From NCBI GenBank assembly GCA_031262595.1, contig JAISHI010000006.1:438-64437 (forward strand): 64,000 bases of DNA, in the 5' to 3' direction. The stretch comes from Christensenellaceae bacterium. GTDB lineage: Bacteria; Bacillota; Clostridia; Christensenellales; UBA1242. Below the pieces are notes generated by a model. That model was not told the DNA's origin. It searched no databases and worked only from the letters and a program-made list of their open reading frames with translations. This document shows, piece by piece, positions 1 to 64,000 of this stretch. Position numbers and translations under genes: made by a program. Each line of letters opens with the position of its first letter. The stretch's first letter is position 1.

Positions 1-67
1 ATTCTTCATCTTCCATATGTTTGTTATATCGCAAATGCCGTTTCCATACAAGTGTTTTTATATAAAA

Positions 68-2878
68 TTATTTTAACTTCCCCTTAATGAATCGCCCCGT
101 CGTGCTGTCCCCGTTTTTCGCGACCTCTTCCGGCGTGCCTTCCGCGACAATCTCGCCGCCGTTGTCGCCGCCCTCGCGCCCGAGGTCAATAATATAGTCC
201 GCCACTTTTATAACTTCGAGGTTATGCTCGATTATAACAACGGTATTCCCGCTGTCGACGAGGCGATTTAAAATCGCGATAAGTTTTTCTACGTCATAAG
301 TCGAAAGCCCTGTCGTCGGTTCGTCGAGGATATAAAGCGTTTTGCCGGTTGCCGCGCGCGCGAGTTCCGATGCCAATTTAACGCGTTGCGCCTCGCCGCC
401 AGAGAGAGTTGTTGCGCTTTGCCCGAGTTTTATATAGCCGAGCCCAACGTCTTGAATCGTCTTAACATGCTTATATATTTGCGGAATGTTTTTAAAGAAT
501 TCGGTTGCCTCGTCGACGGTCATATCTAAAACGTCGGCGATGCTTTTCCCCTTATATTTAACCTCGAGCGTTTCGCGGTTAAAGCGCTTCCCCTTACAAG
601 ACTCGCAAGTTATAAAAACGTCGGGCAAAAAGTGCATTTCGATTTTCTTAATGCCGTCGCCGTCGCAATCATCACAACGCCCGCCGCGAACGTTAAACGA
701 AAACCGCCCGCTCGTATACCCGCGCGCTTTCGCCTCGCGCGTTTCCGCGAAAAGGTCGCGGATTTTCGTGAAAACGCCCGTATATGTTGCTGGATTGCTT
801 CGAGGCGTGCGCCCGATTGGCGATTGGTCGATGTTTATAACTTTATCGAAATGCTCCGTTCCTTTAACTTCCTTATATTTCCCGACGTCATAACTCGTTC
901 GCATTAACGCGTTCGACGCCGCAGGATACAAGATTCGGTTAACGAGGCTAGACTTCCCTGAACCCGAAACGCCCGTCACGGCGGTTAATAGCCCAACAGG
1001 AAATTTCGCGTCAATATTTTTAAGGTTGTTTTCGCTAGCGCCTATAACGTTAATAAACTTATCGCTAATTGGTCGGCGTTTTTTAGGAACTAAAATCTTC
1101 TTCGCCCCGGAAAGATACTCGCCGGTTATGCTCTCGTTATTCGCCATAATATCTTGCGGCGTTCCTTGCGCAACTAGCGTTCCGCCATAAACTCCCGCGA
1201 GTTTACCAATATCAACTATATGGTCGGCAGCCAGCATAGTTTCCTCGTCGTGCTCGACAACAATAAGCGTATTTCCCATATCGCGCAACTTTTTAAGCGT
1301 CGCGATGAGTTTTTCGTTGTCGCTTTGGTGCAGCCCTATGCTCGGTTCGTCTAGGATATAAATAACCCCAACAAGCCCCGAACCGATTTGTGTCGCGAGG
1401 CGTATGCGTTGGCTCTCGCCGCCTGAAAGGCTCTCGGCGGACCGCGCCAAAGTTAGATAATGAAGCCCGACGTCAACCAAAAATTTAAGCCGAACTTTTA
1501 TTTCCTTAATAATCTCGGCTGCGGTTAGTTCCGCCTCACCTTTGAGTTTTAAATTTTCGAAAAATTCAAGCGTCTTTATAATAGAAAGGTTCGTCAACTC
1601 GAAAATATTAAGCCCGCCGACCTTAACCGAAAGCGCTTCACGCGAAAGCCTCATTCCGCCGCAATCCGAGCATTTCGCCTCGACCATAAACTTCCCGATT
1701 TCGTTGCGCGACCAATCGCTAGTCGTTTCGTTAAAACGGCGCATCATATTCGGAATAACGCCCTCGTATCGCCCCGAAAAACTGTTTTCCCAAGTCGCGC
1801 CCTTATATTCGTATCTAATCCGCTCGTCGGTTCCGTATAAAATCTTGCGAACAACGTCTTTCGGTAAGTCTTTAATCGGCGTTCTTAAACTTATCCCGTG
1901 CGCTTTTGCGAAACTCGAAAACGTCATCATCGCCATCTTTCCGCTATCGATATACCAACCCGGCGCGTTGATTGCGCCTTCTGCTAACGAAAGATTAACA
2001 TTCGGGATAACGAGTTTAGGGTCGATTTCTTGCGTGAACCCGAGCCCGCTGCATTTTTTACAATCGCCGAACGGGCTATTAAAACTAAATGTCCGCGGTT
2101 CTAGTTCCGTTATCGAAATTCCGCAATCAATACAAGCATACTTATCGCTAAAAATTTGCGTTTCCTCGCCTGCCGAAACCGCAACAAGCCCGTTCGCGGT
2201 TCGAAGTGCAGTCTCAACATCCTCAGTTATGCGCGAAATTTCCTCGCGCGAAACGGTTATCCTATCGAGAACGATACTAATTTCATGCCGAATATTTTTA
2301 TCGAGCGCAATCGGTTCGTCGAGCATATATAAATTCCCGTCAATTTTAACGCGAACGAAACCGCTGCGTTTCCAATCGTTAAGTTCCTTCTCGAACCGCC
2401 CCTTTTCGCCGCGAACAACAGGTGCTTCGATAGTTATTTGCTCGCCCTCGCGCTGCAAAATTTGTTCGCAAATTTGCTCGGCGGTTTGGCGCGAGATCCG
2501 TTTGCCGCAAACTGGGCAATGTGGCGTGCCAACGCGCGCATAAAGCAATCTTAAATAATCGTAAATTTCCGTAACCGTTCCAACCGTCGAGCGCGGGTTA
2601 TGGTTCGTGGTTTTTTGGTCAATCGCAATCGCCGGCGATAACCCTTCTATATAATCAACCGCGGGTTTTTGGGATTGCCCTAAAAATTGCCTAGCATAAC
2701 TCGTTAGGCTTTCCATAAACCGCCGTTGCCCCTCCGCGAAAATCGTTCCGAACGCGAGCGAACTCTTTCCGCTCCCCGAAACGCCGGTAAAGACAACGAG
2801 TTTATTGCGCGGGATAACAACATCAACGTTTTTAAGGTTATGCTCCCTCGCGCCCTTTATAACAATATTTTCAAGCAT
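68..2878 (-). CDS. uvrA: Excinuclease ABC subunit A (UvrA)
   Basis: Two ABC modules (Walker A GVSGSGKSS twice, LSGGE signatures) and UvrA-type CxxC zinc-finger pairs. I trimmed the ORF-track start (TTG 2926) to ATG 2878, which gives the canonical N-terminus MLENIVIKGAREHNLKN. Confidence 0.95.
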   Translation of the reverse strand: MLENIVIKGAREHNLKNVDVVIPRNKLVVFTGVSGSGKSSLAFGTIFAEGQRRFMESLTSYARQFLGQSQKPAVDYIEGLSPAIAIDQKTTNHNPRSTVGTVTEIYDYLRLLYARVGTPHCPVCGKRISRQTAEQICEQILQREGEQITIEAPVVRGEKGRFEKELNDWKRSGFVRVKIDGNLYMLDEPIALDKNIRHEISIVLDRITVSREEISRITEDVETALRTANGLVAVSAGEETQIFSDKYACIDCGISITELEPRTFSFNSPFGDCKKCSGLGFTQEIDPKLVIPNVNLSLAEGAINAPGWYIDSGKMAMMTFSSFAKAHGISLRTPIKDLPKDVVRKILYGTDERIRYEYKGATWENSFSGRYEGVIPNMMRRFNETTSDWSRNEIGKFMVEAKCSDCGGMRLSREALSVKVGGLNIFELTNLSIIKTLEFFENLKLKGEAELTAAEIIKEIKVRLKFLVDVGLHYLTLARSAESLSGGESQRIRLATQIGSGLVGVIYILDEPSIGLHQSDNEKLIATLKKLRDMGNTLIVVEHDEETMLAADHIVDIGKLAGVYGGTLVAQGTPQDIMANNESITGEYLSGAKKILVPKKRRPISDKFINVIGASENNLKNIDAKFPVGLLTAVTGVSGSGKSSLVNRILYPAASNALMRTSYDVGKYKEVKGTEHFDKVINIDQSPIGRTPRSNPATYTGVFTKIRDLFAETREAKARGYTSGRFSFNVRGGRCDDCDGDGIKKIEMHFLPDVFITCESCKGKRFNRETLEVKYKGKSIADVLDMTVDEATEFFKNIPQIYKHVKTIQDVGLGYIKLGQSATTLSGGEAQRVKLASELARAATGKTLYILDEPTTGLSTYDVEKLIAILNRLVDSGNTVVIIEHNLEVIKVADYIIDLGREGGDNGGEIVAEGTPEEVAKNGDSTTGRFIKGKLK

Positions 2879-2885
2879 AACATTT

Positions 2886-2914
2886 ACTATATACCCATTT
2901 TCGCGGTTTAGCAA
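2886..2914 (-). promoter_or_regulatory. uvrA promoter TTGCTA-17-TATAGT, with the -10 box 7 nt from the ATG
   Basis: Hexamers read directly from the sequence. The promoter is back-to-back with the tpiA promoter. Confidence 0.6.
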
Positions 2915-2919
2915 TGCCC

Positions 2920-2949
2920 TTGACAAAATTTCGCTTCATAAAGTAAGTT
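2920..2949 (+). promoter_or_regulatory. tpiA promoter TTGACA-18-TAAGTT, with the -10 box 5 nt from the ATG
   Basis: Hexamers read directly from the sequence. Confidence 0.55.
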
Positions 2950-2954
2950 AAGGT

Positions 2955-3719
2955 ATGAAAATAATTGCTGGGAATTGGAAGATGAATATGACGCGGCGCG
3001 AAACGCTCGAATATTTCGAGCGCTACGCAGGCCTAAACCCCGATAAAAGCGGCGCGCGCGTGATTTTCCTAGTGCCCTATACGGCGATCTCGACCGCGGT
3101 CGAAACAGGCGAAAATCTTGGGTTTGAGGTTGGCGCGCAAAACGTTTATCCCGCGGCTGCCGGCGCTTATACCGGCGAAATAACCGCGGACATGATTAAA
3201 GATTGCGGCGCGAAGGTCGTTTTAGTTGGGCATAGCGAACGCCGAACGCTCTTCCGCGAGAGCGATACTTTTATAAACGAAAAGTTGCGCTGCGTTTTGG
3301 ATGCTGGGCTATCCGCAATACTTTGCGTTGGCGAAACAGCGAAGGAGCGCGAAAACGACGAAACCGAAGGCGTTCTTTGGCGGCAAATAACTATGGCGCT
3401 GGATAAACTCCCCGATTTATCGAAACTTATTATCGCTTACGAGCCTGTTTGGGCGGTCGGCAAAACCGCGGACGGAAAATCGAAAAAACCCGCAACCTCC
3501 CAACAAATCGCGGACGCCCACGCGTTCATAAAAACGATTTTAACGGGCTTTACCGACGCGAACGATATCCCTGTTCTTTACGGCGGAAACGTTAAGAGCG
3601 AAACCAGCGGCGAGATTATGCGGATCCCAAACGTTGACGGCGTTCTCGTCGGCGGCGCAAGTTTAAAAGTCGAGGAATTTTCTAAGATTATAGAAAGTAG
3701 TTCGGCATTGCTTAATTAG
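2955..3719 (+). CDS. tpiA: Triosephosphate isomerase
   Basis: 254 aa with the motifs AGNWKMN, VGHSERR, YEPVWAVG and GGASL. Confidence 0.9.
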   Translation: MKIIAGNWKMNMTRRETLEYFERYAGLNPDKSGARVIFLVPYTAISTAVETGENLGFEVGAQNVYPAAAGAYTGEITADMIKDCGAKVVLVGHSERRTLFRESDTFINEKLRCVLDAGLSAILCVGETAKERENDETEGVLWRQITMALDKLPDLSKLIIAYEPVWAVGKTADGKSKKPATSQQIADAHAFIKTILTGFTDANDIPVLYGGNVKSETSGEIMRIPNVDGVLVGGASLKVEEFSKIIESSSALLN

Positions 3720-3720
3720 C

Positions 3721-4026
3721 TTATTTAGAACGGGCTACTACTGTTTCTTTTACATTTCCGAAAATATTTGTTCCTAAATTTTTCAAAGTGAACCCGCTGC
3801 CATCTGTTGCGGTGAACACCATATAATCGCCCTTATTATAATGCTTATCCTCATTCATATCATAAATAATCTCGTCGACCCCATTTGTATAAATGTTGCT
3901 GCCGTATTGAGATTCGTACCCCATTTTTTCAAGGTTATTTTCGGGACCAGAGCAGCCCAAACCAACAGCCGCAATTCCCGCAGTAAGCGCAAGATTTTTT
4001 AATTTTTTGCCTATTTTTTTACCCAT
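3721..4026 (-). CDS. Small putative lipoprotein
   Basis: 101 aa. Basic N-terminus, hydrophobic stretch and Cys (LTAGIAAVGLGC) resemble a lipoprotein signal. An AAAGGGG SD lies 7 nt upstream. Confidence 0.5.
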   Translation of the reverse strand: MGKKIGKKLKNLALTAGIAAVGLGCSGPENNLEKMGYESQYGSNIYTNGVDEIIYDMNEDKHYNKGDYMVFTATDGSGFTLKNLGTNIFGNVKETVVARSK

Positions 4027-4065
4027 ATTATATTCCCCTTTTATTATATAAAAATATAATACTAT

Positions 4066-4142
4066 AAAAACCGCAAAAAGTCAATACTTGCGAGTAAATT
4101 TATCGAAGCCTCGTAAAAATTCATAAACTTTTTGCGGTTTTT
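4066..4142. promoter_or_regulatory. Perfect 16-bp inverted repeat bracketing the divergent lipoprotein and eno promoters
   Basis: AAAAACCGCAAAAAGT (4066-4081) and ACTTTTTGCGGTTTTT (4127-4142) are separated by 45 nt. Confidence 0.5.
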
Positions 4143-4145
4143 AGT

Positions 4146-4175
4146 TTGCCAAAATTTTTATCTTAGGCGTATAAT
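4146..4175 (+). promoter_or_regulatory. eno promoter TTGCCA-18-TATAAT, with the -10 box 6 nt from the ATG
   Basis: Hexamers read directly from the sequence. There is no SD at functional spacing. Confidence 0.65.
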
Positions 4176-4181
4176 TAGGTT

Positions 4182-5453
4182 ATGAAAATATTAAAACTTA
4201 CTGCGAGCGAAATTCTCGACAGCCGCGGCAACCCAACAATCGAAACCTACGCGACGGTTTCCAACGAGCGACAAGCCGTCGTCGGCTGGTGCGCCGTTCC
4301 TTCGGGCGCGTCGACGGGCGAAAAAGAGGCCGTAGAACTGCGCGACGGCGATAAGGCGCGCTATAACGGAAAGGGCGTTTTAAAAGCCGTTCAAAACGTT
4401 AACGAAACTATTCTAAAAGCCGTTTTGGGGCGCGATTTTGCGACGCAAGCCGACCTCGACAACTTTTTAATTAAACTCGACGGCACGCCGAATAAAGGAA
4501 AACTCGGCGCAAACGCAATTCTTTCCGTTTCGCTTTCCTTCGCGCGCGCTGCCTCGACCCTTTCGGGGCAAGAATTTTGGCAATATATCGCAAGTCAGGG
4601 CGGACTTCTCGAACCCGCGCTCCCAACGCCTGCGTTTAACATAATAAACGGCGGAGTTCACGCCGACAGCGGGATTGACTTCCAAGAGTTTATGATTGTT
4701 CCGCTTATGAAAACTTCTTTTGCCGAAAAACTCCGCGCAGGCAGCGAAATAACCGCGAAACTTAAAAGCATCTTAAAAATTAAAAACCTCGCGACAAGCG
4801 TTGGCGACGAGGGCGGCTTTGCGCCGAAGATGAGCAGCAAGCGCCCAATTAAACAAGCCCTCGACTTACTCATCGAAGCCATTTCAAAGGCTGGGTATAA
4901 GGCCGGCGAGGACGTTTCGATTGCGATTGACCTCGCAGCATCCGTTTTTTACGATAAAGCCCAAAAGAAATACATAGTTAAAAACGAAGAAAAAACCTTT
5001 ACGAGCCAAGAATTCGTCGACTACCTCATCGACCTTACGAAAAATTATCCGATAATCTCGCTCGAGGACCCGTTCGACGAAAACGACATGACTGGGTTCG
5101 CGACGCTAACGAAAAAAATCGGCGGAAAAGTCCAAATTGTTGGCGACGATTTGTTTTGCACGAACAAGGAACTGCTCCAAAACGGCATAGATTGCGGCGC
5201 TTGCAACAGCGTCCTCATAAAAATGAACCAAATCGGAACTCTAACCGAAACCCTCGAAACGATTTCGCTCGCGCGTTCCGCCGGCTATTCGATTTTCGTT
5301 TCGCATAGGAGCGGCGAAACAACCGACACCGCGATCGCAGACCTCGCCTTCGCAACCCACGCCGAGTTCATAAAAAGCGGCGCGCCTGTCCGAGGCGAGC
5401 GGGTTTGCAAATACAACCGCCTCATGCAAATCGAGCGCGGCGAGCGGAATTGA
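4182..5453 (+). CDS. eno: Enolase (phosphopyruvate hydratase)
   Basis: 423 aa with the N-terminus SEILDSRGNPTIE, the SHRSGETTD motif and typical enolase length. Confidence 0.9.
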   Translation: MKILKLTASEILDSRGNPTIETYATVSNERQAVVGWCAVPSGASTGEKEAVELRDGDKARYNGKGVLKAVQNVNETILKAVLGRDFATQADLDNFLIKLDGTPNKGKLGANAILSVSLSFARAASTLSGQEFWQYIASQGGLLEPALPTPAFNIINGGVHADSGIDFQEFMIVPLMKTSFAEKLRAGSEITAKLKSILKIKNLATSVGDEGGFAPKMSSKRPIKQALDLLIEAISKAGYKAGEDVSIAIDLAASVFYDKAQKKYIVKNEEKTFTSQEFVDYLIDLTKNYPIISLEDPFDENDMTGFATLTKKIGGKVQIVGDDLFCTNKELLQNGIDCGACNSVLIKMNQIGTLTETLETISLARSAGYSIFVSHRSGETTDTAIADLAFATHAEFIKSGAPVRGERVCKYNRLMQIERGERN

Positions 5454-5556
5454 ACCAATAATTTAAACGCATAAAACACTGTTATCGTAAATTTTGTTTT
5501 GCAAAATATTAAAAATATAGTATACAAAGATTAGTTAATGTGAGGTGTACAAACAA

Positions 5557-5916
5557 ATGTCAAATATGTTGCTAACAATAAACAGGGATGATTTAATACA
5601 TCTGTATATTGCGGGATTAATTGTATTTGTGTTTTTGGTTTATCAAGTTTTAAGAGCACTAATTGACGGACACCGCTTCGATTGGACTTATATGGCGATA
5701 GTATGTCTATCCATAGCTGCGTCTCTACTATTTGAAGTCGCTAAATTAGTGTATATCGGATATATATCCTGTTGTTTGGTAACCTTAATAAAGGAAATTT
5801 ACAAACAAATTACTCCTGAAGAAAATAAGAAACAATTCAGTTGGGCGGATATTGTTGGATTAGGTATTTCGGCATTGGGTGTGACAGCAGAAATTGTTTT
5901 TGGCATACTTGGTTGA
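5557..5916 (+). CDS. Small hypothetical membrane protein
   Basis: About 120 aa with several hydrophobic helices. A GAGGTG SD lies 9 nt upstream of ATG 5557. The gene is AT-richer by eye than its neighbours. No family recognised. Confidence 0.4.
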   Translation: MSNMLLTINRDDLIHLYIAGLIVFVFLVYQVLRALIDGHRFDWTYMAIVCLSIAASLLFEVAKLVYIGYISCCLVTLIKEIYKQITPEENKKQFSWADIVGLGISALGVTAEIVFGILG

Positions 5917-5932
5917 ACATAAAAACAAAATC

Positions 5933-5966
5933 GGGCGAATAGGTAATCTATCCGCCCTTTTATTTT
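5933..5966. terminator. Bidirectional hairpin terminator between convergent genes
   Basis: GGGCGAATA..TATCCGCCC imperfect stem with T-runs on both strands. It ends the actin-like operon. Confidence 0.55.
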
Positions 5967-6835
5967 TAAAATAATCTAGTTTCCTTCTTATATTCTTCCC
6001 ATTCCGCCGCGCCGTGGCGTTTTGCGGATTGGCGTTCTGCCCAAGGCGTGCTGACAGCGAGAAACATAATCGTATTCGCGAGAGCGCCGAACGCAGTCCA
6101 CCACAGCTCGGACGAAACCGCAAAAACCGCGCCCCAAAGCCCCCACCAAAACAATATCTCGCCTAAATAGTTCGGGTGGCGTGAGGACTTCCAAAGCCCA
6201 ACGGCACAAATCCCGCTGTTTTTGCGGTTACCATTCTCGTCGACGGCATCGTAGAATTTATGTTTTTGCGCATCGCTTATAAGTTCTAAAAGAGTTCCTA
6301 AAATCATAACCGCTACGCCGATTAACGCGAACCAGCTAAACGCGGTCGACCCGAGCCCATAAACGAACGGGAACAAGCAACCATAAACGATTAGCGTCGG
6401 GAAAATTTGTATCCCGAAGAGGTTCGCGAGTGGGTAAAGTTTGCCCGATTTCGATTTTATCTCGTCATAGCGCCAATCTTGTTTCGTTAAATCCTTAAAG
6501 GTCGTTATCCAATTTATCGTTAACCGCACGCCCCAAAACTCCACGCAAACTAAAATTAAAATGTTCGTCGCGGAAAAATTCCCCGCTGAAATCATTAAAA
6601 GCGGAACGGCAATCATCGGCAAAACGCTCCAATACGGGTCGTAAACCGTTGCGTTATTAACAATTAAACTAAAAAGATAAACGACAACGGTTGCGGCGAT
6701 ATCCGCGATTAAAAAATTCAGCCAAATCGCAAACGGCGCAAACGCAAAAACGGCTACACCAACACCCACAGCGACTAAATACGTTATTAAAATATACGCA
6801 AGCCCTAAGTTCCTACTCGTTTTTAGTTTTAACAC
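5966..6835 (-). CDS. DUF1295 / steroid-5-alpha-reductase / ICMT-like polytopic membrane enzyme
   Basis: 289 aa, polytopic, with the C-terminal motif SSRHPNYLGEILFWWGLW. The GTG start abuts the stop codon of the upstream gene. Confidence 0.6.
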   Translation of the reverse strand: MLKLKTSRNLGLAYILITYLVAVGVGVAVFAFAPFAIWLNFLIADIAATVVVYLFSLIVNNATVYDPYWSVLPMIAVPLLMISAGNFSATNILILVCVEFWGVRLTINWITTFKDLTKQDWRYDEIKSKSGKLYPLANLFGIQIFPTLIVYGCLFPFVYGLGSTAFSWFALIGVAVMILGTLLELISDAQKHKFYDAVDENGNRKNSGICAVGLWKSSRHPNYLGEILFWWGLWGAVFAVSSELWWTAFGALANTIMFLAVSTPWAERQSAKRHGAAEWEEYKKETRLF

Positions 6836-7447
6836 TTAATTACTACCGCCGTTTTTATTTTCGAGGAATTTAAATAAGAAATCACGCCCCGCCGCCGAAC
6901 CTTCGGGTGCGCCTTTTCCGCCGCTAGCCCCCGGCAAAGCACCCGGTAAAGAACCGCCGCCGCTAAACGAGGCTGGCGCGCTAGGTGCTGGGGTTGGAGT
7001 TGAAACAGGAGCTTGCGCCGGTGCTGGAGTTGGGGATGGCGCAGGTCGAGGAGCCGGAGCCCCCGCTGGAGTTTGCGCAGGAGCTTGCATTGGAGTTGGT
7101 GCTGGTCTTGGCGCTGGCGCCGCGTATTGTTGTTGAGGCATCATGGGTTGCGACACCGCCGGTTGAGGCATCATGCCTTCCGCAGGATATCCAACAGATT
7201 GTAGGTTTACGCCGTAAGCCATAAGGCGCTGGTTCCCGAGACTAATAACCATCTGCCCCATCGCCTCAACTTGTTGCGTTATTATCACATTATATTGATC
7301 GTTAATCATGTCGGAATGTAAGGACGCGGTTATATTTTGCAACGACAAAACTACGGAGCGTATACCACTTATAATTGGTACACTCGCCAAAAACGCCGGA
7401 TTATTTTCGGCATTTTCAAGTAAAACTCCGTACTCTTGTAATGTCAT
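6836..7447 (-). CDS. Proline-rich protein immediately downstream of the actin-like ATPase (ParR/Alp7R position)
   Basis: 203 aa. An N-domain of about 95 aa is followed by a Pro/Ala-rich stretch (APAPRPAPTP, APAPRPAPSP), a Gly-rich segment and the C-terminus FLENKNGGSN. An AAGGAG SD lies 4 nt upstream. Confidence 0.6.
   Translation of the reverse strand: MTLQEYGVLLENAENNPAFLASVPIISGIRSVVLSLQNITASLHSDMINDQYNVIITQQVEAMGQMVISLGNQRLMAYGVNLQSVGYPAEGMMPQPAVSQPMMPQQQYAAPAPRPAPTPMQAPAQTPAGAPAPRPAPSPTPAPAQAPVSTPTPAPSAPASFSGGGSLPGALPGASGGKGAPEGSAAGRDFLFKFLENKNGGSN
6892..7162. repeat. Pro/Ala-rich low-complexity coding region
   Basis: Encodes ..APAPRPAPTPMQAPAQTPAGAPAPRPAPSPTPAPAQAP.. in the 203-aa protein. 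Confidence 0.8.
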
Positions 7448-7455
7448 ATTTCTCC

Positions 7456-8508
7456 TTAGAATTTACCAAGCAAATAGAAACCTTTAACGTTCGCCATAAC
7501 AGCGTTGTCTTGAAGAATAACGCGCGGGTCGTTGAATAATTTTTTAAGTTCTTTTTCAAGCAACATACAGCCGCCACCAGTAAGCACGATATGATAGAAT
7601 TTATTAAACTCGAGCCCTAAACTCATAACCGATTCATAAATTTTTTGCGCGAGCTCGCTTTTATAACGTTCAGCATAAGCCGTTAAATCGAATGTTCCGA
7701 ACGGAGTTTTAACGTTTGGCGAGTTTAATAACGCAACGTCGAGTTGATGCGCGTTTAGCGAATAAATCGACATCTCAGGCATTTTATTATTAACTTCTTC
7801 TTGAAGTAGCGCGATAAAATCCGAAACGCCCATGTCGAAACCGAACGTTCCTCTAACGCGGAAACTTTCTAACGTCGCAATATCAGTTGTTCCCCAACCA
7901 ACATCAAGCACCAAAGCGCGTTCCGCGAGGATTTCTTGGTTAAGACTGTCGCTCTTGTCGTCGTAAACGAACGAATATAACGTTCCTAGCGGTTGCGGAA
8001 CTACGATAACGTCAACGATTTCGAAAACAACGTCCTCAACTTTATCCCATTGAACAGATTTAACGGTATGTTTGCCGAGTAAATTTGCCTTAACTTCGTC
8101 GGTTACGGCTTTGTTTTTCGCTAACGTCGAAGGAACGCCAGTTACGACACGCAATCTATGATCTTGCCCCGTTTTAAGTATCGAAGTAATGCCGATAACT
8201 GCCTCGATAAGGAATTGCTGCGAATTATAACGATTGCGTCCGCGGCCGCCCGAACCTGTTGCCTCGATATCGCCAACCTCATAAACGCGGTTGTTATAAA
8301 GGAACATTTGATAGTCCGTTTTAAACGAGAAAACCAACCCAGAGTCGTTAATCTCTTTGATTGTATTGCGATATTCGATGCTCTCGTTATTATCAGTCCA
8401 AGCCTTAATAGTCGAGTTCGCAACGTCAATACCAACAATCTTGTTATATGGTTTCCCTTGATAGATATTGTTGCTCACTGTTTCCTCTTTTTTACCGAAT
8501 AATGCCAT
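7456..8508 (-). CDS. Actin-like ATPase of the ParM/StbA/Alp type
   Basis: 350 aa with the actin-fold motifs in order: phosphate-1 VGIDVANSTIK, phosphate-2 LVLDVGWGTTDIA, adenosine IVLTGGGCMLL. An AAGGAG SD lies 9 nt upstream. Confidence 0.8.
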   Translation of the reverse strand: MALFGKKEETVSNNIYQGKPYNKIVGIDVANSTIKAWTDNNESIEYRNTIKEINDSGLVFSFKTDYQMFLYNNRVYEVGDIEATGSGGRGRNRYNSQQFLIEAVIGITSILKTGQDHRLRVVTGVPSTLAKNKAVTDEVKANLLGKHTVKSVQWDKVEDVVFEIVDVIVVPQPLGTLYSFVYDDKSDSLNQEILAERALVLDVGWGTTDIATLESFRVRGTFGFDMGVSDFIALLQEEVNNKMPEMSIYSLNAHQLDVALLNSPNVKTPFGTFDLTAYAERYKSELAQKIYESVMSLGLEFNKFYHIVLTGGGCMLLEKELKKLFNDPRVILQDNAVMANVKGFYLLGKF

Positions 8509-8528
8509 TTTTGTTTTCTCCTTTTTAT

Positions 8529-9035
8529 TTATTTCGGCTCGCCTGAATGATTTGCGGCCGCTTTTTTCGATTCGATTTTATTTTTAACATAACCGAAACT
8601 TCTTTCTTTCATTTTCGGCGAGTTTATGTCGCCTATTTTTATGGAACATAGTCCATTTTTGTTTTTAAAGATTGAGAATAAGCCTGTTTTTGCGAACTCT
8701 ATTGCCCTGAAAACAAGAACATCAATGGGTCTCTCGTCTTTATAACAAACGACAGCAACATATTGCTCCGCGCTCGCCGTATCAATCAAATTAGCCGGAA
8801 ACTCTACGCGTTTATCGTTAATCTCCATGCCAAGAGGTAAAAAATCCCCAAGCGAACCGACACCTTCAACAGCCGATTTGGGCGCAATGAAGTTAAGATT
8901 TGCAAGCGCCGCTAGGTTTGTTTGGCTACAAAGAAAACTAAAATCTTGTTTCGCTTGCTTATTGATTGGCGAGTCCAAAAAGGTTTTCGGGCGCTCCCTA
9001 TCTACTAAACTACTAAGGTTTGAAAAATCTTCCAT
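8529..9035 (-). CDS. Hypothetical soluble protein (actin-like operon)
   Basis: 168 aa with no TM segment and no recognised domain. The ATG directly follows the upstream stop, and an AAGGAGG SD lies inside the upstream gene. Confidence 0.55.
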   Translation of the reverse strand: MEDFSNLSSLVDRERPKTFLDSPINKQAKQDFSFLCSQTNLAALANLNFIAPKSAVEGVGSLGDFLPLGMEINDKRVEFPANLIDTASAEQYVAVVCYKDERPIDVLVFRAIEFAKTGLFSIFKNKNGLCSIKIGDINSPKMKERSFGYVKNKIESKKAAANHSGEPK

Positions 9036-9806
9036 TTATTCGCCTCCTTCGACGTTTTCATCTTCGAATTGTTTCTTGCCCTTCGAAGTTATTCCAGCCG
9101 AACCGTATGTATCGATAGAGTTGAATCTTTTCATGTCGATGGCTTTTTGGGCGTTTGCTTTTTTTGTCTTTTCGATTTTTACCGTTTTCTTTCCTGCTTC
9201 CGCCGCAGTTGTTGCGCCAAACCCAGTGAGCGCGTTCATATCCTCGAAAGCCTTCGTAGTCGATTCTTCGATATTAACGGTTTTCTTTTCTTTAAGCGCC
9301 GCGTTGCTCGCCATATTATCGCCCGAAAATTGCGTCATAACCGAAACGCCTAACGCGCCTTGTTCTTTTTCAAAACTTGGCGGCGCAATAATCGAATCTA
9401 GGTTTTGTTGAACGAACATCCCCGCCGACATTGTATTTCGCAATTCAAAATCCGACATATTAGTTTTTGCTTTTGCCTCCGCGAACGCCGAAGCGATTTG
9501 GGCGTTTCTTTGGTTAATTTCCTTTTGTTTTCGATTGGCTTCCGCTTGCAAAAGTTCTTCTCGGCTAGGTTCACGGTCGCGCGCACCAAAAACCGAACTA
9601 ACGACATCTTGTTGCGCCTCTTTTTGAGCTTGTTTTTTAGCGTTTAATTCTTTTTTGCGCGCCGACGCCCCAGCTATTTTCTTTTTAAAAACTATAAAAT
9701 AAAGAGCTATCAAAACCGCAACAACCATAACCGCAGCAACAATCCCGATTATCAAACCGTCATTATTTTGAAGGGCTGGAGTCATAATGCAGTTTTGTAT
9801 TTTCAT
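9036..9806 (-). CDS. Bitopic membrane protein with a charged cytoplasmic domain (actin-like operon)
   Basis: I prefer ATG 9806 (AAGGAG SD 4 nt upstream) to TTG 9863, which is the -35 hexamer of an internal promoter. One TM segment (LIIGIVAAVMVVAVLIALYFIVF) is followed by a K/E/Q-rich region. Confidence 0.6.
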   Translation of the reverse strand: MKIQNCIMTPALQNNDGLIIGIVAAVMVVAVLIALYFIVFKKKIAGASARKKELNAKKQAQKEAQQDVVSSVFGARDREPSREELLQAEANRKQKEINQRNAQIASAFAEAKAKTNMSDFELRNTMSAGMFVQQNLDSIIAPPSFEKEQGALGVSVMTQFSGDNMASNAALKEKKTVNIEESTTKAFEDMNALTGFGATTAAEAGKKTVKIEKTKKANAQKAIDMKRFNSIDTYGSAGITSKGKKQFEDENVEGGE

Positions 9807-9833
9807 TTCTCTCCTTTTCTTATAATCACTTCT

Positions 9834-9863
9834 AATATAGAGGTTTTTGCTATTTGTTGTCAA
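9834..9863 (-). promoter_or_regulatory. Internal promoter TTGACA-18-TATATT inside the actin-like operon
   Basis: Lies in the only sizeable gap of the operon (9807-9895). It is followed by a leader of about 25 nt carrying an AAGGAG SD. Confidence 0.6.
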
Positions 9864-9895
9864 ACGAATTTATATGGGTTTAACGGTGGCGCTTT

Positions 9896-11068
9896 TTATT
9901 CTTCGCTTAGCATTTCTTTGAGTCTCGAAAGGCTAAACCCTAAATCTTTTTCAGGCGGCGCATCTTCTTTCGGCGGCGCGCTTTTTTTAGGTGTTTCCTC
10001 TTTTTTTATCGCACCTTCTTTTGGCGAACTAAACTCTAACTCTTTTTTAGGTGTTGCGCCCTCTTTCGGCGTTGCCGCCTCTTTTACCGCCTCTTTTACC
10101 GCCTCTTTTGCCGCCTCTTTTGCCGCCTCTTTTTTTGGTGGAACAAAATCCGGCTCTGGGTCGGGGCCACCAATAGGTTTATACACTACTTCTCGAGTTT
10201 GTATAGTTTTCGCTGGTTCGCGTTTTTCTTGTTTTTCTTTACCCTTCTCTACAATCCCCCTGCCGCGGTTAAGCTTAGCCGCACGCTCTTCAAGAATTTG
10301 GCTCCAAATCCCCTTTTCGGCGTTAATAGGCTCCCTAATAACAGCATATCTATAATCAAAATTTTGAACTAGTTTCTCGCCCGATTTCTTTCGCATATAA
10401 AAACGGCGCAAATCAACTTTAACGGTCGAAACCCGTTCGCCGTCGGTTGTTAGTTGCATAATATAAAGGACTTCTCCGACGAGCGTCGCCGAGTATTGGA
10501 TTAAATCTGTGCTTTTATAATCAAAAAAAGTCGCGAGCAATTTACCTTTATAAGTATAAAACGCCAGAACTTTTTGCTCAACGCCTGTATCCGGGTCTTT
10601 ATCGACATAATCAATTAAAAACGTTTCGTTATTAAAAAGGTCAACCATTAAGTTGAGCTTCGTAAAATTCATAATAATCTCGTCAGCCGAGCCCGCTTTC
10701 TCTCCTAGTTTATGAAAGGAAACTTGCGATTGAACCCCGTCGCGATGGCTTAAAGAAGTTATAAAGAATAATTTATCCCCCATGCGGCGAATATTCGTTT
10801 TTGATTGAACGGGAACAGTCGCCAAATCCCAGACAGCTTTCTTTTCGTCGTCAAAAAAAACAATTTGATGATAAAGGCTTTGAAATTGTTCCGTATAGGA
10901 TATTAAGATTTTCTCGTTTGGATTTTTATACGAATGTATCGCGGATTCAAACTCCATCTTCGTTTCATGCGTCGAGATATACTTATCCCCACGTATATCG
11001 CGCGTCCATTCATCCCTAACGAGGTTTTCGTTTAACTCAATCTCTTTGCCGTCAATCAATATACTCAT
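9896..11068 (-). CDS. Hypothetical soluble protein with a (KEAA/V)x5 repeat (actin-like operon)
   Basis: 390 aa with no TM segment. A beta-rich N-domain is followed by a charged, Pro-rich C-terminal region. Its start overlaps the upstream gene as ATGA. Confidence 0.6.
   Translation of the reverse strand: MSILIDGKEIELNENLVRDEWTRDIRGDKYISTHETKMEFESAIHSYKNPNEKILISYTEQFQSLYHQIVFFDDEKKAVWDLATVPVQSKTNIRRMGDKLFFITSLSHRDGVQSQVSFHKLGEKAGSADEIIMNFTKLNLMVDLFNNETFLIDYVDKDPDTGVEQKVLAFYTYKGKLLATFFDYKSTDLIQYSATLVGEVLYIMQLTTDGERVSTVKVDLRRFYMRKKSGEKLVQNFDYRYAVIREPINAEKGIWSQILEERAAKLNRGRGIVEKGKEKQEKREPAKTIQTREVVYKPIGGPDPEPDFVPPKKEAAKEAAKEAVKEAVKEAATPKEGATPKKELEFSSPKEGAIKKEETPKKSAPPKEDAPPEKDLGFSLSRLKEMLSEE
10075..10134. 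repeat. Tandem 12-bp coding repeat x5
   Basis: CCGCCTCTTTT[A/G] x5 on the plus strand, encoding (KEAA/KEAV)x5 in the 390-aa protein. Confidence 0.9.
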
Positions 11069-11667
11069 AATATCACCCCAACGGATGTTTCCTCGTTTTT
11101 CTCTTTCTCTTTTCCGCCAGCCGCAGGGTTTTCCGCGCTCTCGCGGTCGTATTTATCAGTCGATTCTAACGGTTTAAGATTCCCGTGTTTTTTCTCAACG
11201 CGGAAATCATCGATGTTTTCGATTAAATAGTGAACGATAACAGTCGAATACGGGCTAGTTGCTGAAAGATAGTATTTACCCTTTTCAAAAACAATGCCCC
11301 GCGCGTTAACGTAATATCTTTCACCGTCGCCGTCGAATTGCTCGTCGCCCGTATCATTCTCTAAAAAACGGAAGGTTTCGTATTGGTATACTCGCTTGCC
11401 GTTGTCGCCTAACGTAAAGTATTTAAACGAAACAACGGATTTATTTTTAGCGGCTTTGCGGAACTTTTTAAGTTTAAACTTTGGATTATATTTTAAACTC
11501 GTAGTTAATAAAGCAATAAACAAAGCGAAAGCTAAGATTAGGCACGCGCCCGAAAAAAGCAATGCTTCAAGCGGCATATCCTTCCCTAAAAAACTTATCG
11601 CTAGTATCTTTGCCATTTCCCTACTTATTGCCTCCATCTCTATTGCGAGCTCTTTTCGCTTCTTCAA
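11065..11667 (-). CDS. Bitopic membrane protein (actin-like operon)
   Basis: About 200 aa. One TM segment (LLFSGACLILAFALFIALLTTSL) is followed by KYNPKFKLKKFRK, implying a cytoplasmic C-domain. The start is uncertain: TTG 11667, ATG 11637 or ATG 11616. Confidence 0.5.
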   Translation of the reverse strand: MKKRKELAIEMEAISREMAKILAISFLGKDMPLEALLFSGACLILAFALFIALLTTSLKYNPKFKLKKFRKAAKNKSVVSFKYFTLGDNGKRVYQYETFRFLENDTGDEQFDGDGERYYVNARGIVFEKGKYYLSATSPYSTVIVHYLIENIDDFRVEKKHGNLKPLESTDKYDRESAENPAAGGKEKEKNEETSVGVIL

Positions 11668-13990
11668 TTTGCGCCTTACGCGCAGCCCGTATATCTTCTT
11701 TACTTACTTGTCCAACGCTCCTACCCGATTTAAGGTCTTGCATATAGCCAGAGAGGTCGAATTTCGATTTATCCGTTCTTTCTGAAACGAGTTCTGCTTT
11801 CATTAACTTATTGCGTTTAGCATTCGTCAATAGCATGACTAATAACCCAATAAGCATAAGCGGAACGATTATTAAAGGTATCAATATCGTTAGTTTAAGC
11901 CCCGTTTTAATATCGTTTTCTATGTTAATCAGCGCAATATTGCCGTTCGAAGAAATCCAACTTTGATTTGCCGCCAATAACTCCTCGCTAAGCCTTATAC
12001 TTAAAGTTTTGCCGGATAATGAAGCGTCATCGCCGAAATCCTTATAACTTTTCCCGCCAATTTTCCAATCTCTTATATCGCTGCTTGCGTTAAGGTCGTA
12101 TTCAAGCGTAATAACGTCGCCAACCTTGAATTTTGTCTCGCCGCCCTCGAAATTAACCTTATCGTCCGTTGCAATTTTTATACCAAGCGTTTTAAATACC
12201 GCTGTTATAGACCTATCACTCCCGACACTAAAACTCGCCGTATTTCCGTCAATTTCGCTTGTTGCGATGTTTGTAAAATGGCTGAATTGATATACGCCGT
12301 TAACTTTGCTTTTTGCCGTTATGCGGATATTTGCGTCTTTCCCGAAATAATATTTACCGTTGTCATCTGAAACATCTACCCATTCGTCATCGCCAACATT
12401 CTCGGTAATCTCAATGGTTCCAAACTCGGATTGCCCGACAGTTAACGTAAACTCGCGCCTAAAAGTCGCGCTAATTTCAACTTTATTATTAGAAAAATAT
12501 GTATCAAGGAAATCCTCATCAATCGCAAGCCCGTTATTAGAAATAGTAAAGTCATCAAGTCTATCGCCGCTAGCGTTAGGAACAGCGCGTTTTATCTTAA
12601 ACCCTTCGAAAACATATGCATGCCCGCCTAATATAATTTTAGAACTTTCCAAACTTTCGCCGTCATAAGTAATGCTCTCTAAAACGTCTAAAATATGAAT
12701 CTTTCCGCTTGCGCGGTCGCTATCAAAATTCGCAGCAATAAGAGGATTGATGCCCGTTATAGCGTTTCCGTCGCTGTCAACAGCCTTAATAGAAAGCGTT
12801 AAGTCTTTCGATGTGAAATTAAGCGTTATGCCGCCGTTTGCGTTTATTGGGGTTGTAGTATGTGGAATTGTCAGCGCGCCGTCATACTCGATATAATCGC
12901 CCTCGATAGTTGTTATCGTTACCGTCGAACCCTCGTCAAGAATAATATAATTTTCACCCGAGAATTGCCTATTGCCGCCGTTCGGGCTAAATACGATAGG
13001 GCTTTGAACTACTGTTTGTATGGCGTCGTCGAAAAGCGCACTATCAACATTAGTGTTATTGTCGATAGCCCCATTAACTGTAAAGGAATACGTTCGAACA
13101 TATGCGCCGATAATATTTATTTCGCCGTTTAAAACATGGCTGTCTATAAACTCCTCGTCAACGGTTACTGAATACGCATCCTCGAAGGTTAGCCGTGTGC
13201 CGAGGTTGTCGTAATAGCCCGCCGTGCTATACTCTATAACAGGATACGCGAAACGCTTTGTCGTATCCGCCGCCGACAACGAGTTCATAAGCCGAAGTTC
13301 GTCGCCGAGCATAACCTTTAAAGTATCGCCTGTCGTTCTTGAAATATTCTCTACTTCAAAATATCCGCCTAGCTCGGGGTTTTTCGTATAAGTCGTTCCG
13401 TTAGTATACGCCGTATCAACGTTAACTTCATATTGCAATGGCGCAAAATGCAATTCAAACTTATAATCTATATTAATGGATGGTAATACGAACAAATACG
13501 TTCCGCTGCCTAGACCGCTTTCGGTTAAAGTTATGGTTTCGCTTCCATTGGATGTAAAATTGCCGCTAGTATACACCCCGCGAACAACATTAACCGCAAC
13601 AAGGTCATAGTATCTAATCGGCGCGATTGTTATTAAGAACTCATCTCGGGTTGCGTTGGTATCTTGGAAGAATAAGTTTATGTTATTAAGTCCGAGCGCC
13701 ATAGGTCTGCCGTTGCTGCCCGTAATCCTAAAATCAACGCCGCTCATATTTTTCGGAGCGTCCGTCCAACTCTCGCCAAGGTCATAACGACCGTTGCCGT
13801 TCGTATCTATATAATTCTCACCCGCGTCATAACGTCCGTTAGGGTCAACAACCGCCGTTCCTATTATGGCTGGTCGAGTAGAATCCAACGTCGCCGCAGA
13901 GACTTCTAATTTCGGCGCCTGCGCGAACATAAGCGAAAGCCCAAACGATAGCGCAACAATTCCAAACAATAAATATTTGACTTTTTTCAT
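11621..13990 (-). CDS. Type-I surface protein, 789 aa, with a C-terminal TM segment and a 75-aa cytoplasmic tail
   Basis: Signal peptide MKKVKYLLFGIVALSFGLSLMFAQA, a large ectodomain, a TM segment (LTILIPLIIVPLMLIGLLVMLL) and a long tail. It is paralogous to the 944-aa neighbour. Start and stop overlap as TAATG. Confidence 0.75.
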   Translation of the reverse strand: MKKVKYLLFGIVALSFGLSLMFAQAPKLEVSAATLDSTRPAIIGTAVVDPNGRYDAGENYIDTNGNGRYDLGESWTDAPKNMSGVDFRITGSNGRPMALGLNNINLFFQDTNATRDEFLITIAPIRYYDLVAVNVVRGVYTSGNFTSNGSETITLTESGLGSGTYLFVLPSINIDYKFELHFAPLQYEVNVDTAYTNGTTYTKNPELGGYFEVENISRTTGDTLKVMLGDELRLMNSLSAADTTKRFAYPVIEYSTAGYYDNLGTRLTFEDAYSVTVDEEFIDSHVLNGEINIIGAYVRTYSFTVNGAIDNNTNVDSALFDDAIQTVVQSPIVFSPNGGNRQFSGENYIILDEGSTVTITTIEGDYIEYDGALTIPHTTTPINANGGITLNFTSKDLTLSIKAVDSDGNAITGINPLIAANFDSDRASGKIHILDVLESITYDGESLESSKIILGGHAYVFEGFKIKRAVPNASGDRLDDFTISNNGLAIDEDFLDTYFSNNKVEISATFRREFTLTVGQSEFGTIEITENVGDDEWVDVSDDNGKYYFGKDANIRITAKSKVNGVYQFSHFTNIATSEIDGNTASFSVGSDRSITAVFKTLGIKIATDDKVNFEGGETKFKVGDVITLEYDLNASSDIRDWKIGGKSYKDFGDDASLSGKTLSIRLSEELLAANQSWISSNGNIALINIENDIKTGLKLTILIPLIIVPLMLIGLLVMLLTNAKRNKLMKAELVSERTDKSKFDLSGYMQDLKSGRSVGQVSKEDIRAARKAQIEEAKRARNRDGGNK

Positions 13991-16824
13991 TAGTTCGCCC
14001 CTCCGTTATCCTTATTATTTAGAAGGTCGCTGAGCATACTGCCCATATTAATTCTACCCTCTCCTTGCCTACTCCTTACGAGCGCTTCCTTATAAGCCTT
14101 CTTTTTCGATTTCATGCGTATCATAAGAATAAGGCACGCCAAGAGTAATAACGGAACTATAACCGCCGCCGCGATTAACAAGATAAACATGGTTTTGTCC
14201 GCCGTTGTTTCCGGAATAATATCAAAACTAATTCCTCCTCCCGCGAACAACTCGTCAAGTTTTTCTTTCGTTAAAACAATCGCAACCGAACTCGAATCAT
14301 ATTCTTCACCGTTTATCTTCATGCCCGCGGCGTTATAGTTCTTGTCTGGCTCGAACTTTATCGTTAAAGTGTCGCCAATCTTAACTTTTTCCGCAGAGCC
14401 TAACTCATGCCCATTAACGAGGGTTTTAAGCGTTCCGTTCGTTTCTTCTATGCCTTTTGTTATCACGATGTCGTGTTCTATCGCCCTAAAATTAAGGAAA
14501 ATAGTATTATTTCCTTGCGCAAGCGGTTGCTCCCATTCAAGCGGCTCGCTCGCGTTAGTTCTCGCCTCGCCATTAACCGTAAAATCGACAAACTCATAAT
14601 AATCGTCGGCGATCGCAACGATTTTAAGCGTTGCATTCTCGGAAATGTTCTCGTTTACCGCGTCGCTGATTTGAACGCTTGTCCATTCGTTAGTATTTGC
14701 CCCTTCGGGTATTTGCGCGACGCCGTTTATATAAAGTTCAAACTTATTAACGTCGGTTGCAACATCATTATTAACCTCGATTGCGATTAAGGCTTTTTGT
14801 CTAAATACTTGTATTAAAGTTATCTCGCCGTCTTCGTTAAGATATTTAGTTAATTCTTCAAAAGTTAGATTAATAAGCTTGCCCTCGGGGTCAAGTTCCG
14901 CGCCGTCAAGAATGCTATCAATCCCCGCGACTATTTCAAAACCTTCAGGGGTTTCGCTCGTTAAATCTACAATATTACCGTCAGCCTTTTTAAGTTGATA
15001 GCCAATAAGGTTATACCCTTCAACTGCTATTTTTTCGATAGGCTCAATAGCATCGCCTTCCCTTATATTTATTTCGCTTGCTCCAAATATATCCCCGCTC
15101 TCATCGACGGTTTGGATTAAAACAGTATATTCAACGCGGACAAACCCTATATTAAACTCTTTGTCCGCACCTAAACTAAAAACAAAAACTATGTCGCCGT
15201 TAACCGTAGTAGTCTCCATTCCTTGAGCGATAAGTTCATCTTCAAATTCGCTCGCGAGTTTATTTGTTTCGGACGGATCAACCGTTACTCGAATAGAGGT
15301 CGTCGGTTCTAGATATTTCGGCTTGCTTGGATTCGTGATTACCGTCCAAACGTTATCTGGGTCGGTTGTTTTATGATACTCAACAATAAAATCGCCCATA
15401 AGTTCGTCCGCGGCGCTCGCGTAATCAACCTTTAAACTATTATTTCGCTTATATTTCGCGGAAATTGTTATCTTGTCGCCGCTTAAATAGTTATCAAGAA
15501 ACGCTTGATTAACAATCATCGCCGAGAAACCGTTTTGATCCGCGAATTGGATATCACCATAACCGAAATACCCAACTAAATTATAACGGTTATTATCTCC
15601 GAGTATTTTGTTTCTAATCGTTATTAAGTTGTTGCCATTTTCAATAGAAACCGCGTTCTTTAAAAGTTCAATAGATATTCCCTCGCTAGCTGATGTCGCT
15701 AAGACCTCTCCCGTGCCATCTAAAACTGTCTTAATCTCAACGTTATACGAAATCGCTTTAAAGCTAACAAAGATTGTCGCCGCGTCATCCGTTCCTATTG
15801 AATCCTCATCAAGCGTTATCGCATCCGTCTCATTGCTATATAGGTTTCGATTGTCTGCCGAGTTATAAACTCTTGTCCCATCTATAAAAATTGTATCGAC
15901 TGTATAGTAATCATTAGGCTGAACAATAAGTTTAACTATATCAAACGTGCCATTTCGAACAACTTGCGTCGCCTCCGCGCCCGTTCCGAAAGCCCCGCCA
16001 ATCGAGTTGTTAACGGAAAGATGGACTGAACCGTTAGGCGCGTTCGTCGTAGCCGTAACCGTTATGGAATCCGCCGCTAAAACCGCCCTAAATTTAATTT
16101 CTTTATCCTCGTCGTCTATATATTTCGTAATAAAGTCCGGCGTTAATAACGAAAACATATCTGGATATTCGAGCGATGATATGAAATGCCAATCGTTGTC
16201 TACGCCGAATGCCTCCCAAGAAAGAACGCTGCCTCCCGTAAGACTTCCCGTCGTATATAAACGGTTTGTTTCGCCGCGCTTGACTGTCCCTTTTTCCGAC
16301 GCCGAAGAAACCGCCGCCCCGCCTTCTGTTCCAACTGATGTTAATTCGTATTCAATCGGCGTCCAAATAGCGTAAAGTATTATGTCCGAATATAACCATT
16401 CCCCAGTCCACTCGCCCGGCCCTCGCCCTATTTGAAATTCAGGGTGATTTGCTGGGTATAAAGCTTCCGCGGGATCCGTGCAAGAAGGGTTTGACGACCA
16501 ACCGCCGAAAATATAACCCTTACGGTTTTTAAGTAACTCAACTGCCTGACTGAAAGTACTATATTTAGGGTGCATAACAACTGAACCAACCATGCCTGAA
16601 ACAGCAATATCGCCAAATCCGGTTTCGCGGTTATCGTTTGCGTGAAGCTCTAATCTATACCTCTCAGTTCGTGGGTCAGTAGCGGCCGAAACTGCTGTGT
16701 TTGCTGTTATATTACTTTGAAGTGCCTCACTCGCGAACGCGCTAAGCCCAGCAACGCCGAATAACAACGCAAACGCGAGAATAACGCCGATAAAGAGTTT
16801 CTTCATATGTAATATTGTCCCCAT
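13990..16824 (-). CDS. Type-I surface protein, 944 aa, with a C-terminal TM segment and a 42-aa cytoplasmic tail
   Basis: Signal peptide, a Listeria-Bacteroides-type repeat (GYIFGGWSS...LYAIW), beta-rich modules, a TM segment (MFILLIAAAVIVPLLLLACLILMI) and a tail ending DLLNNKDNGGAN. Confidence 0.75.
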   Translation of the reverse strand: MGTILHMKKLFIGVILAFALLFGVAGLSAFASEALQSNITANTAVSAATDPRTERYRLELHANDNRETGFGDIAVSGMVGSVVMHPKYSTFSQAVELLKNRKGYIFGGWSSNPSCTDPAEALYPANHPEFQIGRGPGEWTGEWLYSDIILYAIWTPIEYELTSVGTEGGAAVSSASEKGTVKRGETNRLYTTGSLTGGSVLSWEAFGVDNDWHFISSLEYPDMFSLLTPDFITKYIDDEDKEIKFRAVLAADSITVTATTNAPNGSVHLSVNNSIGGAFGTGAEATQVVRNGTFDIVKLIVQPNDYYTVDTIFIDGTRVYNSADNRNLYSNETDAITLDEDSIGTDDAATIFVSFKAISYNVEIKTVLDGTGEVLATSASEGISIELLKNAVSIENGNNLITIRNKILGDNNRYNLVGYFGYGDIQFADQNGFSAMIVNQAFLDNYLSGDKITISAKYKRNNSLKVDYASAADELMGDFIVEYHKTTDPDNVWTVITNPSKPKYLEPTTSIRVTVDPSETNKLASEFEDELIAQGMETTTVNGDIVFVFSLGADKEFNIGFVRVEYTVLIQTVDESGDIFGASEINIREGDAIEPIEKIAVEGYNLIGYQLKKADGNIVDLTSETPEGFEIVAGIDSILDGAELDPEGKLINLTFEELTKYLNEDGEITLIQVFRQKALIAIEVNNDVATDVNKFELYINGVAQIPEGANTNEWTSVQISDAVNENISENATLKIVAIADDYYEFVDFTVNGEARTNASEPLEWEQPLAQGNNTIFLNFRAIEHDIVITKGIEETNGTLKTLVNGHELGSAEKVKIGDTLTIKFEPDKNYNAAGMKINGEEYDSSSVAIVLTKEKLDELFAGGGISFDIIPETTADKTMFILLIAAAVIVPLLLLACLILMIRMKSKKKAYKEALVRSRQGEGRINMGSMLSDLLNNKDNGGAN

Positions 16825-16832
16825 ATACCTTG

Positions 16833-16861
16833 ATTTTATGTATAAGGCATCTCAAAGTCAA
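16833..16861 (-). promoter_or_regulatory. Promoter of the surface-protein/actin-like operon, TTGACT-17-TAAAAT, with the -10 box 8 nt from the ATG
   Basis: Hexamers read directly from the sequence. Confidence 0.6.
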
Positions 16862-16917
16862 ATACTCCGCAAACCATTGTCTAAAAATTTTTTAATAGTT
16901 TTTATAATATTTTAAAT

Positions 16918-17004
16918 TGGTGCTCGGGATCGGACTTGAACCGATATGAGGTTGCCCTCGAGGGATTTTAAGTCCCTTGCGTCTGCCGATTTCGCCACCC
17001 GAGC
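16918..17004 (-). tRNA. tRNA-Leu (anticodon UAA)
   Basis: 87-nt cloverleaf. Acceptor stem GCTCGGG/CCCGAGC, anticodon loop CTTAAAA, long variable arm, T-loop GGTTCAAGTCC and an encoded CCA. Confidence 0.9.
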
Positions 17005-17007
17005 AAA

Positions 17008-17035
17008 AACCGTATCGCGATTAAACGATACGGTT
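17008..17035 (-). terminator. Hairpin after the 1080-aa gene, overlapping the tRNA-Leu promoter and leader
   Basis: 10-bp stem AACCGTATCG/CGATACGGTT with an 8-nt loop, followed by TTTTT directly before the tRNA 5' end. Confidence 0.5.
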
Positions 17036-17064
17036 ATTATATTGCTAGTATTTCAGTTTGTCAA
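17036..17064 (-). promoter_or_regulatory. tRNA-Leu promoter TTGACA-17-TATAAT
   Basis: Perfect consensus hexamers immediately after the stop of the 1080-aa gene. Confidence 0.7.
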
Positions 17065-17078
17065 TTTAAAGTTTAGGG

Positions 17079-20000
17079 TTATGCCGTAACTTTATCATAA
17101 ATTCCCAAAACTATATAGCCATACCCGTCGCCACCTAATCCATAACCTGATGGAAGAGCAACTTGAAGGTTGTCGTCGCCCATAAGTTTTGAGAAACCTT
17201 GGGTTTCCGCGGGATTGAACGCGCCGGCGGGAACAAGCCCTTGACGAAGTGTATGAACTATCGGTTTGTTGTCTTCGTCTTTGTCTTCTTTATCTTCCCA
17301 ATTAAGTATGTATTGGGCGTTTGCCATAAAGTCAGAGAGTTTAGCGCCGCCTGGGAGTGGCGTATCTTTGTTGAAAAGTTCCATAATTCCATCCGCTACA
17401 ACCCCCGCCATACTTGCCATCCCGAATGGACTAAGTATTTCTCCAAGCGCTACAACAAGCTCGAGTTCAGTAGCCTCGAACATATCTTCTATTGCGTTCT
17501 CATCAGGTGTTGATGTATCCTTAATTTTAGGTTTACTCGAAGCGCGCATCAATATAGGAGCGTTATATTTTGCTTTAACAGTTCCGTTGCCGCCACCTTC
17601 AGCTATGTTCGCATATATTGTTTTTGTAGGATCAAAAGCCTCAAGCCCATCAGCGGGAGTCGCGCCCTTCGCAGGATTTCCAACGATTGTATTATCAATC
17701 GGACCCGCCAAAGGCATATAGCCGTTAAGAACCATAAAAGGCGAATCGAAAGTTATAGGATTATATATCTCAACATCTTTGCCGATAGTTATTTCAAGGT
17801 CTCGAACGCCAATACCGCCTTCTATCTCTGGATTAAGCATTGCCGAAATAACTGCATTCGAGAGTGCCTCAACTTGTGTAGTATTAGTTATTCCTAGTTG
17901 TCCTGCCTTAGTTTCAATACCAGTTTTAAGCGTTGCAAGAACCATGTCGTCGGCCGCGGTTAGCGCGCTGTTTATCCCATAACTCGTATCGTCAACAACT
18001 ATACCGAAACCAGCGTTGTTAATAATTTTTGTTTCGCCTGTGAGTTTTAAAATTGTTGAAGCATACGCATAGATGCCGGAGTTAAAGTTATTTTCGATTA
18101 TACAATTATTAAGTTCCGCGCCGCCAACTTCGTTATCATTATGCATCCAAACCGCAATCGTCACTTTACTTATATCAACATTATCAAGTACCATATGCGC
18201 TTTATAAGAGAGGACTCCTTGTATCGCTGATGCATTATGAGCGTATCGCTGGTTTATGAGATATTCCCAAGCATTTTGGGCAGCACTTACAATTACATTG
18301 CCCTCCGAGTCCTTTCTCTCGACACCAACATATGGATTGCCTGCCTTGTCTTCTGGCCAAAGCTCGTGGCCTGTGCCCCAATCGCTAGGCATGTTTGCAT
18401 GAAGCTCTTCGATAAGCCTTGGCGAACTGCCCTCGATTGTTAAGTTGTTGATTGTTGTTTGTGCATTTACTGTCTCGCCGTCGCGAAGGTCTTGGATCAT
18501 AAATATGCCTATGTGGTTTGAAGCTATTGCCTCGCTTATGTGGGTATCGAGCAACGCGCCAAAGTTTCCGTTTGCTTCTGTCGACGCAGCAACAGGATAC
18601 TTACTTGCGTCAACAGTAAAGTTATTTCCTTCAACGGTGAGGCCAAAATCGGAATTTGCGGCGGTCGGATCCGCTTTAATTCGCCTTTTAAAAGGTGCGC
18701 CGGATTGGCGATACATCTCATCCGAGTCCCAATTATCAAAGATGTTTTGAACTGTGCCTTCATTAGCCGCAATATACCCCGCGACAGGATTCGAGCCTAA
18801 AATTAGGGCTTGATTAGGGGTGTATTCCTCTATCCAAGTCGAAGCCTCGTCGTCAAGTTCATCCGCGTCCCAAACTTGGTTATAACTTTCAGGCGCTTTA
18901 TCGGCGTCTTCCGCTACTAACGTATCCCATTGAGCTTTCGTCATATTATAGTATTCTGGCGTTATGTTCGCGAGCATGAAGATTTGTTTAACGCTCGTAT
19001 CCGCGAATTTTTTCGAGAGTTCGAAACTATTATAAACGTTAACCGCGTTAGCTCCCCCAGCAATATTAACTTTAATTATAATAGGGCTAACATTAGCGAA
19101 GTTATAAAGTGGCTCAACGGAAATTTCGTACTCCCCGCTGCCAACCGAGAAATCGAGCGCAACAGTTTCTTCCTCAACAATATCTACCGTTTTAATACCA
19201 GTCGCCGTAGTAGAAACTACTTTTTCTTTAAAGAAGTTCACTTTCTTCAAAGTTGCGATGCTAACTTCCGTGCCTGCGTCATTTTTCACGGTTATTTTAT
19301 ATTGGTTATCCGCGTTCGCGATAGTCTCGTCGACGTCGCCTATGATCGATGTTTGCGATAAATCAAGCCTGAAATCGTTTTGGGCGATATTAAGAACGCC
19401 GCTACCCACTTGATCGAAGTTGTCGCCCCAAGTTAACATATTTGTATAAGGAACAACTTCCATTTTAAGGATTATGTCCTCTTCGCCATCTTTAACGAAT
19501 TTAATTTTCGTATCCCCGAGCGCGTTTGCTATGAGTTTATTTTCGTCGATAATAATCGCCTCTTCGTCATCCGAAACGCTCGAAACCGTCGCTCCTTCCG
19601 CAGATACCACCGCATATCCCTCAGGCATTGTTAAGCTAAGCTCAACGCCTTTCGCGATTATAATATGCTTGTCTGTTTCTCCGCTCTCGTCGATTTTTTC
19701 TTCAATAAAGAGTGCGCTATCGCTTGCGAAAATCGAACCCGATTCCGTAAGGGCGCCGTCCTCAAATGAAACGGCTGCAAATTGTTGCGATTCAACTGGA
19801 TTGATTAAGTTTATACGTTTAGAGATTGTTGGTTTATTTTCAACGGCAATCTTAACCTCCGCGCCGTTCGTTTCGGAAAATCCTGCTTCATACGAAATCG
19901 TTACGGTATAAGTGTTTTTACTGTTCGCAACTTTTTGAACTTCGCCGTAGCTGATGAGTTCGCTCGAAGGCGTAATAACTACCTCGTTTTCCGTCGCGTG

Positions 20001-20321
20001 AACAGGCAAAAGCGTGAACGTAATCGTTGTTGATCCGCTCGAAGGCGCTTTCGCCACGTATTGGTTTTTAGGCTCTAAGTTCGACGCATGATAACGCCCG
20101 CCCGCCTGAATTTGTAAATCTAAAACGGGCTTAGTCGGGTCTATAACGTCGGTATCCATCCCATCAATTCCGCCGCTTATACTATCGATAACCATGCTAC
20201 TAACGTTGTATTTGTCTGGCTTTTCGAGGTCGCGGCTTGGGTCGAGGAAAACAACCGCGAGAACGATACTCGACACGACAACAACGCCTGCTATTATAAG
20301 TGCTATAACTTTTTTATTCAT
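17079..20321 (-). CDS. Large N-terminally anchored surface protein with parallel beta-helix-like repeats
   Basis: 1080 aa. N-terminal TM segment (VIALIIAGVVVVSSIVLAVVF) and repeats such as NNCIIENNFNSGIYAYAS and NNAGFGIVVDD. An AAGGAG SD lies 5 nt upstream. Confidence 0.7.
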   Translation of the reverse strand: MNKKVIALIIAGVVVVSSIVLAVVFLDPSRDLEKPDKYNVSSMVIDSISGGIDGMDTDVIDPTKPVLDLQIQAGGRYHASNLEPKNQYVAKAPSSGSTTITFTLLPVHATENEVVITPSSELISYGEVQKVANSKNTYTVTISYEAGFSETNGAEVKIAVENKPTISKRINLINPVESQQFAAVSFEDGALTESGSIFASDSALFIEEKIDESGETDKHIIIAKGVELSLTMPEGYAVVSAEGATVSSVSDDEEAIIIDENKLIANALGDTKIKFVKDGEEDIILKMEVVPYTNMLTWGDNFDQVGSGVLNIAQNDFRLDLSQTSIIGDVDETIANADNQYKITVKNDAGTEVSIATLKKVNFFKEKVVSTTATGIKTVDIVEEETVALDFSVGSGEYEISVEPLYNFANVSPIIIKVNIAGGANAVNVYNSFELSKKFADTSVKQIFMLANITPEYYNMTKAQWDTLVAEDADKAPESYNQVWDADELDDEASTWIEEYTPNQALILGSNPVAGYIAANEGTVQNIFDNWDSDEMYRQSGAPFKRRIKADPTAANSDFGLTVEGNNFTVDASKYPVAASTEANGNFGALLDTHISEAIASNHIGIFMIQDLRDGETVNAQTTINNLTIEGSSPRLIEELHANMPSDWGTGHELWPEDKAGNPYVGVERKDSEGNVIVSAAQNAWEYLINQRYAHNASAIQGVLSYKAHMVLDNVDISKVTIAVWMHNDNEVGGAELNNCIIENNFNSGIYAYASTILKLTGETKIINNAGFGIVVDDTSYGINSALTAADDMVLATLKTGIETKAGQLGITNTTQVEALSNAVISAMLNPEIEGGIGVRDLEITIGKDVEIYNPITFDSPFMVLNGYMPLAGPIDNTIVGNPAKGATPADGLEAFDPTKTIYANIAEGGGNGTVKAKYNAPILMRASSKPKIKDTSTPDENAIEDMFEATELELVVALGEILSPFGMASMAGVVADGIMELFNKDTPLPGGAKLSDFMANAQYILNWEDKEDKDEDNKPIVHTLRQGLVPAGAFNPAETQGFSKLMGDDNLQVALPSGYGLGGDGYGYIVLGIYDKVTA

Positions 20322-20381
20322 TTTTTCTCCTTTATTTTTTAAGTTAAACCGATTTTTTAATTAAACTCCCCGCATACGCTC

Positions 20382-22067
20382 CTATACCCCCTCTATGCGG
20401 TTATAGAAAACCGACATATTTTTATAAACGAGATAAAGCCTAATAATAAGATAACCCAGCGCGAAAATTAGAATCTTAACCAGCGCGAGCGATGGGCTTT
20501 CGAGCCAAAAAAAGTAAAGCAAACCAGTAAAGATTATCGACAACACCGCGCCAGACGTCATAGATTTAACGATATTCGGATTTGAGGTGTCTTTGCCTGT
20601 TAGGGCGTAGTCGGCGATATGCGGATTTATAATATCGCGTTGCAAGCTGCCTGCCATATGTCCTGTCGATAAAAAGACGGCGATTATCGCGAAGAGGGTC
20701 GCTTGGAGAACGCTAAAATCCGTAAACTCAACCAAGATAAACGAAGTTATGATAATCGAAACAAACGAGAAGATAAAGTTTATAAACATCTTCGCGAGCG
20801 GCATAACCCAAGTTTGGCTTGGCGCGGTTTTTACGATATTAAACTCGCCGCCCTCGCTTGTTATTGCGTTCGCGGAGAGCGTATTCGACGACATAAGCAT
20901 TAAAAGCACAATTAAAACGTTAATCGAAATCGCAAGGCTGACGCCCGCAACCGAATACGGCAACCGTTTTAGTATCTCGCTTATAAACCAAACCGCAACC
21001 GGCATCGCGATAAGGAAACTAAGGCTCGAGAAGGTATGCGACAAGTTTCTAACCTTTATTATCGTTTCGCGTTTTAAGAAAGTTAAAAAGATATTGCCCC
21101 CGACGGCGTTCTTCGCCGCTTTATTTCGCCTCATCGAGAACTCGGTCGAACTCGACGCGATGTTATAATAAATAATACTTATTATATAGGTAAACGCCAA
21201 GAGCGCAATAACGGTCAATAAAACAAAAGTTATATTTACCCCGAGTTTAGGAAGGAATGTTGTCGCTGGGTCGAAAGAGTTCGGCAAGACGTCGAACAGC
21301 CCCATGCCCTTCCGCTCGAACGAGAACATAATCGCCGAGATGACGTTATATATGCTGCCATGGTCGCCAACCCAAGCGATTCCCTTTTGAAAAATATCAT
21401 AAAAATATTTCGAGAACCCAACGAGGTTTATTTGATTAGGTAAAACGCCGACGATCATAGCAAGAACCCAAATTATGAGCCCGATTAACGCAACGGAAAG
21501 CGCAATTTTAAGGACTGGGAACTTAATTATGAGTTTTTTTAGATACATAATCGGCAAGGACAAAATCGCCCCGAGCAAAACCGCGATAAGCGGCAATAAG
21601 AACACCAAAACGAGCGCAAAGATATAGAACGCCGAGCTAAACGCGAAAGTTAGCCCAAACGCGATTAAAAGCGGAATCGTAAAATAAAGCCCTGCGATGA
21701 GTTGTTCTATATAATAGAAGATTAAGCGCGAGATAAAGACTTCGTTTGGGTTAACGGGAAAAGAAAACACAATCGCGTTATCGTTCGCGTTATAAAGCGA
21801 CTTTGTTAGCCCGAACGCGGTTGCGATGATTGCGACGGTTTGGGTTATAACTAAAACGAACGGCAAAAGCGCAGGAACGATTGGTATAAACGCAAGTTTT
21901 TGCATGAGGCTTAAAAGGAAATTAAGTCCAAACGCAACCGCCCCGCAAACAACAAGGGCGAAAACAAAATCGACAAACTTATTAACTTTGCCTTTTTGTT
22001 TATTTTTGCGCCGTTTTTCTTTATTGGCGAATTGCATTTTTAAAAGGATTTTAATTCGATTTAGCAT
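20382..22067 (-). CDS. Polytopic permease of the putative ABC-exporter type
   Basis: At least 10 hydrophobic helices. I prefer ATG 22067 (AAAGGGG SD 5 nt upstream) to the ORF-track start 22100. It overlaps the upstream ABC gene by 17 nt. Confidence 0.65.
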   Translation of the reverse strand: MLNRIKILLKMQFANKEKRRKNKQKGKVNKFVDFVFALVVCGAVAFGLNFLLSLMQKLAFIPIVPALLPFVLVITQTVAIIATAFGLTKSLYNANDNAIVFSFPVNPNEVFISRLIFYYIEQLIAGLYFTIPLLIAFGLTFAFSSAFYIFALVLVFLLPLIAVLLGAILSLPIMYLKKLIIKFPVLKIALSVALIGLIIWVLAMIVGVLPNQINLVGFSKYFYDIFQKGIAWVGDHGSIYNVISAIMFSFERKGMGLFDVLPNSFDPATTFLPKLGVNITFVLLTVIALLAFTYIISIIYYNIASSSTEFSMRRNKAAKNAVGGNIFLTFLKRETIIKVRNLSHTFSSLSFLIAMPVAVWFISEILKRLPYSVAGVSLAISINVLIVLLMLMSSNTLSANAITSEGGEFNIVKTAPSQTWVMPLAKMFINFIFSFVSIIITSFILVEFTDFSVLQATLFAIIAVFLSTGHMAGSLQRDIINPHIADYALTGKDTSNPNIVKSMTSGAVLSIIFTGLLYFFWLESPSLALVKILIFALGYLIIRLYLVYKNMSVFYNRIEGV

Positions 22068-24777
22068 CTTTACCCCTTTTCCCGAACGCATCATACTCAA
22101 CCTTATCGAAATAAACCTCGTCGTTTATAACGAACTTCTTCATAGTTCCGCGTTTTTGGCGCATCAAAACTTTTTGGTATTCGTTCTTAGTTAGTTCTTT
22201 AAGCGGAATAAGATTTTGTTTTATCTCATCGATTTTCTTAACGTTTTCCTTTCCCGCAACAACCGCGCCAAGCTCAAACTTTTCGTTAGGGCGCTTAAAT
22301 TTATTGAAAAACTTTTGTAGACGGTTTTGAGATTTACGGTTCGTTATCGTATCGTTATTTTTATTAACGCTGGCGTTAATGCTCGGGATATAAGGCTCAT
22401 GCCCTAATTTTTTAATAAGTTCTTTTTGTTTTTCTTCGTCGTTTTCGTGATACGCTAAATAAAGTTCTTCGAGGTCAACGCCGCGCTCACGAAGTTCTCT
22501 TAAATCGAAAACGCCTTGCATCTTGCCTTTCTTAATAATGCAAATCCTATCGCAAATGCGTTCAACGACTTCTATTATATGGCTCGAGAACAAAACTATG
22601 TTGCCAGCGTCGGCGTGCGCGCGCATACATTCCTTTATTTGGTATGCGCTAGATGGGTCAAGCCCTGTGAGCGGTTCGTCGAGTATCCAAACTTTTGGGT
22701 TATGAACAAGCGCGGCGATAACCGAGAGTTTTTGTTTCATGCCGTGACTATAACTTTTTATTTGTTGGTCAAACGCATACGCAAGCTCAAAAATTTCGAG
22801 ATATTTCGCTATTCGCGCGTCGCGGTCGGCTTTATCAACCTTATAAAGGTCGGCAACATAGTTAACATACTCGCGCCCCGTTAGCGTTTCATAACTTGCG
22901 TGGTTGTCGCTAACGTAGCCGATGTTGCTCTTCGCTTGGATAGGTTGACTCGTAATGTCAAATCCGCAAACTTCGATATTGCCCTCGCTTATGCTTTGGA
23001 TTCCAACGATGCTCTTAATAACCGTGGATTTCCCCGCGCCGTTATGCCCTAAAAAGCCGAAAACTTCGCCAGAGCTCACTTCGAGGCTAAAATCGTCAAC
23101 AGTTCTATGTTTATTAAATCCATAAACCTTCGAGAAATGACAAATTCTTAACATATTAACTCCTTTTTCATTTACGGGCATAAATAATGGTCGCCCTCCC
23201 ATTCTTTTTTTGAACTCGCGAAGCCCGAGGGCATCGGAAACTTTCAGTTCGTCCAACTTCTTATAATGGTCAATTGCCTTAAACGCCCAATAATACATAA
23301 ACCAAACCGCGAGCGCGAAACCGAGAAAGCCGAAATAAAGTAAGATGTCATAAAGCCATGAAACTTGGAAAATTTTTCCGTCAATCGTAAATGAAATAAT
23401 TTTCTCAACTTGTATTTCCCTAACGCCGAACATTCCGCTAATAACATCGCCCGTTAAAAAGAAATAATCGGTTATTGGCCCTCGCGTTATGATATTCCCC
23501 GCCTTATCTAATGTTTCGACTGGAAAAACGTTCGGGTCGACAACAACCGCCGAGTTAAAGTATGCGTTTATAAAAATAACCGCTAGAAAATAAAAAGTAA
23601 AAACAACGGCACCCCAACTAAATGTCTTCATCGTCGGCCTCGGCATCTCGCCCCACATTATAACGAGGATAGGAACAACCATAAGGATGATGTGCGTAAA
23701 GAACAAATCCATCGCGCCCGTGTTGAAAAGCGTTGTCGTCGCCGAAATGTCCGGCATAATTATCGCGCCAGCCGCGCCAACAACATTCGCGAATAAGTTA
23801 AAGTAATAAAGCGGCTTCCAACGGAAAACGCAAACAAGGAAAATGAAATAATTCCCCGCGTTGCAAAGATGCCAAGGTAAACTGCGCAAGCCAAAGCCAA
23901 CCCACTCCGTATTGTTCGACGCATAGCAAACAAGCGCACCGAGCGACATTAATGTTAACGCCGCCCATTTGGTTTTGCTGTCGGTCTTTCTAAATATAAA
24001 GTAAGTTGCGATTAAAACAACCGCCATGACATAAAGCCAAATTCTATGCCCTATTTTAAAATCATCAGGTAGGCTCGACGAATTTCCTATCGTCGTACTA
24101 ACGCCGAAGAAAATTTGCGGCGCGCCGACGGGAAGAGTCGCGAGAATTATCCCGAATAAAACGACTAACGTTAAAGGAATACTAATTTGCGGTTTTTGCC
24201 ATTTGTTCTCGCGGATAATGTCGAATAGCGAATAAAAACCGATTACGCCAACAAGCCCAACCTCTAAAATGAATTGGACTATACGGAAAGGCTCAGCCGT
24301 AAAATCTGCGCCGCCGTTTATCAGCATAACATTATTAAAGAAGATAATATTTAAAACACAAACAATAGGCAAGAAGAACGCCGATAGATTTTTAAGCGTT
24401 TTTAATCTATAAAATGGCGCAACAATCGCAATCGCGACCGCCGCATAAGATAAACAGCGCAAAACCGCCAACCAAACAATTTCCCCGCGCACTAGCCCAA
24501 GCGCGTTTACGTCGGTAAGGCTATCGAAAACGTCATTAAACCCAACTCGCCAAAACATTATAAAGAAAAGTACAATCGCGATGACTTTTAGAACCGCCGG
24601 CATAAACCCTTCTTTATATATTCTCGCCCAAAGCCTCAAAACTGGTTTGCGTTCAAGCTTCTCGGGTAAAGAAAGCGCCGCGTCCGCATTCTTCCAACGC
24701 TTTTTCGTTAAAATATCAATAAAAACAACAGCGCCCGCGCCAAATATTATAATCAACGAAATCCATAATTGCGCCAT
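22051..24777 (-). CDS. Fusion protein: polytopic membrane domain + ABC ATPase + basic C-terminal region
   Basis: 908 aa. Residues 1 to about 500 are polytopic and include LPWHLCN (tentatively YwaF/TMEM164-like). Residues about 542-760 form an ABC ATPase (GHNGAGKST, SHGMKQKLS, VWILDEP). Confidence 0.75.
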   Translation of the reverse strand: MAQLWISLIIIFGAGAVVFIDILTKKRWKNADAALSLPEKLERKPVLRLWARIYKEGFMPAVLKVIAIVLFFIMFWRVGFNDVFDSLTDVNALGLVRGEIVWLAVLRCLSYAAVAIAIVAPFYRLKTLKNLSAFFLPIVCVLNIIFFNNVMLINGGADFTAEPFRIVQFILEVGLVGVIGFYSLFDIIRENKWQKPQISIPLTLVVLFGIILATLPVGAPQIFFGVSTTIGNSSSLPDDFKIGHRIWLYVMAVVLIATYFIFRKTDSKTKWAALTLMSLGALVCYASNNTEWVGFGLRSLPWHLCNAGNYFIFLVCVFRWKPLYYFNLFANVVGAAGAIIMPDISATTTLFNTGAMDLFFTHIILMVVPILVIMWGEMPRPTMKTFSWGAVVFTFYFLAVIFINAYFNSAVVVDPNVFPVETLDKAGNIITRGPITDYFFLTGDVISGMFGVREIQVEKIISFTIDGKIFQVSWLYDILLYFGFLGFALAVWFMYYWAFKAIDHYKKLDELKVSDALGLREFKKRMGGRPLFMPVNEKGVNMLRICHFSKVYGFNKHRTVDDFSLEVSSGEVFGFLGHNGAGKSTVIKSIVGIQSISEGNIEVCGFDITSQPIQAKSNIGYVSDNHASYETLTGREYVNYVADLYKVDKADRDARIAKYLEIFELAYAFDQQIKSYSHGMKQKLSVIAALVHNPKVWILDEPLTGLDPSSAYQIKECMRAHADAGNIVLFSSHIIEVVERICDRICIIKKGKMQGVFDLRELRERGVDLEELYLAYHENDEEKQKELIKKLGHEPYIPSINASVNKNNDTITNRKSQNRLQKFFNKFKRPNEKFELGAVVAGKENVKKIDEIKQNLIPLKELTKNEYQKVLMRQKRGTMKKFVINDEVYFDKVEYDAFGKRGKDAKSN

Positions 24778-24788
24778 ATTTTTCCTTT

Positions 24789-24825
24789 TGTTAGTTGATA
24801 TGTTAGTATCGACATTAAACTAACA
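24789..24825. promoter_or_regulatory. Candidate operator: TGTTAGT x2 direct repeats plus an inverted ACTAACA
   Basis: Copies at 24789-24795, 24801-24807 and 24819-24825, between the ABC operon start and the divergent XRE gene. Confidence 0.35.
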
Positions 24826-24983
24826 TTTTATAAAATCCCTGCGCAACAAAAAATTTTTTATAATTACTATTCAAGCATCACCAAAAACAACTTAATTTAT
24901 TTTAATACTAGATAAAAATAATTTATATAAAAATTGTAGTGAAATGATTGAGTTTATATAGTATTGTCAAAGATAATATATAG

Positions 24984-25214
24984 ATGAATAAACTATATTT
25001 TTCAAAATGGTTAACGAAATACCTAAGCGAACATAAGATGACCCAACAAGAGCTTTCGGCGATTTTGCATATTCGGCAATCGCAAATTTCGAACTGGCTA
25101 AACGCAAAGAGCTATCCGGGGTATATCTCTATAATAACGATTTGCGAAAAACTCGGGGTTATGCCGACGGATTTATTTTCTATTGACCGAAAAGGTGTGC
25201 CACAATTGAGTTGA
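24984..25214 (+). CDS. XRE (Cro/C1) family HTH transcriptional regulator
   Basis: 76 aa with the HTH MTQQELSAILHIRQSQISNWLN. It is divergent from the ABC operon. Confidence 0.75.
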   Translation: MNKLYFSKWLTKYLSEHKMTQQELSAILHIRQSQISNWLNAKSYPGYISIITICEKLGVMPTDLFSIDRKGVPQLS

Positions 25215-25341
25215 TAAAAACTCCAATCATTAAACAATGTATCTAATAAAACCTAACAAAATAAAAACTATCTGTGCGGTGTGTTTTTAAAACAAGAAAA
25301 ACGTCAACTTAAAATAGGGCACACCTGACCGAAACTAACGC

Positions 25342-25370
25342 TTGTATTTCTCGCGCGTTTCGAATATAAT
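25342..25370 (+). promoter_or_regulatory. mscS-family gene promoter TTGTAT-17-TATAAT, with the -10 box 7 nt from the ATG
   Basis: Hexamers read directly from the sequence. Confidence 0.6.
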
Positions 25371-25377
25371 AACAACA

Positions 25378-26481
25378 ATGGAAAACACGAAAGCAAATAT
25401 AAAAACGACAAAGAAAGTCCCTGAAACAAAAGGGGCTATTAAGGGCGTGCCCGTTAATGACGACGCAAATATAATTAAGAACAAATTCGATATAAAACAC
25501 CTACTCTTATCTAAACAAGAAGTTTTAACGCGCGAGGAACGCGAAAAAAGGCGCGCGGCTAGGCGCAAGAAGTTTATTATTATTTCTATAATCTTAATTA
25601 TCGCTTTTTTCGCGGCTGGGATATTAGTCCATTATCTTTGGCCGAACAGCGACATCGCGCAAATAACTGAGGACGGCGTTTTAAGTGTTCTAAATATAGC
25701 AAATTGGTTTACAGATAACATAACGACAATCCTACAAACAATCAGCACAATAATTCTCGTCTATATTATTTCGCTTATTGTTAACTTTATTTTAAGCCTC
25801 ATGGGGCGCGGCAGCAAGCGCCGAAAAACCGTTATGTCGCTAGTTTCCTCGGCGGTTACATTCATAACTTACCTCGTTATACTAACTGTAATTCTAACCT
25901 TTTGCGGCGTTAATCTAACCGCAATCTTCGCCGGCGCGGGGGTTATCGGTATTATTATAGGTCTTGGCGCGCAAAGCGTTGTTAGCGACATTTTTGCGGG
26001 AGTCTTCCTTATCGTTGAGAACGGTTTTGCGGTCGGCGATATTATAACTATCCCGAGCGAAAACTTCCGCGGTGAAGTTGAGGAAATCGGCGTTCGAACG
26101 ACAAAACTCCGCGACTCCTTCTCTAATGTTTTAATTATAAATAACTCCGCGTTTAAGAGCGTTGTAAATATGAGCCGCAACCAAAGTTTTGTCGCTTGTA
26201 ATATAACGATAAATTACGACGAGGATCTCGAAAAAGTTGAGCGCATCATAACCGCGAACCTCGAAAAAATAGGCGCGAATATTAAAACCTTAACCGCGCC
26301 TGTCGTTTACAACAAAATCCAAGAGTTTAGCGAGCGCGGTATAGTTCTTCGTGTAAGTTCCTATTGCAACGAAGGCGACATCTATCAAACCCAGCGCGAC
26401 CTCAACCGCGAGATGAAAAGACTCTTCGATAAAACAAATATTAAACTCGCAATCCCGCATATCGAAGTCGTTAAGAAATAA
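25378..26481 (+). CDS. Mechanosensitive ion channel (MscS family)
   Basis: MscS core GAQSVVSDIFAGVFLIVENGFAVGDIITI. I chose ATG 25378 because the ORF-track TTG 25342 coincides with the -35 hexamer. Confidence 0.8.
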   Translation: MENTKANIKTTKKVPETKGAIKGVPVNDDANIIKNKFDIKHLLLSKQEVLTREEREKRRAARRKKFIIISIILIIAFFAAGILVHYLWPNSDIAQITEDGVLSVLNIANWFTDNITTILQTISTIILVYIISLIVNFILSLMGRGSKRRKTVMSLVSSAVTFITYLVILTVILTFCGVNLTAIFAGAGVIGIIIGLGAQSVVSDIFAGVFLIVENGFAVGDIITIPSENFRGEVEEIGVRTTKLRDSFSNVLIINNSAFKSVVNMSRNQSFVACNITINYDEDLEKVERIITANLEKIGANIKTLTAPVVYNKIQEFSERGIVLRVSSYCNEGDIYQTQRDLNREMKRLFDKTNIKLAIPHIEVVKK

Positions 26482-26490
26482 ATCTAAAAT

Positions 26491-26525
26491 AAGGGAGGCG
26501 ATGTGGCTTCCCTTGTTTTTATTTT
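26491..26525 (+). terminator. Rho-independent terminator after the mscS-family gene
   Basis: AAGGGAGGC/GCTTCCCTT stem (one G-U pair) followed by GTTTTTATTTTA. Confidence 0.65.
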
Positions 26526-26526
26526 A

Positions 26527-27105
26527 TTAGTCTTGCCGCCCCGCAGTCCTTATCGGGTTTATTGCCGCCGCCATCTCGCGGCGCAACTCGTCGAGGTTAT
26601 AAACTTCCTTAATTTCGTAGTCTAAAACCGGCACGCCACTGTTCTTTATAATAGTCTTGTATCGGTTTTTAAGCCTGTTTATCCCTTCGAGCGAAACCAA
26701 CGACGTATCAAATAAGTCAATAACAAGCATCGGCATAAGCGCCTCGTTAAAGATAACAAAGTCCGCATACGCGTCTTGCATTTGGAGCATATCGCGGCTC
26801 CTATATTCGAAGAGCTTCTCAACGCAAACATTCGGATAAATAATAAATTGCGCCGGCAACGCCCGTTTTAGGACGTCAAAGAACTTTTTTGAATTATCGT
26901 TAAGATACGGAACGATGTCCGCAGATTTTGGTAAGAGGGCTATATTAGAACGGCGAAAGTTTTCCTCGGCGTCGGCGGCGCGCTTTTTCGAATAAGCCGA
27001 CAACCAAATCCCAAGCCCGCAAAGCAATAAAACGATAACCGCAATCGGGATAACTACCCCTAAAAAAATATCGCTCCCCTCTTTCGCTAAAAATAAATCC
27101 TTCAT
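26527..27105 (-). CDS. Membrane-anchored DUF2726-like (nuclease-fold) protein, tentative
   Basis: 192 aa with an N-terminal TM segment. The segment ADFVIFNEALMPMLVIDLFD resembles the DUF2726 core. Confidence 0.45.
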   Translation of the reverse strand: MKDLFLAKEGSDIFLGVVIPIAVIVLLLCGLGIWLSAYSKKRAADAEENFRRSNIALLPKSADIVPYLNDNSKKFFDVLKRALPAQFIIYPNVCVEKLFEYRSRDMLQMQDAYADFVIFNEALMPMLVIDLFDTSLVSLEGINRLKNRYKTIIKNSGVPVLDYEIKEVYNLDELRREMAAAINPIRTAGRQD

Positions 27106-27116
27106 AACCTATTATA

Positions 27117-27162
27117 CCAAACAAAAACGCCGAGCGCAAGATTTTATTACGTTCGGCGTTTT
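27117..27162 (-). terminator. Rho-independent terminator after the 1315-aa surface-protein gene
   Basis: 13-bp stem AAAACGCCGAACG/CGCTCGGCGTTTT (one G-U pair) followed by TGTTTGG. Confidence 0.6.
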
Positions 27163-27174
27163 ATGTTTTTTAGT

Positions 27175-30100
27175 TTATGCGACGCGGGAGGCTGCGGACA
27201 ACGCTATATTTCTAAGCAAGCCCGTTACTTTAACGTAAACTACGTTTTCGGATTTCCATACTTTTATTTGGCACCCAATATTGACGCCCCCTATACTCGA
27301 AATCGGAGTCGCATCCGCCTCTCTTGTTGCTATCGTCGGCGCGGCTTCGTCATAAATAACCTTCGACACGTTAAACAAACTTATCGACGCAACTGTCCCT
27401 AATGTTGGGGTGAAGGTAAACGTATTTTCGTCGCTATTCTTAACGTTCGGAACCGTCGTTGCCGCCGTTCCATAGCTATCCGTTGCGAAATCGACAGAAA
27501 TGTTTCCAACAATTTTCCAAGTTAAATTTCTAACGTCATTTTCCGTGCCGCTCGCCCATTTATAGTTAATCGAGTCCGTTAGTGTAGCGGTTATCGTATA
27601 GTTTCCTACATCGGTTACGGATTGCGTTCCGCCATAAGTAAATCCGCTTGCGGTTGGTTTTGTTGGAGTTATAGCCGAGCCCAACCAACCAAAGGTTGTC
27701 GCGTCTGTAAGCGACGGAACCGCAACCGTTCCCCCGGAGGTTGTCGTTGTCGCGCCCGTAATTGACGGAACTGCGACGGAACCTTTCGTCATCGTAATAT
27801 TTATGGTTTTCTCTATAGAAGTATAATGAGTTTTACTTACCGTAATTGTTAATGTGGTTGTGCCGCTGTTGTATAATGTTGGCGTTCCGGAAATCGTTGA
27901 ACTGCTCAACGAGAGTTCGTTTGTTTTGGTCATGGCATAACTTACCCCGCTAGTGCCTTCCCATGATAATGTTCCCGAGTGCGCAACACCGACCGTTGCT
28001 GTTGTATCGTCAAGAGTTAGCGTTCCCGTAATAATTCCATTAGTTATCGTTATCGACCCAAGGTTTTGCGCACTAACAGCGTTATAGTTTGTTCCTTCAA
28101 GGACTCGAACCCAAACGTAGTATGTGTTTGGGGTAAGACTAGTTGTTTGAAAGCTACTCCAACCCTCTGTTGGCGCAGTCGTATCGTTTGAATGAAGTGC
28201 ATACTCTATCGTTCCGTCGCCAGTTCTGGTTGGCGCGGTCGTAACGAAATCTTGCGCGCCACCTGTATACGCAAAGCCCGTATACGTTCCGCCGGAAACC
28301 GAACCTGTGCCCTTCGCAACCGTAACTGTAACCGTTTTTGTTGCGGAATTATAATAGTTTGCGCTCGCTACGACGCTTAACTCGTTTGAGCCATATGTTG
28401 TTGGTGTTCCTGAAACTTCTGCCCCGCTTCCGCTAAATCCGTTTTTAGCAGTTAAAGAATAACTTACCGTGTTAGCCGCGCCAACGCTTGCCGTAAGCCC
28501 AGAGAGCGTTCCTGAATATGCGACGCCGACTGTTGCGATTGTATCAGAAATCGCGAGCGCCCCCGAAATAGTCCCTAAGCTTATGACAATCGAACCTATA
28601 CGTGTTGCGCCAACTGCGTCATAGTTATCCGATGCGGCGGCTTTCGCCCAAACGTAATATGTTTTTTCGCTTGTTGTATTTGGTTGGGCGTTGGTTGTTT
28701 CTGCGGTATTCCAAGTTGTTGGCTCGGTTGTATAGGCAGTCGAAAGCCCGTAAGAAATAGTTCCGCCGCCCGTCACTGTCGGCGCGGTCGTAACGAAATC
28801 TTGCGCGCTGCCGTTGTATGTTAAGTCCCTAAATTCCCCGCCCGAAATCGAGGCTGTCCCTGCTGTTGTTATCGCCCAACTTAGCGTTTTATTGGTGCGA
28901 GAGCCGTCCGACCATTCATAGTCCGCAGTTAAGGCTAACGTTACGGTATATGTTCCGACGTTTGTGCCCGTCGTTTGACCTGATATTGTGTAGGCTGTGG
29001 TATTTGTCTCTATGTTATGGTTCATCTCGTCACCAGTATAGGTTCGGCTTGCACCATCACTAGGAATTGCCACATATTTATAATCCGCCGTCACTACCGC
29101 GAGAGTATAAGGCTCTGAGGCGTTGTAATATGAATTCCCTGCCCAATATGCCGTTATTGTTGCCGTTCCGCTAACGCCAGTTGCTTCGATTACGCCTGCT
29201 GACGATACCGAGGCGACATTCCCATTAGTTGTAGTATATGTTAACGTTCCGACATTACCGCCGCCGCTTGCCGTAACGGTTTGCGTTGCGCCTTTCCTTA
29301 ATGTTATTGCTAGTGGACTTAACGCGCCCGTGTCGGGCGCGGCTTGGTCGGCTTTTATTGCCGTCACTGTCGCGACAGTATAATAGTCCGAGGCGTAATA
29401 GTTTGTCGTCTCTGCGTAATATGCCCTTATTATTGCCTCTCCGCTCGACGCAACGGCTCTTATCGTCCCGTCGTCTGGATCTACTGTTGCAACTAACGGC
29501 CTAGACGAAACATATATTAAATCCCCGATCGCGCTACCGCCGCTTACTGGCGCATCAATCGTCGAATTATATGCTATATCTACCGCGCCTAGCGCACCTG
29601 AGTTTGGCGCGTCTTGCTCGGCTTTTGTTGGTGTATATGCGCTCGAGGCGACGGAGGTTGTCCTCGCTGTTCCGCCCGCCGTTGGGCGATATTGAATAAA
29701 ACCGTAATATGGCGTATGGTATGTTTTATTCTCGAAAATATTGCTTTCTTGCCAACCTGTTGTTGGCGCGGTTGTGCTAGTTGAAACGGCATAATATCGA
29801 GTATAGCCTGTAGGCGCCGGAGTAATCATCCGCCCCCCCGTACTTACGGTTATAGTCGTTGACCCTGCCGTTCCCGTTACCATTGGTGCGCTCGGCGTCG
29901 GCATATCTCCGATGTTTATTGTCGGTAAAGTATACGAACCGACGACAGGAGAATGAACGTTATTATTGCCCAGTCTTATATCCAAAGACGTAAAATAGTC
30001 GTTTAATATATTAGTCATACCAGCAGGATCCGAAGCCCATGCGGCGCGGTCTGCGTAGAACACAATATCATATTCCGTCCATTCATCCCAATCATAGTCC

Positions 30101-31122
30101 TGCATCACGAGCCTATAATCTGTCCCGGGTTGATTATTCGTCTCATGCGGTGCGGAATAAGTTTCACCCTCTATAGTGGTTCCACTATTAGTCCTAACCC
30201 GACCGTCTACGGTTATAGGGGGGCGCGACATCGTCGTTTTTGGATATGGGTCATTCGCCACAACTATCCATTTATTATCCATTGCGTATCCATCCATTGT
30301 ATATCCAGCTGAGTTTGCAATTAATGTTGTGCTCGTTGGCCTTATTCTAAGTATTTCAACCAAGCCGCTCGATGCCGCCCCATAACTATATGGATAATTA
30401 ATCGCGCCCGGCGCGGTGTCGTTGGTGCCGAGAAGGGTTCCGTCGCCTTTATAAACGTTGCACCAATCCTTGTTTGGGTTGTCAAGTGTTATATTAAAAG
30501 TCATTGTTTTCGAGTATAAATCTATTTCGGTTCCGGGGATTCCTCCGGTAATAGGCGTGTCGTATGCTGAGTTCCTTCCTACTACCCCACGAATAATATA
30601 CGAGAATGTTATCGTTGCTTTTGCGCCGTCCAGCGCGTCCGCAGGAATCTCAAAATCTATATAAGCATAATCACCGCTATTAGTTAGCGTACCTGATGCA
30701 TAAGTATAACCCGGAAGAACTCGCGGAGTATTACTTAAACCTAAACCGCTCAAACTAGAGGATGAAATTCGTAAGCCCGCGCCCGGTGGACCACTGGTAT
30801 CTATATATACCCTATATCCATAGCCAGCAGCAAAAGATAAATCGGGATTAACCGAAAAAGTAATAAAATTATGCTTACCCGCTGTCATGGTTATGTCTTC
30901 TCGATAATTCGATACCGATGGCGGCATTGGGGTATTTGTGATGTGGCTCCCTCCTGAATTAGTTACAGTATGGAGCTCCCAAAGCAGAAAGTCGCTGGGG
31001 TCTGCTGATGCCGCCTGCGAGGTTGGTTCATTATTTGTCAAGAAAACGACGCCCGCCGTTGTTGCGCCGACGGCGACGACCGTTGTTAAGGCTAAAACTA
31101 AAATCTTAGCACGTGTCCACAT
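27175..31122 (-). CDS. Giant surface protein with Ig-like / MBG-type repeats
   Basis: About 1315 aa with an N-terminal signal or anchor. Repeated modules include two copies of about 183 aa. I prefer ATG 31122 (AGAGAGG SD 9 nt upstream) to TTG 31128. Confidence 0.75.
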   Translation of the reverse strand: MWTRAKILVLALTTVVAVGATTAGVVFLTNNEPTSQAASADPSDFLLWELHTVTNSGGSHITNTPMPPSVSNYREDITMTAGKHNFITFSVNPDLSFAAGYGYRVYIDTSGPPGAGLRISSSSLSGLGLSNTPRVLPGYTYASGTLTNSGDYAYIDFEIPADALDGAKATITFSYIIRGVVGRNSAYDTPITGGIPGTEIDLYSKTMTFNITLDNPNKDWCNVYKGDGTLLGTNDTAPGAINYPYSYGAASSGLVEILRIRPTSTTLIANSAGYTMDGYAMDNKWIVVANDPYPKTTMSRPPITVDGRVRTNSGTTIEGETYSAPHETNNQPGTDYRLVMQDYDWDEWTEYDIVFYADRAAWASDPAGMTNILNDYFTSLDIRLGNNNVHSPVVGSYTLPTINIGDMPTPSAPMVTGTAGSTTITVSTGGRMITPAPTGYTRYYAVSTSTTAPTTGWQESNIFENKTYHTPYYGFIQYRPTAGGTARTTSVASSAYTPTKAEQDAPNSGALGAVDIAYNSTIDAPVSGGSAIGDLIYVSSRPLVATVDPDDGTIRAVASSGEAIIRAYYAETTNYYASDYYTVATVTAIKADQAAPDTGALSPLAITLRKGATQTVTASGGGNVGTLTYTTTNGNVASVSSAGVIEATGVSGTATITAYWAGNSYYNASEPYTLAVVTADYKYVAIPSDGASRTYTGDEMNHNIETNTTAYTISGQTTGTNVGTYTVTLALTADYEWSDGSRTNKTLSWAITTAGTASISGGEFRDLTYNGSAQDFVTTAPTVTGGGTISYGLSTAYTTEPTTWNTAETTNAQPNTTSEKTYYVWAKAAASDNYDAVGATRIGSIVISLGTISGALAISDTIATVGVAYSGTLSGLTASVGAANTVSYSLTAKNGFSGSGAEVSGTPTTYGSNELSVVASANYYNSATKTVTVTVAKGTGSVSGGTYTGFAYTGGAQDFVTTAPTRTGDGTIEYALHSNDTTAPTEGWSSFQTTSLTPNTYYVWVRVLEGTNYNAVSAQNLGSITITNGIITGTLTLDDTTATVGVAHSGTLSWEGTSGVSYAMTKTNELSLSSSTISGTPTLYNSGTTTLTITVSKTHYTSIEKTINITMTKGSVAVPSITGATTTTSGGTVAVPSLTDATTFGWLGSAITPTKPTASGFTYGGTQSVTDVGNYTITATLTDSINYKWASGTENDVRNLTWKIVGNISVDFATDSYGTAATTVPNVKNSDENTFTFTPTLGTVASISLFNVSKVIYDEAAPTIATREADATPISSIGGVNIGCQIKVWKSENVVYVKVTGLLRNIALSAASRVA
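28232..28808. repeat. Internal tandem duplication (549-nt period) in the 1315-aa gene
   Basis: An identical 28-mer, GGCGCGGTCGTAACGAAATCTTGCGCGC, occurs at 28232 and 28781. The flanking protein modules of about 183 aa are collinear. Confidence 0.8.
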
Positions 31123-31166
31123 ACGCAAAAACCTCTCTTTCGTTTCAAGTCTATTATATAGAATAT

Positions 31167-31195
31167 TATATATAGATTTAGGAGTTTTATGTCAA
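31167..31195 (-). promoter_or_regulatory. Promoter TTGACA-17-TATATA of the 1315-aa surface-protein gene (leadered)
   Basis: Hexamers read directly from the sequence. A leader of about 40 nt carries an AGAGAGG SD. Confidence 0.6.
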
Positions 31196-31240
31196 ATCAT
31201 TTTCGCGAATAAATAAATATTTTTTAGACAATACCCTCGC

Positions 31241-31972
31241 CTATATCGCCTCGTCTTTTAGCGTTTCGCGGAATTCGGCGAGAACGCGTTGTTCGATGCG
31301 CGAAACTTGGACTTGGCTTATATTAAGAGCCTTCGCAACTTCGCTTTGGGTTGCATTTCGAAAATACCTTAGAAGCATAACTTTCCGCTCGCGCTCATCG
31401 AGGCTTTTTAGAAGGTTTGTTATCATAATTTTGTCGGTTAGGTCGACTGGGTCGCCGTTATCGCAAGGGATTTTTTCCGCGAGAGAAAGCGATTCGCCTT
31501 GGGAGTTTTCTGTTTTCTCGAACAGCGAAATCGGCAGATGCGACGCCTCCATCGCGAAAACAATTTCTTCGCGCGAAACGCCGAAATGCTGCGCAATTTT
31601 ATCAACGGATCTTTCCGTTTCGTCTTGGGTCGCGTTCAAATATTTTTTTATTTTAACGAACAAACTTTTAACGCTGCGCGAAACTTTTATCGCGCCGTCA
31701 TCGCGCAAAAACCGCTTAATTTCGCCCAAGATTAACGGCAGCGCATATGTTGTAAACTTTACGCCATAACTCGGGTCGTATTTCTCGATAGCCTTCGTAA
31801 AACCCAAGGCGCCTAGTTGATAAAGGTCATCGTATTCAACGCCCTTTCCGATATAGCCTTTTAAAACGCTCTTAATAAGAGGCGAATTAGAAATAATAAG
31901 CCTGTTTTTTGCCTCGCCGTCGCCCGTTTTCGCGAGCGCAATTAGTTCGGCTAGTTCGTTATTTGAAAGCAT
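31241..31972 (-). CDS. sigF: Sporulation sigma factor SigF
   Basis: 243-aa sigma-70 family protein with the region 4.2 HTH ISQVQVSRIE. It is the third gene after spoIIAA and spoIIAB. Confidence 0.85.
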   Translation of the reverse strand: MLSNNELAELIALAKTGDGEAKNRLIISNSPLIKSVLKGYIGKGVEYDDLYQLGALGFTKAIEKYDPSYGVKFTTYALPLILGEIKRFLRDDGAIKVSRSVKSLFVKIKKYLNATQDETERSVDKIAQHFGVSREEIVFAMEASHLPISLFEKTENSQGESLSLAEKIPCDNGDPVDLTDKIMITNLLKSLDERERKVMLLRYFRNATQSEVAKALNISQVQVSRIEQRVLAEFRETLKDEAI

Positions 31973-31978
31973 CGCGGT

Positions 31979-32437
31979 TCACTCTCCGCTCGCTAAATCT
32001 GCCGCCTTTTCTTTCGTAAAAAATTTTGTCATCTCAACCAAAACTCCGCCTCCAAAGTTATTATTGACGGAAAGGTTGTCCATGAAACTTTGCATAACCG
32101 TAAAACCCATTCCGCTCCTCTCGTCCTCGGGCGCGGTTGTATAAAATGGTTCGGTGGCCTTCGAGATATCCTCGATCCCGACGCCGTTGTCCGCGATTTT
32201 TATCGTTATTTGGTCGGCGAAAAGTTCGCACTCAACGAAAATCGTTCCGCCCTTCTTTTTATACGCGTGAACTATGCAGTTCGTAACCGCTTCGCTAACT
32301 GCGGTCTTTATGTCGTTAATTTGGTCGAGGGTTGGGTCGGCTTGGCTCGCGAACGCGCCGACAACTCCCCTAACGAAACTCTCGTTCTCGCTTTGCGCCT
32401 CAACTTCCATCTTAAATTTATTTAAAACTTTTTCCAT
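31979..32437 (-). CDS. spoIIAB: Anti-sigma F factor (serine kinase) SpoIIAB
   Basis: 152 aa with HATPase motifs EAVTNCIVHAY, DNGVGI and GMGF. Confidence 0.9.
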   Translation of the reverse strand: MEKVLNKFKMEVEAQSENESFVRGVVGAFASQADPTLDQINDIKTAVSEAVTNCIVHAYKKKGGTIFVECELFADQITIKIADNGVGIEDISKATEPFYTTAPEDERSGMGFTVMQSFMDNLSVNNNFGGGVLVEMTKFFTKEKAADLASGE

Positions 32438-32455
32438 TTTATTTTCTCCTTATAA

Positions 32456-32764
32456 TTACGATACTTTGGGCATAACTTGATATAGCCCAGTCATCTTAAA
32501 AATCCGATCCGCTTGGCTCGATGGGTTCGCGACAAAAACCGGTATATTTTTATCCTTCATCTTCTTATAACGCCCGATTAAAACGCCGATGCCTGTGCTG
32601 TCCATAAAACTTAGGTTAGTTAGGTCGATAACAATTTGCGTAAACCCCGTTCCATTCATGACTTGTTCCATATAGGTGCGCGTATATTCCGCCGAATATT
32701 CGTCAAGTTCGCCGTCGAGCGAGATATAAAGAACGCCCTTATAAACTTTGTTTGCAAGTTTCAT
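32456..32764 (-). CDS. spoIIAA: Anti-anti-sigma factor SpoIIAA (STAS domain)
   Basis: 102 aa with the STAS motif FMDSTGIGVL. An AAAGGGGG SD lies 4 nt upstream. Confidence 0.85.
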   Translation of the reverse strand: MKLANKVYKGVLYISLDGELDEYSAEYTRTYMEQVMNGTGFTQIVIDLTNLSFMDSTGIGVLIGRYKKMKDKNIPVFVANPSSQADRIFKMTGLYQVMPKVS

Positions 32765-32833
32765 TTTGCCCCCTTTTAGGGCGAACCGCGCTGGAATTGC
32801 TTGGGTCGCTGTCGCCTAAACAACAATAAAACA

Positions 32834-32858
32834 AAACCGCAACGGTTTTTTGCGGTTT
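32834..32858 (-). other. Hairpin with a T-rich tract between the 0A boxes and spoIIAA
   Basis: 9-bp stem AAACCGCAA/TTGCGGTTT with a 7-nt loop, followed on the minus strand by TGTTTTATTGTT. The arm sequence is the same as the core of the 4066-4142 inverted repeat. Confidence 0.45.
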
Positions 32859-32860
32859 AA

Positions 32861-32877
32861 AGTCGAAATTTGTCGAA
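32861..32877. promoter_or_regulatory. Tandem Spo0A-box-like heptamers (AGTCGAA, TGTCGAA) with 10-bp phasing
   Basis: TGTCGAA equals the 0A-box consensus and AGTCGAA is a 6/7 match. They lie about 100 nt upstream of the spoIIAA ATG. Confidence 0.5.
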
Positions 32878-32923
32878 ATTTATCAAAGCGCAGTCAATAG
32901 TGAAAAACATAATTGGATTTTAA

Positions 32924-32952
32924 TTGTCAAACTAACAACTTTGTATTACATT
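32924..32952 (+). promoter_or_regulatory. Radical-SAM/UDG gene promoter TTGTCA-17-TACATT, with the -10 box 6 nt from the ATG
   Basis: Hexamers read directly from the sequence. Confidence 0.55.
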
Positions 32953-32958
32953 ATCGAC

Positions 32959-34770
32959 ATGGCTAAAGTTTTATTGCTTAATTCGCCAATCTTTAATGAG
33001 AAACAACTCACAAAAGAAGATTATTTACCCCCTATTGGGTTGGGATATATAGCCACGAATTTAGAGCAAAACAATATACCGGTTGAAATATTAGACGCAG
33101 TTCATGAGAATTTAACTATTGATGAAATCGTAGAAATACTTAAACAAAAACAACCAAATTTTGTCGGAGTAAATATTTTTTCAATAAATCAAAATCTTGT
33201 GAAACAAATTATAGAGAACTACAAAGGCGATACAACATGGCTGCTCGGGGCGAAAACCGTTCAATCACTTTATAAAGAGTTTCCGCAATACAACACAAAA
33301 AACAAAATTATTGGCGTAATCGGTGAGGCGGATTTAATAACGGCTGACATTATAAATAATAACGTAAAAGAAAAACCATCTTTTTCACAAGGAAACACGA
33401 CTATTTATTCGGTTGGCAAGAACTCATTTTATTACCCGCATGATATTTCACAATTAAAACTTGATAGAAGGCTTTTTGCGGACAGAGTTATAAAAAATCC
33501 CTATGGACTACAAGAGGATGTCCTTGTAGGGTCTCGTGGGTGCGTATATAATTGTGCTTTTTGTGGTGGCGCAAGGTCATTAAATAAAAGTGTTGCCCCG
33601 CGCGTTCGTAATATTGAAAGTCTTAAACAAGAGATTATCGAAATAAAAAAACTTAACCCACAAGTTGAATGTATAAGAATGTTGGATGACCTCTTTTTAA
33701 GAAATCGCAAAAGCATAGAACAAGCCATCGAACTATTTACAAAATCCAATTTGCAATGGCGCGCTATGGCGCATATAAATGTATTCAAAGGGAATCTGGA
33801 TTTGTTGGAAAGATTGAAAGAATCTGGTTGCGTAGAGTTAGAAATAGGTATTGAAAGCGGTAACGACAAAATGCGAGAAGTTATTCATAAAGAAGGCTCC
33901 GTTATGGATGTAAAAAGTGTTGTTGGCAGCCTCCTCGATAATGGACTTAATGTCAAAGGGTATTTTATGTATGGCTTGCCTAATGAAACATTACAACAAG
34001 CAACAGATAGTTTCGTTTTAGCAAACGAATTACATGAATACTCTCAATCTACGTTGGGTAATTTTAAGACAAGCGCTTTTCAATTTAGACCTTATCATGG
34101 AACGGAATTATTTGCTAATTTAGGGTTAAATTCCAATCAAGAATATAAGCATATAGAAAGTCAAAACGACATGATAGGTAGGCAACAATTTAATTTTATG
34201 GCTGAAAATTACAGCCAATGTTCGCAACAAGAAATTGATGAACTTGTTATAAAAACAAACTCATTATCGAAAAATAGAAAAAATTTAACAATTCCTAATA
34301 GGACAAAAGCATTAAAAAAGTGTGACGTTATGATGGTCGGAATATCGAATAAAGATGATGAAAAGGGAACTATGCTCGAAGCATTCGATGGAAGTACAAA
34401 TTCTGGGAAACTTATACAACAAATTGAAACAGTAAATTCTAATATAAATATATATAAAACAAACCTTGTCAAATTCACGCCGAAAGACGAGCGCGGAAAA
34501 ATCCGTTATCCTTTAAAAGAAGAAATTGACAGCCAAATAGATTTATTACTTGATGAAATCAAAAACAAACAACCTAAAATTGTATTAGCAATGGGTAATA
34601 TGGTGTTTGATTACCTTAATGCTATAAAAAATCAGATAGATGTTCCCATAGAAAAAGTGGAACACCCTTCATTCGTTACCATTTATCGCAGAAAACAAAT
34701 AGGCGAATATATCGCAAAGATTACGCAGATCATAAACACATATTGCAATGAACAAGAAAAGGAGCAATAA
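32959..34770 (+). CDS. B12-binding radical SAM enzyme fused to a C-terminal uracil-DNA-glycosylase-fold domain
   Basis: N-terminal B12-binding-like domain (LPPIGLGYIATNL), radical SAM motif GSRGCVYNCAFCGG, and a C-terminal domain of about 150 aa collinear with family-4 UDG (MMVG.., YKTNLVKFTP, KIVLAMG, HPSF). Confidence 0.75.
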   Translation: MAKVLLLNSPIFNEKQLTKEDYLPPIGLGYIATNLEQNNIPVEILDAVHENLTIDEIVEILKQKQPNFVGVNIFSINQNLVKQIIENYKGDTTWLLGAKTVQSLYKEFPQYNTKNKIIGVIGEADLITADIINNNVKEKPSFSQGNTTIYSVGKNSFYYPHDISQLKLDRRLFADRVIKNPYGLQEDVLVGSRGCVYNCAFCGGARSLNKSVAPRVRNIESLKQEIIEIKKLNPQVECIRMLDDLFLRNRKSIEQAIELFTKSNLQWRAMAHINVFKGNLDLLERLKESGCVELEIGIESGNDKMREVIHKEGSVMDVKSVVGSLLDNGLNVKGYFMYGLPNETLQQATDSFVLANELHEYSQSTLGNFKTSAFQFRPYHGTELFANLGLNSNQEYKHIESQNDMIGRQQFNFMAENYSQCSQQEIDELVIKTNSLSKNRKNLTIPNRTKALKKCDVMMVGISNKDDEKGTMLEAFDGSTNSGKLIQQIETVNSNINIYKTNLVKFTPKDERGKIRYPLKEEIDSQIDLLLDEIKNKQPKIVLAMGNMVFDYLNAIKNQIDVPIEKVEHPSFVTIYRRKQIGEYIAKITQIINTYCNEQEKEQ

Positions 34771-34780
34771 TAAATCCTCG

Positions 34781-35524
34781 TTAAAGAGCCGTTATTATCG
34801 CGAATTCTAATGCGGAGCTCGAAAGGTTTTCGCTCGTATTCGAGAGCGCGAACAGGGCGAGGGCGAGGTTGTTGCTGTCAACTAAGATTTTCGAGTAGTC
34901 GGCGAGTTTTGCTTCGTTTTGCATTTTGTTTAATGCGGTCGATAACGCTATAACTTCGTTATAAAGTTTAAGCGCGGCGATTTTTAATTCTTCGGTCGAG
35001 GGTTTTTCCGTTCTAAACGTTAATAAACTCTCGAAAACTTCCGCGCGTTTCGCGAAAATATTACCTATTAAATGTTCATCGTCGGCGCGGGCATTAAAGG
35101 TTTTTTGAAATTCTTCCCTCTCGGCAACGGTCGCGTCGCCTAAGCCCTCGCCTGTCATGAGCGCCTTATTCGCGTCGTCGACGGTTTTATATATGCTCTC
35201 GATAACGACGAACTTATCGCCGTCGCTTACGATAAAGCCTGCCCCGCCACTTAATTTACTTTTTCGAGAGAGTTCCATCGCGGTTGTTTTATCCGCGACG
35301 CCCGCGACCTGAATCGCGTAAACTTGCGGCGTTGTTTGGGTTATCGAAACTATATCACCGTTAGAACCCGCCGCGCCGAAACTTGGGAACTTAAAAAAAT
35401 GAAACTTCGCATTACAAGCCAGCGCAACAATCGCCAGCAATAATAAAACCGCAACCAGCGGAAACATAAACTTTTTCTTCGGTTTAAACCGCTTATACTC
35501 AAACTCGTTATAAATTTGATCCAT
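34781..35524 (-). CDS. Membrane-anchored SPOR-domain-like protein
   Basis: 247 aa with an N-terminal TM segment. The segment YAIQVAGVADKTTAMELSRKSKLSGGAGFIVSDGDKFVVIES resembles a SPOR domain. Confidence 0.5.
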   Translation of the reverse strand: MDQIYNEFEYKRFKPKKKFMFPLVAVLLLLAIVALACNAKFHFFKFPSFGAAGSNGDIVSITQTTPQVYAIQVAGVADKTTAMELSRKSKLSGGAGFIVSDGDKFVVIESIYKTVDDANKALMTGEGLGDATVAEREEFQKTFNARADDEHLIGNIFAKRAEVFESLLTFRTEKPSTEELKIAALKLYNEVIALSTALNKMQNEAKLADYSKILVDSNNLALALFALSNTSENLSSSALEFAIITAL

Positions 35525-35563
35525 ACTATATATTTATTAAAATTGAAAATCGAATATGCCCGC

Positions 35564-35592
35564 TTGACTATGGTTGCGTGAGCCTCTATAAT
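35564..35592 (+). promoter_or_regulatory. dnaN promoter TTGACT-17-TATAAT, with the -10 box 6 nt from the ATG
   Basis: Hexamers read directly from the sequence. Confidence 0.65.
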
Positions 35593-35598
35593 GAAGGT

Positions 35599-36699
35599 AT
35601 GAAAATAATATGTGATGGAGCTTGTTTGGCGGACGCGGTTAATACAGTCATCCGCGCAACAAACGGAAAAATAAACCCAAGCCTCGGCGGAATTAAAATC
35701 GTAGCCGCTGGCGATACGCTAACCCTTTTCGCGACGGATATCGAAATGTATATAACGAAGGTTATAAAGGCTGATGTTCGGGAAGAGGGAACGTCGATTG
35801 TTCCCGGCAAAATCTTCGCGGATTATGTTCGCTTACTGGATAAAAGCGCGCAAGTTGAACTCGCGAGCGATGCAACCTCGATTATGATAACCCACGGCGA
35901 GAATGTTTGTACTTTCACCCTTATGAGCGAGAGTGAGTATCCAGACATCTTAAAACTCGGTTCAAAACCGCACTTCGCAATCAAATCCCAAGACCTTAAC
36001 GACATTATCACGAAAACAACAATTTGCGCCTCGCGCGACGACAGCCGCCCAATCCTTAAAGGCGTTCTTTTTGAACTTGAAGGAAAGAATCTAACCTGCG
36101 TTTCGCTCGACGGATATAGGCTCGCGAAAGTTAATAAAACGGTTACGAACGTCGGAACGGATATTAAGTTTGTTGTGCCCGCTCGAAGCCTTGACGAGGT
36201 TAAGAAGATGCTAACTGGCGACACCGGCGACGTTAATATCGTTATCGAAAATAAGTTTTTCGGCATCGCGCTTAACGGAACGACTTTCGCAACGCGCCTT
36301 ATGGACGGCGAATTTATAAATTATAAACAAGTTATCCCGCAAAGTTTCGAATCAACGGCAGTCCTCGATAAAGAAGAGTTTACCGAGTCTGTTGTTCGGG
36401 CGGGGATTGTCGGCAGCAACGCAAATACGAAAATTATAAGCCTTAAATTTGAGGGAAAATCCGTTGCAATCTCCGGCATAAGCCAAACAGGCAACACAAA
36501 CCAACGCGCAAACGCAAAAATTACGGGTAAAGACCTCGTTATTGCGTTTAATGCCGAATATCTAACGACCGCGCTCGGCGGAATAAACGAGCAATTCGTT
36601 TTATTATCCTATAACTCTGCCCTCGCGCCTTGTACGTTAACAAGCACAAAAGACGGCGGCGATTATCTCTTCTTAATCTTGCCTGTCCGCGCGAACTAA
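35599..36699 (+). CDS. dnaN: DNA polymerase III beta subunit (sliding clamp)
   Basis: Motifs RPILKGVLFE, DGYRLA, LMDGEFINYKQVIP and LILPVR. ATG 35599 gives the canonical N-terminus MKIICDG. Confidence 0.85.
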   Translation: MKIICDGACLADAVNTVIRATNGKINPSLGGIKIVAAGDTLTLFATDIEMYITKVIKADVREEGTSIVPGKIFADYVRLLDKSAQVELASDATSIMITHGENVCTFTLMSESEYPDILKLGSKPHFAIKSQDLNDIITKTTICASRDDSRPILKGVLFELEGKNLTCVSLDGYRLAKVNKTVTNVGTDIKFVVPARSLDEVKKMLTGDTGDVNIVIENKFFGIALNGTTFATRLMDGEFINYKQVIPQSFESTAVLDKEEFTESVVRAGIVGSNANTKIISLKFEGKSVAISGISQTGNTNQRANAKITGKDLVIAFNAEYLTTALGGINEQFVLLSYNSALAPCTLTSTKDGGDYLFLILPVRAN

Positions 36700-36717
36700 A
36701 AGTTTTCGATTTTCTAT

Positions 36718-36747
36718 TTGCCACGCGCGTTTGTTTATTGTTATAAA
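36718..36747 (+). promoter_or_regulatory. degV promoter TTGCCA-18-TATAAA, with the -10 box 6 nt from the ATG
   Basis: Hexamers read directly from the sequence. Confidence 0.55.
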
Positions 36748-36753
36748 TAACTC

Positions 36754-37626
36754 ATGAAGAACACAAATAATAAATTAGTGCTTTTTATCGATGCAACTTG
36801 CGATATGCCTTATGATTTCATAAAGGAAAACGATATAAAAATCGTTGGGCTTCCATACATAATCGGCGAAAAAGATGGTTTCGCGAAGGGCGCGACGACG
36901 AAAGAGCTTAAAACTTTTTATGATGCGATGCGGAGGGGCGAGAACGCTAAAACGAGTTTAGTTACTTACGAAAACGCTTACGGTGAGTTAGAGCCTTTTA
37001 TTAAAGACGGCAATGATATTATTTATCAAGGGTTATCTTCTGGGCTCGCGAAAACACTCGAAAACGCGAAAAACGCGGGCGAAGACCTCGCGAAAAAGCA
37101 CGGAACAAAGTTCTTTTGCCCTGATTCGAAGGCCGTTTCCGCGATGCATTATATAATCATGAAACGCATTATTAAATGGCGCGACGAGGGCAAAACTTTC
37201 GAGGAGCTTACGAAACTCATCGACGAATTCCATACCCATTTAAACGTTGTTTTTACGGTTGAGGACCTCGTTTATTTGCGACGCGGCGGACGAATTTCGG
37301 GAGCTACGAAAGTTATGGGAACGCTTCTTAACATAAAACCGCTGATAACTATAAATAAGGAAACAGGCGTTCTCGAAAACTTCGCGAAAACGCAAGGGCG
37401 CATAAAATCAATCCAAGCAATCGCCGACTACGCGAAAACCGCCGACCCAGACCATACTGGCGACGCCGTTATAGTCCACGCCGACTGCCTCGCCGACGCC
37501 GAACTTCTTAAACAAAAAATCCAAGCTATAAACCCGAAATTAAACCCCGAAATCATCGACATCGGCTACGTTATCGGCACGCATACGGGCCCGGGTGCAT
37601 TAGGATTCTGTTGGTATAAAAAATAA
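36754..37626 (+). CDS. DegV family fatty-acid-binding protein
   Basis: 290 aa with the N-terminus VLFIDATCDMP, the motif LSSGL and the C-terminal motif THTGPGALGF. Confidence 0.85.
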   Translation: MKNTNNKLVLFIDATCDMPYDFIKENDIKIVGLPYIIGEKDGFAKGATTKELKTFYDAMRRGENAKTSLVTYENAYGELEPFIKDGNDIIYQGLSSGLAKTLENAKNAGEDLAKKHGTKFFCPDSKAVSAMHYIIMKRIIKWRDEGKTFEELTKLIDEFHTHLNVVFTVEDLVYLRRGGRISGATKVMGTLLNIKPLITINKETGVLENFAKTQGRIKSIQAIADYAKTADPDHTGDAVIVHADCLADAELLKQKIQAINPKLNPEIIDIGYVIGTHTGPGALGFCWYKK

Positions 37627-37650
37627 ATATTATAATAAAAATAAATAATT

Positions 37651-38649
37651 TTATAACTGAACGCTCTTGCTGGCTTGTTTCTTTATTTCTTCGCTCATGT
37701 GGGCGTAGTGTTTTCGGGTTGTGTTAACGTCTTTATGCCCTAAAACTTCCGCGACAACATAAATATCTTGAACGGCTTCATAAAGGTTTGTGCCGAACGT
37801 GCTTCGAAGTTTATGCGGCGAGATTTTTTTAAGCGGCGAGACGACGCGGGCGTATTTATATATAACGTTTTGAATGGCTCTGGGAAGAAGCCTTTGGTCG
37901 CCTCGTTTTGCGCCATTTTCGCTCGTTTTTAGGCTTAAAAATAAAGGTTCCGCGATATTTTTAACGCGCTCCCCTAGATAACTTTTAAGCTCCTCAGCGC
38001 AAAAATCCGGCATATACAAAATCGAAACATTTCCGCCCTTTCGCTGAACCCGAAACGAATTATCCTTAAAATTTATGTCGCAGATATTAAGCGCGGCGAG
38101 TTCGCTTATGCGGATGCCAGTCGCGAGAAACAAAACGATAATCATCTTATCCCGCGCGCTTGTTTTTATCGTATAACTGCGTTGATGCTCGGTTTGGTCG
38201 GCGAGCTCGTCAGGCGCGTCGATAAGTTCGCGGCTCTCATCTTTATCAAGGCGGATGATTTCCTTGTCGTGGATTTTCGGCGCGTCGATTTTTTCCATAA
38301 CGTTTTTCTCAATCTCGCCGATTTTTAAAAAGTATTTAAATAAATTTTTAAGCGCGGAAACCTTACGCGCAACGCTCCGCTCCGTCATCTTCGATAGAAA
38401 CGCAAGATAAACCTCTATATCATGAACGCTTAAGCTTTCTAAGTCCTTCGCGGTTTTAATTTCGCGCCCTAAATTTTCTTTCATAAACCCTAAAAACGCG
38501 CTAATATCGCTCGCGTAGTTAAGCCGAGTTAGAGGGCTAGTTTTTTGCGAAATCGCGTTTATGAAAACAGCCAAAAACGGCGGATTTTTATCTAAAATTT
38601 TCTCCGTTCGGGCGAGTGTTTCGCTGTTGCGCTTTTCGATAAACCCCAT
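37651..38649 (-). CDS. Tyrosine recombinase (XerC/XerD-like)
   Basis: 332 aa with catalytic motifs ATGIRISEL, HKLRSTF and LGHKDVNTTRKHYAHM. Confidence 0.8.
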   Translation of the reverse strand: MGFIEKRNSETLARTEKILDKNPPFLAVFINAISQKTSPLTRLNYASDISAFLGFMKENLGREIKTAKDLESLSVHDIEVYLAFLSKMTERSVARKVSALKNLFKYFLKIGEIEKNVMEKIDAPKIHDKEIIRLDKDESRELIDAPDELADQTEHQRSYTIKTSARDKMIIVLFLATGIRISELAALNICDINFKDNSFRVQRKGGNVSILYMPDFCAEELKSYLGERVKNIAEPLFLSLKTSENGAKRGDQRLLPRAIQNVIYKYARVVSPLKKISPHKLRSTFGTNLYEAVQDIYVVAEVLGHKDVNTTRKHYAHMSEEIKKQASKSVQL

Positions 38650-38733
38650 ATAAAAAATTTAATAAAAAAAAGAAAAAAACACAAATAATAATTTGACTTA
38701 TAATTTATATCTTATTATATATAATATATAAGG

Positions 38734-41700
38734 GTGGAGGTTATGCACAAAAGAACCAACCAGTTTTTTTCAGTATTATTCATATTATGCATTTCTTGCG
38801 CGCTTTTTTCGGTTGGCGTTAATATTCTCTCCGCCCAACCTAAAAACGATAACCAAACAAGCCTTGTTATAGAAAGCGAACGAACCGCGAAACCAGTTTT
38901 CGAAACTTCATCGGGCGACGGCGATACTCCCGCTACCTATACCATTACTTTCGATAAAAATACGAGCGGCGCAACATCAACCCAATACACTCTCGGAACC
39001 TCCGCAGTTTCCGCTACACAAGGGCTTCCTATGCCAACGCCTATTATTAAGCCGACGCTTAAAAGCGCGAGCAATGCCGATATTGCTTTCCAAGGTTATT
39101 ACGACGCTAGGGTTGGTGGAACTAAATATTATGACGAAAACGGTTATTGCGCCCAAGTTTTAGATAATAACGAAACCCTCATAGAACAAGTTTGGGATAA
39201 ATCCGCGAGCGCAACGCTTTACGCTCATTGGGCGGGAACATACGCGCTCAGTTTCAATAATAACGCTGGGGATGTCTCAACTTTATTGGCCGTCGACGCG
39301 CTTTCGAGTATATACGTTATCCGTGGTATTAACCCCATTACGGTTGACGTCAGCGCATTTAACGCAGTTATAACCCATACTTTCCTAGGATTTTGGGATG
39401 CATCCACAGCGACAGGCGGAACTCAATATTTTGACGAAGAGGGAACTAGCATCCGAGTTTGGGATAAATCCGTAAACACAACGCTTTACGCAAGATGGCG
39501 TCTCAATAATATTACCACGCCAAGTATCGCAACAAACCTCGTTTATAATGGTTTTGATGACCGAGAATTGTTTGTTAATACTGATCTCAATAATAATACC
39601 GCTGACGGTTATGAATATACTCCCTACGACAGCACGCCAGATACCGCATACACCGCTACTGGGGCGATTATAGAAAATTCAGTTATAAAATATAAAGACG
39701 GTGCGACGGGAAGTTGGGAAACTACCGCGCCAAGGAAAAAAGACGCCGGCTCTTACACAGTTTATATAGCGGCGTTTGTTAATGGTGTAATACAGGAAGG
39801 CGAAAACGCGATTGTATCTAAAACAATTACCATCGCGAAAAAAGGTCTAACGGTTATTATAACGAACGACGACAAACCCGCCACCGAACATAAGAACTAT
39901 AAAACCTATGGGGATGCTGGGTTTACCTTTACTTTTGAAGTTGACGGCACAGTTCGCGACGAGAGCGGCACGACAGTTTATAACGTTGGAACGGGAACGC
40001 CGGCTTACAAAGATGCGGACGGCAATGCGTTTATTAATACGACCGCTACCCCAGCCGGAGTTTATGCGATAACGCCTGCGATTGGAACTCTCGTTGCGAC
40101 ATCGAACTATGAGTTTACGACTTTTAATTCCGCGACTTTCACCGTTAACCGAAAGGCAGCAACTCCGTCTACGATTTCGACAACCGAAGCTTCGCCAACA
40201 CCCGCAGGAACTTACGGCAGCGCATCGTTAACGGTTTCGCCGATAGATGGTGCGACTATAACTGGCAACGGATCTAGCGGCGCAACAAATACAACGGACG
40301 CAGGAACTTATACTGTTATTTACACTTTAAACAATAACTATTATTGGAGCGACTTAACCGCGCAATCTGACCCAACGGAAGAACTCACCGCCGCAAGAAC
40401 ACATTATTTTAATGTCGCGAAAAAAGGTCTAACGCTAACGATTAGCGACTCCTCCATGACTTATTGGGCGCCGGCCACCTTACAACCCGTAACTGTTTCC
40501 GCGACGGGGCTTACAAATAGCGAAACGGTTTACAGTTTAGGCATAACGAACTCGTCTAGCCAAGTCGTTATAAGCGCGACAAACACGGATGCGGCGGTTA
40601 GTCGCCCAGACACAAGTTGGAATTGGAAGATCGGCAATACAACCAACCCAACGACAGCCGAGCTCGCGGCTCTAAATGCTGGCAATTATGACTTAACAAT
40701 CGTTCAGCAAACGCTCACGAACTACGAGGTTAGCATTACGAAGGGAACTTTTACGGTCAACCCAAAAATGCTTACGAAAGCCGACCTTAGAAACTACGGC
40801 GGGTTTCTAGAAGGCGCAGACTATGAAAATGTACCCTATTTTATAAACACCGCCACCAACGACGCCCGAGTTTTTAATACCTTAATATCTAGTTTAGCCA
40901 CTGGATACATTACCGAAGGCGAAAATTACGGCCGATACGACTTCGGCGATAGCACTAACTATATTGGCTCTTGGCAAATCGCTTATAATAACGGCACCGC
41001 TGCAACAAACTTAAAACCTAGGGATGCGAGCGGGACATTTAGTTTGCCAAATACGTCTGATATCAGTACAGCCAACATCGTTAAAGACAGGACGCAAGGA
41101 TTTTATTTAAAGTTTACGCCAAAAAGCGGTAATACTAACTATACTGCCGGCGTAAATACCGCCTCCGACGACGACGGCGATGGATTTTTCGCGATTGATG
41201 TTATTATGAAAAAAGCGAACCTCCCAACTAATTCCGCCGAATACGCGAACTTCCCCGGTTATTCGTTTTGGCTTGGAAATACAAACCCAAAGATAAAAGC
41301 AATAAATTTCGGAACGACATATGAAGAGTTGCTCACAATGTTAAATGCGGATGCTGGCGTTTCTACTACTAGCCCTTGGGGCTATGGTAGCCTCCAATCA
41401 ACAACAAGCGGAATCATAACCTCACCTAATGATCTCTATAACGGGGCATTCCCTCAAAACGTTCAACTCCAATACACGCCAAAAGCCGCCTCTCAGGGCG
41501 CTGATAACTTTTATACAAGGGCGCATTATTTCCCTAATAGCAGCGTCATATTAAATACGCCTATAAGCCCCCTCGACGCGGAGGAAGACGAAGAAACTAG
41601 TGGTGTTTATCTTTATAATGTAGGCGGGAATGAATATCGCATACCAGCATTAAATGCATCTTATAGTATCAACCTCGGGCAAACGCTTGGCGTAATAAAT

Positions 41701-42330
41701 TCAAGTATCGCTGGTACGAAAAACTCTCCAAACGGTTCATTAAAAGGAACTTTTGCGTTCTCGGCTGAAGATTCCCTAATCGCGCCAACTGCCTCAGGGA
41801 CTTATTCCGTTATATTTAAGGCTTCGGAATTCGGCAATGATACAGCTAATAAAAAATATTTTAGGGACGCCGAAATTCCTATCCAAGTTAATGTTATAGG
41901 CGGCTCTACCCAAGACCAAACGACTTTACCAACCGCTACTGCTGTCGCGGGTCAAACCGTTGCGGACGTCGAACTTCGGTTAGGCGGCGGGGCTGCTACG
42001 GGTTGGGCAATCGTCTACGGGCAAACTGCCGTTGGATATACCGAAGAAACGCTTGTCGAGATGGTAGATAATGGCATAATCTACTTAACTTATAATGGGC
42101 AAACCAAACAAGATAACAGTTATTATCAAATTACTATAACAATTCGCGATGCGGGCGACCCCGACCCTGACGTTCCAATCGTCGACCCTAATCCACCACA
42201 AGACCCTCTTCCAAATGGCGGGATATCTACACCAACTAAAATTTGGATAGCGCTCGGCGTTATGCTTTTATTGCTCTTCGCGTTGCTCGCAATTCGCAAA
42301 TCAAGAAAACGCAAGGCAGCGGTTCAATAA
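38734..42330 (+). CDS. Giant surface protein with Listeria-Bacteroides repeats, MBG-type modules and a sortase-like C-terminal signal
   Basis: About 1198 aa with a signal peptide. Repeats end ..LYAHW and ..LYARW. The C-terminus is LPNGG-ISTPTK-hydrophobic-RKSRKRK. The start is either GTG 38734 or ATG 38743. Confidence 0.75.
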   Translation: MEVMHKRTNQFFSVLFILCISCALFSVGVNILSAQPKNDNQTSLVIESERTAKPVFETSSGDGDTPATYTITFDKNTSGATSTQYTLGTSAVSATQGLPMPTPIIKPTLKSASNADIAFQGYYDARVGGTKYYDENGYCAQVLDNNETLIEQVWDKSASATLYAHWAGTYALSFNNNAGDVSTLLAVDALSSIYVIRGINPITVDVSAFNAVITHTFLGFWDASTATGGTQYFDEEGTSIRVWDKSVNTTLYARWRLNNITTPSIATNLVYNGFDDRELFVNTDLNNNTADGYEYTPYDSTPDTAYTATGAIIENSVIKYKDGATGSWETTAPRKKDAGSYTVYIAAFVNGVIQEGENAIVSKTITIAKKGLTVIITNDDKPATEHKNYKTYGDAGFTFTFEVDGTVRDESGTTVYNVGTGTPAYKDADGNAFINTTATPAGVYAITPAIGTLVATSNYEFTTFNSATFTVNRKAATPSTISTTEASPTPAGTYGSASLTVSPIDGATITGNGSSGATNTTDAGTYTVIYTLNNNYYWSDLTAQSDPTEELTAARTHYFNVAKKGLTLTISDSSMTYWAPATLQPVTVSATGLTNSETVYSLGITNSSSQVVISATNTDAAVSRPDTSWNWKIGNTTNPTTAELAALNAGNYDLTIVQQTLTNYEVSITKGTFTVNPKMLTKADLRNYGGFLEGADYENVPYFINTATNDARVFNTLISSLATGYITEGENYGRYDFGDSTNYIGSWQIAYNNGTAATNLKPRDASGTFSLPNTSDISTANIVKDRTQGFYLKFTPKSGNTNYTAGVNTASDDDGDGFFAIDVIMKKANLPTNSAEYANFPGYSFWLGNTNPKIKAINFGTTYEELLTMLNADAGVSTTSPWGYGSLQSTTSGIITSPNDLYNGAFPQNVQLQYTPKAASQGADNFYTRAHYFPNSSVILNTPISPLDAEEDEETSGVYLYNVGGNEYRIPALNASYSINLGQTLGVINSSIAGTKNSPNGSLKGTFAFSAEDSLIAPTASGTYSVIFKASEFGNDTANKKYFRDAEIPIQVNVIGGSTQDQTTLPTATAVAGQTVADVELRLGGGAATGWAIVYGQTAVGYTEETLVEMVDNGIIYLTYNGQTKQDNSYYQITITIRDAGDPDPDVPIVDPNPPQDPLPNGGISTPTKIWIALGVMLLLLFALLAIRKSRKRKAAVQ

Positions 42331-42337
42331 AAATTTT

Positions 42338-42364
42338 AAAAAAGGAGTAAAGCTCCTTTTTTTT
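42338..42364. terminator. Bidirectional terminator between the 1198-aa gene and recR
   Basis: AAAAAAGGAG-TAAAG-CTCCTTTTTT hairpin with T-runs on both strands. Confidence 0.65.
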
Positions 42365-42373
42365 ATGTCGTTT

Positions 42374-42964
42374 TTATATCTCGACGCGGTTGGTTATCGC
42401 GACGCCGAGCGTTATGCCGTCCGCGTATTCGAGGTTTGTTCCGAGTGAAAGCCCCGTCGCGAGGCGGGTCACTAAAACACCCGCGGGTTTTAGGAGGCTC
42501 GCGATATAACTCGCCGTCGCCTCACCCTCAACGTCGGGGTTCGTCGCTATTATAACTTCGCGTATCTTCTCGTCGCGCACGCGCAAGACTAGGCTCTTTA
42601 AGTTTATATCGTTCGGGCCTTTTTTATCGAGCGGGCTAATTACGCCGTGAAGAACATGATACGTTCCCGAAAATGCCCCGCTTTTTTCGAGGCTGATTAT
42701 ATCGCGCGGGTCTTTAACGACGCAAATAACGTCGCTTTTCCGCGTTTCGCAAATTCGGCAAAGTTCGCCTTCGCAAAAATTCCCGCATTTCGCGCAAAGC
42801 TTAACGTTTCGCTTAACGTCTAAAATCGATTGCGCAAACTCCTTCGCGAAGGCCTCATCTTTTTCGATAATTTTATAGGCGCAACGTTCCGCCATCTTAT
42901 AACCGATGCCGGAAAGTTTCGTAAAACAATTTATAAGGGTGTTTATCGTTTTTAGGTTATCCAC
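42374..42964 (-). CDS. recR: Recombination protein RecR
   Basis: SGIGYKMAERCAY HhH motif, C4 zinc finger CAKCGNFCEGELCRIC and Toprim motif ATNPDVEGEATA. I trimmed the start to GTG 42964, which gives 196 aa, typical for RecR. Confidence 0.9.
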   Translation of the reverse strand: MDNLKTINTLINCFTKLSGIGYKMAERCAYKIIEKDEAFAKEFAQSILDVKRNVKLCAKCGNFCEGELCRICETRKSDVICVVKDPRDIISLEKSGAFSGTYHVLHGVISPLDKKGPNDINLKSLVLRVRDEKIREVIIATNPDVEGEATASYIASLLKPAGVLVTRLATGLSLGTNLEYADGITLGVAITNRVEI

Positions 42965-42970
42965 GACCTT

Positions 42971-42999
42971 ATTATATCGAAATTTAAAGCCGCTAGCAA
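42971..42999 (-). promoter_or_regulatory. recR promoter TTGCTA-17-TATAAT, with the -10 box 6 nt from the GTG
   Basis: Hexamers read directly from the sequence. This supports the trimmed recR start. Confidence 0.55.
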
Positions 43000-43029
43000 G
43001 CGAAAAACCCCGCACGCATAAACCTTAAT

Positions 43030-43965
43030 ATGTGGGGAATCGCGTTCCTTTTTGTTGGGAGCATAATCGGCGCAGGGTTCGCAACGGGCGCGGAGATTTT
43101 AGCGTTTTTCGGCGGGCTTGATTTTCCGCCGCTTTTAATCGGGGCGTTTGTCGTTTTAACGCAATTTGCGGTCATGTTCCTAATCCTAAACCGCGCCTCA
43201 AAGCAAACCCAAAAATCCACGCGGTTCACAAAATTCAAAAAAGTCTACGAACTCGCGCTTTATTTTATCCTCTTTACGGCAATGACGGCAGGAATCTCGA
43301 AACTTTTCGGCGCGATAGCGGGCGCAATAAGCCTTTGCGTTAGCCTTTTCATCGTTTTTTTAGGGTTTAATAAGATGGTCGTCATTAACCGATATTTAGT
43401 TTTATTTGTATCGACGGTTTTATTTATAATAAATATAGTATTTTTAAATAGCGGCTCGTTTGAGATAGGAAACGCCGTTAGCGCACCTTCCGCGATCTTT
43501 TGGGCATTTCTTTATTCGGGGTTGAATTGTTGCATGATGGATTCAATCGTTAAAACCGCGCTAAAAACGAAAACTCGGCGAGAGGTTATTTTAGCGTCAA
43601 TAATTTCGAGCCTTATCGTCGGCGTTTTTACCTTTTTAATCCTAAATTCAATAAGAACGAACGCTATCTCCTCCGCAGTTCCCATGCTCGAGATAAGCAA
43701 AAACCCGATAACGCTCGTCGCAGTTTTGGGTTGCATAATAACTAGCCAATTCTCGTCGCTATTTTCGATAAAGGAAACGCTCCCAGCGCGGTTCAGCGGG
43801 GTTTACTTCGTCGCGCTAGTTTGTGCGCTTTGTTTCGCGATGAGTTTCATCGGTTTTTCGAACATAATCTCGTTTTTCTATCCAATAATCGGCGGCATAA
43901 CAGTCATAACTTTAAGCATTTTTTACATTAGAAATTACAGCGATAATGCTATCGAGCCTAAATAG
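43030..43965 (+). CDS. YkvI-family-like polytopic membrane protein
   Basis: 311 aa with about 10 TM segments. The N-terminal motif GSIIGAGFATGAEI is typical of the YkvI family. Confidence 0.5.
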   Translation: MWGIAFLFVGSIIGAGFATGAEILAFFGGLDFPPLLIGAFVVLTQFAVMFLILNRASKQTQKSTRFTKFKKVYELALYFILFTAMTAGISKLFGAIAGAISLCVSLFIVFLGFNKMVVINRYLVLFVSTVLFIINIVFLNSGSFEIGNAVSAPSAIFWAFLYSGLNCCMMDSIVKTALKTKTRREVILASIISSLIVGVFTFLILNSIRTNAISSAVPMLEISKNPITLVAVLGCIITSQFSSLFSIKETLPARFSGVYFVALVCALCFAMSFIGFSNIISFFYPIIGGITVITLSIFYIRNYSDNAIEPK

Positions 43966-44144
43966 CGCGCTCCGCGCTGTTCCGCGAGTTCAAGATAAAT
44001 TCACGGTTTTTATGTGTTTTTTTATAACGCGTTTTATTTAAAAGGTGATAACTTAAAAAGGTGTTCGTCAAAATTTGCCAAATTAAGCGCAAAAACGACA
44101 AAAAACTTTAAAAATATTTATTTAATTTAAATCAAGGAGATATT

Positions 44145-44762
44145 ATGATTATAAAGAAAAATAACGAGGATATAACGAGCCTACTTAGCGGTTGCGAGAT
44201 TTTTTTAACAATCGCCGGCAACGATTTTAGGCTTGTTCCGGTGGTAAACGAAACTAAAAACCTCGAAACCGCGAGCGCAGGAACCGAAAACATCGAAACG
44301 AAATTTTGCGATTTCGAAAGCGCGCCCTCCATCGCCGCCGCCGAATTTTCACCAATCGCCAAAGTTGCGCTCTCCGCGCCTGCCGCCCAAGCCGCTGAGC
44401 CCGATCCAGCGCACAACCGCGATATAAGCAACGTTTTACTTATGCTGAATATTCCTCCGCATATCAAGGGTTATTCGTTTATGCGCGAAGCCATTTTTCG
44501 AACAATCCAAAACCCGAAAATCATAACGCGCATAACGAAGGAACTCTACCCTAATATCGCCGACCGTTTCGAAACGACGGCGAGTAAGGTCGAGCGCGCG
44601 ATTCGGCACGCGATTGAGGTTTGTTGGCAAAGGTCAAAAATCGAAACGATAAACCAAGTTTTCGGTGTTAGGCAATTCTCGATTCACGACAAGCCTACGA
44701 ACGGCGAGTTTATTGCGCTCGTCGCAGACAAGTTATTATTAGACGGCATAAAAATCGCGTAA
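44145..44762 (+). CDS. Spo0A C-terminal (DNA-binding) domain protein lacking a receiver domain
   Basis: Residues about 100-205 match the Spo0A_C signature (PPHIKGYSFMREAI, ITKELYPNIA, TTASKVERAIRHAIEVCW, KPTNGEFIALVADKL). The N-terminal 100 residues have no REC motifs. An AAGGAG SD lies 5 nt upstream. Confidence 0.8.
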   Translation: MIIKKNNEDITSLLSGCEIFLTIAGNDFRLVPVVNETKNLETASAGTENIETKFCDFESAPSIAAAEFSPIAKVALSAPAAQAAEPDPAHNRDISNVLLMLNIPPHIKGYSFMREAIFRTIQNPKIITRITKELYPNIADRFETTASKVERAIRHAIEVCWQRSKIETINQVFGVRQFSIHDKPTNGEFIALVADKLLLDGIKIA

Positions 44763-44829
44763 GTTTTTGCGTAAATTTAAAAATAGCCGCGCCGAAAATC
44801 TAGCGCGGTTTGAGCGTTATGTCATAGAT

Positions 44830-45087
44830 TTAATTGGTTTCGCCGAGTGCCTCGCGTATCGCAACGGAGAGTTGGTCGGGGCAACTTGCGCCCGAGGGTT
44901 GGCATCTCGTTCCCGCGAGTTTTTCCGCGACTTCGCGCGCGTTTTGCCCTTCGCAAAGCCTCGAAAGCCCAATTGAATTGCCTGCGCAACCGCCGAAAAA
45001 GCGAACGTTATGTAAGTTCCCTTCGTCGTCGATTTCGAGGTCGATTTGGCGGCTGCAAACGCCTTTTGTTTTATAAGAATGTTTCAT
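44830..45087 (-). CDS. TSCPD-domain protein (TIGR03905-like)
   Basis: 85 aa with the motifs FFGGCAGN and GASCPDQLS. Confidence 0.7.
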   Translation of the reverse strand: MKHSYKTKGVCSRQIDLEIDDEGNLHNVRFFGGCAGNSIGLSRLCEGQNAREVAEKLAGTRCQPSGASCPDQLSVAIREALGETN

Positions 45088-45141
45088 TTGTTTTTCTCCT
45101 ATTTTATTTTTCGAGATTTTTTAGAGCTTAACGAGCATTAT

Positions 45142-45708
45142 TTACTTTTCGGGATTTTCTTCGGGCTCGACAAGCGTTCCCCAAATCGTTTCGAAAATTT
45201 GCGGGGCTTTTTGTTTCCAAAGTCCGCCCGCGCGAACGGCGTCGGTTCGTGTCGGCACTTTAACCGAAACTTCGAGTAAGTTATATTTAACGCCCTCTTT
45301 AATAAACATATCAACCGTCCAAGTCCCGTCGCGGTTTTGGCTCAGGTCATAGCGGTATTCTTGGTTTTTTCGGAAACGCACCTTGTTTTCCTTAATATAG
45401 GCTAAAACTTCCTCGCGCAAACTAGCCGGAATCTTTAAATAGAGTTCGGTCAGGCACTCGCGCCCTTCCCTAGTTAGTTGATAAGCGGGCTCCGCGCCGT
45501 GGGCATCGCAATAGATGAACCCTGCGTCTTGGAGTTTCGCGAACGACTCGCGATAATACATATACGGCATCCAATTATTCGACATAATAATCTCGGACAG
45601 CGTCGAATCCGTTAGGGCAATATCCATTTTCTCGAAAATAAACAAAATTAAAAGCTTGCGCACCATTTCGTCCGCGACAAACCCCGTTTCAGTCCGTGCT
45701 TTTTCCAT
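45142..45708 (-). CDS. DUF4364-like protein (tentative)
   Basis: 188 aa. Size and N-terminal pattern (LILFIFEKMDIALTDSTLSEII) resemble Clostridial DUF4364. It lies upstream of the TSCPD gene. Confidence 0.45.
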   Translation of the reverse strand: MEKARTETGFVADEMVRKLLILFIFEKMDIALTDSTLSEIIMSNNWMPYMYYRESFAKLQDAGFIYCDAHGAEPAYQLTREGRECLTELYLKIPASLREEVLAYIKENKVRFRKNQEYRYDLSQNRDGTWTVDMFIKEGVKYNLLEVSVKVPTRTDAVRAGGLWKQKAPQIFETIWGTLVEPEENPEK

Positions 45709-45738
45709 TCCGACTCATTATAACCGAAAAATTTCCGC

Positions 45739-45767
45739 TTGGCAAGCGGGCGGCCGAGAATTAAAAT
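45739..45767 (+). promoter_or_regulatory. Thioesterase gene promoter TTGGCA-17-TAAAAT, with the -10 box 7 nt from the ATG
   Basis: Hexamers read directly from the sequence. Confidence 0.55.
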
Positions 45768-45774
45768 ATAAATT

Positions 45775-46299
45775 ATGAGATATAAAGTTTTAAAAGAACA
45801 ATTCATTTCGCGGGATTGCATGGTTTGCGGCAATCATAATCGGCTCAGCCTTAGGGCGCGGTTTTTCGAATGCGAGGACGCGCAGGGCGAGAAGGTTTTA
45901 ATAACTGTCGCGAAACCGAAATGGAACCACCAATCCTATCCCGACCGAATGCACGGCGGAGTTGTTTCGGCTATCCTCGACGAGAGCATCGGGCGCGCGG
46001 TTCAAATGACCCACCCCGAAATTTGGGGCGTTACGATTGACTTAACCGTTAAATTCAGGAGCGCAACCCCGCTATCGAAGAAACTTTTCGTTAAATCTAA
46101 GATAACCGAAGTCGGCTCGCGCGCGTTTCTTGGCGAAGGCGAACTTTTCGTTAAAGGCGGCGAGAAGCCTCTAGCTACCGCAAGCGGTCGGTTCTTTTTA
46201 ATCCCGGATACGAAACTAGATAGCGTCGGCATGGGTTGCCTCGATGAAGAAAATTGGCACCCAAGCGGGCTTAAATTACCGAAATATATCGAGTTTTAA
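45775..46299 (+). CDS. PaaI-family hotdog-fold thioesterase
   Basis: 174 aa with the motif HGGVVSAILDESIGRA. Confidence 0.75.
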   Translation: MRYKVLKEQFISRDCMVCGNHNRLSLRARFFECEDAQGEKVLITVAKPKWNHQSYPDRMHGGVVSAILDESIGRAVQMTHPEIWGVTIDLTVKFRSATPLSKKLFVKSKITEVGSRAFLGEGELFVKGGEKPLATASGRFFLIPDTKLDSVGMGCLDEENWHPSGLKLPKYIEF

Positions 46300-46303
46300 A
46301 TCC

Positions 46304-46753
46304 CTATTTTATCTTTATATACCGCGCCCTTTTAAAGTTATAACTCGAAAGAGCGCGGTCTAGGCTGTCGTTGTCGTGGGCGCAAATGAAGATTTCGTCG
46401 GCGGAAATATCGCTAACTATTAAAGTATGCGCGAAAAAGTTGCCGTCGAATGAGAGTTGGATAACGTCGCCGACCGAGAGTTCGTCGCGCTCGACGAAAA
46501 CGCCGCGCCCTGACTTATTTATGTAGTTATAAAAGAATTCAACGCCCGTCCAACTCGCCGACTTATCATAACCGTTTTCATAATACCAACCATAAAGCCC
46601 GCGCGTTTGTTTCATTCCGCCGGCGAATAAGCATTGGCTAACAAAATTCGTGCAATCCCCGCCGAGTTTCGCAAAATCTAAGTATTTCGGGTTGCGGCGC
46701 ATCGCCCAAGTTCGCGCGTAGGCGACAGCGGCAGCGCGGTTATATTGTTCCAT
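46304..46753 (-). CDS. Putative amidase-domain (Amidase_6-like) protein
   Basis: 149 aa with AVAYARTWA...GGDCTNFVSQCLFAGGM, a catalytic-Cys context. Confidence 0.55.
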   Translation of the reverse strand: MEQYNRAAAVAYARTWAMRRNPKYLDFAKLGGDCTNFVSQCLFAGGMKQTRGLYGWYYENGYDKSASWTGVEFFYNYINKSGRGVFVERDELSVGDVIQLSFDGNFFAHTLIVSDISADEIFICAHDNDSLDRALSSYNFKRARYIKIK

Positions 46754-46759
46754 ACCTCA

Positions 46760-47530
46760 TTATATTAGCATCTTAATTTTTGTGTCAGCCGCGTGCGTCC
46801 CAAGAAAATTCTCGATATCGCGCTCGTATAAAATAATGTCATCGAGTATAAACTTCGCGTTAAAATTATTCGGGATAAGCTTATAAATCTCGAAAAGCGT
46901 ATATGCCTCATTTATGACGAACTCCCTAACTTGCGAATTTTTATTTTTATTAAACGCAGGAATAAAGTTCGGTTTTTTGCTGTCGATAAGGATTGATAAA
47001 AATAAGAAAGTTAAAAAAATCGAGATGGAATAGTTTAAAAAGATAAAAATTAAAATCATTGCGCCGATAATCCCTAGCGAAAAGAATTTTAATCCTTTCT
47101 CAAAACCCTTGCGTTCGCTAAAAAGCTCATTAAGAATTTTTCCGCCGTCAAAACCATAAATCGGTAAAAGGTTCAAAACCGCTGGGAAAAGGTTCGCGTA
47201 AATCATGAACTCTACCCCGCTAAAAAGGCTCGGCGCAAACCAAAGCACGCTCGAAAATAGGATTATAGCGACGGCGTTCGCGAGCGGGCCCGCTAATAAA
47301 ACCGCAATTTTCTTATCGCGCGATAAAAACGAGCAATCGATATTAAGCGCGCAACCAAACGGCAAAATCGCGAGCCGCTCTACGTAAAGGTTATATCGCC
47401 GCGCAGCAGCCGCGTGGGCAAGTTCGTGTAAGATAACCGCAAAAAGCATCGCGCAAATGATTTGCCCCGCGCCCGCGACAAACGACGCGACAATAACGAC
47501 GATAAACAGCGGATGAACAAAGAACTTCAT
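46760..47530 (-). CDS. M50 family site-2 metalloprotease
   Basis: 256 aa, polytopic, with HELAHAAAA (HExxH) in the first TM region. Confidence 0.7.
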   Translation of the reverse strand: MKFFVHPLFIVVIVASFVAGAGQIICAMLFAVILHELAHAAAARRYNLYVERLAILPFGCALNIDCSFLSRDKKIAVLLAGPLANAVAIILFSSVLWFAPSLFSGVEFMIYANLFPAVLNLLPIYGFDGGKILNELFSERKGFEKGLKFFSLGIIGAMILIFIFLNYSISIFLTFLFLSILIDSKKPNFIPAFNKNKNSQVREFVINEAYTLFEIYKLIPNNFNAKFILDDIILYERDIENFLGTHAADTKIKMLI

Positions 47531-47589
47531 ATCAAGATTTATGATTTTCGGCTTGTTATTATTTCATATATAGGCTAGACTTATCTAAT

Positions 47590-48867
47590 ATGGCAAAAGC
47601 TTGGTATAAAATCGATAACGCGGGGATAATTTATCCGCTAACGTTCAAAAAAAACGACACTTCGTTTTTCCGCTTGTCCGCCGTTTTGAAAAAGGACGTT
47701 AACCCCGAAATTTTATTAAAAGCGACTGGGGCCGCGCTAATTCGGTTCCCAATGTTTAAAGTTAAAATGAAGTCGGGCTTTTTTTGGCCGTATCTCGAAG
47801 AAAACGACGCCGAAATCAAGATAACGAAGGAAAGCCCCTATCTCCATTCCCTCCATTTCCGCCGCGAGCAAAACGGCTATCTTTTTTCGGTTATGCACTA
47901 CGGAAAACGCGTTTCGGCGCAATTCTTCCACGGGCTTTGCGACGGGCACGGCGGTTTAGAGTTCTTTAAAACAGTTCTTTATTATTATTTTACCTTGTCG
48001 GGCGAAAAAATTTCGAATAACGGCGAGATTTTAACGAACGAAGTTGAGAGGCTTTTCGAGGACGATAAGGATAACTTCTTTTTAAATTATAATAAGAAGG
48101 TTTCCGCTCAGCTCGCCGACGAAAAGGCGTTTCGGCTTAAAGGAAATTTTTATAAAAACGGTTTCCAATCCATTTTCGAGGCGACTTGCGACGAGGCAAG
48201 CCTTAAAGCGGCGGCGAAAAAATACGACGCAACCGTCGGTCTTTATCTTTCCGCCCTTTTAGTTTATCATACTTATTTACTCTTTTATAAGGATAGGTTC
48301 GCGAAAAAACAATTCCCAATCCGCCTTTTCTTACCCGTTGACCTTAGAAAATATTTCGATTCGAAAACGCTCCGCAATTTCTCGCTCTTTATAAGAACAA
48401 CCCACCGTTTCGAAACTGCGCTAACCTTCGAGGACGTAATCGAAGAACTTCGCGGGCAATTCACGGAAGAATTATCAAAAGAAAAACTCGAAGCCCGAAT
48501 TAAACAAAATATCGGCTTCCAAACGATTTTACCGGTTCGATTATTGCCGCTCGCGCTTAAAAAATTCATCGTAAAAATCGCGTTTAAGTTTATAAACAGC
48601 AACGCATCGACGATAACCCTCTCAAACTTAGGAAAAATTTCGCTACCGAAAGAGTTCAACGACCTAGTAGAAAAGTTAGAGTTTACGATTCCAGCTTGTA
48701 AGGTTGCGCCGATTGTTGCATCGTCGGCTTGCTTTAACGGAAAAGTTACGATAACGCTCACTAGCATCTACATAAGCCGCGCGTTCCAAAAGCAAGTCTT
48801 TAACCAACTTCGAAACGACGGCGTTTCGTTTTATATCGAATCTAATGACGTGGAGGCGGGGTTATGA
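47590..48867 (+). CDS. Condensation-domain-like acyltransferase (HxxxDG motif)
   Basis: 425 aa. FFHGLCDGHGG resembles the catalytic motif of condensation, alcohol-acetyltransferase and PapA5 enzymes. Confidence 0.5.
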   Translation: MAKAWYKIDNAGIIYPLTFKKNDTSFFRLSAVLKKDVNPEILLKATGAALIRFPMFKVKMKSGFFWPYLEENDAEIKITKESPYLHSLHFRREQNGYLFSVMHYGKRVSAQFFHGLCDGHGGLEFFKTVLYYYFTLSGEKISNNGEILTNEVERLFEDDKDNFFLNYNKKVSAQLADEKAFRLKGNFYKNGFQSIFEATCDEASLKAAAKKYDATVGLYLSALLVYHTYLLFYKDRFAKKQFPIRLFLPVDLRKYFDSKTLRNFSLFIRTTHRFETALTFEDVIEELRGQFTEELSKEKLEARIKQNIGFQTILPVRLLPLALKKFIVKIAFKFINSNASTITLSNLGKISLPKEFNDLVEKLEFTIPACKVAPIVASSACFNGKVTITLTSIYISRAFQKQVFNQLRNDGVSFYIESNDVEAGL

Positions 48868-49574
48868 AACATTGCGATAATTGTCAAATGGACGTTAATA
48901 CGGGGCGCGTTTCTTGCCCGCTTTGTAAGGCGATTTTAAAGCAAAACGCCGAAGATACCGACGCTATTTTAGCGCCTATGCCACCCGTTTTGTCGAAAAG
49001 CCGCGAAATGAATCCGCTAACGAAATGGCTTCTTTTGCTCTCGTTTTTTATCGTCGGCGGAAGCGTTTTAGTGAATCTCTTCTTTTGGGACGAGGTCGGG
49101 ATAAATGGACTTTGGAGCCTCGCTGTTTTTCTTATCGTTGAACTTGCTTGGTGGGTTAGTTACGGGTGCGTTTATTATTATCGCCATTTCGGGGCGAACT
49201 TTGCGGTCGTTTTGTTGCTCCTAGGTGGACTTTCCGCGACGCTCGAATATCTCGTTTGCTTTAACGCTTTTGATAACTTATTTATAACGCTTAAATTTGT
49301 TGTGCCTGCGCTTTTTGTCGTTTACGCGCTAACGCTCGCGCTCCGCAGTTTCGTTAACCATAAACATTACGGGACGGATTGCGCCTTTATAATCGTCAGC
49401 GCGCTCTTATATCTCGCATATATGGCAACCTTTTTAGCGATAGACCTCTTTAACAAAGTCGATACATATTGCCTTATTTTCTCTGGGTTTGCTTGCGGTT
49501 TAGTTGTTCTCGGGTTGTTTGTTATCGCGCCTAAACAAACTATTCGCGAGCTTAAAAAAGCGTTCTTTATATAA
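48864..49574 (+). CDS. Zinc-ribbon membrane protein (DUF6320-like, tentative)
   Basis: 236 aa. N-terminal CDNC...CPLC motif followed by 5-6 TM helices. Its start overlaps the upstream gene as ATGA. Confidence 0.45.
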   Translation: MKHCDNCQMDVNTGRVSCPLCKAILKQNAEDTDAILAPMPPVLSKSREMNPLTKWLLLLSFFIVGGSVLVNLFFWDEVGINGLWSLAVFLIVELAWWVSYGCVYYYRHFGANFAVVLLLLGGLSATLEYLVCFNAFDNLFITLKFVVPALFVVYALTLALRSFVNHKHYGTDCAFIIVSALLYLAYMATFLAIDLFNKVDTYCLIFSGFACGLVVLGLFVIAPKQTIRELKKAFFI

Positions 49575-49596
49575 AATTTGCGGAGGCTAGGAACGA

Positions 49597-50847
49597 ATGA
49601 AGATAAAAATAATTACTTTGGGTTGTAAAGTTAACCAATATGAAAGCGAAAAGATTAAAGAAAACTTAATTAAAAATAATTTCGAGATAACGAACGACAC
49701 CTCCGCTGCGGACGCCGTTTTAATAAATTCTTGCGCGGTAACTAACATGGCAATAAAGAAAGTTAGATATGACATTTCGCTCTCTCGGCGCAAAAACGCG
49801 GGCGCAAAAATCTTCGTTTTGGGTTGCGGCGCGGACGAGATTTCGAAAAATAGTTCGCTTGGGCAGGTAGTCGTTCTTAATAAAGAAAACGCGGATAAAT
49901 TGCTAAACTTATTAACCGAGATGCGTTTAAATGCCCAAAATCGAGCCGTAGCGACGCCGCAGGGCAAATTTGAGCAAAATCACACGCGCAACAGATACTT
50001 CATTAAGGTGCAAGATGGATGCAATAATTTCTGCTCTTATTGCATAGTTCCGTTCGCGCGCGGACGCGAAAAAAGCGTTCCCATCGCCGACGTTTTAACC
50101 GAGATTTCCGCGCTTCCCGAAACTATAAAAGAGGTCGTTTTAACGGGCATAAACCTCTCGAATTATGGGTTAGATATCGGTTCGAGCCTCGCCGAACTTT
50201 GCGCGGAGGTTGATAAATTAGGGCGTAAGTTCCGCCTATCAAGCCTCGAACAACATATCATAACACCAAAATTTTTATCCGAGCTAACGCGTCTCAAAAA
50301 TTTTCAGCCGAGTTTTCATCTTTGCCTTCAAAGCGGCAGCGACAAAACCTTACGCGAAATGAACAGGCACTACACCGCCGCCGAGTTTATCGCGAAAACT
50401 AAACTCATCCGCGAGGCGTTTAAAAACGCGACGATTTCGACAGATATAATTGTCGGCTTTCCGACCGAAACCGACGCGGATTTTCGCGAAACCTTAGCGG
50501 TCGCCGAAAAAGTTAAGTTCGCGCATATCCATATCTTCCCCTATTCCGTCCGTTCGGGGACTGTTGCGGAAAAATTTAAACAACTTACCCCTAGCGTTAT
50601 AACCGCGCGCGTCCGCGAATTAACCGAAATTGCCAACAAAATCGAAACCGAAATCTTAAGCGCGCACGTCGGCAAGACTTTAACTTGCCTCATCGAAAAT
50701 AAAAACCAAAGCGGCTATATAGGAACCAGCGCGGAAAATTTCGACGTTATTATTAAAAGCGAAACTCCGCTCGAACTCGATTTTTATGCGGCGAAAATAA
50801 TCGGCGTTTCGTGGAAAAAGTTAATCGGCGAGGTAAAAAATGCTTAA
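49597..50847 (+). CDS. mtaB: Radical SAM methylthiotransferase, MtaB/MiaB-like
   Basis: 416 aa. N-terminal UPF0004 cysteines (LGCKVN, NSCAV, LGCG), radical SAM motif CNNFCSYC and a C-terminal TRAM-like region. Confidence 0.8.
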   Translation: MKIKIITLGCKVNQYESEKIKENLIKNNFEITNDTSAADAVLINSCAVTNMAIKKVRYDISLSRRKNAGAKIFVLGCGADEISKNSSLGQVVVLNKENADKLLNLLTEMRLNAQNRAVATPQGKFEQNHTRNRYFIKVQDGCNNFCSYCIVPFARGREKSVPIADVLTEISALPETIKEVVLTGINLSNYGLDIGSSLAELCAEVDKLGRKFRLSSLEQHIITPKFLSELTRLKNFQPSFHLCLQSGSDKTLREMNRHYTAAEFIAKTKLIREAFKNATISTDIIVGFPTETDADFRETLAVAEKVKFAHIHIFPYSVRSGTVAEKFKQLTPSVITARVRELTEIANKIETEILSAHVGKTLTCLIENKNQSGYIGTSAENFDVIIKSETPLELDFYAAKIIGVSWKKLIGEVKNA

Positions 50848-51640
50848 AATTCAAACCCTATCTAGCGGCAGCAAAGGCAACATAACCTATATTTCGAGCG
50901 GCGAAACCTCAATTTTAGTCGACGTTGGGCTTTGTTTAAAGTCGACATTAAAACGGCTCGCCGACGCCGGCATCGACCCGAAATCCATCTCCGCAATTTT
51001 AGTAACCCACGAACATAGCGACCACATCTCCGGCATCGCGAACTTTATTAAAAAATATAAACCCGCGCTGTTCGTTCATAAAAAAGCCCGCAAGCATTTC
51101 CTCCATAAAATCGGCGAAGTTAACGCCGAGAACGTTTTCGAATTTAATGAACCCTTTACGATTGGCGATATTTTAATAGATTTTTTCGACGTTCCGCACG
51201 ACAGCAAATTTTGTTTCGGCTATACCTTCCAAAACGGCGACTCAAAAGTCGGCGTTCTAACCGACTGCGGGCATTTCCGCGACGAATTTTACGATAAACT
51301 TTTCGGTTGCTACGTTTTAGTTATCGAAAGCAACCATTGCCCCGACAAACTCGCGCGCAATATGAACTATCCGATCTCGCTAAAACGCCGAATTACCGGA
51401 CTTTATGGGCATCTCTCGAACGCAGTTTGCGCGGACGCGATTGCGAAACTCTTCGGGCTCGGCGTTCGGCAGTTCGTCCTCGCGCATTTAAGCGCGGAAA
51501 ATAACTCGCCCTCCCTCGCCTACTCCCAAATAAAATTAAGCCTCGCCGCGAAAAACCTCATAATCGAAGGCGACGACGCCGACCTCTTCATCGATATCGC
51601 CCCCCAACACGAAATCGGCACGCTATTTGAAATCGAATAA
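50840..51640 (+). CDS. MBL-fold metallo-hydrolase
   Basis: 266 aa with the motif HEHSDH. It overlaps mtaB by 8 nt. Confidence 0.8.
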   Translation: MLKIQTLSSGSKGNITYISSGETSILVDVGLCLKSTLKRLADAGIDPKSISAILVTHEHSDHISGIANFIKKYKPALFVHKKARKHFLHKIGEVNAENVFEFNEPFTIGDILIDFFDVPHDSKFCFGYTFQNGDSKVGVLTDCGHFRDEFYDKLFGCYVLVIESNHCPDKLARNMNYPISLKRRITGLYGHLSNAVCADAIAKLFGLGVRQFVLAHLSAENNSPSLAYSQIKLSLAAKNLIIEGDDADLFIDIAPQHEIGTLFEIE

Positions 51641-51684
51641 AAACCGCGTTCAATCCGCGGCTCTTAAATTTATATTGAGTTTTA

Positions 51685-52620
51685 CTATAACAATGTTGCG
51701 CGGTCTTCCGGGATTAGATAATCGAGTTCAATAACGGATCTTATATATTTGCGCGCGTGTTCGATAGTCCAAAATTCGTTGGTTTCGCCCCAAAGGCTCC
51801 AAACAAGGTTTTGGCAAACGAAATTCGTTAGATCAGCGTTATTTAGATAGTTTAAGACTTTAAGGAAGGTTTGGCGCAAGTCGCCATGGCTCAAAAACAT
51901 AACGTCAGGAACGTTAAAGAGTAAGCATTCGATAAAATATCCGCGCGCGATATCGTTCGGCGAAACTTCGAACTCGCGCTTATCCATCGCATAAAGCGTT
52001 TTAAACGCGCGAACCATCTTCTTGAAGTTTCCGTTCGTTCGTTTATCTTTTTGGTCGCCGTTATTTTGATGCAATTTAGGGAAAGTCGCGAAATTCGCGC
52101 CAACTTCATAGTCCGCAACTAAAACGCCCTCGTTTTTTTGCCTGTTGTCGTCCTCGAAACTAAAACTAAACGCCGGCATAACCTCGACGATATGTTTTAA
52201 CTTGCCGTGCGGCTCAATCGTAATTCGCGTTGCCTCTTGGTGCGCCTTATTATCCGTTTCGTTTTGGATTGCCGTAAAAAGCAACTCGCGGAACTGGTCA
52301 ACGCCGAACTTAACCGGCAAGTCGATAAAATAGTTCGCGAAAACGTCGTATCCTTCGCGCGTTGTTGTTCGCGGATTAAACTCGCTGGTTTCCTTAACTT
52401 CGACGATAACCTCGATTTTAGATTGGAAAAAGATATTCGTCTTATTCGCGTAAGAACCATGAAGATAAATATCGACGTCGTCCGCCTCGATTTCCGGAAC
52501 GGCATCAACAACGCTCAAAACCGCGCGCCGAAGCAGCGGCAAAATCTCCTTATAGTCCGCCTTAACAGATTTCGCGTCGATAACCTTGGCTGCCTCTTCT
52601 AAAAGTTCATTTGCAATCAT
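51685..52620 (-). CDS. Nucleotidyltransferase-fold protein (SMODS/CD-NTase-like) with non-canonical catalytic positions
   Basis: 311 aa. HGSYANKTNI...SKIEVIV and IVEVMPAF are collinear with the GS..T...[DE]x[DE] and DvvPa motifs, but the acidic triad reads K/E/E. Confidence 0.55.
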   Translation of the reverse strand: MIANELLEEAAKVIDAKSVKADYKEILPLLRRAVLSVVDAVPEIEADDVDIYLHGSYANKTNIFFQSKIEVIVEVKETSEFNPRTTTREGYDVFANYFIDLPVKFGVDQFRELLFTAIQNETDNKAHQEATRITIEPHGKLKHIVEVMPAFSFSFEDDNRQKNEGVLVADYEVGANFATFPKLHQNNGDQKDKRTNGNFKKMVRAFKTLYAMDKREFEVSPNDIARGYFIECLLFNVPDVMFLSHGDLRQTFLKVLNYLNNADLTNFVCQNLVWSLWGETNEFWTIEHARKYIRSVIELDYLIPEDRATLL

Positions 52621-52654
52621 TTAAAACCCCCAAAATATATATAATTTTCTATAC

Positions 52655-52685
52655 CATAAAGAAAAATCGTTTGTCCAACGATTTT
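52655..52685 (-). terminator. Rho-independent terminator after the 615-aa gene
   Basis: AAAATCGTT-GGACA-AACGATTTT hairpin followed by TCTTT. It separates that gene from the nucleotidyltransferase gene. Confidence 0.6.
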
Positions 52686-52696
52686 CGCGAGTAAGA

Positions 52697-54544
52697 TTAA
52701 AGACTTATGCCGACTGGTTGCAAGGTATCGGCTGGTTGGATTACTTGCGGCTCAAGACTTGATTTAAGCCCTGTTGTGGTTATCTCTTTGGTGGTTTTCT
52801 TACGCGCTGGCGCTATAGTCCCATACTCCTCTTGCCATTTTTTCATCATATAAAATTCCAAGCCCTCTTGCCTGAGTTTTTTCTGCGTAGTTTCCTTGAG
52901 CGCAAGCTTTTTAACGACTTCCATTATAAAAGGCTCTTTATAAATAGGTCTTCGCAGTTCCTCGCCTTTATCTCGTTTTAATTTATAGGCTTCCCAATCT
53001 TCCCACGAACTAATGACCGGCCTTGCCGAATGTTTGTCAAGGCATTGCCCAATAATAGTATTATTTAAAATATGATATTTTTTTCTAAGTCCCCTATACC
53101 CTAATTTTAAAAAGACCGCCGCTATCTCTTTTTCACAATCCTCACTAAAATTAAATTTATATTTCGAATAATCAACCTCTCCCACATGCTCTTTTAACCA
53201 CTTTTCTAACATCGCTAATGATTCAACCCAGACATCTTCGGTCACCCTTTTACGCCCATTTGCCCACCCCACTAACATCGCCGGAGGGACTCCATAAGTC
53301 TCATAAATTTTAGCACGGCTCATGCCTTCTTCTTTCCAAAGCCCCACAAGTTCCGCTTTAAGTTCCTTAGTATACTTAACATCGACTTCGCTCCGCAAGA
53401 GTTCCCAACCTTCACTTTCTTTAAATGCTTTCAACTCATCGAGAGTCCTCATAATAAGCTTCTTTTTGGTTTTGACTACTGGTTTAACTTTTTTCAACCT
53501 CTCTGGCGGCTCGGTGTTTATCTTAATCTTCTCGAATAGCTGATCAAGAACTTTCGGTTTTCCCGCCGCTTCAAGTTTTTTGTCTTCTTCAATCAACCTA
53601 AGAACCTCAGCCCCGAATTCTTCTTGCCATTTTTCGATTGTAGCGTAACCAAATCCCCATTTGACGCTCAAATTCGGTTTCGTAAACTTCCCAAGTTCAA
53701 GCGCCGCAACAACACCCATTCTAAAATCCTCTGTATACTCAGCATCTTGCCGCTCCTCGCCCTTGGCTCGTTTTATTTTAAGGGCTTTTAGATCCTCAAA
53801 CGAACCAACAACAGGTTTTGGTAAAAACTCAGCAATACAGGCCCCAATAAACGCTCTACTTAAACCCTGCTTTTCAAGTCCTGGATAACCTATTTTTTTA
53901 TATTCCTCCGCTATTTCTTTCTTACAATCAATAGTATAATCAAATTGATTTCTCAAGTAATCGCCACTAGCGTAAAACTCTTTCCACATCGCCAACGATT
54001 CAATTCTAACCCTGCTGCTTGGTCCTTCTTTATTCCACCTTTCTTTGTTTGCCCTTTGTGTTTCAATCCTTTCTTTGTTTGCCCTTTTTGCTTCCGCCCT
54101 TTCTTTTTCGGCCCTTTTTTCCGCCCTCTTTTCTGCCCTCTCCTGCCTTGCCCTTTCTTTTTCGACCCTTTCTTTTCTTCTGTTTGCTATTCTCTCCGCC
54201 CTTTCTTTTTCTTCATTTCTCCTTTGTTCCGCCCTTTCCGACCTTACTTTCTCTTTTTCTACTCTTTCTTTTTCTTTGTTTGCTCTTTTTTCTGCCCTTT
54301 CTTGCCTTGCCTTTTCTGTTTCTGCTCTTTTTTTCCTTGCGTTTTCTGTTTCAGACCTTTCTATTTCTCTGTTTATCCGTTCTATTATCCTTGCTCTTTC
54401 TATCATTCTATCTGACCCCACACGCTCACTCTCTACCCTTTCTCTTGCCGCGCGCGATTTCTCTTCAGCCTTTTCTACTAATTTTTTCATCCGTTCTCTT
54501 TCCGCTTCACTCTCTACGAATACAAATTTCTTTAATTTTGCCAT
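52697..54544 (-). CDS. Hypothetical protein: ER/K-rich helix followed by duplicated HTH-like modules
   Basis: 615 aa. Residues about 20-185 are almost entirely E/R/K/A. Two modules of about 130 aa (..ESLAMWKEF.. and ..ESLAMLEKW..) flank an IS3-like HTH (YGVPPAMLVGW). Confidence 0.6.
   Translation of the reverse strand: MAKLKKFVFVESEAERERMKKLVEKAEEKSRAARERVESERVGSDRMIERARIIERINREIERSETENARKKRAETEKARQERAEKRANKEKERVEKEKVRSERAEQRRNEEKERAERIANRRKERVEKERARQERAEKRAEKRAEKERAEAKRANKERIETQRANKERWNKEGPSSRVRIESLAMWKEFYASGDYLRNQFDYTIDCKKEIAEEYKKIGYPGLEKQGLSRAFIGACIAEFLPKPVVGSFEDLKALKIKRAKGEERQDAEYTEDFRMGVVAALELGKFTKPNLSVKWGFGYATIEKWQEEFGAEVLRLIEEDKKLEAAGKPKVLDQLFEKIKINTEPPERLKKVKPVVKTKKKLIMRTLDELKAFKESEGWELLRSEVDVKYTKELKAELVGLWKEEGMSRAKIYETYGVPPAMLVGWANGRKRVTEDVWVESLAMLEKWLKEHVGEVDYSKYKFNFSEDCEKEIAAVFLKLGYRGLRKKYHILNNTIIGQCLDKHSARPVISSWEDWEAYKLKRDKGEELRRPIYKEPFIMEVVKKLALKETTQKKLRQEGLEFYMMKKWQEEYGTIAPARKKTTKEITTTGLKSSLEPQVIQPADTLQPVGISL
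53990..54490. repeat. Strand-asymmetric low-complexity region encoding an ER/K tract
   Basis: The plus strand is almost pure pyrimidine (CCCTTTCTTT-type units). As a result all three plus-strand frames are also open. Confidence 0.8.
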
Positions 54545-54549
54545 ACCCT

Positions 54550-54578
54550 ATTATAAAATATATTATAATAAAAATCAA
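54550..54578 (-). promoter_or_regulatory. Promoter TTGATT-17-TATAAT of the 615-aa gene, with the -10 box 5 nt from the ATG
   Basis: Hexamers read directly from the sequence. Confidence 0.55.
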
Positions 54579-54640
54579 GATTTTTGCGAAATTTGTTAAA
54601 AATTAGTGAAAAAGTGAAAAATTGAAAGAGTGAAAAGTCG

Positions 54641-54664
54641 TAAAAAATAAAGCCTTGCGGCTTT
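54641..54664 (-). terminator. Rho-independent terminator after the SRP RNA
   Basis: AAAGCC-GCAA-GGCTTT hairpin followed by ATTTTTTA on the minus strand. Confidence 0.65.
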
Positions 54665-54677
54665 ATATTTTTACTGG

Positions 54678-54945
54678 GCTTGTCCCCAAAATTGCCCCGA
54701 GATTTCATTACAAACGAACGAAAGAGATTACTCATGTAAAGTTTATTTGTGGCACACGAAAGAGTTTGTTTAGTGCTGCTATGTTCCCATCCTGACACGG
54801 TTCGCAAAACTTCCATTGCACAAGTCCTTACAGTCAACGCAATCGCCTAACGCCGATTATAGTAAAATTCGGCACGCTTGTTGGGTCTTCGGCCTTGGTT
54901 AGCGCACAAGTTATAAGGCATCGCTAATGCCCCACCTAGACAAGC
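54678..54945 (-). ncRNA. ffs: Signal recognition particle RNA (long, Bacillus-type scRNA)
   Basis: The minus strand reads CCGTGTCAGGATGGGAACATAGCAGCACTAAAC, matching the domain IV consensus GUCAGGUCCGGAAGGAAGCAGC. The 5' GCTTGTC pairs with the 3' GACAAGC. It has its own TTGTCA-17-TATAAT promoter and a downstream hairpin with a T-run. Confidence 0.85.
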
Positions 54946-54951
54946 GTTTAA

Positions 54952-54980
54952 ATTATAACCTAAATTTTGCGCTTTGACAA
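54952..54980 (-). promoter_or_regulatory. SRP RNA promoter TTGTCA-17-TATAAT
   Basis: The -10 box ends about 7 nt before the 5' GCTTGTC of the SRP RNA. Its -35 hexamer overlaps the proS -35 hexamer on the opposite strand. Confidence 0.7.
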
Positions 54981-55003
54981 GTGGAAAGATAACGGGATAT
55001 AAT
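54974..55003 (+). promoter_or_regulatory. proS-tyrS promoter TTGACA-18-TATAAT, with the -10 box 7 nt from the ATG
   Basis: Hexamers read directly from the sequence. There is no room for a T-box leader. Confidence 0.65.
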
Positions 55004-55010
55004 AAACATT

Positions 55011-56273
55011 ATGAAATTCACACAAACCTTAATTCCAACGCTAAAAGAAGTTCCTGCTGATTGCGATAAAGATAACATCGCGCAAATTTTAATGACCCGA
55101 AGCGGAATGATTAAAAAAATGTTCTCGGGGTTTTATACCGCCCTGCCGCTTTATAATATTTTGCGCGACAAAATCGAAAACGAAATCCGCCTCGCTATGC
55201 GCGAAGTCGGATGTTTTGAGGTTAAGTTCCCAGTCATCGCAACGAAAGAAAGTTTCGAAGAAAGCGGGCGTTGGGAAAAGTTTGGCGGCGAGATGTTTAG
55301 GACAGCCGACCGAACCGAGCATATTCTTTGTTTATCGCCAACAAACGAAGAGGCAAGTTGCGCGGTTGCGAAAGCGTTTTTAACGAGTTATACGCAACTG
55401 CCGTTTTGTATGTTCCAAATCCAAAAGAAATACCGCGACGAAATTCGCCCGCGCGGAGGTTTAATGCGCGCGCGCGAGTTTTCTATGAAAGACGCGTATA
55501 GTTTTCATCTAACCGATAAAGATTTAGACGGCTTTTATAATGAAATGCGAGGCGCTTACGTTAAACTCTTTAAAAAACTCGGGTTTAAGGCGATTCCTGT
55601 TTCTGCGGACAACGGAAGTATGGGCGGAAGCGCGAGCGAAGAGTTTATGGTCGAGAGCCCTTCGGGGAGCGACGAGATTTTCGTTTGCGATAGTTGCGGG
55701 TTTGGCGCGAACAGCGAGGTTTTCGCAGGCGAGGTTTGCCCGAAATGCGGCGCTGGGCTTCGAAAAGTTAAGGCGTTTGAGGTCGGTCATATCTTTAAAC
55801 TCGGCGATTATTATACGAAAAAGCTCGGGATAACTTGCGCCGCGCAATCGGGAGAGCAAAAAACCTTAACTATGGGTTGTTATGGGATTGGCGTCGACCG
55901 CGTCATCAGCGCGATTATAGAAACCTTTAATGACGAGAACGGAATCGCTTATCCTGCGCCGCTCGCGCCTATAACCTTTAACTTAATAACCGCGAATATG
56001 AAGGACGAGGCACAAGTTAAGGCGAGCGAACTTCTCTATAACGAACTTAAACACTTCCCTGTAGAGGTTCTTTGGGACAACCGCGACGTTTCTATCGGCG
56101 CAAAGTTTAAGGACAGCGACCTTATCGGCGTTCCTTATCGAATTATTGTCGGGAAATCGCTAGCGCAAGGCGAAGTTGAGTTCTCGTCGCGCGACGGAAA
56201 AGTTAAAACGAACTTAAAAATCGAGAACGCACTTAAAGAAATACTAATGAAACTTTTAGGAGGGCAACTTTAA
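55011..56273 (+). CDS. proS: Prolyl-tRNA synthetase, bacterial type, without the INS editing domain
   Basis: N-terminus MKFTQTLIPTLKEVPAD, class II motifs FRTADRTEHILCLSPTNEE, YRDEIRPRGGLMRAREFSMKDAYSFH and GCYGIGVDRV. It is only 420 aa. Confidence 0.85.
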   Translation: MKFTQTLIPTLKEVPADCDKDNIAQILMTRSGMIKKMFSGFYTALPLYNILRDKIENEIRLAMREVGCFEVKFPVIATKESFEESGRWEKFGGEMFRTADRTEHILCLSPTNEEASCAVAKAFLTSYTQLPFCMFQIQKKYRDEIRPRGGLMRAREFSMKDAYSFHLTDKDLDGFYNEMRGAYVKLFKKLGFKAIPVSADNGSMGGSASEEFMVESPSGSDEIFVCDSCGFGANSEVFAGEVCPKCGAGLRKVKAFEVGHIFKLGDYYTKKLGITCAAQSGEQKTLTMGCYGIGVDRVISAIIETFNDENGIAYPAPLAPITFNLITANMKDEAQVKASELLYNELKHFPVEVLWDNRDVSIGAKFKDSDLIGVPYRIIVGKSLAQGEVEFSSRDGKVKTNLKIENALKEILMKLLGGQL

Positions 56274-56275
56274 TT

Positions 56276-57517
56276 ATGAGTGATATGAATTTAGACAAAC
56301 TTTTATTCGATAGGTATTTTGAGGATTTTTCGAAATACAACGCGAGCGACCTCGTTTCGCTTTTAAATGTTAAGTCGAAAACTATTGTTCCTGAACTTAC
56401 CGAAAAATTATTCGAAAAGAAATTGAATATTAAACTCGGCATCGATTCGACGGGCGCCGACCTTCATATCGGGCATCTTTGCCCAATCTTTATTCTTAAT
56501 CTGTTAGTTAAATTCGGGCATAACGTTTCGCTCGTAATAGGCGATTTCACTGCAAAAATCGGCGACCCTAGCGGCCGCAATACAGAACGCGAGGTCATAA
56601 CCGACGAAAAAATCGCGGAAAACTTTAAAACTTGGAGTTTCCAAATCGCGCCGTACCTCGACCTTACGAAAATAGGTTTGCGCCAAAACAGCGAATGGCT
56701 CGCGGGAATAACTTCGAGCGAACTTTTCGGTTTATTCGGGAAAATGAACCTCGCGACGATGCTGCAACGCGAAGACTTCCGAAAGCGCCTCGAAACCGGC
56801 GGGATAACTTTCGCTGAAGTCGCTTACGCGAGCCTTATGGGGCTGGATTCCGTTGCGCTTAAAACGGACATCGAAATCGGCGGCGTCGACCAACTTTTAA
56901 ACCTTATGCAATGCCGCGAAGTTCAAAAAATCTACGGCATGAAACCCGAAACGGCGTATACTGTTCCGATTTTGGAGGGGACTGACGGCTCTGGGCGCAA
57001 GATGAGCAAGAGCTTTAATAACTATATCGCGGTTAATTCAGATACCGACGATATGTTCGGTAAGTTTATGAGTATCCCGGATAATTTAATCATGCAATAT
57101 GTTAAATCTTTCGGTTATCTTTTCGAATCCGAACTTAAAGAGCTCGAAAAGTTTATCGCCGAAAACCCGATGGAGGCTAAAAAGCAACTCGCGACCTATT
57201 TCGTTTCGATTAAAGGTAAAGACCTTAGCGTTGGAAAAGCCGCGCGCGAGCGATTTGAGGCGAAGTTCAGCAAGAAAAACATCACCGACGACGATTATTT
57301 CGTTATTAAAGTGGCTTCCGGAACGCCGATTATCGATGCGCTCTACGCTAGCGGTAAATACGATTCAAAAAGCGCGATAAAACGCTTAATTTCCGGAAAC
57401 GGCGTTAAAAACCTAACCGAATACGGCGAAGAAATCATCCGCGCAGAACTCATCATAACAAAACCCCTCAAACTCAAAGCGGGCAGGTTAAATTTCTTTA
57501 AGATTGAGTTAATTTAA
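56276..57517 (+). CDS. tyrS: Tyrosyl-tRNA synthetase
   Basis: 413 aa with the HIGH motif (DLHIGHL), IGDPSGR, GGVDQ, KMSKS and a C-terminal S4-like region. It lies 2 nt after proS. Confidence 0.8.
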   Translation: MSDMNLDKLLFDRYFEDFSKYNASDLVSLLNVKSKTIVPELTEKLFEKKLNIKLGIDSTGADLHIGHLCPIFILNLLVKFGHNVSLVIGDFTAKIGDPSGRNTEREVITDEKIAENFKTWSFQIAPYLDLTKIGLRQNSEWLAGITSSELFGLFGKMNLATMLQREDFRKRLETGGITFAEVAYASLMGLDSVALKTDIEIGGVDQLLNLMQCREVQKIYGMKPETAYTVPILEGTDGSGRKMSKSFNNYIAVNSDTDDMFGKFMSIPDNLIMQYVKSFGYLFESELKELEKFIAENPMEAKKQLATYFVSIKGKDLSVGKAARERFEAKFSKKNITDDDYFVIKVASGTPIIDALYASGKYDSKSAIKRLISGNGVKNLTEYGEEIIRAELIITKPLKLKAGRLNFFKIELI

Positions 57518-59812
57518 TATTTCGAATGACGCGTATGCCAGCGAGAGCATTTTTTCGCAAGTTTCAAACTTAACTTTTATAATGTTAGTGCCGATTATAT
57601 CGAGAATAACACCCTCGCCGAAAGAAGAATGTTTAATTTTTGTTCCAACCGAAACGTTAAGGCTCTCGGCGGTGTCGGTTTTTGCGGTAAATTTCGGCTC
57701 GTCGTCGGTTATTTTCGGTGCGTTAAAACTCGAACCCATGAAGTCGTTAGGTTTAGGTTTTTTAGCGAACCGCCCGAAGCCGCCGCCGCCGAAACCGCCG
57801 CCGAAACCGCCGCCGAACCGCGAATATGAGCCCCCATATAACCCGAACTCGTCCTCGATTTCCTCCGCTTCGAGGTTCATTTCCTCGATGAACTCGCTAG
57901 GCGTCGTCGACTTATCAAACGACTTATCCTTCCCATACATAAACCGCGAGCGCGCCGTCGAAAGGTTAAGCGTTCTCATAGCGCGCGTTATCGCGACGTA
58001 TAAAAGCCGCCGCTCCTCCTCCATATCCTTATCATCGTTTTTCGCGCGCGAAAGCGGAAAAATCCCGTCCTCTAACCCAACGATATAAACGCATTTAAAC
58101 TCTAAGCCCTTCGCGCTATGAACGGTTGAGATAACTACTTTATTTTTTGCGTCAATGCCGTCGTCGCCGGAAGCTAACGAAACGGTTTGGAGAAATTCGG
58201 CGAGCGTCGCGGTTTTGACCTGCTCTTTTTTAACTTGGTCATAAAAATCTTTTATCGACTTCGAAAGTTGCCCAAGGTTTTGGAGGCGTTCGTAGTTTTC
58301 CTCGTTTTTCTCGGCGTCGTAATGTTTATCAAGCCCGATAATTTCTATAAACCTCTCAGCAAAAGTTAAAAGCCCGTCCTCGTCTAGGACTTTTTTCATA
58401 TCGTCGATAACTTTTAGGTAGTCCGCGATACCTTTAGTTTGCTTTGCGCCTAAATCGCCATTCGTCCAAGCATTTTTTAAAACATCGAAAAGCGGTTTGC
58501 CGCTCTCGCGCGAAGTTTCTTGTAATTTTTCAAAACTAGCCTCGCCAACGCCGCGCCGCGGAACGTTTATCGTATTCCCAATCGCAACCTCGTCGCTCGG
58601 GTTCGCGATAACGCGGAAATAATCCAGCGCAAGTTTAATTTCTGCGCGCTCATAAAACTTAAAACCGCCCCAAACGACATAATCTATGCCGTATTTGCGG
58701 AGCGCCTCCTCGAAGTTGCGCGAAAGGGCGTTTATCCGCATGAGTATCGCGCAATCGCCATAATCGCCGCCATCCCGAACATATCGCTTAATCTCGCTGA
58801 CGATTTTATCCGCCTCCGCGCGTTCGCTCGGATAACTTTTTAGCGAAACGACGCCGTCGGGAAGTTTCGAAAATAAAACTTTACCTAAGCGATTCTTATT
58901 AAAGTCAACGAGCCTACTGCTAAGCGAAACGATATTCGCAGACGAGCGGAAGTTTTCTTCAAGTTTATAAATTCGCGCCTCGGGGAAATCTTTTTGAACC
59001 TTATTTATGTTGCTTGCATCCGCGCCGCGCCAAGTATAGATACACTGGTCCTCATCGCCGACGATCATAAGGTTCCTATGAACGGAAACGAGGCGCTTAA
59101 CGATTTCGTATTGGATTGCGTTCGTATCTTGGAACTCGTCGACGAGGATATATTTAAAACCACTCGCTAATTTTTCGCGAACGAGCTCGCATTTATCTAA
59201 AAGTTCAAGCGCGCGAACTAATAAATCGTCGAAATCCAGCGCATTGGCTTTTTTAAGCCGACTTTCGTATTCGCTCATAATGCTAAAAATCTTGTCGCTG
59301 TTATGAAGATGCGCAATCTCGCCCGCGTAATAATCGAGAGCGAACCCTTGGTTCTTCATGTTCGAGATATGCCAAGAAACGCCCTTTAAAAACTGCTTGT
59401 CTTTTTCCGTTTCTGTTTCGACGTCGGCGTCGGCGGTTTTGTTTATCTCTCGCAAAACTCGCATTTGGTCGGCGTCGCTATAAATCGAAAAATCCGTCGT
59501 ATAGTTATAGCCTAACGCCTCGTTGAGTTTCGTTATATTTCGGCGAAGAAGGCGCGCGCAAAAACTATGGAACGTTCCCAAAAAGGTTTGAATCGGATGC
59601 CCAATCATATCCTCGATTCGCTGCTTCATCTCGCCCGCGGCCTTATTCGTAAAAGTTAGCGCAACAATCGCGCGTTCGGGGATCCCGCTCTTTAATAGAT
59701 ACTCGATTCGGTGCGTTAAAACGCGCGTCTTGCCGCTGCCGGCGCCGGCGGAAACGATTGCGACGCCGAGCGGCGCGCAGACTATTTCTTCCTGAGTTTC
59801 CGTTAACTTCAT
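57509..59812 (-). CDS. pcrA: ATP-dependent DNA helicase PcrA/UvrD
   Basis: 767 aa with the SF1 motifs GAGSGKT, DEFQDTN, NFRS, TVHSAKGLEF and YVAITRA. Confidence 0.9.
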   Translation of the reverse strand: MKLTETQEEIVCAPLGVAIVSAGAGSGKTRVLTHRIEYLLKSGIPERAIVALTFTNKAAGEMKQRIEDMIGHPIQTFLGTFHSFCARLLRRNITKLNEALGYNYTTDFSIYSDADQMRVLREINKTADADVETETEKDKQFLKGVSWHISNMKNQGFALDYYAGEIAHLHNSDKIFSIMSEYESRLKKANALDFDDLLVRALELLDKCELVREKLASGFKYILVDEFQDTNAIQYEIVKRLVSVHRNLMIVGDEDQCIYTWRGADASNINKVQKDFPEARIYKLEENFRSSANIVSLSSRLVDFNKNRLGKVLFSKLPDGVVSLKSYPSERAEADKIVSEIKRYVRDGGDYGDCAILMRINALSRNFEEALRKYGIDYVVWGGFKFYERAEIKLALDYFRVIANPSDEVAIGNTINVPRRGVGEASFEKLQETSRESGKPLFDVLKNAWTNGDLGAKQTKGIADYLKVIDDMKKVLDEDGLLTFAERFIEIIGLDKHYDAEKNEENYERLQNLGQLSKSIKDFYDQVKKEQVKTATLAEFLQTVSLASGDDGIDAKNKVVISTVHSAKGLEFKCVYIVGLEDGIFPLSRAKNDDKDMEEERRLLYVAITRAMRTLNLSTARSRFMYGKDKSFDKSTTPSEFIEEMNLEAEEIEDEFGLYGGSYSRFGGGFGGGFGGGGFGRFAKKPKPNDFMGSSFNAPKITDDEPKFTAKTDTAESLNVSVGTKIKHSSFGEGVILDIIGTNIIKVKFETCEKMLSLAYASFEILN

Positions 59813-59820
59813 TATCCTCT

Positions 59821-59849
59821 ATAATACAACAGCGCGCGTGAACGGGCAA
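59821..59849 (-). promoter_or_regulatory. pcrA promoter TTGCCC-17-TATTAT, with the -10 box 8 nt from the ATG
   Basis: Hexamers read directly from the sequence. Confidence 0.5.
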
Positions 59850-59893
59850 GTTAATACTTGCGCTTTCCCTAACTTTAATTTAAGATTTTAGAA

Positions 59894-60151
59894 GTGAAGA
59901 AGATTTGGGCGAAAGTTATCATAAACTTTAAGGTTAAAAAGAGTATTTTATTCGAGGCTAAGGAAGAAATTACTACCTCCAATTTTTATGGTTTCGTTAT
60001 CGAGGTTTGCAATGCATTAAAACTGCCGACGCCGCTCATAACGCCAATCCAAACAAACAACTTTTTAGAATTTAATATCTTAAAGTTAAAACAACGCGAC
60101 TTCATCGAGGAAATCGCGTTTGATATCTTGCAATTTGAACTTTGCGAGTAA
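59894..60151 (+). CDS. Hypothetical small protein
   Basis: 85-aa ORF with a GTG start 7 nt after a TAAGAT box. No family recognised. Confidence 0.35.
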   Translation: MKKIWAKVIINFKVKKSILFEAKEEITTSNFYGFVIEVCNALKLPTPLITPIQTNNFLEFNILKLKQRDFIEEIAFDILQFELCE

Positions 60152-61645
60152 TTAAACCTCTTCGGTTTCAGCAAAATAATTTTCATCAACCGAGCGGAGC
60201 AAAATAACGTTTCCGTTTTTATCGAAAATCGCAGGCACATCAACCGCAGGAAGTTCTTCGCCCTCAACCGCTGCAATCGAATAAAGCCCGAAAACGTAAT
60301 ATTCGCCCGAAAGTTTAAAGAAGTTTTTTGTAAGGCCAGAGAAAATGTTTGCCGAACTTACCTCGCCCCAAGCCTCGTCGCTAGATAACGCCGAGATTGC
60401 CGCGCTCTCGCCGCCGTTTTTATCGTAAAAAATAACGTTATCGAGAACGGTTAAAACGCTCGAAACAAGCCCCTCGGCGTATTTCTTAACGTTGCCGTCC
60501 CCTTCTTTAATAGTAAGAACATTTCCGGTTTCTTCGTATTTTATAAGGCTGTTTGTTTCCGAAATGAACGAGTAAAAATATGCGCCGGCGGATTTCGTTG
60601 GGGTTTCCGGGAAGATAAGTTGGCTTGCGGAGTTCGGCGCAACCATTTTTGTAAGTTCGGTTTGGTCACCTTTATATTTCTCTAAATCCGTTTCGTCGGT
60701 CATAACTAAATTCGTAGTCGCGTCTTTCGTCGACTTAAAAGTTAGGTATCCCGCCGAGATATTTACTAACTCATAACTTGTTTGAACGCTATTCGCGAGA
60801 ACTTCGCCCGAACCGCTGCCGATTTTCGAGCGGTAAAGAATTGTTTCGCTCGAGTTTTCGTCGCGGAGTTTCGAATAATAAACGAACCCCATAACGTAAT
60901 CCGCCGCATTTTCGAGTTTCGCGCTCGCGTTATACGATTTTATTTTCGGGAACTTAACAACGGAAACATCCTCCGCGATAACGGTCGTAGCGCCTACTTT
61001 TTTATCTTCCGCTTTAATTACTATTTGTTTAAGCTTACTTTCTTCATAAACATAAAGATAAATTTCGCTGCCGGAGGGGACTACCTCGAAATTTTCGCGA
61101 GCAAGGTCGGTTGTCGCGGTTGTCCAAACACGGGTATTTTTAGCTCCCGTTAGTTCGCAAACGAAAAAGTCGAGTTTTGTATTTTGCAGTGCGCCATTCT
61201 TATTTTTTTGGTTGTTTGGGGTCGTATAAATTAACTTATCGCCGAAAATCCAAAGCGCCGTCGTTTGCGTCCCAACAATTTTAGGAACAATAACTTCCGC
61301 GTTATTTATTGCATCAACATTTAAATTAAAATCCTCGCCTCGCTCCGCGTTTGGCGTTGGATTTATCCCGCCACTTAAACTCACGCGCTTAATGTTCGCG
61401 TCGCTGGTTTTATTATATTCGTTTTGTTTATATGTAATCGTTGTCCTATCGATATAACCATCAACGAAATAAAGGCTAGATCCAACAAGAACCGCCGTTC
61501 CGCCATTCCCTGAAACGCTGGAAATATCGCTCGGCATATCTTTCGGCTTAAACGCGTTTGCGCTAGCCGTTAAAAGAATAGCAGTCAACGCCCCGCCTAA
61601 AATAAGAACAGCCGCTAAGATTATAACACCAATTTTTTGTTTCAT
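60152..61645 (-). CDS. Membrane-anchored beta-rich protein (DUF5050-like, tentative)
   Basis: 497 aa with an N-terminal TM segment (IGVIILAAVLILGGALTAILL). Repeated ..LYFVDG.. and ..LIYTT..-type strands. Confidence 0.5.
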   Translation of the reverse strand: MKQKIGVIILAAVLILGGALTAILLTASANAFKPKDMPSDISSVSGNGGTAVLVGSSLYFVDGYIDRTTITYKQNEYNKTSDANIKRVSLSGGINPTPNAERGEDFNLNVDAINNAEVIVPKIVGTQTTALWIFGDKLIYTTPNNQKNKNGALQNTKLDFFVCELTGAKNTRVWTTATTDLARENFEVVPSGSEIYLYVYEESKLKQIVIKAEDKKVGATTVIAEDVSVVKFPKIKSYNASAKLENAADYVMGFVYYSKLRDENSSETILYRSKIGSGSGEVLANSVQTSYELVNISAGYLTFKSTKDATTNLVMTDETDLEKYKGDQTELTKMVAPNSASQLIFPETPTKSAGAYFYSFISETNSLIKYEETGNVLTIKEGDGNVKKYAEGLVSSVLTVLDNVIFYDKNGGESAAISALSSDEAWGEVSSANIFSGLTKNFFKLSGEYYVFGLYSIAAVEGEELPAVDVPAIFDKNGNVILLRSVDENYFAETEEV

Positions 61646-61733
61646 ACCTTAATATAATATAGCCCTTTCCGCGTTCCGTCAATCTTTAATATTATTATAG
61701 ACATATCCAATCAATAAGAGTATATCTATGTTT

Positions 61734-62666
61734 ATGAACGAAATTTTAGTAAAGGGGCTAAGTTATACTTACCCGAACGGCAGGGGCGTTAAAAATATAA
61801 ACCTCGCCGTGAGTTCTGGGCAAGCAATCGGCTTCCTTGGCCCGAACGGAGCTGGGAAAACGTCGACAATCCGCGCAATAATGGGGTTTTTAAAGCCCGA
61901 CGAGGGGTTCGTCAATATAAACGGAATGAACGCGTTTAGCGATGCGCCTGAGATTATGAAAAATCTTGGGTTTATTGCTGGCGAAACGGCGTTTCCGGAA
62001 TTTATGACAGGCGACGAATATATTAACTTTATGATAGACGCCCGCGCCGAGGTTCTCGAAAAAGAAAAACGCGCGGAGGCGAAAAAAGCGATGCAAACAG
62101 AAGCTAAACGCCTCGTCGAAGTTTTTGACCTAAACAGTAAAGGCAAGATTAAAAAAATGAGTAAGGGCATGAAGCAAAAGGTTGCTATTGTTTGCGCGTT
62201 CATGCATAACCCAGACGTTTATATCCTCGACGAACCGACGAGCGGGCTCGACCCACTCATGCAAAACCGTTTCGACGAACTTTTAATGCAAAAAAAGCGC
62301 GACGGCAAAGTTATCTTTATTTCGAGCCATATCTTCGCCGAAACCGAACGCATTTGCGATAGGCTTGCGATTATTAAGGACGGCGTTATCGTTAAAGAAG
62401 CCAGCCTTAAAGAACTTCGCATTGGCGCAAAAAAAATCTTTAATATCGAGGCTGATAACGTTAAAGATATTAAAGAGTTGTTTGGGTCGAATTACGAAAG
62501 TAAAGTTATAAACGCGGGCGAAATCGAATTTTATGTTCCCGCGGATAAAATCCATGACTTCGTTAAGAAACTTACAAAAGCCGATTTTAACGACATAACA
62601 ACAAAAGAACTTAGCCTCGAGGACGCGTTTATCTCTTATTATGATACGGATAAGGAGGGCAAATAA
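61734..62666 (+). CDS. ABC transporter ATP-binding protein
   Basis: Motifs GPNGAGKTS, SKGMKQKVA and VYILDEP. I prefer ATG 61734 to ATG 61728. Confidence 0.85.
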   Translation: MNEILVKGLSYTYPNGRGVKNINLAVSSGQAIGFLGPNGAGKTSTIRAIMGFLKPDEGFVNINGMNAFSDAPEIMKNLGFIAGETAFPEFMTGDEYINFMIDARAEVLEKEKRAEAKKAMQTEAKRLVEVFDLNSKGKIKKMSKGMKQKVAIVCAFMHNPDVYILDEPTSGLDPLMQNRFDELLMQKKRDGKVIFISSHIFAETERICDRLAIIKDGVIVKEASLKELRIGAKKIFNIEADNVKDIKELFGSNYESKVINAGEIEFYVPADKIHDFVKKLTKADFNDITTKELSLEDAFISYYDTDKEGK

Positions 62667-63454
62667 TGAACTTTTCGTTATATAAATCGCAACTTAAAAG
62701 CAACAACGGGGTCTTTCTCGGGGTTTTCGGCATTTCGATTTTCTATATCGCGATGCTTATCTTGGCGTATTCGCTTTTGCCTGATGTTGCGAATGCTATG
62801 GACGGCGAAATGGGCGCGATGATGAGGGAAATGCTCAGTCAAGGCGCGTTAACCTTTATGGGCATGGGTTTTTTCGGGAATATCTATTACTTTGCGTTTG
62901 TTTTATTCCTAGTTCTAAAACTCGCGACAAAATACGGCAGCACGGCGGCAACTAACACAACAATGAGTTGCTATCTCTCCGCGCCGATATCTAGAACGAC
63001 ATATATTTCGACAACCGCAATGACGATTTTAACGACAACTTTCGTTTATCTTCTCGGGCTTTATATCGTTGGGAATATTGCGTTCGCGATCGGCGGATAC
63101 GAGGTTAATCAACTGGATTTCATCGTAAGCATGGGCGCGCGAACTTATAGTTTATTCGCGCTCGCGGCAATCGGATTCTTCTTCTCGTTTGCGTTCGCGG
63201 GCTCGAAAAATGCATCGATGCTCGCAATTATCATTCCAATCTTTATCATGATGATTCCGTCGCTGCTTTCTACAATTAGCGCAGACGTCGAGTGGTTTAA
63301 ATGGGGCAACCCGTTGGAATGGATAAATCTCGAGAACCTCGTTAAGGGCAATTTCGATTGGCTTTGGTTGGCGACGCTCGGTTATACGGCTATCATTGCG
63401 GTTTCGTTTATCGGCGCATGGAGGCTCTTTAAGCGACGAAATATAAGTATTTAA
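62666..63454 (+). CDS. ABC-2-type permease
   Basis: 262 aa with about 6 TM helices. Its start overlaps the ATPase gene stop as ATAATG. Confidence 0.6.
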   Translation: MNFSLYKSQLKSNNGVFLGVFGISIFYIAMLILAYSLLPDVANAMDGEMGAMMREMLSQGALTFMGMGFFGNIYYFAFVLFLVLKLATKYGSTAATNTTMSCYLSAPISRTTYISTTAMTILTTTFVYLLGLYIVGNIAFAIGGYEVNQLDFIVSMGARTYSLFALAAIGFFFSFAFAGSKNASMLAIIIPIFIMMIPSLLSTISADVEWFKWGNPLEWINLENLVKGNFDWLWLATLGYTAIIAVSFIGAWRLFKRRNISI

Positions 63455-63990
63455 AACAACTTATCGTTTTCGACTTTCGAAAACCGCGAGATTATCGCGA
63501 AAATAAACAATAAACTCGAAATGCTGATGTAAAATATCGGCATTTTTGTTAGAAAGCTCGTAAATAAAACGATAAAGGCTAGGAAGAAATATTGTTTTGT
63601 ATTCTCTCGCCGCGTTGCGAACCTAAAAAATTCCTTAAACGTTTTGCGTTGTTTTTCTTTTCGGGGGGCGACTTGCTTTGGTAAAAGTCCCGCCTTTAAT
63701 AAAAACTCCCGAACCGCGACTTTATAGTCCATAAAGATAACTTCTAAGTTAAGTTCGGCGGCGAGTTCCCTATCCTTACTCGAAAAATCCCCTATTAAAA
63801 GAAGAACGGCGTTTTGTTCCGCCTCGCGTAAGCTTTCGGTTAACGAACTCCCGATAAACGCGTTTACGATTTTGTTGTCTTTTAAAAATAAGATTTTGTT
63901 TCCGCGTATTTTTGCCGAAAAAAGTTTTCGGAGCGCAAACGCAAATAGCGTAAAGGTTTCGCGCGGACTTAAAAATTGTAAATCGAACAA
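63451..63990 (-). CDS. Hypothetical membrane protein; the start may lie beyond the window edge
   Basis: 179-aa ORF with C-terminal hydrophobic helices. There is no in-frame stop between 63990 and the window end. Confidence 0.35.
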   Translation of the reverse strand: MFDLQFLSPRETFTLFAFALRKLFSAKIRGNKILFLKDNKIVNAFIGSSLTESLREAEQNAVLLLIGDFSSKDRELAAELNLEVIFMDYKVAVREFLLKAGLLPKQVAPRKEKQRKTFKEFFRFATRRENTKQYFFLAFIVLFTSFLTKMPIFYISISSLLFIFAIISRFSKVENDKLF

Positions 63991-64000
63991 AACTCCCCTG

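Follow-up and report, generated by a model that had tools for sequence, protein, structure and literature searches.

The window analysed here, a stretch of 64,000 nucleotides from contig JAISHI010000006.1 of a Christensenellaceae bacterium, carries a complete gene for a fusion protein (P0001; Table 1) in which a B12-type radical SAM enzyme is followed by a domain with the fold of uracil-DNA glycosylases (UDG). The chosen start codon yields the N-terminus MAKVLLLNSPI, which agrees with that of the homologous proteins. A promoter-like site ends 6 nt 5′ of the ATG. On reading the sequence, we see no Shine-Dalgarno element upstream of this ATG, so that the mRNA may, speculatively, be leaderless. 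Upstream, the gene adjoins the sigF operon, as stated in a preliminary description made from the sequence alone; spoIIAA, spoIIAB and sigF are recognisable by their STAS, HATPase_c_2 and sigma-70 domains. The next gene downstream is convergent, at 10 nt from the stop codon of the fusion gene, with no terminator-like site between the two, again as described. Its earlier label 'SPOR' finds no support in Pfam, and this neighbour has no homologue besides itself in 5.8 billion proteins.

The fusion gene had been described as AT-richer than both flanks, and the figures agree: its GC content is 33.5% (median of 595 ORFs, 45.6%) and its GC3 28.4% (median 50.4%), the 9th and 4th lowest values among these ORFs (8 and 3 ORFs are lower, respectively), and 500-nt windows have a GC content of 0.31-0.38 inside the gene and of 0.43-0.47 in the flanks. 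Composition and distribution (see below) suggest that the gene was inserted at this position. No convincing target-site duplications or inverted repeats flank it, and no empty site was found among the same-family relatives, which are different genera without shared synteny around spoIIA.

Table 1. Features of the fusion gene and its product (positions in the window).
Feature	Position	Strand	Basis
Fusion-protein CDS (P0001), complete, stop codon included; ATG start, 603 aa	32959..34770	+	ORF call, homologues, Pfam
Promoter-like site TTGTCA-17 nt-TACATT	32924..32952	+	Consensus scan and sequence reading; scan sites not above shuffles
N-terminal Rossmann-type B12-binding-like domain, residues 22-125	33022..33333	+	PF02310, invariant columns, fold matches
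Radical SAM core, residues 192-348	33532..34002	+	PF04055, 75.1 bits (cut-off 29.5)
Cluster motif C195-x3-C199-x2-C202	33541-33564	+	C195, C199 and C202 invariant in 41 sequences
C-terminal extension of radical SAM enzyme, residues 349-440	34003..34278	+	Alignments; motifs FQFRPYHGT and RxQFNF
Linker, residues 441-452, predicted disordered	34279..34314	+	pLDDT <50; alignment
UDG-fold domain, residues 453-592	34315..34734	+	PF03167, alignment A2, profile against PDB, AlphaFold2 and Foldseek
Motif-A position G461-I-S463-N-K	34339-34353	+	Family alignment
Base-pocket N502	34462-34464	+	Family alignment
Motif B H569-P-S	34663-34671	+	Family alignment

Domains of the fusion protein

The preliminary description divided the protein into a B12-binding-like Rossmann domain, a radical SAM core and a UDG-fold domain, and this division is borne out by Pfam, by a family profile, by AlphaFold and by Foldseek. 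The AlphaFold2 model of the full-length protein, computed from alignment A4, has a mean pLDDT of 90.0 and a pTM of 0.72; the UDG domain was modelled from alignment A2, and a mixed alignment of fusions, radical SAM and UDG proteins (A3) was left out because its UDG rows were misaligned.

The first 440 residues form the radical SAM half. Its N-terminal domain scores 30.2 bits with PF02310, just below the cut-off of 32.1 (32.7 bits in a six-frame search of the genome), and precomputed annotations place the same Pfam domain on homologues of the fusion protein. In an alignment of 41 sequences, the positions invariant across the radical SAM family include N8, P10, G27, L28, D46, N72, F74, N77, G97 and G122. 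AprD4 is the best fold match of this half, the others being MgmA, OxsB, TsrM, CysS and TokK; AprD4, the closest solved structure, has the same domain but, to our knowledge, does not use cobalamin, and it is the predicted fold that suggests the label 'B12-binding' for the domain of the fusion protein. Membership of the radical SAM superfamily is indicated by a PF04055 match above the cut-off, by the conserved CxxxCxxC motif and by fold matches to solved radical SAM enzymes. All 13 NCBIfam models of named B12-type families (HpnJ, PhpK, BchE, BzaD, MgmA and others) score far under their cut-offs, the best being HpnJ (77.3 bits for a cut-off of 577.6). In the assembly of the host, which is 83% complete, we found no PF02310 gene besides the fusion gene and no cobalamin riboswitch. 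Where the two parts are encoded by separate genes, the radical SAM protein stops at the end of the C-terminal extension (stand-alone homologues measure 440-470 aa), and the linker of the fusion stands where the stand-alone UDG-like proteins have an N-terminal CxxC segment.

When the C-terminal domain was checked against models of the UDG superfamily, as the preliminary description had advised, PF03167 matched residues 455-589 with 37.8 bits (cut-off 24.3); the scores stay far below the curated family-4 cut-offs (27.4 for 125.3 with TIGR00758, 28.6 for 250 with NF040953). The collinearity with family-4 UDGs that had been read from short motifs agrees with HMM alignments to the structure 4zbx, with which the profile of the UDG-like family aligns from end to end (E 6.5e-17). 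The AlphaFold2 model of the domain (pLDDT 92.8) resembles UdgX and family-4 UDGs in Foldseek searches (probability 1.00, TM about 0.66); UdgX structures are the top matches, and 4zby, 1l9g and 1ui0 are also matched with a probability of 1.00. Among these matches is 6ajp, a structure of UdgX bound to dUMP.

Motif A is degenerate, as previously noted, with VGISNK in place of GEAPG; the corresponding motif of the UDG-like family is WVGLSAK, and the acidic residue is absent from the family and from the copy in the window. Invariant pocket positions, established from 40 members, are the G-x-S of motif A, the Asn of YKTNLVK and HPS(Y), and the domain in the window keeps every family-invariant residue, including N502 and H569-P-S. 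The family also retains HPSY(I/L), the intercalation-loop motif of genuine DNA-acting enzymes. The absence of the family-4 Fe-S cysteines, another earlier observation, extends to all four positions in the window's copy (in the linker, VKFTP and DSQIDLL), and most stand-alone UDG-like members keep these residues. Other intact members (L063, L070, L095, L105 and P0129) have also lost these cysteines, so that the Fe-S cluster looks dispensable. Judged from the alignments, the UDG-like family derives from family-4 UDGs. It is plausible that the domain binds a base instead of excising it, as had been proposed.

A widespread gene pair and its surroundings

Of about 185,600 species genomes covered by a pattern scan, 187 have a relative; they span many phyla, including non-sporulating phyla and CPR bacteria. 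The radical SAM gene is accompanied by a UDG-like gene in 76 of 80 related loci, and in 72 of these 76 the latter is located directly downstream on the same strand, usually with an overlap (most commonly of 4 or 8 nt); three of the four loci without a UDG-like gene end at a contig edge. The pairing of the two proteins is near-obligate. This organisation indicates that the fusion in the window derives from a gene pair that is widespread and translationally coupled. Direct fusion is rare, in line with the preliminary description, which knew of no other example: 1.84 billion representatives contain no more than three clusters of full-length fusions plus one fragment that spans the junction. At least two changes are needed to explain the fused state on the tree, and fusion appears to have arisen independently at least three times, a recurrence that speaks for the two parts functioning as a unit. 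P0002, the closest relative of the protein in the window, is itself a fusion.

A dTMP-kinase gene is present directly beside the pair in 27 of the 80 loci and 49 nt downstream of the fusion P0002. These cassette kinases are true dTMP kinases (101-118 bits with TIGR00041, cut-off 83.25) and, together with the retained uracil-type Asn, point to a thymine- or uracil-type base. No kinase lies beside the fusion gene of the window, the only Thymidylate_kin match over the cut-off in this host being on contig C21, and the nearest split clade lacks the kinase as well. A 201-aa gene upstream of another fusion (P0129) was considered as a kinase and is not one.

Streptomyces phage SF3 and plasmids have a distant sister family of the radical SAM enzyme, with 28% identity over residues 4-413 (E 5e-44). 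In SF3 (gp35-gp38) and in Streptomyces plasmids, the cassette encodes an AlkA-like HhH protein, a B12-type radical SAM enzyme, Tmk, and a NUDIX or MazG protein. SF3 gp35 was considered as a possible UDG and rejected (hhalign probability 0.04); it is AlkA-like instead (2jhn, E 6e-5). Since the sister family pairs with a glycosylase-like protein of another fold, the constant partner of these radical SAM enzymes can be described as 'a DNA-glycosylase scaffold'. The albucidin cluster (PMC7074753), also considered as a related system, proved irrelevant, its thymidylate kinase being merely nearby; the paper on this cluster cites the OxsB study as its reference 24.

Among 150 immediate neighbours of the relatives, we detected defence genes of Kiwa (5 loci), MADS (4), RmrA (3) and Gabija (2), as raw, uncontrolled counts, and integrases and recombinases occur near some loci. 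In 18 Bacteroidota loci, an HTH + Peptidase_M78 regulator of the ImmA/IrrE type is encoded upstream; regulators of this type are often DNA-damage responsive. The horizontal acquisition suggested in the preliminary description is supported by the foreign composition of the fusion gene, by the presence of a true homologue in only 1 of 24 same-family genomes, and by the tree, which mixes phyla. Combined with the defence neighbours, integrases and recombinases, these observations indicate that the module is horizontally mobile and point to a conflict setting. A scan of IMG/VR detected no relative, and the phage proteins of class-B-like type in BFVD are all remote, none of them being a fusion. One contig of the set (L003), suspected to be phage-like, was not called phage, PHROGs having given nothing specific. 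Our literature search found no description of the pair of radical SAM and UDG-like proteins.

Proposed substrate and biological role

The comparisons establish the domain architecture, the conserved residues, the near-obligate pairing, recurrent fusion, mobility and the presence of defence genes beside some loci. From them we infer the substrate, chemistry, cobalamin use and biological role of the fusion protein, which would perform radical chemistry on a thymine- or uracil-type deoxynucleotide, located either in DNA, which we prefer, or in the nucleotide pool. Our preferred explanation, held tentatively, is that the protein is the single-chain form of an enzyme pair usually produced from two overlapping genes, and that it acts on thymine or uracil in DNA during conflicts between phages and hosts. 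The UDG-fold domain would serve as a substrate-handling module that flips out or binds a thymine- or uracil-type deoxynucleotide, most likely within DNA, and hands it over to the radical SAM core. The core would cleave SAM on its [4Fe-4S] cluster to give a 5′-deoxyadenosyl radical and, with cobalamin (if the N-terminal domain binds it), would alkylate or rearrange the base or sugar. Such a mobile module would most likely serve phages, mobile elements or hosts in their conflicts, by marking DNA or by damaging foreign DNA. A bolder proposal, which we consider unlikely in this full form, would make it the first cobalamin-type radical SAM enzyme working on DNA, with a base-flipping domain that feeds it thymine or uracil from the duplex and a C-alkylated or rearranged product that constitutes a new modification or lesion in phage-host conflict.

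Several observations count against the preferred reading. In the minimal module, a DNA mark would have neither a nuclease nor a reader as partner to make it useful, and 6ajp illustrates that UDG folds can hold free dUMP. The lack of another B12-domain gene and of a cobalamin riboswitch in the incomplete host assembly, as well as the position of AprD4 as closest solved structure, also weigh against it. Finally, the dTMP kinase present in a third of the loci and the NUDIX or MazG proteins act on free nucleotides, which fits better with a pathway in the nucleotide pool than with a reaction on DNA.

In such a pathway, the UDG-fold domain would hold a free pyrimidine deoxynucleotide (dUMP, dTMP or dTTP type) for modification by the core, and the dTMP kinase of the cassette or of the host would then phosphorylate the product. 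This product could be a nucleotide analogue with antiviral effect, like those made by prokaryotic viperins with their kinases, or it could be a precursor from which modified DNA is built, in keeping with the scheme of T4 and SPO1, where an NTPase is followed by the modifying enzyme and then by a dNMP kinase. Besides the true dTMP kinases adjoining the pair and the fusion P0002, the nucleotide pyrophosphatases (NUDIX or MazG-like) added with Tmk in the SF3 and plasmid cassettes and the dUMP of 6ajp, this reading is favoured by matches of the cassette kinases to PDC-M51B and VakA of PADLOC (VakA being perhaps a viperin-associated kinase) and by the presence among the fold matches of OxsB, a B12-type radical SAM enzyme that acts on free deoxyadenosine phosphates. 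The thymidylate-synthase, dNMP-kinase and 5-hmdU-kinase domains used by validated E. coli defence systems (PMC13092281) likewise count in its favour. On the other hand, two thirds of the loci, including that of the window, have no kinase, the intercalation-loop motif typical of DNA binding is conserved, and a pure nucleotide pathway would have no need of the DNA-glycosylase-type protein, of one fold or the other, that constantly accompanies the radical SAM enzyme. On balance, we regard a role in the nucleotide pool as possible but somewhat unlikely.

The invariant Ser, Asn and His at catalytic and pocket positions, together with the defence genes adjoining some loci, could also suit a glycosylase that removes a phage-specific base, or a base altered by the core; the resulting abasic sites would block replication of the phage. 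The acid of motif A is likewise missing from family-5 UDGs, which are still active. This explanation appears improbable, however, given that motif A (GLSAK or GISNK) offers neither acid nor amide at the water-activating place, that excision by a single enzyme leaves the obligate radical SAM partner unexplained, and that no mechanism to separate self from non-self is apparent.

A function in DNA repair, through radical-based reversal or processing of a pyrimidine lesion in the manner of spore photoproduct lyase or of the TIGR03915/TIGR03916 pair, has a precedent in the linkage of radical SAM and UDG-like proteins (TIGR03914 is named UdgX-family uracil-DNA binding protein), and is consistent with the HTH + Peptidase_M78 regulators and with a spore-forming host whose fusion gene adjoins spoIIA. 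The module is rare and patchy, both among species genomes and within the family of the host, its GC content is foreign, its neighbours include integrases and defence genes, its relatives occur in non-sporulating phyla and CPR bacteria, and the fusion protein stays below the TIGR03914 cut-off without any TIGR03916 match, all of which makes such a function very improbable.

Least probable of all, and scarcely credible, is a stranded remnant, i.e., an acquired copy left intact but idle after loss of the kinase and the Fe-S cluster in a host without cobalamin supply: the kinase present beside P0002 and absent here, the lost Fe-S cysteines, the lack of another PF02310 gene or a cobalamin riboswitch and the missing Shine-Dalgarno sequence would agree with it, but the reading frame of 603 codons is intact with all family-invariant residues of both halves, Fe-S loss occurs in five other intact members, the nearest split clade has no kinase either, and the assembly is only 83% complete.

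The gene in the window is a rare single-protein version of a widespread, mobile two-gene pair, which probably modifies a DNA building block of the thymine or uracil type when bacteria and phages are in conflict. Radical SAM enzymes tied to DNA-glycosylase scaffolds turn up repeatedly, not only in many phyla but also on plasmids and in a temperate phage, and the natural fusion again argues that both proteins act as one unit. As a single polypeptide devoid of a second Fe-S cluster, it should lend itself better than the two-protein form to expression, reconstitution and structure determination. Should the product turn out to be a novel DNA base or antiviral nucleotide, it would widen the known chemistry of B12-type radical SAM enzymes as well as the range of nucleotide-based immune strategies.

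Comparison with known systems

The UDG-like family shares with the family-4 UDGs of S. tokodaii (4zbx), T. maritima (TM0511; 1l9g and 1vk2) and T. thermophilus (1ui0) the fold, collinearity from end to end, the pocket Asn and HPS(Y), and most members also share the four Fe-S cysteines, of which the copy in the window has none. It differs by the change of GE(A/G)PG to G(L/I)S(A/N)K and of PF-x-G-x-AG to PL...TNSGK, and by its constant coupling to a radical SAM enzyme. In the TIGR03914/TIGR03915/TIGR03916 system, annotated 'DNA modification/repair' and cited in the preliminary description as a different association, a radical SAM enzyme is also genetically tied to a UDG-fold protein derived from family 4, but that enzyme does not belong to the B12-domain class and motif A is GEQPG there (GISNK in the window). 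The fusion protein is indeed distinct from this system: it scores 17.5 bits with TIGR03914 (cut-off 189.95) and has no match to TIGR03915 or TIGR03916 at E values up to 1.

Prokaryotic viperins offer a parallel in that a radical SAM enzyme acts on a nucleotide and may have an adjacent nucleotide kinase as partner, and the cassette kinases match VakA of PADLOC; viperin itself has no sequence relationship to the fusion protein and no glycosylase-fold partner. OxsB, involved in oxetanocin A synthesis, is among the best fold matches, with an identity of 12-13%, and likewise has no glycosylase-fold partner. The phage thymidine-hypermodification clusters (5-hmdU DNA kinase, glycosylase-fold transferases of the aGPT-Pplase type, dNMP kinases) similarly combine a glycosylase scaffold, a base-modifying enzyme and a thymidylate-type kinase, but the kinases studied here are of the Tmk family, not 5-hmdU DNA kinases, and no ThyA-like hydroxymethylase is present. 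A defence role in E. coli has been validated for sets of thymidylate-synthase, dNMP-kinase and 5-hmdU-kinase enzymes in the DefensePredictor paper, which does not mention a radical SAM or B12 enzyme (PMC13092281).

PDC-M51, a bioinformatic candidate system of PADLOC for which our literature search found no paper, consists of a B12-type radical SAM protein (M51A) and a thymidylate-kinase-like protein (M51B). The protein in the window matches M51A with 56.5 bits (E 5e-16, residues 24-351 of 603), by PADLOC models that carry no curated cut-off here, and related cassettes encode kinases with matches to M51B (E 1e-10 to 1e-12). The M51A match is moderate and limited to the radical SAM part, and the window has no adjacent kinase; moreover, PDC-M51 is modelled as two genes without a glycosylase-like component, the UDG-like partner having no PADLOC model. 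The cassette of SF3 and the Streptomyces plasmids differs by its HhH-GPD partner, its added nucleotide pyrophosphatase and its distribution in actinobacterial hosts and a temperate phage, but it includes a homologous radical SAM gene that overlaps a glycosylase-like gene and is followed by a dTMP kinase.

Domains of the fusion protein and features of its gene

The 603-aa fusion protein P0001 starts with the sequence MAKVLLLNSPI, in agreement with the N-termini of all homologues, and is composed of the three parts announced in the preliminary description. Pfam detects a B12-binding domain (residues 22-125; 30.2 bits on the protein for a cut-off of 32.1, and 32.7 bits in a six-frame genome search), a Radical_SAM domain (residues 192-348, 75.1 bits) and a UDG domain (residues 455-589, 37.8 bits for a cut-off of 24.3); cobalamin use by P0001 is putative. 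In NCBIfam, no named family covers the radical SAM part (top match HpnJ, 77 bits versus 578), and the C-terminus is weak against family-4 UDGs (27 bits against 125). Among the models TIGR03914 to TIGR03916 that the preliminary description had named, the UdgX model TIGR03914 scored weakly on the C-terminus (17.5 bits versus 190) and TIGR03916 gave no match. AlphaFold2 modelling of the whole protein (mean pLDDT 90, pTM 0.72, disordered linker at residues 441-452) and of the C-terminal domain by itself (pLDDT 92.8) supports the UDG fold of the latter. In Foldseek, this domain resembles structures of UdgX and of family-4 UDGs (probability 1.00, TM about 0.66), and the first two thirds of the protein resemble AprD4, MgmA, OxsB, TsrM, MiaB, CysS and TokK (identity 11-17%).

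The UDG motifs previously aligned by hand coincide with the HMM alignments, including a degenerate motif A (VGISNK), a retained TN strand and a retained motif B HPS, and the four Fe-S cysteines are indeed missing from the window's copy. In 40 members of the UDG-like family, the invariant residues are the G and S of WVGLSAK (motif-A position), the G of TNSG, the E of IE, the N of YKTNLVK, a P, the YP of RYP, the G of LLG, the HP of HHPSY and two Tyr; the window's copy retains all of them. Along its full length, the family profile matches family-4 UDGs (4zbx, E 6.5e-17; TM0511, 6e-13; 1ui0, 8e-12); UdgX is matched more poorly (about 2e-5). Judged from these alignments, the UDG-like partners form a separate clade within the family-4 UDGs, and a constrained one. 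In these enzymes, the pocket Asn recognises uracil at N3-H and O4, the motif-B His stabilises its O2, the motif-A Glu holds the water in position and the HPS(Y)LL loop is the DNA-intercalating element. The family thus retains the pocket and the DNA-type loop and lacks the water-activating acid.

The gene is as AT-rich as previously described (GC 33.5% and GC3 28.4%, for ORF medians of 45.6% and 50.4%); among 595 ORFs, only 8 are lower in GC and 3 in GC3. Its stop codon lies 10 nt from that of its convergent neighbour, and a scan of this gap found no terminator-like site, again as first noted. The 'SPOR' label given to this neighbour finds no support in Pfam, where its product has no match; its only match in 5.8 billion proteins is itself, and same-family counterparts are about 25-29% identical. 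No Shine-Dalgarno sequence precedes the ATG of the fusion gene (window 32924-32961). The mRNA might be leaderless, because a -10-like TACATT ends 6 nt before the ATG; it matches the consensus, such sites being as frequent in shuffled sequence.

Coordinates of the features discussed (window positions, or locus handle and positions)
Feature	Coordinates	Strand	Remarks
1317-aa protein	27175-31128	-	Thr/Ser-rich, N-terminal signal/anchor segment, internal repeats
spoIIAA-spoIIAB-sigF operon	31241-32764		kept in a very small genome
spoIIAA	32456-32764	-	left flank of fusion ORF
Fusion ORF (P0001)	ATG at 32959	+	one long ORF, 603 aa, between spoIIAA and 247-aa gene
247-aa gene	34781-35524	-	right flank, convergent to fusion ORF
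dnaN	35578-36699		close 3' of insert
XerD-like recombinase gene	37651-38649		close 3' of insert
Region of the P0058 fusion	L003:1-4000		Logan SRR33454346 contig 2718
Five-gene locus	L056:3579-7924		example of 18 loci
SF3 gp35-gp38	L110:5124-8497		AlkA-like HhH, B12-type radical SAM, dTMP kinase, NUDIX/MazG
Streptomyces plasmid cassette	L111:4136-7413		same gene order, NUDIX or MazG last
P0129 fusion	L112:3657-5486		Logan SRR10595398 contig 12110

A rare fusion of a widespread gene pair

According to a search of 5.8 billion proteins, the first ~440 residues of P0001 fall into a family of stand-alone proteins of 440-450 aa (45-55% identity). Full-length fusions were few in this search, with 62% identity for P0002 and 38-41% for the P0058/P0060/P0066 group. 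When all 1.84 billion cluster representatives were scored, only 94 matched at E up to 1e-30, including three full-length fusion clusters (P0001, P0060 and P0129) and one junction-spanning fragment (P0232), which bears out the rarity of direct fusions.

A pattern scan with one genome per species detected relatives in at least 187 genomes, and the best 80 were analysed. They belong to Bacillota, Bacteroidota, Patescibacteria, Campylobacterota, Thermodesulfobacteriota, Ignavibacteriota, Pseudomonadota and one Woesearchaeote, and none of these 80 loci carries a fused gene. A UDG-like gene is present in 76, directly 3' and on the same strand in 72, the commonest overlaps being 4 and 8 nt; three of the four loci without it end at a contig edge. 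A kinase gene adjoins the pair in 27 of the 80, and cassette kinases exceed the NCBIfam dTMP-kinase equivalog cut-off (101-118 bits versus 83.25). In Cellulosilyticum lentocellum, a Thymidylate_kin gene lies 5' of the stand-alone radical SAM gene and a 193-aa UDG gene 3 nt 3' of it; after P0002, a fusion and the closest relative of P0001, a Thymidylate_kin gene begins 49 nt downstream. The clade nearest the window's protein (L029-L038, 50-52% identity) has the overlapping pair alone, amid housekeeping genes and without kinase, a setting resembling that of the window's solitary gene. The fusion is thus rare and the underlying cassette widespread.

In the maximum-likelihood tree of the radical SAM part, phyla are freely intermixed and the fused state requires at least two changes. 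The Fe-S cysteines were lost in three of four fusion lineages and retained in the P0058 group. The gene of P0129, the third fusion lineage, adjoins a Phage_integrase gene and contains 42 TGA codons in frame, many of them where the family has a conserved Gly; these were taken as Trp in the collection's gene call, and table 25 (TGA = Gly; Gracilibacteria/SR1) restores Gly and the family motifs. QueC, an N6/N4 DNA methyltransferase and a QueE-like radical SAM protein are encoded about 4 kb from the P0058 fusion, so that this element may also carry a cluster for 7-deazaguanine modification of DNA.

Genomic contexts of the cassette and of its host

A distant radical SAM homologue (28% identity, E 5e-44) is encoded by the temperate Streptomyces phage SF3 and by Streptomyces plasmids, followed 3' by a dTMP kinase and then by a NUDIX or MazG-like protein. 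The 5' partner SF3 gp35, labelled hypothetical in the phage record, was compared with UDG-like proteins and rejected as one; it matches the archaeal AlkA 2jhn (E 6e-5). Since gp35 is AlkA-like and not UDG-like, what constantly accompanies this radical SAM lineage is a DNA-glycosylase-type protein of either fold. A phage integrase lies near the SF3 cassette.

In 18 loci, mostly from Bacteroidota, three genes precede the pair, encoding an HTH_3 and Peptidase_M78 regulator, a 177-aa protein showing a D..E..D..D pattern (PIN-like by eye, no Pfam match) and a membrane protein of ~260 aa whose soluble C-terminus is conserved (no Pfam match); this five-gene order is fixed. Kiwa (KwaA and KwaB) adjoins five loci, and PADLOC also detected MADS (4), RmrA (3) and Gabija GajB (2) among 150 immediate neighbours, as raw, uncontrolled counts. 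Serine and tyrosine recombinases recur near the loci.

The host assembly (811 kb in 29 contigs, 83% complete; relatives 0.8-1.3 Mb) encodes an ordinary UDG and, on a contig other than that of the fusion, a single Thymidylate_kin protein above cut-off. In this 83% complete assembly, we detected neither a cobalamin riboswitch nor a B12-binding-domain gene besides the fusion. Only one of 24 same-family genomes has a true homologue, in split form, which is not sister to P0001 in the tree; acquisition of the fusion gene looks independent and recent. The preliminary description is confirmed in its observation and supported in its interpretation. The 1317-aa protein probably belongs to the cell surface; Pfam gives no match for it at E up to 0.001.

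Proposed mechanism and comparison with known systems

The obligate coupling, the recurrent fusion and the exchange of the partner for another glycosylase fold speak for a two-part enzyme in which the glycosylase-type module handles the substrate. In view of the retained uracil-type Asn and the dTMP kinases, the putative substrate is a deoxynucleotide of thymine/uracil type. We tentatively prefer an action on DNA, in which this module would flip a base from DNA into the radical SAM site, because the ancestry of the partner and its conserved loop are of DNA type and two thirds of the loci lack nucleotide enzymes. Radical SAM chemistry on a free nucleotide, possible and nearly as good an explanation, would account for Tmk, NUDIX and MazG and has a precedent in the UdgX-dUMP complex 6ajp; viperin-kinase pairs and OxsB are precedents for radical SAM chemistry on nucleotides. 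Compared with action on DNA, an active mark-and-excise glycosylase is unlikely; base excision by the UDG-like domain is conceivable, since family-5 UDGs lack the motif-A acid yet are active. DNA repair is improbable, and a remnant that lies idle in this host is slightly more so.

We found no paper on the radical SAM/UDG-like pair. The nearest database entry to the cassette is PDC-M51, a bioinformatic candidate system of PADLOC, whose model M51A matches P0001 (56.5 bits) and M51B the cassette kinases; PADLOC has no model for the UDG-like protein. The DefensePredictor paper (PMC13092281) validated E. coli defence systems of thymidylate-synthase, dNMP-kinase and 5-hmdU-kinase domains and predicts further systems with aGPT-Pplase, MazG and UDG domains; radical SAM and B12 are not mentioned in it. 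The fusion represents a variation on the loosely known combination of a radical SAM enzyme with a UDG-type protein and on PDC-M51, and its single-chain form is experimentally attractive.
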